Source: Paramecium tetraurelia
Taxonomy: Eukaryota
Direction of reading: 5' to 3'
DNA: 31,039 nt
Assembly (NCBI GenBank): GCA_000165425.1
Contig: CT867988.1
Coordinates: 279,370 to 310,408, forward strand
Each line of letters begins with the position of its first letter. Positions within the stretch are counted from its first letter, which is position 1. Below the pieces are notes generated by a model. That model was not told where the DNA came from. It saw only the letters and a list, made by a program, of their open reading frames with translations, and made no database searches. Of the stretch, positions 1 through 31,039 are shown piece by piece. Both the position numbers and the translations under genes were made by a program.

Positions 1-19
1 TAATATATATACATTAATT

Positions 20-1507
20 TCAATAAAAAGTGGTTTCATTTTTAAAATACGTAAAGTGTTAAAGTAATTTAGTTTAATTATAATTTTGTTTTTTTGGAAT
101 CCCATTAGAATAAATCTAGCATTTCAACTTTCTATACTTTGAAGGGAATTCAATAGACTAAATATTAGAACATAACTCACTCTTCCGTTGATGCCCTTAT
201 GAATCAAAGTTTTTAACCAATTTCATATATGCATTATATAATCGAGATACAGAAGAAGTGAATGTTTATCCACGAAACTAAATAGTGCTTTTGGAAAAGT
301 AGACTACTTTTTTAGTAGCCATCCTTTCCAACTGTTTTAAATCTTTCATTAAACAATGAACAATCACTATCTAAACTATTAAAGAGAATATAAAAAAGGT
401 TCCCAATATTTGTAACCAGGAATCAATTAATTGATTTTGAAACCCAATCTATTTATTATAAATGTCTTATTGCTATTTCAGATATTGACTTTCATCATAA
501 ACTACGAATAAAAAATAATTTAATTTAGTCAGTATTGTTCTCAAGACTATGATATTTTTCTAATAAACGCTATTGTACAAGTAAAAAATATCTTTACCCT
601 CTTTTATTAAGTTATTCCAGTCAGTTTCATTAAATCCTGTTAAACTTTAGTCGTACATTTTTATTAAAACTTTTACTCCATTAGCATAAAGATCACTGAT
701 AACAATATTGCCACTGCTATCCACTAAATAATATTATGAAGTATTGGTTTGAATCTTGGGCATTCTTGTAAAATCTAAGTCTTGTCCTATCAACCCTTCG
801 AATTGTTTATGAGTTAAATTTGTCGTCTATGAAATGAAAACTACATCTATCCATGAAACATACGGATCGCTAACTATTATTTACTTGCCTGTTCCCATCT
901 GAGCTATATGATCTCTATACCATTACCTAGTATGAGGGTAATAGTTTGAGAGTGCATATCCTTTGTTTTATGAAAAAAATTATTCCTCTCCGACATGAGC
1001 CATCAAAGTTAATAATTAAAGGTCATAAATTCTTAAGGTTTCTGTTAATAAAGATGTTAATTTCAGTATGTTCTAATATTTACTAATATTTAAGCCATTT
1101 GTCAAATTGCAAAAAGCATAGCAAAAAGAAAAAAGGTATGCATATGAATCATTGAATTATTAATTATTTAAGCAATCATAAGGCATTTCAATCTGGAAAT
1201 CCTTATCGATTATCTAATATAACTAATTAATAGATAAAAGCTATCTTGTACTATCCTAAAAAACGTCAAGAGTTGAAGATTTTTCAAGGTAACTCAACAT
1301 ATTCAAATGATTCTGAGTTTCTTTCTAAAATATTTCTTAAGTAATAGCCATTAACTACTCTGTAACAATGTACATATAGATTAAATTGCTAACTAAAAAA
1401 ATTATCACACTTAAAAGTGTAATAATTAAGTGGAAACAACAAATCTAGTTGCTAATCCTCCAATTTCTACATAAAAAGTTTCGATAAATCTATTTTTTCT
1501 ATATCAT
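20..1507 (-). CDS. Two-TM membrane protein with extracellular dCache-like sensor domain and HAMP-like juxtamembrane segment (495 aa, intronless)
   Basis: Code-6 frame open from ATG 1507 to TGA 20-22 (1488 nt). TM1 is ICCFHLIITLLSVIIFLVSNLIYMYIV. Cache-like motifs are NYYPHTRQWY..SDPYVSW..GLIGQDLDF..YLVDSSGNIV. TM2 is WLQILGTFFIFSLIVQIVIVHCL. Confidence 0.85.
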
Positions 1508-2415
1508 ATATTTTCCACTTAATAATAAAGAAAATTATTTTTTTTAAAAAGATAAGGATTTAATTGCTGATTAAATACTCAGATATTCATTATATAATGA
1601 TATTTTTATCACCACTCTTTTATATATTAAAATTTGTTTTAAGTGCAATTTAGAGGTGAACTTTTAAATTACAAGATAAAATATTATCTTAAATATATAT
1701 AAAGTGTTTTAAATATTATTATGAGAATCTAATAAATTCAAATAATGATGAGTATCTAAATATAATAAAGTCATTTGTCAAAATAATATTTATCTATGAT
1801 ATTTAATTAGAAAGTATCATATGCCTTTAGAACATCTCTTCTCAAGCATTGATGGATTTTAAAATAATAATTTATAATTAATTCTCAATAAAAATCAAAA
1901 ATAATATTTATTTTCATTAAAATATTTTCTATAGAGCCATAATATTACAAACTATTACCTTATCGATCACATAAATCGAATTTGTGATATGTTATAAAAA
2001 ATATAATTTTGTTCTTTAAATTCAATTTTGACAATGCAAACTTCTGTAAAAGCATGAACATTATGTGTTTAAAATTAACAAATAATAATATGCACAATTA
2101 AAAAGGTAAATAATAATTTTGGAAATTTCATTACCTTACTTGATTTGATAAAAAGAGATTAGATCAATTAATAATATAAAAAAGGACATTTGCTATAATT
2201 ATTTTCTTCGAAGCTTAATTATCAAAATTTATAATAGAGTTATAAGTATTTTTATTTTCTTATTGAAATCTATTCAATAATAATGGATATATTAAGAGTC
2301 AAAATTACAGAATTAACATAAACTTAATATAATCTACAATATAGATGCTATAACTATTAGTTATGGTTAATATAAAATGGAATCAGGTAATTATTATAAA
2401 TTATAATTTGAATAA

Positions 2416-3804
<1,389 letters not shown>

Positions 3805-3914
3805 GAATTGATTATAAATATTTAACTATAATTTACTTATCTCTACAGACCTTAATAGTATTTCTAATAGAATTTGAATTGCTTAATTTGTAATCAATAA
3901 TTAATACATAATAA

Positions 3915-5250
3915 TCAAATTTATAATTAATATAACTCAATAAACAGATTTTTGTCACATTTACAAATGTATTTGGTGTTTGCCTCCTGTAATGCTACGT
4001 ATATTGGATTGACTAATTTATTATAGAATTATTACATAAATGTTCATTGTCTGTGTTTGTAAACAAACAAATCCAGAGCTTATTTGTCATCTTAAAATTG
4101 AATAATTGTTATAAGATCTTTAATAAATTTTGCCTAGATAAATCTACAATATGAACTAATGTATTTTAAGCAATCTTATCTCTTAATTCATCAGCTAAAT
4201 AATCAAATATCAAAACAGGTTATTAAGGATTATAAATTTATTTACTGAATATTTATTTAATTTTTTATACTTAAGGGTGATTTACATCTTAGATTTCCCA
4301 TTTCTCTGTTATTAGAATATGTTAGTTAATCATGTCCTAAACTTCATAAGGGGATATTTAAATCAACTCTAATAAGGGCTGTTTTTCCTATTCCAAAAAT
4401 ATTGGTTTGGCATGGTGATTAAATAGATTTAAGGAGTCCAAGTAAATCCAAAATTGTTTTGGCGTATATGTATGAATTTTTATTGCAATTCTAATAATAT
4501 CATAATAGATTTTTTCGTCATCCAAAAATATCTTACACATAAAATATGGTAAATTGTCTCCTTTATTGTTTAAAATTTCTTGTTTTTTATATATTACTAT
4601 TGCGATGTTAAAACTAAAAATGAAATATCTATCATTTATCAGAATTGTGTTTTCTATTATCATTTAAGCTATTGGAAAGGAAGCCTTATTAATGCCTAAA
4701 GTAATAAACCATGGTATGGCATATAATTAAGGGGATATGTCATGTAAAGTTAGTCTATTGTACAGTTCCATATCATGATATTTCAATAATAAATTGTAAA
4801 CTGATAAAATTGATTAGATTCCTGAATAATCATCATCAAAAAAATTAGTCATATATCTTCTAATAAATTCATTGAACATAGAATAGACAACCGATACATC
4901 TAAACCTGCTTTGATAAATATTATAAATGGGGCTGCTATTTCATGCAATCCTTATTTGTAAGTTATATGATTTGAAACCACATAATATGTAAGTAGCTAT
5001 TCAAGTTGAGTTTTCAGATTTTAATCAAGCAAGTTTCCTCTAGTCCTTATAACATCAAATCTGATAATATTTTATTATACTTTATTACTCTTTAATTTTA
5101 TTAATTCAATTAAACACTTTAGATAGGATGATTAATCTTTAAATCAATGTCCATCAATTGAGGCCACATTAGAGCTCTAGTATAAAGGAAATTGGCCTTT
5201 GATATTATTTCAGAATTAGTCTTTTTAGAATTATCACTTTGAGATCTCAT
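3915..5250 (-). CDS. TBC-domain Rab GTPase-activating protein (~428 aa, 2 introns of 26 and 23 nt)
   Basis: IRFDVIRT (IxxDxxR arginine finger), YKQGLHEIAAPF (YxQ glutamine finger) and YAIPWFITL. Spliced length of 1287 nt is a multiple of 3. Contains the track ORF 4388..4663. Confidence 0.85.
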
Positions 5251-5473
5251 TAAAAATTTACTTTATTAATTTATAAACTCAAAGTTAATAAATTATAATT
5301 CTAATATTATTTTCTTTATTATTATAAATTGTTTAAATAACATAGAGCATAGAGAAGAGCATTTTGCGAAATAATGAATTATTATTAATTAAATGCAAAC
5401 TTAAATCGAAAATTATTGATTCAATCATTAAAACTATTTTTTTTATGACTATGAAATCAATTGAAATATTTAA

Positions 5474-6085
5474 TCATATTCTTGTTTATCTTTTTCTTAT
5501 AAAATTTCTCCTTATTTCGTTATCAACAAACATATAATGATTTCTAGCAGATATTTAATGAGAATAAACGAAACTCTTTTCCTCCTTAATATCCTTAGTT
5601 GCAAAATCTATATACTCATTAAGGTTCTTAAAGTGATGTTTAATTAAAGTTTTCCAATTTGTATTTGTTATATGATTTTTTTATTCTAAATTTTCTAGCA
5701 ACAAAGCAAACTTTGATTCTTATTCTTATAATCTATTTTTTTCTTTAGAAAACGAATCTTGAATTTATTAAAATGTTTTTAGAACTCCTTCTTCAAGTGT
5801 ACTAATATCAGATATCAAACTATTTAGCCTGCTATTTTTAGTTTATTTTTTCACTAAGACACTTTTAGAGCATTAATATTGATGCTGCTTTGAAAGACTT
5901 GGAGAGCGAAATTAATTTAAATAGAATTCATGCTCCAATGGTGGCAATTTTACTTAGGCTTGTATTTGATCCACGAATAATTAAACATCTTGTTTTGATT
6001 TAAATGTCGTTGTTTATTTAGAAGGCGTGCCTTTTTTTTATCTTTTATGATTAAAGCAAATTTCGGCATATGTGTCATCAAGCAT
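5474..6085 (-). CDS. Hypothetical protein (203 aa), partly coiled-coil
   Basis: Uninterrupted code-6 frame MLDDTYAEICF...RKRQTRI-TGA, 612 nt; no recognisable motif. Confidence 0.7.
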
Positions 6086-6690
6086 TTTAGTAATTAACAA
6101 TATTTTTATAACTATTCATTTTATCTAATTATTTAGGAATACAATAATTAAATAAAAATTTAAGAAAATGACAGGTTTTATTGTTAGCCTTCTTATTAAA
6201 TTCTTCTTAACATACTCTAAAATATAAGAGTTAATGTTATGTAATTTTAGAGGTGACAGTTATTTACCTTAATAAGATGTATTCAATATATATTTAGTAT
6301 TCCAATTAAAATGTAATTTAATAATCCTTAAAACTCATAAAGAAGTTATTGATAATTTTATTACAAATCCATATTTTTAAATTAATCTGCTTAACTCACC
6401 ATTATAAAACCCTTAAGATAATTAGAGGGTTTTGATATTAGTTATTGTTAAAATCGTTTTCTATCTACCTTTCTATCTCTCTTATTAAAAAATTTTAATA
6501 TATTTTTTTTTCCTTTTAAAGTTATTTTTATTGAAAATAATTTATTAATCAAAGAATTAAATTTATTTAGATTTTTTAGTATGCAATTTTTCAATCTATT
6601 TGGATTGATTCTTTAATTTTTTAATTTAAATATCAATACTTATGTAATAAAATCAATTCATTTTAATCAAAATATAAACAAAATTTAATT

Positions 6691-8194
6691 TCATTTTAAT
6701 TATTAAAAATAAGGCCATAATTTTTATTATAAATTTATTTTATTTCTAGAGACTGTTTTGTCACTAGGCAATGATTTAATTCTTGTTTAATGGCATATTA
6801 ATGAATCATACTTCATTATTTTTAGCTAATAAAAAACAAATTGAGTTTATTTATTATTCTGTTAAATTTATGTAGGCAATTAATCTAAAACTTTGGTTTG
6901 AAGCAACTATTAATTAGGTCTGGCATTATCAACACTTCTTTTTTAAGCAAGGAAATTTAAATTAAGTTCATTTAAACTTTTTTAAACTATTTAAGGTTAT
7001 TTTTATTCAAAAATATTTTTTGTATTTTTATTTTTTCCATAACTTATTATGTAACTACAGATTGAGATGCTTTTCTTTTAAAAAAACTGTAATTTTATTC
7101 ATGAGTAAGGCATTAGTTGTTTCCAGAATTGATTTTGTTTAGTTTACTAAATTATGTTGCATTAAATTAAACTTTAAATATTTTAGAAGAAGAAGATTCA
7201 CAAGAAGAATCAAATTAATCCTAATATATAGAGTATATTACTAATTTCTTATCCATGATCTTATGATATTTTAATAATTTATCTTTTGATGCATAATAAT
7301 TTTATTTATTCTGGTATTCAAGTTTTTGGTCTTAAGATTAAATTGGAGTTTCTCCTTCTTTGCAGTAAAAGATTAATTCTTCTCTCTAGACATGGCTCTA
7401 ATTTTGTGTAGGGACCTTCATACTATTGGTCACAATTAGTTTTGGATGTTTTATGAGTGATTTTGAGAATGGTTGGTAATTTTCCACTCCTACTTTTAAG
7501 ATGGCGATAGCGTTTTTTGTGGTTAGATCTTTATGTAAATTCTAATTAGATTTTATTTATACTATACTGCAATTTTAATTTGTTCACCTTCCTTTTCTTA
7601 GGACTGCTGCCTCTTTTGAATGTTGAAAGACTTAAATCGAAGGAACCAGATTGCAAAGGCTTTTTTTATTTTGAGCCAATAAATTCAAATTGACTAACTC
7701 TTCTAAATACATAACTTTTGACTGGAGTCTCAAAGACATTATGATTTATGGTTGAAATGGCATCAGTAGCAGAGTTCAAAAGAATTTCAGATACATTTTG
7801 GCCAGAATTTGTTACTAGTTATATTTTTTGACATCGCTAGATCATGCTTCCATCCATCGTAAATAGCATGTTTTGAACTAATTATCTCTAATAATCTATT
7901 TATTTCTCCCTCCTTCCACCCCTTATAAGAACTGCAAACTGTTATCCATTCTATACTCAACTAAATCACAGTAACATATTAGCACTTTTAATTTATAATT
8001 TCTGAATATTTTTAAATTTCATTCAAATTTACAATCATCAAAAAGACTCTACTGCTTTCTAGTAGCAATCATACAGACCTTTCTTCAGTGATATTTATTA
8101 CTGTCAAACAAATGTTGGTCTTGGTTGAGTTATGAATTTGGGAACTAAAATGGATATAAAACACTCAATACTTAATCTATCGAGCCAAGCTCAT
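6691..8194 (-). pseudogene. Probable degraded gene (hypothetical protein)
   Basis: Coding-like segments (WITVCSSYKGWKEGEINRLLEII; NSGQNVSEILLNSATDAISTINHNVFETPVK) lie in different frames with in-frame TGAs. Intron-like GTA..TAG elements are present, but I could not build a stop-free model. Boundaries approximate. Confidence 0.5.
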
Positions 8195-8233
8195 AATATA
8201 TATAAATGTGTAAAAGATTATAAAGGTATAAAA

Positions 8234-8540
8234 ATAAAAAAGTATTTTATTAAATGATAACAAATAGTAGTTCAAAACGAAAGATGAAATTGGTTTAAAC
8301 TATATGAAAATTCTCAGATTTAGATGATCTTCTTGGAGACGATCGAAACTAAGAAGTATTTGGTATATTTCGATTCTAATTAAGTTTTGTTAATTGTCTA
8401 TTTTATTGATGATATGAGAGTAAGGAATTTGATGGCAACTCAAACGACTTTGAACACCAAGTTTGACAACATCTAGAGTCTGAAAATTTCAATTTCTACT
8501 GTTGTAGATTCAAGTTGCTCCTTTTTTCTCCGGTCTCCTT
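8234..8540 (+). pseudogene. Short coding-like remnant
   Basis: MITNSSSKRKMKLVQTI*KFSDLDDLLGDDRNQEVF followed by an intron-like gtatat..aag and further in-frame TGAs. Confidence 0.3.
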
Positions 8541-8713
8541 TAAATTCATTTTTAACATTAAATTTATATACATAAAAATAGCTATAAATTTAGAATCTAT
8601 CATAGATTGTAATTTAATTCTATATTACACTTTTGAATTCGATATCAAATATTTTGTTGTATGAAAATCTTTGGTAATATTAGCAATATTCAGAGTATTA
8701 TTTATAATTAATT

Positions 8714-9047
8714 ATGAGTGTAATTAAAGGAATTGCAAGGGCCAATTTGAAATTAGTAGAGCTAGTTCAAACAGGATATATCATTCATGGAAAAAGTGTA
8801 GAGGAAAGGATGATGAATTTTGATAGAATCATTTCTGAACACAGTAATAATGAGATTTATTGGATTAGATAGAAAACATGATAAATAATGGTTATTTTAC
8901 GACACAAGATTATATGAAATTCCTAGACCATCTAGATACAAAGATCTATATGCAAGAGAATTAAAAAGAAGGAATGATAGAAGAACAATAGCATTCCTTT
9001 GTAAACATGTTATGGCTGAAAAGAATGTTAAAATACCTATGAAATGA
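8714..9047 (+). CDS. Probable mitochondrial small-subunit ribosomal protein bS21m (102 aa, one 25-nt intron)
   Basis: MSVIKGIARANLKLVELVQTGYIIHGKSVEERMMNFDRIISEHNRKHDKQWLFYDTRLYEIPRPSRYKDLYARELKRRNDRRTIAFLCKHVMAEKNVKIPMK. It fits the bS21 pattern G-x-VE..RI..R-x-YE-x-P-x(3)-R..I-x-FL. Family call is by eye. Confidence 0.6.
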
Positions 9048-9075
9048 GTCGATATATAAATATAATAAATATATA

Positions 9076-9701
9076 ATGTAAAATTAAGACAGTTTATTCT
9101 TTTAGAGTCAACTCTATGTGGCAGAATTGTGTGAGCCCATAAGTTTAATAGAATTTGTATTGGAAGATGTAAAACCAAAACAAGAAAAAGAGCAAAGATT
9201 ATCACCAGTCATTTAAGTTTCAGATCGAAATGAAAAAATGAAAACTCAAAATGAAAAGAGTATAGACTTGTTGAAATAATATAGATAGTCAATCCATCCA
9301 AATCTAATGTGCCTCATACATAATAAAGTAGAAAGAGTAATTCAGATACTACTTGTAAAGGGAAAAACTGGATTATTAAGAAATTAAATGAAGAAACCTA
9401 ACCTAAGAAAGTCGTAACTTGTTTACCTAATTTGCCTAAACCTATCTAGAATTAAGGAAAGCTATTCTCCAACACTGCTTCAAGACAGATGAAACAGAGA
9501 CTCAACAAATTTATAGTGGATCAGAATAAGAATCAATTCCTACTCCAGAATGATATTTTATAAGGATAAAACTCTTCATTGCCTCATTTAAGTAATAATG
9601 TTTAAGTAATTATATTAGTTAGATTAAAATCAGATTCTCCAAAATAACTCCCGATTTATGATGTTAATTTTTTGTAGAACTTTTAATAATTTTTTTCTTG
9701 A
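9076..9701 (+). CDS. Hypothetical protein (~189 aa, introns of 29 and 27 nt)
   Basis: Spliced code-6 frame of 570 nt, MQNQDSLFFQSQLYVAELCEP...NFQQFFS-TGA. Confidence 0.6.
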
Positions 9702-9941
9702 TACTGAGTATTTATAAACATGGTCATATATGTTGTGTATTTTATATTAGTATATTAATAATCAAACAATCACAATTAAAAATTATACTTTTCATGTTCT
9801 TCAATTAGTCTAATTACGAGCATAGATTATAAATGAAATAATAATTAATGTGAAAATATTAATTATAAGTTAAATATTATTATCAAATCAATGACGATTA
9901 GGAAGATTAATCTTAAGATAATATTAAGATAATACCAGTAT

Positions 9942-11450
<1,509 letters not shown>

Positions 11451-11468
11451 TTTATTAATAAATTTAAT

Positions 11469-12500
11469 ATGTTAAACAATTTAATAACTATAATAGCAGA
11501 ATGCTAAATCAACTCAGAATAGATTAAACAACTGTTCGTTGATCCTCATTTGGCATTCCAAATGTTATCCTCCAATGGGCATGATATCGATCAATCCGAG
11601 ATCAAGCGATTCATATCTCTGAATGACGAGGAAATCAAACATCAAATCATTTAATTCAATTCAAATTCTGAAGCAAATTTAAATATGTTGAGTATCCTTA
11701 ATTTTACTAAGCAGTTTCTTAATTTTTTGAAGCTGAATAACAACCACATGTCAGAGAAGTCCTTATCAAACTCTTGCAATAGGAGGCTATTAATTTTAAG
11801 CAAATTCTTTGTGTTTTCCATAGAATATAGTAAAATTTAAATACTCAAAGAAGACAGCAGTTACAATCCCACTGAATTATTTAATTAGATTGATTAGTTT
11901 GGCAAAGGCTACATACACACAGAACATTAAAAAAATGCACAAATTTATCTAACTACTACATCTCAGCTTTCTTTAGATTTCTTGACAGAGATAATGATGG
12001 GAGAATTTCAGAAACCGATTTTTTATCAGTCTTAAAATCCTCACGGAAATAACCATTTGGAGTATAATACAAAGATTTGAGATAAAGTCAAGAAAAAGAA
12101 AAATAAATAATCTAATAATGTTAGTAGATCTAATTAAATATATAAATGAGTGAGGAGAAAAATAGCAACAAATAATTAAATAAGTCTAACAACTATTATG
12201 GAGTTGATAAAACCTCGATCGCTCTAAAGCATAAAACTCATATTCCTCCCTACTTAAGGTAAGATAACAATTACTCAAAATCGACTATATCAGAAGAAAT
12301 TCTCATCGGGAGACTTTTGAAAGACTTCTCAAATATCAACATCAATTTAATAAAAATATCAAAGAGAAAAACGAAGAAACTACACAAAAATATAAGAATC
12401 TTAATAGTCTTCACAATTAAGTATATACTATGAGAACATACCAAGATTTAAGTCTTAAGAGGTGAAGAGAGCATAGTATTCATAGCTAATCTTAATTATG
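11469..12500 (+). pseudogene. EF-hand protein, frameshifted (pseudogene or sequence error)
   Basis: Frame from ATG 11469 gives ELFNQIDQFGKGYIHTE. The canonical EF-hand FFRFLDRDNDGRISETDFLSVL is in a different frame after an A-run at ~11930, and the 3' end shows another apparent shift and TGAs. Confidence 0.6.
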
Positions 12501-12839
12501 ATCATTTTCTTTGGACTATTTACATATGTATCTTAATCTTACTTAACCTTCCATTTTCGTATTTTTTAGATTCCTTCTATTTAAATATACTTAATTATAA
12601 AATATTTAAAATAATAATATTTCTTTCTCTTTCTTAAGAAAAGATTAAACAGTACTAAATACTTTAAGAAGCACATTTTTTAATAAATAAATTTAGTTAA
12701 CTATAAATATCTAGATACTCTATACATAATATTATATAATTTATTGATCAATCAATGAGAGTTAGAACATATTTTTATAAAATTTAGCAAATCATATTAT
12801 GAATAAATATTTATAGCAACAGAATTATATATTTATAAA

Positions 12840-13760
12840 TCAGAATTCCTATTCTGGTTTAAGCAAATCTGATTTAAACTGTTCTGAATGCACAATAGTA
12901 CCTTTTTCGGATTGACTTAGAAATCCTTTAAAAGTATGTTATGGTGCTTCATTTTTTATTTCTGGTTTTAGTTCACCTGCTTCTTGAGATGAATCACTCG
13001 TTTAGGATGACGGTTAATGTAATTTTTTATTTTATTGCTCTATTTGTTTTGATTTATTATTTGATTTCGTTTAAATAACAGGAATTGATTAAATACCTTT
13101 ATCATAGCCTTAAATATTGCTCGTTTTATCTGTTAAATTTTATAATTTTTTTTATTTTAATTCATTTTCAAGCATAAAACTTTATTATTCCAGCGATATG
13201 CATTTAACTTTAAATTATTCATTTTCACTTTTTAATGTGGTATTTTAAACTTATACATTTTCTAATTTTTTTCTAAATTCTTCACTTTGAGCCATAACTT
13301 CATAGTATATCGATTTATATTCTTCCTTTTCATCTGTTAATTGTTTTACTTAATTTTCAAGTTTATTTATTTTAATTTTTAACTCCTCATTTTATAAAAA
13401 ATATGTATTTTGTTAAATCGCTTAACTTCGAGTAGAATCGTTAAAATCCTTTAATTTGATTTGCATTTCTTAATTCATTTCTCTCAATTCTTCAGAGGTT
13501 TTTATTAATTCTTTATGTTTTTAATAAAATTCTAATATAAGACGCATGTCTTTTAGTTAGAAAACCCATAATTTATTACTGTTTTGAATATTATTTTCAT
13601 GAACTCGATAGCCTTAAATATAATCATATATTCCCCACTCACCATTTCCTTTCTTACTTAAATGATCCAAAACCACTTCCATAGTTTTGGTTACTCTAAC
13701 TTAATTATCAAACAGAAAACAAAGGACAATTTCTTCCGGACTCCCATGTTATTAAAGCAT
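12840..13760 (-). CDS. Coiled-coil hypothetical protein (~300 aa)
   Basis: Open code-6 frame MLQQHGSPEEIVLCFLFDNQ...LKPEQEF-TGA, 921 nt, with heptad-rich NEELKIKINKLENQVKQLTDEKEEY. A possible 30-nt in-frame intron lies near 13552-13581. Confidence 0.75.
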
Positions 13761-14322
13761 TTATTTTAAAAATGATTTATGATCATTAATTTTTATTTAA
13801 ATTAAAAACACACAAAATATCTTCTATTATTTATATAAAACTATATTATACAAGTAAATTGATTATATAAATATTGCTGTGAAAAATATAAGTGTAATTT
13901 TGTTAATTAATGTTAAATAAGATAATCACACGAGCCTTCCGTATTTTAAATCAAAACTAGTATTGAATGTAGTTTAATAGATTTCCAATAAAGTAGCATA
14001 TGTTCCATCAATGGTTAAATCAGCAATTCTCAAGAAAATGCAGATAATGTGCATGAAATAAACGAATTATTAAATTCATATAGGTATTATAAGACAAACT
14101 AAATAACATTCTATAATTTACATATATGGTTTAAGTAAACTTATTATATCCCCCCATTTTGATAAAACTAATGACATAAACAAAATGAGTTGCCATAACC
14201 AAAAACAATAGATAATAAGCATTTAATACCCAAGTCATCTCCTTCCCACTTTATAAGTACTTAGCAACCAATAAAGAACTTAATATTCAAGATCTTCATA
14301 CTAAATTTTAGAAATATTTTTA

Positions 14323-15877
14323 ATGAGCGACAACGAAAGTGATACAAAAGATTAAAGACCTGCTGAAGTAGAGTGGAGATAGAAAAAAGACACTTTAGAA
14401 AAGGAACATAGAGATCAAATTTAAAGACTTTCTTAATAGTATGGTTTTAAAGTAATGGAGTGTAATTCAAATTTAGCAAAGCGAAGTTTTCAATATAGCA
14501 AAAAGACATTACAACAAATTTGAATTAGTTGAAAGGGATATCAAAACATTATTAAAAGAGGAGAATGATGATGATTGTGAAGGTGATTGGATTACAAATG
14601 ATAATGAAAAATCAAGATCACAAAACAAGCATAATAGGAAATCCTCAAATAGAGAGGAGAATTAAAAAAATAGTAGAAAAAAAAGTGATCAATACTAGAA
14701 ATAGCAAGAATAAAGAAACTCAAGAAATGATGAAAGACTTGGATATAATCAAAAATAATTCAAGTATAAAATTTCACAATTTTAAGTCCTTCATAGGATT
14801 AGTATAATAGAAAGAACAGAGAAAATACTAAAAATAGAGAAGAGGATGATAATCACTAAGGTCAAATAAAAAATTATAGAAATGATAGAGGTTAAAATTA
14901 GCATTAAAAAAATACACGTAATGATCAAGGGAATTAAGTAAGAACAAATTAATATCAAAATTATTATAACAACACTAATAATTATATTAATAACAAGAGC
15001 TGTAATTAAAGAAAATAATATAGAAATAGAAACGATGACTTTTTGTAATAGCCAATATATGTTTTAAAAGAGTAATAGTCGAAATAATAAGCTCCTTAAT
15101 AATAATAATAAAGTTAAGCTTAGCCAACACTTTAAAATGATACAAAAACTTAATAATTTTAAGGTTCTTAAATTAAAAAGGAAGTTTAATAATAAAGTTA
15201 AAGTACCCAATAAAAATAATAATAGTAGCATTAATAATAATCGTAATAGCAATAATAATAATAATCTTTAAAATAGAATACTTAAAATTAAACTTAATAA
15301 CCCTAATAATAAAATGTATAATAACACACATCACATTCAACTAATAAAGAGCAAACTCAAAATTTGATTGATCAAACTTAAAAAATCTAATAATAACATA
15401 CAACATCTCAAAAAAAATAAGAAACTCCTTAATAATAGCGACAAATTCCCACTTAAACTACTCAATAGGAATAATAATAACCAGTTGTTTAAAATTTTGT
15501 AACACAGCAATCTCAAATAAATCATCCTCAAGTACAATTATAATAAATTCAACAATCAGAAAGTGGATAAAATAATAATCTACCTTTATAAGAATATAAT
15601 TAACAATAAGATTATATGAAGTTTTCTGGGAACAGTGGACAAGGACCTTAACAATAGGGAAATCAAACAGTTTAATATTAGTAGAAACAATCAAAACCAA
15701 TGTGCTAAGTTCCTTTATTGGCTTAATTTTTGATCTATCCAAATAATTGTACTTCATCGACAAACCTATTCCCTCTAACAATTGTATGAAATATAATATA
15801 ATAAATAGTAAAACTTAAATAATGCTTTTGAGTAATTGCGATAGATTGCATTGAATTATGAATAACAACAATAGTGA
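14323..15877 (+). CDS. Gln/Asn-rich low-complexity protein with short helical N-terminal domain (~493 aa, 3 introns)
   Basis: MSDNESDTKDQRPAEVEWRQKK... with introns of 25, 23 and 25 nt giving 1482 nt. Long TAA-encoded polyQ tracts lie at ~15070-15620. Confidence 0.8.
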
Positions 15878-16719
15878 GATTTATATCTGAAATTCTTAAA
15901 AATAGTATATTATACATATCTTTCTTTATATTTTGTTCTCAACTGATTATCAAAGTTCACTTTAACCATAGCTTAAATTAATTTTCCAATCTAAAAAATC
16001 TGATTTATTAAAAACGACGAATCTTAATTACCCACTTCTAATTATTTTGTATAGACTTATGGATTCCGTTCAAATTAATTAATTAAGATATCTTAAAATT
16101 GGATAGAGAGAAAGATTTAATTCATTTAAATAATTTCGTAAATGTTTTAAAACTAGGCCAAAAATATAAAATTTTGGGGATTTTTATTTTATTAAAAGAT
16201 ATTAATATAAACTGGTAACACTCAAATCATAAAATTAAAACTACAAATGATATAAAAGTACGTGTTGAATATTTAGAGTACTTTTATTGCAATATTTAAG
16301 TTATATTGAAAATATATAATATAATGATGATAGGACCTTGAAAAATTGGAATAACAAAAAAATTAGTAATTATGGTATTAATAATTATTATCCATTTTTT
16401 AATTAATCTAAACTTTTTAAGAATCTTTTCTTTCCTTATAGAAAGATAAAACCTTATGGACAATTTATTAGAACCAATCCAAGCTGAAAACTCTTAAAGG
16501 TTTAGGTTTCACAGATAACACTAAGGGGAAATATCTGTGAAAACAATATTAAAGTTTAAATACAGTTTTGTAAACAAATTAATATGTCTAAAGATCTAAA
16601 CACTATTGTAAATGTTAAACATCTTGGATTAAACAATTTAAATTAAGACTTTTAAATTTAAATGATTTCTATGATTGCCTTGACTTCCAATAGAAAGTTT
16701 AAACAATAATTATTAAACT

Positions 16720-17328
16720 ATGATAAATATTTAATCTATAAATTCAAGCGAAGACTCTAATCCATTAAGCCGATCCATACATTCTTAAAGTGACAGTTCA
16801 GCTTCAATCAATTAGAGTTTGCCCAGCAATTCTAAAAGCGAGAATAATTTGGATATACGAAAATTAACTTGGGATGATTTTTAAGGAGTACCTCCAGAAG
16901 ACGATCCAGCCTTAGCTCATACAAGATGGAAAATTGGATATAATTATTAAGTGCATCATGAAGCAGATAAAATATAAGTAATGGTGGATGTTTGGTGTAA
17001 AATTGATCCTTCTTCTTGGACCAAAGATAAAAAAATCGATGAATTATTGCATCATTAATAAGGTTGATCATGTTTGTAAATACTAATAGGTCACTTTTAT
17101 ATAGGGATGATTTGTGCCTTGGAGTTCAAGAAGAGAGTGCAAGAATTCTCCTTTAGTAAAGACTACAAGCAAGAAATTTCAGAGATTTTCAATAAGACAT
17201 TGTAAGAATATTTAGAGATGGAGAATAAATACAATATAGAGACTTTGAATATGTTAAATACTGCAAAATAACGATAGTGGGATATGAAGATAATGAAGTA
17301 ATTGAACTCACTATCAAAATATACTTGA
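16720..17328 (+). CDS. DUF922-like (putative zincin protease) domain protein with HQxxH instead of HExxH (193 aa, one 27-nt intron at 17063-17089)
   Basis: RKLTWDDFQGVP..ALAHT..SSWTK..LLHHQQGHFYI..YNIET..KQRQWDMKI matches the bacterial DUF922 pattern LTWxDF..SW..LLxHEQGHFDI..YDxET..QxxW. Confidence 0.75.
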
Positions 17329-17377
17329 AATTTAATTGGATTCGATTTTATCATGATATATTTTTGAATATCTTATT

Positions 17378-18298
17378 TCAAATAACTTGGTCTAATCTAC
17401 TGAGAACACCGCAAGTGTTTCCGATAGCAAGCCAAATGTGCCCATTGACTCCCCAATCTGATCCCCAAGAATTTCTGATTAACCAGTTTTTCTTGGAATC
17501 ATATCCAACAGCTACAGCTGCATGATTAGTTGAGGTGTTAATGCAGTTTGAAAAGATACCTCCGGTATACCCTTTCCAATTAGAGGATTGGACACTAACA
17601 GATATTGGATATTAAGCGATTGCCTCATAAGCTTAGGTTGCTGTAGTCCATGTTTTTCTTGAGTTTGCTTTGGTTGATCCTTAGGTCTTTCTACATTTTT
17701 CCTTACTTGCAACATATGGGTATTCAGATTCCAAAAAAGCACCATTTTTATTTAAATAATCGATAGCTTTTGCTGGATAGCCCCCATCACATCCATGTGA
17801 ATTAGTATCACAATCAACTAAATTTTATTCAGAATATTAGAAGTGTGTTCCCTTAACAAAGATGAAAAAGGCTTCAAAAGCACCAACGGCTGAGAATGAC
17901 CAGCCTGATCCACATGTACCTTAATTCTTGACTGGATTCATTTTAGATGACCAATCAACAGATTCAGGAAGATTAATTGAATCAATAGATTCATCAATCT
18001 CAATAGGAGAAGAATCGGCTCTACCAAGGTAAATCTATTCAAATTCTTCATCTGTAAGAGTAGCGAACTGATTTATTCCTAGTGTGTAGCTGGACTGCCT
18101 ACTATTTACTTCTTGATAGTAGTTGTAGTTTTATTTGAAGATTTCAAATCTGTATTCATCTTCAAATTAGCTGGTGTATCTAGTTTAATATTTTTGTTTC
18201 CATTCTTAATATAGTCTTCTTAAGGGATCTTCTTAGCCTAAGTAGCTTGTTGTTGCAAAGAGAACAGTTGTGATAAGTGCAATCAATGGCTTATACAT
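17378..18298 (-). CDS. Cathepsin L-like papain-family (C1A) preproprotein with catalytic Cys replaced by Gly (306 aa, intronless)
   Basis: Signal peptide, I29 prodomain (EDEYRFEIFKQN, GINQFATLTDEEF), LPESVDW, QGTCGSGWSFSA, SEQNLVDC, GCDGG, NHA and IRNSWGSDWG. Confidence 0.95.
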
Positions 18299-19216
18299 TA
18301 AATTAATTTACAAAATATCTTCCGATTTTTTGAGATTTTAAACATAAAATCTACTATGTATTAAATATGTTGAAAATTTGCAATCAATTCTACATTATGG
18401 AATGGTGAAAATTTGATAGTAAGCATTATTCAATTATAAGGAATTATGGATTTTCAGAAGAATAATATCATTTATCTCAACTGAGAAATTTATTGTAATA
18501 TAGTTAAAGTTTTTTTAATTTGATTATGTAATTCAATAGTCATTTAGAGTTAGAATTCCAATAGGAGAAGACTTTTTTTATTTTATATTATTAATAGAAT
18601 TAGACAATGCTTATAAATAGAAAAGGATGTATTGTAGCCAAACGAGGGTTATTTTGAATTTGAATATCATTAGCTTCTAAAATGGAAAATATCTAATTTT
18701 AATAATTTAATTAACTACTCATTTTTATTATAATTCTTCCAATTAAATATTCTTAATTAAATATTCTTTTATATTTTTAATTTTTACAAGCATCAGTAGG
18801 TAATTTAGTAGTTTTAGCATTTACTTATGTGATTTCAAAATAATGATTTGAATTTTATATTTCAATATTATAATTTGTATGAATTCACTCTACATAGATA
18901 TTTGCTCGAGAATACCATTTTTTATATACATTACTGAGTTTTTTATATTAATTTGCGGTGTTAAAAAAAGACATATTTATGTAAACTGAATGTTTATGAT
19001 GGTATGTCAAAAGGATTCGAAATACCTAAAAATATACTTCAATTAATCATATAAAATTATTAACATTGAATGACGAATATTATAAAAGATATTTATAATG
19101 TACTCATAAAAATAAATTGCAGAAAAAAGTAAAGCTACTTTTTAAGTTAAAGCTGGAAATGCTATTATTAATGAAATACAAGACATCTGTGTATATGATT
19201 AATTAATTTAATTTTT

Positions 19217-20903
19217 ATGAAATCATATTATGATTACTCTAATGTTTTATTCGAATGCATCATGGTTCGCAAACATTTCATTAGCGATGTGAAATATTAT
19301 TGCTATGTTCTAAGTGATTACCTGCTTATGAGTAGGGTAAGATATGCAATTTATGTAAGAAAGCAAAGGATCCCGCTCCAAAATATGTTTTACCATTATA
19401 GTTGACAAATTAAGTCGGATGGGTTGTGGAGCGAAAAGATAAGAAAATTCAGTTTAAAGCTTTCACGATGAAGTATATGGAGAAATACAAAGACTTTGTG
19501 GGAAACAGCAACGACTTGTAGAAGTAATAAAAATAAAATTAAGTAGACTGAAGGAACATCTCAGAAATAAGGTTACATTCTACAAGATTGCTGATTTCTA
19601 CGAAGCATAGTACAATTTAGGGAAGGGGAGTTCAGCAAAGGTTATCCAAATAAAAGAGTTAGGAAATGAATAATCGAAATTGGCAGCAAAAGCGATAGAT
19701 AAAAGTTACCTTTAGAAGAGTGAGTCTGGCATGTAAGCCTTTTTAAATGAGGTCAACATCTTGAGCCATCTTAGTAAGTAAAATTATTGTGCTCCCTTTA
19801 TCAAATTGCACGAAACATATGAAGGGGATCACACATTCTATCTCATTTTGGATTTGATGCAGGGCAGAACTCTTGCAGATGAATTGGATATCTTAAAGGT
19901 AAAAGAATAACAAACTATTAGCAAAGAAAGGAGATGTTTCCTATGAAATTAGTCAAAGTTATTATGAAACAATTGCTATAAGGTGTTAAGATACTTCACG
20001 ATAATAATATAATTCACAGAGATTTGAAGCCGGATAACATCATGTTTCGAGAATTAGATTCCTATGAAACTCTCACCATCGTAGATTTCGGATTATCGAC
20101 CTTCACTGATGTTACTAAATATTAATTTCCAAAATGTGGTACTCCTGGATATGTGGCACCTGAGATTTTGAATTTGGTTGATAGAGATTCGAAATATGAT
20201 AAAGTCTGTGATATCTTTAGTTGCGGTTGTATCTTTTATAAGTTACTATTTGGCCATAGTTTGTTTATGGGTAATACTTTCAATGAAGTATTGGGACAAA
20301 ACAAGAAGTGTAATTACACTCTTGATGGACCTGAAATGACTTCTATTCCTTTTGAAGCCTAAGAGCTACTCAAGAGGATGCTGGCAAAGAACCCTTCTGA
20401 AAGAATAACAACTCATTAGGCTTTGGAATCTGACTTTTTTAACAAACCCTCATCTCCTCTGCAATCAAAAAGTATATTACTATATTTAATTAGAACTCAA
20501 AGCATTTAATGTACCTAATATCAGTAGTAGGAATATTTTCCAACCTACATTAGATGGATTATTATCTGAAGCTGAATCTCCATTTTAGAGAATAGGTTAG
20601 AAATGTAAAAATTAATTCGATTTTGATGTTGACATTTAAGAAAATAAATGTTCTTCAATTTAAATTAGATAATTACCATCTGTGAAAAAGCCCACTTGTG
20701 TAAGATTGGAGGATTCGACAATTGGTAGTTTCTATGCAAAAGATCCATTAAGTAGTTTCAAGAAACTCAAAGGAAGTATGTGAATATGTCTATCATAAGC
20801 ATCTCAAAAACAATTGAATGAGACTAAAGAAATCAAGGTTAATCAATTCGATGTTGATTAAATGCAAAGAATCTCATTATTTAACAGAAATGAAGATTAT
20901 TGA
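19217..20903 (+). CDS. CAMK-group Ser/Thr protein kinase with N-terminal PH-like region (~523 aa, 5 introns of 22-24 nt)
   Basis: LGKGSSAKV, AAKAI, IIHRDLKPDNIMF, IVDFGLS, KCGTPGYVAPEIL and CDIFSCG. Spliced length is 1572 nt. Confidence 0.92.
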
Positions 20904-21007
20904 TATTGCTTCTATTACTTAATATCAATTTAACATTTATGAGTTATGTTTCTTATTCTCTTCTTCCAATTTTTAAGTTAATAATTATAAATATTACACT
21001 TGCGAAA

Positions 21008-22197
21008 ATGAACAGGTAACTTACACCAGATGGTACAAAATCAACGATGAGAAGTACTATTTTACCAAAGATTGTCAATAAATCATCAAAATTAGAATAG
21101 CAATAGAGTATTTACCAAAGTGTGGACGCAGAGAAGTTCTAAAAGAGAACAAAAAATTTTGATTTTTCTAACTTATAGAGAACAATTCAAACCAGCTATT
21201 CAAAAAGCAGATAGAAACAAAGGACGATCCTCTAACCTTTATCTAATACGATTAATAATCGAATCTAGACTAAGTAACAGCTAAATAGGATAATAAATTC
21301 ATTGATCAGAATAATGTAAAATGATGCTGAATTTATGAATTCATGTAAACATTTACATGTGAATTCCTAAAAGTTATCGTAGTTATTACTTATGCTTACT
21401 CCACTTAATTTCGAGACTGAAGGATTCTTCACAATTCATCGTAAGTTGAAATAGTAATAACAATAACACTCTTATTTTATTGAAATAGATAGAATGTTTT
21501 TTGCAGTTTCTAAACTCAACATTCCTGTGCCACTGTAGCATTTGATGTAGTTATCTCAATATAGTGATTGTCTTTATTAAGATAACTCATTTGGAATGGT
21601 TGTGAACTACTAATAAATGTTATCAATCTTAAAGTAAGCATATCAAGTACATAAAAATATGTAATCTTAATAAGAATTGAGTACAACTACGGCAAGTGAT
21701 GATGAGGAAAGATTGTCACCATCAGCTAGAAGTATGTGTATATACATAGCATACTAGTTGTTTAGAGATTATTGTCTCGTAATACTGCGAGAAAAGTTCA
21801 GTTTAAATAGAAACGATTGGGTTACATCAATGATTAGAATATGGTGGCTTATTATGATTCCTTCACTGATTTGAAAAAGAAACTGGAGAGAGACTGGAAT
21901 GCAAAGAACTATATTTTTGGGTGTATCAGATTTGGGTACATTGATCTAATTAAATATCCACAATACGTCGATCATTAAACAAAGAAGGAACTCAAAATAT
22001 TTGGGCAATAGAGGTCAAAACTACCAATATCTATGCAAGTTGTATATAAGCATAAATCTCAAGCAATGAATCAAGAGAAAGCATTGAACAAATTGAATCT
22101 GTACCAACCCAAGAATATCTATTATGAATCTTACACCAAAGACCCTGATTTCATCTCTAAAGTTTAATATTTAAATGTAATCACTTCCAATTATTGA
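21008..22197 (+). CDS. Hypothetical protein (387 aa, one 26-nt intron)
   Basis: Code-6 frame MNRQLTPDGTKSTMRSTILPKI...VITSNY-TGA; spliced length is 1164 nt. Confidence 0.75.
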
Positions 22198-22273
22198 TTA
22201 GGTATATAGTTTATCTAACAAGTTTAATTCTATTTACACTTATAAAAATGATTAGATAACCGATTATAATATT

Positions 22274-24156
22274 ATGAATTTGGACAATATCTGCATCAAG
22301 AGTTTATTCACAGAATAGACAGAATACATCACAAAGGATTGCGCCTTTGATGATTAATAAGGGGGTTTTCATATTAAAAAGAGGGAATACCGTCCTCTTG
22401 ATCTAGAATAAGCAGATTCATCAGGGTCTGAGCCTGATCTAGATGTTTATGATCCCCTTTATGTGAAGAGCATACAATCATATCCACAGTACTTAATTGA
22501 AACTTAGATTTAATTCACATTCCCATTGCTCTACAGATTCTATTACAATAAGATGTTTACTAATGCAAAGGTCACTCGAGATAATTACACAGAGTAATAA
22601 TGTATATCAATTATTTAGATTGGTGGATCAATGCAAGATAAAACCTGAATAATAATTCAAGGAGAAATTTGTGAATGTCCCTAGTCCAGATAATTGCAAT
22701 TATCAAAGACACAAATATAAGTAACCAGAGGTTGTAGATTTAACTGATGAAAGTGACAATGAAATTTATGAACAACCTCTTGAAGCCTTAGATAAATAAG
22801 ATCTTTCACTTAGTTTCAAAGTGCAACCTCTAATTAAAGAAGAAGATTAAAGAGAACATACTCAATATCTAAAGAGTCAATCATCCATCATTATTCAGGA
22901 TGAATAGAAAGTGAATGATAAAATTCAATTTGCTCACAATATTGCTAGACCATTCATTTGTTTATAATGTATTTTACTTATTAAATTAGACATCAGATTC
23001 TTATGCACTCTTATTGTAGTTAAGATTCCCATTATAAATTCACATGTAGATAATTCCTTCAATAGTTGAAAGAGAATTGCCCTTGAAAGAAGTGAATATT
23101 GAAGCAAGTACCATCATCATTGATAATACTCTAACTATTGATTAAGGAATCAAAGACTTGGAATCATACCCGATAATCGATATAGACTCTGATGAGGAAC
23201 CAAGTTTTGATGAAATGCCCCTTGAAATTGATCTACCTGAATAAGTAGAATAATAGACAATTGAATAAAAGAATGAAGATGATGAGGAAATAACAATTGA
23301 CAAAGTTACTGAATATGTAGATTTGGAAATCAAAGATAGTCTGACCATTGAAGTGAAAAATGATTATGTAAGTAGGCTAGAGATTGATGGATATCCTATA
23401 TACTTTTATTTGGATGAACATCTAAGGAAAACAGAACCAACCATACACAAAGTCACTATGGAAGGTAAAGAAATTTAATCTGTTCAAATAAGTTGTGAAT
23501 AGAAAGGATCTAAAATTTATATGAAATTATTTGCAATCAAGGCTTTATGCGATTAGAGATTGGAAAGCAATATTGAGAAAAAATAAAATTATGAAGAAGA
23601 AGACAAACAAGTTAATATATATGAACCTATAACACTACCTGAATAATGGAATCAAGGTTAATTTGTCATCAATTTGTATTACTTGCAAAGAGAGGATGTG
23701 AATTAGAATGTTGAATGGCTCAAAAATGTTCTTATTACTTATTTTCCTTAAATTATTATTGTGGAAGATTATAGTGAATCTTTTGAAGCATATATATATG
23801 GTGTTGGTCCTAAGGATTTTAGAGATGCAAATGGAAGAACTTTGCTTTTTAGAAAAGACATTGAGGATTGGTAAATATATTATTGTTATTTCAGGACTCA
23901 ATTTAACCAGGAATTTCAATTTAAGACTCTCCTAATCTATGATACAATCTGTTACTTAATTAGTCTCTATGGTTCAATTGATTAATTGAGCTTTGTTTAG
24001 AATAAGTATATTTCAGAAAATCACTCAAAACATACAAAATCGAAATTTGAAAAACTGCATTTACATCCATACAAATACGTTGAGAATGTAGAAAGGGAAC
24101 GAATCAGACCAACCACTGGTTATAGCAAAGTTGGACAAAGAAGATAAAATTATTGA
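22274..24156 (+). CDS. Acidic hypothetical protein with several SUMO-interacting-motif-like segments (~600-610 aa, 2-3 introns)
   Basis: Spliced frame (25 and 28 nt introns, optional 24 nt) is stop-free. Contains PEVVDLTDESDNE, YPIIDIDSDEE and TIIIDN. Confidence 0.75.
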
Positions 24157-24399
24157 TATTATAAATATATCTATAAAAATCCAATCATAAACTTCATTCT
24201 TTAAATTCATTTATTTTTGTTTTTTCTATTAAGAATCAATTTAATAGGATATTTAATCTAAAATTATATATTTCGAATATGTTCAATTATTTAGACTAAC
24301 TTATTTTCAAAATTCAAGTTGCTCTTATCTGCAGAAAATGAACAAGATTTCAAAAATGATTTATTTGGTTTACTCAAGAATTTCATAGGATTGATTTTA

Positions 24400-25668
24400 A
24401 TGAATAAAATAAAAAAATAACTTTTATACACTAATAATATTTAAACAATAGATAGGCTATTGAGATTCAATATCAATGAGTCAATTGCGATAAAGCATTT
24501 ATCAAACTTAAGTCTAGCTACTAAATATACCCTTCTCAAAAAGGGCTCTGTAGAATTGCAATAATTAATATTGATGGACGTATCAAATACATCGCTTCCC
24601 TAAAATTATACCATAGGATAGTTATTCACAAAATTATTCAAAAATATTTTAAGTTTTGGAATAAAACCTGATCAACCATAATACAAGGCCAATTTATTAG
24701 AACATTTAAGTTTATAATAAAAAATAAAATTATTTTGCAAAAATCACCATAAATATTTTAATGATAATATCAGAGATCAGATTCTTGAAGATATTGAAAA
24801 TTCAACACCAATTAAAGTATAAACTAGATATTTATTAAAATGGCTTTATTTATAGGATGACACTACTTATCAATAATATCATCCCCTTATTATTAATATT
24901 GTATTGAATTAACAGAATGGAGAATTAAACTATTAATCCCACAAGTACATCAGTTTATTATATAAAAAACTCTTACAATCTTAATCTGAAAATGTGAAAT
25001 TATTTTTGAAAGTCTATAGGGATCTAGCCTAGGAATTTATGATGTCCTAGAATTCAAGAAATAGAATCTTACTTAAGCTATAACTTAATAAACAATTAGA
25101 ATTAAATTATCCACTAAATCAAATTGAATAGGATTGTTAAAAGTATTAAGATTTGGAGAATTTAGATCATATTAAGTTCTATCTTAAATATTAAGGGAAT
25201 TTAGAATGGCTATTAAAATAAATCATAACTAAGAAGGTCATTAACCATAATCATAAAACTGAAGTCTTGGAACTGGTCAATCATATTATTAAAACCAATT
25301 TATGTGAATAATATTATTCATAGTTGTTTGATTAGATTATGGATGCATTTGAGCCTGAAGAAGTATTTTATCATGAACTTTACTAAATCTTTCACTTTTT
25401 ATTAATTGTGAAAGATTATCCTGAAATGATTTTAGTACAGTTATTTAGGATCTTTGCAGACAAACATATGCTCTTCGATCCTCAAGAATTCTCTGCCATT
25501 GTATTATTAGTTAATCAGTTTTAAGAGGTTAATATATAGGATCAACATTAAACATATTAAATTTCAATCTACGATGAATTACGAGACTATTATCTTAAAA
25601 ATTCATTATCGATGACCAAGGAAGTCCACTAAATTTTTATTAGACAGACAACTAATAAATTGGGTTGA
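24400..25668 (+). CDS. Hypothetical alpha-helical protein (~422 aa, intronless; start uncertain)
   Basis: Uninterrupted code-6 frame of 1269 nt to TGA 25666-25668. The frame stays open upstream without an in-frame ATG. Confidence 0.7.
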
Positions 25669-25770
25669 TGATAAATAATTCAAAGTTTTATAACATTCAT
25701 TCTAATCTATACCGTCATACTAAATTTAAAAATATCATAAATTAATTATTTTAATTATACATAAATTTAT

Positions 25771-26560
25771 ATGGACCCAGAGGCTCAAATGGATCTCAAG
25801 ACTGAGACACCAGTGATTAGAGGAAATGATGATTTATCTGTGTATCTGCAGACCATCTACCACCTAAACTTAAATGATTTCAAGGAATCACTTTATCAAA
25901 TGAAATTACTATTGATTAATCAAAGATAAGCGTAATTTGATTTAAAATATTCACAGATTCTAGGCCCTATAATGGAATTATGGTAATATGTAATAATACA
26001 TACATTAGAAATATAACTGAAATAGCCCAACAATATTTCATTTCTATTACTAATTGTAATTCTGTAGTTGTTAGTCGTATTTATTTATTCTATATTATAC
26101 TTAAAACATGCTTTTATTATTGCAATATTAAAACATCTAATAATTAATAGTTTTTATGGATATTCGATAGTTATTTTGTTAAAGAGATTTATACCTGACC
26201 AACACTTTCATTTAATATTTGTTGTTGAAGCATTCCTGTATTCACTATTTTTATTCACAATTTACAACTATTTATGTTTAGTAACAACTTTAATTAATCA
26301 ATAGTTTATAGTCAACTTACTAATTGTCAGCCCATTAGAAGTAAATAACATGCTAAACCTATTTGCAAATTACTAATTTTATTACACTATTTTTAAACAA
26401 ATTTCAAGTAAGAACTACTGAAAGTATACTAATAGGTATCAATAAAATGAAGCAGCCTGAATATTTGTTAATTCCGATTGGATTTTAAGTGATAGTCTTT
26501 TTTGGACTCTGTCTGATACGTATTGATTATTTCAATATTCTGGTTGACATATTGTTATGA
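25771..26560 (+). CDS. Divergent UNC-50/Gmh1 family multi-pass membrane protein (~236 aa, introns of 25, 26 and 28 nt)
   Basis: YLQTIYHLNLNDFKESLYQMKLLLINQRQAF resembles UNC-50 YLRRLF..QMDFEFA.WQM.YL..P..VY. It is followed by about five hydrophobic segments and a C-terminal NxL..YY..F....LLxP pattern. Confidence 0.6.
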
Positions 26561-26844
26561 TATAAATATATTTATTTAATGATGCATTTTATAATTAGAA
26601 TTGATTTCATGCATCCATAATAATAAATGTCTCACTAAAATTGTTATAATTTAATCAATTTGTAACTAAAATATGTTATTTCTCAGTAGTAATTAAATTT
26701 ATTAATTGATACTTACCTCATTTACTAATTATTTTTTAACTTGTTGAATCAATTATATTATATAATAAATAAATGTGATATCAATAATAAGTATGAATCA
26801 AAATTAATATTATTTTGTTTAATATTCAAAATAAAATACTAATA

Positions 26845-28521
26845 ATGGAAAAAATAGAAAATGGTAAAGGTTTAACCAACTTTAGTTCTTTATTTTGTCT
26901 CAAAAAATTAAAAGTAAGAACCCAAGTTTTGATAATTCAAGTGATAATTCAATTTTTAATAGGAACTTTATTAACATTGATAAGTTACTTAGCTTATTAG
27001 TACATTATAGACATGTACTCAAATATCTCCCTGGAATTCTATGTTCTTTAATATTATAAAAAAACAGATATGATTACTAATTTATAAGTAAGAAGTTCTC
27101 AAGAAGTATTATTCAGAAGTTAAACTCATCTATTAAAGTCTGATTTCTTATATCAATTCATCTAAAGTGTAGAATTGTAATACATACAACAGCCATTGAA
27201 CTGTCTCAATTATGATAATAAATTGGACAAGTATCAATATGAATAAACATTTTGCTACGGCTTTTTTGGAGACTAAGCGTATTCACTTACCAATAAAGAT
27301 TTTTTGGCACTGAATTATTCCTCCTTTTTAACCCAAGTTTTACCTATAATGGATATGGATTTGGATTTGCTATTTTCAACAGTTGGTGATTAAATGTACT
27401 TTTCTATTTGGCCTGGTGATCCCTTTCCTAATTATAAGCCTCATAGAAGAATATGGTATACAAACCATCTGAAGTAGATAGAATAATAAAATTATAATTT
27501 GACTTACTTTAGTGATCCTTATATTTTATGGACTTGGTTTCTGTTTATGGTGACTTAAACAAGGAATATGACGAATTTAAATGGAGGATTGGATGGTGTA
27601 TTTGGAAGTGACTTAAACTTTAGTCTATTTCACACTTTATCATTGAAGTAAGAGAATGTTACATTTTCTATAATTGATTCAAAAGGACAATTTCTTTTGA
27701 GTTAATTTAATATAAGTGAAGACAAGTACATTTATGATACTGATATATCAGGATATACAATGGAGGATTTTGAGCAAATTAATAATTCATTGTATTAAAA
27801 GCCATTTATTAATAATTGTTCTAAGATTGATCAATTATTGAATAATGAAAAACTTTGTAGGTATAATTCAGTAACTAAATCTGAAGAATTGATAGTAGCA
27901 AAGATCTTGTACCCAACCGATTTGATATTGCTGATGTAAGAGATTTCAAATCTTATGGTTTTAGTTAAGTGGATCTTCTTGAAAAGGAGAAGGAATTACT
28001 GAATCAACTTACTCAAATCAAAAATGATTTTGAAGATTTCTTTAGAGAGTATATCATAATTGGAATTTCAACAGCATTATTTTCAATCATTTTGAGTTCA
28101 ATTATTATATATGTGACATTGAGTCCAATCACAAATCTAATCCTATATACTAGTTAATAGATTACAAAGGAATTCGATCTTATGCAACAGTAAATCAACT
28201 AAAAGATACATCTCAAAAAAAGCAAATACTCCTTAAAGACTATACAAGAATTGCATTAGGCTTTTAGAAAGATGAATATCAAGTTGTTTAACCACAAGGA
28301 AGGCAGAAAAAACAACACATGCACAGAACTTGAATAAATTCAGTTTCCTCTGAAACCTTTAGAGACATTGCCATTTGAATCCTCCAATATTCAGGTAAAG
28401 CGTCAAAGTAAATTAGAATTACAACTTTTAGGAAGACGATTTATAAGTGTTTTATCCATTTGAATTCTTGAAACTTCATTAAAAAAGAAAAAGACATTGG
28501 TACAATTATGTTTCAATTTGA
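26845..28521 (+). CDS. Two-TM membrane protein with dCache-like sensor domain and HAMP-like segment (~530-540 aa; paralog of 20..1507)
   Basis: TM1 is VLIIQVIIQFLIGTLLTLISYLAY. Cache-like motifs are NYKPHRRIWY..FSDPYILW..GVFGSDLNF..IIDSKGQ. TM2 is YIIIGISTALFSIILSSIIIYVTL. 29-nt intron at 27936-27964. The 3' end is 28521 if a 22-nt intron is spliced, otherwise 28463. Confidence 0.85.
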
Positions 28522-28759
28522 ATAACAAATTCAGTTAAATAAATTTTGATATTCTCTTTTGTTATAAATCAATATTATAATTCAATCTTTCTTGTAGCAT
28601 CATTAACATTATTGAGACAGTTGTGAGCATTAATTTGGAATTCAAAAGATTGCACTATCTTCTTTGAACTCAGAGATTGATATCTTTATAAGATAAATAA
28701 AATATATTCTGTTTAACTATAATAAAATATATAAAATAAACAGAAATATTCAAATTTGA

Positions 28760-30184
28760 ATGAGTAAGCACAAGCATAGAAGAACCTAATCAAATTCAGA
28801 AGTCGATTTAAGAAATGCTTTATGTCAATAGGATGATAAGAAACACTTCATTGAGATATTTAATCATGTATTCTAAAATGCCATTATTATTAATAGGCTT
28901 CGCACATTCAACCTTAAATTCCAGAAAAAGAAGTTATAATTGAAAAATTAGAAGATGATTATGCGATGCAACATCTCAAAGAGAATTGTGGTTTAACATT
29001 TGGCAATTCCAAAAAAAAATCAAATTTTGGATCCTATTAACCCAACAATCTCTTTTTGATTCCTGAATAGAATGATTTGTTGTCAAGTGTTGAATAAACC
29101 TAAGAATCAGGTAAAAAGCTCACTTCAGGAATGAAATTGAATGTTAATACTTAAAAAAGATAAACCAATAGCGTTGAACAAAAAAATAATAATGATCAAA
29201 AGGAGAATTTAAAAAATGAACATAATAGATAAAATTCGACATTAATAAGTTAGATTGTAAAATCATTATTAAATTCTAGTAAGCTCAATTAAGGGATGTC
29301 ACTCATTTGATGAATAGCGATAAATTAGATTTATTCAATAAAATGAGTTTTACTAAAGAACTACAAAAGAAAACTGCAATTTTACCTGTCCAAGTTCCAT
29401 TTAGTCATTAAACCACACTGCAACCATCCTTAAATCATAATTACTCTCAACAACAACAATCTTAATCTCAACATCAATAGCCATCAACTCAACTCAATAA
29501 TAATATACTCTAATAATAAAATCCTAATATTTAACCCTAATTATTAGTGCATCAAAATTCTTTAAAAAATGTTTCTAAACATACTATAACTCCAGATAGA
29601 AAAAGAACTCCTTCAATGGCAATTAATAAACCATCAGGAATAGAAGCACCATTCCAAAAATCTGATAAATCCATTAATGAAAGTGAGAAACCAAAAAATA
29701 ATTTATCAGTCTCGATTTTTAATAATCTTTTCCAATAAAATAAGAAAATTTCTATAAGTCATATCGCAAATAAACCAGATCAATAAAATGATTCTTTTAG
29801 AAAATTGGAAACTCAAATGAAAAAAATTGAAAGAGAATTAATGTCTTTAAAATAGAGGCAAGATTAACAGGATGAAATAAATAAAACTATTTAATAATAA
29901 CTACAACAAGTAATTCATGATAGTAGAAAGCAAAGAGAAGTATGAATTTATTTATATCAAAGCAAGGTCATTTGTCTTTAAAAAAGTTGGAGTAGCTTGA
30001 AATGATCACTAGAAGAAATGAAGAATCTATTATGTACCTGAGATAAACATTGGGGGGTCATAAGAGAATGGATTCAATGACACATCAAACGTAAACTTTT
30101 TATAATTATAAAAGTGATTCTACTGAATTGAGCGATCAACATAGAAGATTTACTGATTTAAAGAGTTTGAACAGATACATTTGA
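28760..30184 (+). CDS. Hypothetical low-complexity protein with C-terminal coiled coil (~441 aa, 4 introns)
   Basis: MSKHKHRRTQSNSEVDL... with introns of 29, 23, 23 and 24 nt giving 1326 nt, ending DLKSLNRYI-TGA. Confidence 0.75.
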
Positions 30185-30990
30185 ATCAAGTATTATTTTT
30201 GTAATTAATTTCAACAATTTTTCAATTTTTATTTCTCCCAATTAGTTTCAAAAATACTAAATTTAAAATAAATAGAACTGAATTTATAAAAATACTCATT
30301 GACTTTCATACTTAAATAATACTTGAGAAACTCCTAAAATTAACCTAAATTTCATACATTTTTTTTAATATTCCCTTAACATAATTTAGAGGAATCAAAT
30401 TTTAAGGAGATGTAGTAATTTTGGACAATTATAATGTGAAAAATCTTTAAATTAGCTTATTAAATCATCATCACTTTGTAAACAAAGATTTTATTTTTAT
30501 TCTCCATATTAATGCATTTAAATTTCGCTCCTCAATTCAATTCTTACTCTTTTAAAAATTAGATTTCTTTATTACTAATTTCAATTGAACTAAAGCATTA
30601 AAATAGTTCATTGATTTTAATTTCCATTTGTCTTTTACTTTTTGAATATCTACCTTTAAATTTCACTAAGTTAAATTTGATTTTATTATTATTATCCAAT
30701 TGCTTTATAATTTTCATTTGCAAGTGCACAATGAACAATATTATATATCTAAATAAGTCTATCAAATATAAACCTTCTATTATTCTTAGTTCGTGCATCT
30801 ACCATTAAAAACAATGCAATAAAAATATCATTAAGATCAGATTCCGAACTTAGCTTTAAAATCTATACATAATCCTCATATACCAGCAGTATTGATTTAA
30901 TTTATTTGTTTTCTTCAATATAGACTTTCTAGACATGGTTTTGAATTAATGATATCATTATTATAACAGTAATTTATACAAAAATATGTT

Positions 30991-31039
30991 TCAGAACAGT
31001 TAAAATCTAGATTGCACCGGGTTTTCTGGTGTCTAACTC
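30991..31039 (-). CDS. Possible 3' end of a gene extending beyond the window
   Basis: GC-richer stretch reading SQTPENPVQSRFQLF-TGA; too short to confirm. Confidence 0.3.

Follow-up and report, generated by a model that had tools for sequence, protein, structure and literature searches.

The gene at positions 26845-28521 (+ strand) of the analysed window, a stretch of 31,039 nucleotides of Paramecium tetraurelia DNA, encodes a predicted transmembrane protein in which an amino acid-type dCache_1 sensor domain lies between two transmembrane (TM) helices and is followed by a HAMP-like helix pair and a short cytoplasmic tail. The gene belongs to a selected and expanded family of VWA-free dCache_1AA-HAMP proteins in this ciliate, which we refer to as short forms and which is likely of Asgard origin on the basis of sequence comparisons. 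The explanation that best accounts for the data, and which we consider about evenly poised between right and wrong, is an enzyme-free two-subunit receptor of Asgard descent, in which HAMP contacts would join many ligand-binding short subunits to a small number of long ones, which end in TPR repeats and a VWA domain.

Gene Structure and Transcripts

Translation with genetic code 6 returned a product of 541 amino acids encoded by three exons and interrupted by two short introns, all on the + strand. Exon 1 (26845..27935), which is supported by the orthologs, contains the ATG, a short basic N-terminus, the first TM helix and most of the dCache_1 ectodomain. Intron 1 (27936..27964, 29 nt, GT..AG) restores the frame in agreement with the orthologs, exon 2 (27965..28394) covers the end of the ectodomain, TM2, the HAMP-like pair and the start of the tail, intron 2 (28395..28416, 22 nt, GT..AG) yields an ortholog-type C-terminus and exon 3 (28417..28521) ends with the TGA stop. 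The preliminary description of this DNA had delimited the element as 27433..28350; the first coordinate, the start of the sensor motif, was retained, while the second had to be moved, since the stop codon is located at 28519-28521, after intron 2.

In the genomic DNA the motif and TM2 are found in different reading frames, and they occur in one protein because the 29-nt intron 1 joins the two frames. Eight GT..AG candidates could restore the frame at this place, of which 27936-27964 reproduces the ortholog sequence. The spliced product showed 504, 461, 456 and 444 identical positions out of 541 with four named Paramecium orthologs, the best being a named P. pentaurelia protein (504/541). A duplicate gene on contig C402 also encodes 541 amino acids and carries introns of 28 nt and 24 nt at both equivalent places. 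The three RNA runs, with few reads over the gene, gave no listed splice junction and the introns rest on the comparison with the orthologs and the duplicate. A P. sonneborni record of 367 amino acids (P0007) ends exactly at the position of intron 1, and its annotation probably missed the intron.

Searches of the organism's own genome were carried out on a 72-Mb assembly of 697 contigs; the window, which is AT-rich and was read with code 6, lies on its contig C5. A chimeric or bacterial contaminant origin of the gene was ruled out by the use of code 6, the short introns, the duplicate on another contig and the orthologs in other Paramecium species. The closest homologs are named proteins of the Paramecium aurelia complex; word-indexed homolog searches retrieved no more than 5 and 6 Paramecium proteins. 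One named P. tetraurelia protein matches a different locus of the genome.

Three stranded RNA runs provided 35, 49 and 29 reads over the 3 kb from 26500 to 29500. The reads on the gene span 27106-28519 in a single orientation, coverage ending at 28519 in one of the three runs, and no run has any depth at 28520-28721, ahead of the next gene. These data bear on the proposal of the preliminary description that the protein has no output domain, a proposal that splicing of the transcript into a downstream catalytic domain would contradict. Such an incomplete gene model, which would turn the protein into an ordinary Cache-HAMP-enzyme receptor, draws on the introns having no listed junction reads. 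We regard it as scarcely credible, as the RNA stops before 28520 in every run, the protein has the same end point in the C402 duplicate and in the orthologs of three further species, a Pfam scan of the two frames downstream of the gene gave no match, and 18 of the 28 paralog frames stay open across TM2 and the tail up to a stop. As read from the gene model, the protein terminates 66 residues past the HAMP-like pair, in line with the original proposal.

The Sensor Domain

The first TM helix (TM1, 26926..26994, residues 28-50) was assigned by hydropathy and precedes the dCache_1 ectodomain (27001..28043, residues about 53-390), which is split by intron 1. The YxxxxRxW..Y..D motif that had been claimed for this domain is present where it had been placed, the codon of Y197 starting at 27433. 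Its N-terminal half (27433..27456) comprises Y197, R202 and W204, matching the carboxylate-binding side of PctA, and its C-terminal half (27520..27612) comprises Y226 and D256, matching the amino-binding side. The dCache_1AA motif has been defined in a survey according to which the matching PctA residues bind the carboxyl and amino groups of the ligand (PMC8915833). W204 and Y226 are separated by 21 residues, above the 13-17 given for prokaryotic W-to-Y spacing in that survey, while the 29 residues between Y226 and D256 fall within the prokaryotic range of 27-34 (PMC8915833).

Pfam detected neither dCache nor HAMP in this protein and likewise gave nothing useful for the proteins of the window; among 30 family rows, six matched PF02743 (dCache_1) at E up to 1, the best at 1.5e-8. 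The comparison of a profile of 30 family members with the PDB returned 11 sequences with E values no higher than 10; ten are Cache proteins, with 7K5N in first place (E 4.7e-11) and PctA at E 7.8e-4. Y197, R202, W204, Y226 and D256 are in register with both 7K5N and Mlp24 in the profile alignments. An AlphaFold2 model of a 93%-identical ortholog, calculated from 90 sequences (pLDDT 83.4) and also submitted to a Foldseek search, showed the dCache_1 fold with a stalk helix and distal and proximal modules. The model superimposed on Mlp24 with a Z score of 16.8 (2.6 A, 231 residues) and on PctA with a Z score of 16.8 (3.1 A, 235 residues). Profile matches and model together support the amino-acid sensor fold put forward in the preliminary description. 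A VWA insertion is absent from the domain, the motif halves being 21 residues apart and the ortholog model containing no VWA.

Four nearly invariant cysteines (120, 137, 325 and 338) and nine N-glycosylation sequons were read from the ectodomain sequence. Since both features fit such a location, the ectodomain is predicted to lie outside the cell or in a lumen.

The HAMP-like Segment and the Tail

TM2 (28050..28118, residues 393-415) leads directly into SPITNLILYTSQ, which is followed by a connector and by TIQELHQAFRKM, exactly in the order originally described. The first helix, AS1 (28119..28172), carries the pattern P-I-x-x-L, whereas the second, AS2 (28230..28283), reads I-x-x-L-x-x-A-F-x-x-M, in register with DEIGxLxxxFNxM. 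The connector (28173..28229) exceeds that of canonical HAMPs by about 7-9 residues and is partly helical in the model, with low confidence at residues 446-453.

The Pfam HAMP family (PF00672) was absent for this protein and among the families listed for 30 family rows, the list covering 25 of 27 families. A profile of the post-TM2 segment from 44 Paramecium-like rows was compared with 23 enzyme- or MCP-linked HAMPs and matched them with a probability of 86% and a score of 25.5, with both helices in register; 100 column shuffles reached at most 9.1 and the reversed profile 9.8. When 31 windows along the family were scanned in the same manner, the post-TM2 segment gave the best score (27.2) and overlapping windows including TM2 reached 20-22. 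Pfam HAMP is detected in Asgard proteins, with which the Paramecium segment is in register. In the monomer model of the ortholog, AS1 and the connector run as one helix to residue 446, followed by a low-confidence loop and a second helix, and the listed fold matches, dominated by the ectodomain, included no solved HAMP structure. The segment after TM2 is HAMP-like, and we read it as a HAMP that has diverged and carries a lengthened connector. The TM-dCache-TM-HAMP-like layout of the preliminary description was thereby borne out, the HAMP assignment drawing on the profile comparison and on end-to-end homology to Asgard proteins with a Pfam HAMP.

The cytoplasmic tail (28284..28518, 66 amino acids), which is split by intron 2, contains no known domain and shows the motif K..C..(I/L)E...(F/Y)P. 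Among 48 Paramecium-like rows the cysteine part was found in 33 and the (F/Y)P part in 29. The number of residues after the TM2 proline is 91-177 in these 48 rows, 80-156 in 26 other eukaryote-like rows and 49-74 in 27 Asgard-type rows. Most Asgard short forms have nothing that corresponds to the tail, and it could serve a different partner. In an alternative account the protein would act outside the old partnership, as a homodimeric receptor or accessory subunit whose HAMP homodimer moves the tail, which in turn would bind an unrelated cytosolic protein, an ion channel or a cyclase; by analogy, the accessory version would work somewhat as alpha2delta and CACHD1 serve channels. Cache-HAMP receptors are in general homodimers, and the conservation of this eukaryotic addition in the Paramecium-like rows also speaks for such an arrangement. 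We judge it, in either version, to be a possible but rather unlikely account in view of the long-form genes described below.

The Short-Form Family in Paramecium

A search of the organism's own genome gave 30 matches among 35 candidates, and a query with a second paralog (28 matches among 29) added six loci, so that the family numbers at least 36 loci, a lower bound in which the six added loci were counted from the match list. A second member is located in the window itself at 20..1507 (- strand), with 495 amino acids in a single open frame and a full YRWYD motif. Some loci (L010, L017 and L019/L031; contigs C313, C413 and C402) carry short-form paralogs in tandem, and the third copy on C402, near 323439, is not matched by any in the window. 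When F is accepted in place of the first Y, 16 of 27 own-genome rows have the full motif (nine in the strict form) and the remaining 11 lack it; in four rows H replaces both Y and D. On these sequences, the paralog family is large and its pockets are varied.

Comparison with the C402 duplicate by a simple counting method gave, for this one gene pair, dN/dS values of 0.037 for the pocket, 0.045 for the HAMP, 0.25 for the tail and 0.11 overall. The gene is under purifying selection. These values argue against a non-signalling role, either as a ligand-binding surface or vacuole protein or as a decoy that would damp long-form homodimers through inactive heterodimers. Such a role would agree with the lack of an output domain, with the low expression in the three RNA runs (35, 49 and 29 reads on 3 kb) and with the altered pockets of the 11 rows without the full motif. 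However, selection on the HAMP is as strong as that on the pocket, and pockets that are varied yet conserved over at least 36 loci suit a receptor repertoire more than a single decoy, making a non-signalling role improbable.

The other genes of the window, examined by eye, include a TBC-like protein (3311-5143, -), a casein kinase 1-like gene (10501-11513, -), a papain-family protease (17378-18532, -) and a protein kinase (19332-20783, +). No link between the receptor gene and these four ordinary neighbours was seen.

Relatives and Descent

A profile search of 1.84 billion representative sequences returned 1076 matches, the best 150 of which were listed; 71 of these were scanned with Pfam, 30 were looked up by name and the grouping of many rests on sequence likeness. 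Members lacking an output domain were found in the ciliates P. bursaria, Stentor coeruleus and Blepharisma stoltei, in the chytrid Nowakowskiella, in the giant virus Yasminevirus and in a Promethearchaeota protein. The eukaryotic family suggested in the preliminary description was borne out. Viral scans gave five weak dCache matches, and none for the giant-virus protein. Asgard short forms matched the Paramecium family end to end (99.4% over 431 columns) with the HAMP in register. Only nine of 27 Asgard short forms carry the full motif, R being replaced by E or D in many, so the ancestral ligand need not have been an amino acid. Output-less dCache-HAMP proteins occur in bacteria too. One apparently bacterial protein of this kind (L126:6974-8515), encoded behind a MinD/ParA-like gene, has a different coiled-coil tail and represents a separate type.

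In a tree of 74 rows (LG+G4), 28 eukaryotic and viral short forms grouped with a support of 97 inside the Asgard short forms (98 and 99), and short and long forms together were separated from the enzyme-bearing receptors with a support of 100; the eukaryotic and viral group also stood apart from the long forms. A tree of 34 rows under a mixture model returned the same nesting (95, 97 and 95), the eukaryotic group joining, at 94, four short forms, one of which comes from a Heimdallarchaeota record. Both trees are quick searches with SH-aLRT supports only, and their outgroup was drawn only from the best 150 of the 1076 profile matches. The Paramecium stems are long, the Paramecium composition is skewed and the bacterial output-less dCache-HAMP proteins were left out; because of this last point, vertical descent is favoured but not proven.

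The Short-Long Gene Pair in Asgard Archaea

A GTDB scan with an archaeal-type short form alone as query identified 11 loci, one in Heimdallarchaeota, four in Thorarchaeota, one in Promethearchaeota and five in other archaea. At ten of them a gene ending in a VWA domain lies directly upstream on the same strand, and the eleventh starts at a contig edge. Pfam analysis of three upstream genes showed dCache_1, TPR and VWA, with a weak HAMP in one. In a sample of 301 genomes of that archaeal phylum, 109 matched the long-form profile, two candidates being scored per genome. Among the short-form matches listed for this sample, 38 of 43 lie at most 400 bases downstream of a long form, and three of the five exceptions start less than 180 bases from a contig edge. 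All 20 archaeal loci that were fetched show the long gene followed by the short one, most of them having been chosen from known adjacent pairs. From this archaeal gene order, TM-Cache-TM-HAMP-TPR-VWA proteins may be the partner in trans that the preliminary description had postulated.

Linked short-long pairs outside Asgard-type contigs were absent among 85 viral and metagenome loci, the two relevant contigs being too short for such a pair to be recognised. The metagenome scan, in which 80 of 427 loci were kept, added one more pair of Asgard type, besides a long form and a short form that each stand alone on a short contig. A long form of 1136 amino acids (dCache ... VWA) was observed on a short metagenome contig (L128:104-3511).

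The archaeal pair is often flanked by a gene for a PLP-dependent ornithine/arginine decarboxylase (L037:5949-7805, L036, L038, L040-L042 and several of L069-L088), identified by Pfam in one case and by likeness in the others. Together with the E or D that replaces the motif R in many archaeal pockets, this gene hints at amine or polyamine ligands in the archaea. A protein combining a beta-propeller with a zinc ribbon is encoded beside the pair at L036:1595-3034, L035:4231-5373 and L043:1572-2759, one of them with a weak PCI match, and is a candidate cytosolic effector. In some archaeal short forms the HAMP is followed by HEAT repeats and a further zinc ribbon (L073:296-2287, by Pfam; L075:4210-5958; L076:2700-4652).

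Long-Form Genes in Paramecium

A long-form query of the Paramecium genome identified a homolog on contig C30, and two different HAMP-TPR queries then gave the identical set of eight loci, which by inspection form four clades. Three of four own-genome VWA matches were dropped as VIT-VWA proteins. All eight long forms match the archaeal profile in the VWA part and seven of them also in the HAMP-TPR part; among these seven, two of the part matches are weak (0.02-0.04). The ortholog of the C30 gene in P. sonneborni, compared with a profile free of Paramecium rows, matched over 806 columns with 99.7%. In its model (pLDDT 64.9) the VWA domain gave Z values of up to 23.6, and the nearest match of the TPR stack was LGN/Pins (Z 21.3, 4.1 A, 275 residues); both domains of the Paramecium long form were also confirmed by Pfam. 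The Cache fold of the ectodomain is of low confidence in this model, and VWA and TPR took up the matches listed in the fold searches. The first VWA metal-site motif is degenerate in seven of the eight proteins, and the pocket motif is absent from both Paramecium long forms that were aligned. A protein atlas search with the cytoplasmic part of the long form gave no usable match.

The window contains no long-form gene, all eight loci lying elsewhere and unlinked to short genes. That no long gene precedes the short gene here is as expected, because the host is a eukaryote. The lack of linkage nevertheless counts against the pairing and, with short genes more than four times as numerous as long ones, can also be taken in favour of a short-form homodimer acting through its own tail. 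Against such a homodimer, the two gene types persist together both in the Asgard operons and in the Paramecium genome, and the aligned long form carries no ligand motif of its own, which leaves it with no obvious input unless it is partnered. A complex prediction between the TM2-HAMP-tail part of a short-form ortholog (P0004, 385-541) and the long TM2-HAMP-TPR-VWA part (P0167, 415-1001) scored 0.01 in two runs; as it was calculated with no alignments, on one of the four long clades and with an uncertain partner fold, it is evidence neither for nor against the pairing.

Proposed Mechanism

In the two-subunit receptor that we favour, the distal pocket would take up an amino acid, either extracellularly or within the lumen of an organelle, and TM2 would relay the movement to the HAMP. 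The HAMP bundle would be a heterodimer of a short and a long subunit, and the second HAMP helix of the latter is predicted to run straight into the TPR repeats and the VWA domain. The TPR-VWA part would change its binding partners, and this altered binding would itself be the output. In Paramecium the short genes, at least 36 in number, would supply the range of ligands and the eight long genes a common signalling end, a division of labour suggested by the full motif in 16 of 27 own-genome short rows and its absence from the two long forms aligned. The likely use would be chemosensing of food-derived amino acids.

A broader version holds that the ciliate repertoire consists of enzyme-free Cache-HAMP heterodimers inherited vertically from Asgard archaea near Heimdallarchaeota, with dozens of tuning subunits for amino acids or similar compounds served by a few TPR-VWA signalling subunits, that it forms a distinct class and that it contains the Paramecium amino-acid receptor. 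We put this forward tentatively, as a suggestion with a sizeable chance of being correct but on balance somewhat doubtful. Glutamate and other metabolites of bacteria attract Paramecium, and how an occupied receptor acts on the ion channels is not known according to a 2022 review (PMC8964087). The same review reports that a thesis holds an NMDA-like candidate for the Paramecium glutamate receptor (PMC8964087), which counts against the favoured explanation. The present analysis now supplies candidate receptors by name and limits the candidate signalling subunits to four clades. Silencing by feeding and swimming assays are routine in Paramecium.

Comparison with Known Systems

The bacterial dCache_1AA receptors PctA/B/C, Mlp24, Mlp37, CtaA and Tlp3 share with the Paramecium protein the fold, the five motif residues and the TM-dCache-TM-HAMP order. 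The Paramecium protein differs from them in the lack of an MCP, kinase, cyclase or phosphatase domain, in a longer ectodomain with conserved cysteine pairs, in a longer HAMP connector and in the added tail. Having no MCPsignal or kinase domain, it is not a member of the methyl-accepting chemoreceptors or sensor kinases, although its input side would be expected to work like theirs.

Among eukaryotic proteins, alpha2delta-1 (Z 15.3) and CACHD1 (Z 14.5) are structural matches and are likewise dCache_1 proteins with the amino-acid motif. Unlike these and the protist single-dCache VWA proteins, the Paramecium protein has a single dCache with no inserted VWA, together with two TM helices and a HAMP-like pair on the cytoplasmic side. 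The VWA of the proposed long partner is C-terminal and cytoplasmic, whereas the alpha2delta-type VWA sits inside the sensor. Fungal Sln1-type and Naegleria Cache proteins, as described in an earlier survey (PMC4822843), are all eukaryotic TM-Cache-TM receptors; they carry a histidine kinase or adenylate cyclase, in contrast with the enzyme-free Paramecium family, which groups with the Asgard proteins.

The closest likeness is to the Asgard pair of dCache-HAMP and dCache-HAMP-TPR-VWA proteins, with end-to-end homology of both short and long forms and with the eukaryotic short forms nested among the Asgard ones. The two systems differ in that the archaeal genes form one operon, while the at least 36 short and eight long genes of Paramecium are unlinked; moreover, the Paramecium short form has added a tail and the aligned long form has lost the pocket motif.

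According to the two surveys, all eukaryotic dCache_1 proteins found carry the VWA insertion (PMC8915833) and eukaryotic Cache domains are ascribed to transfer from bacteria (PMC4822843). A VWA-free, HAMP-linked family that groups with Asgard proteins departs from both statements. The eukaryote table of the first survey has no row for Paramecium, Tetrahymena or Stentor and five ciliate rows, all of Litonotus, and its supplements include a single motif-bearing Asgard genome and no chytrid (PMC8915833). Searches of an open-access library yielded no paper on the short-form family or on the Asgard short-long pair. If the pairing is true, a membrane signalling system would have been carried from archaea into eukaryotes with protein docking as its output instead of an enzyme, and it would represent a new class of eukaryotic receptor, set apart from GPCRs, channels and kinases.

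Finally, three relatives of about 950-1000 amino acids (P0071, from the chytrid Chytriomyces, P0079 and P0131) were observed to carry two TM-dCache-TM-helix units in one chain. These proteins possibly represent a fused pair, an arrangement that would favour heterodimer function.
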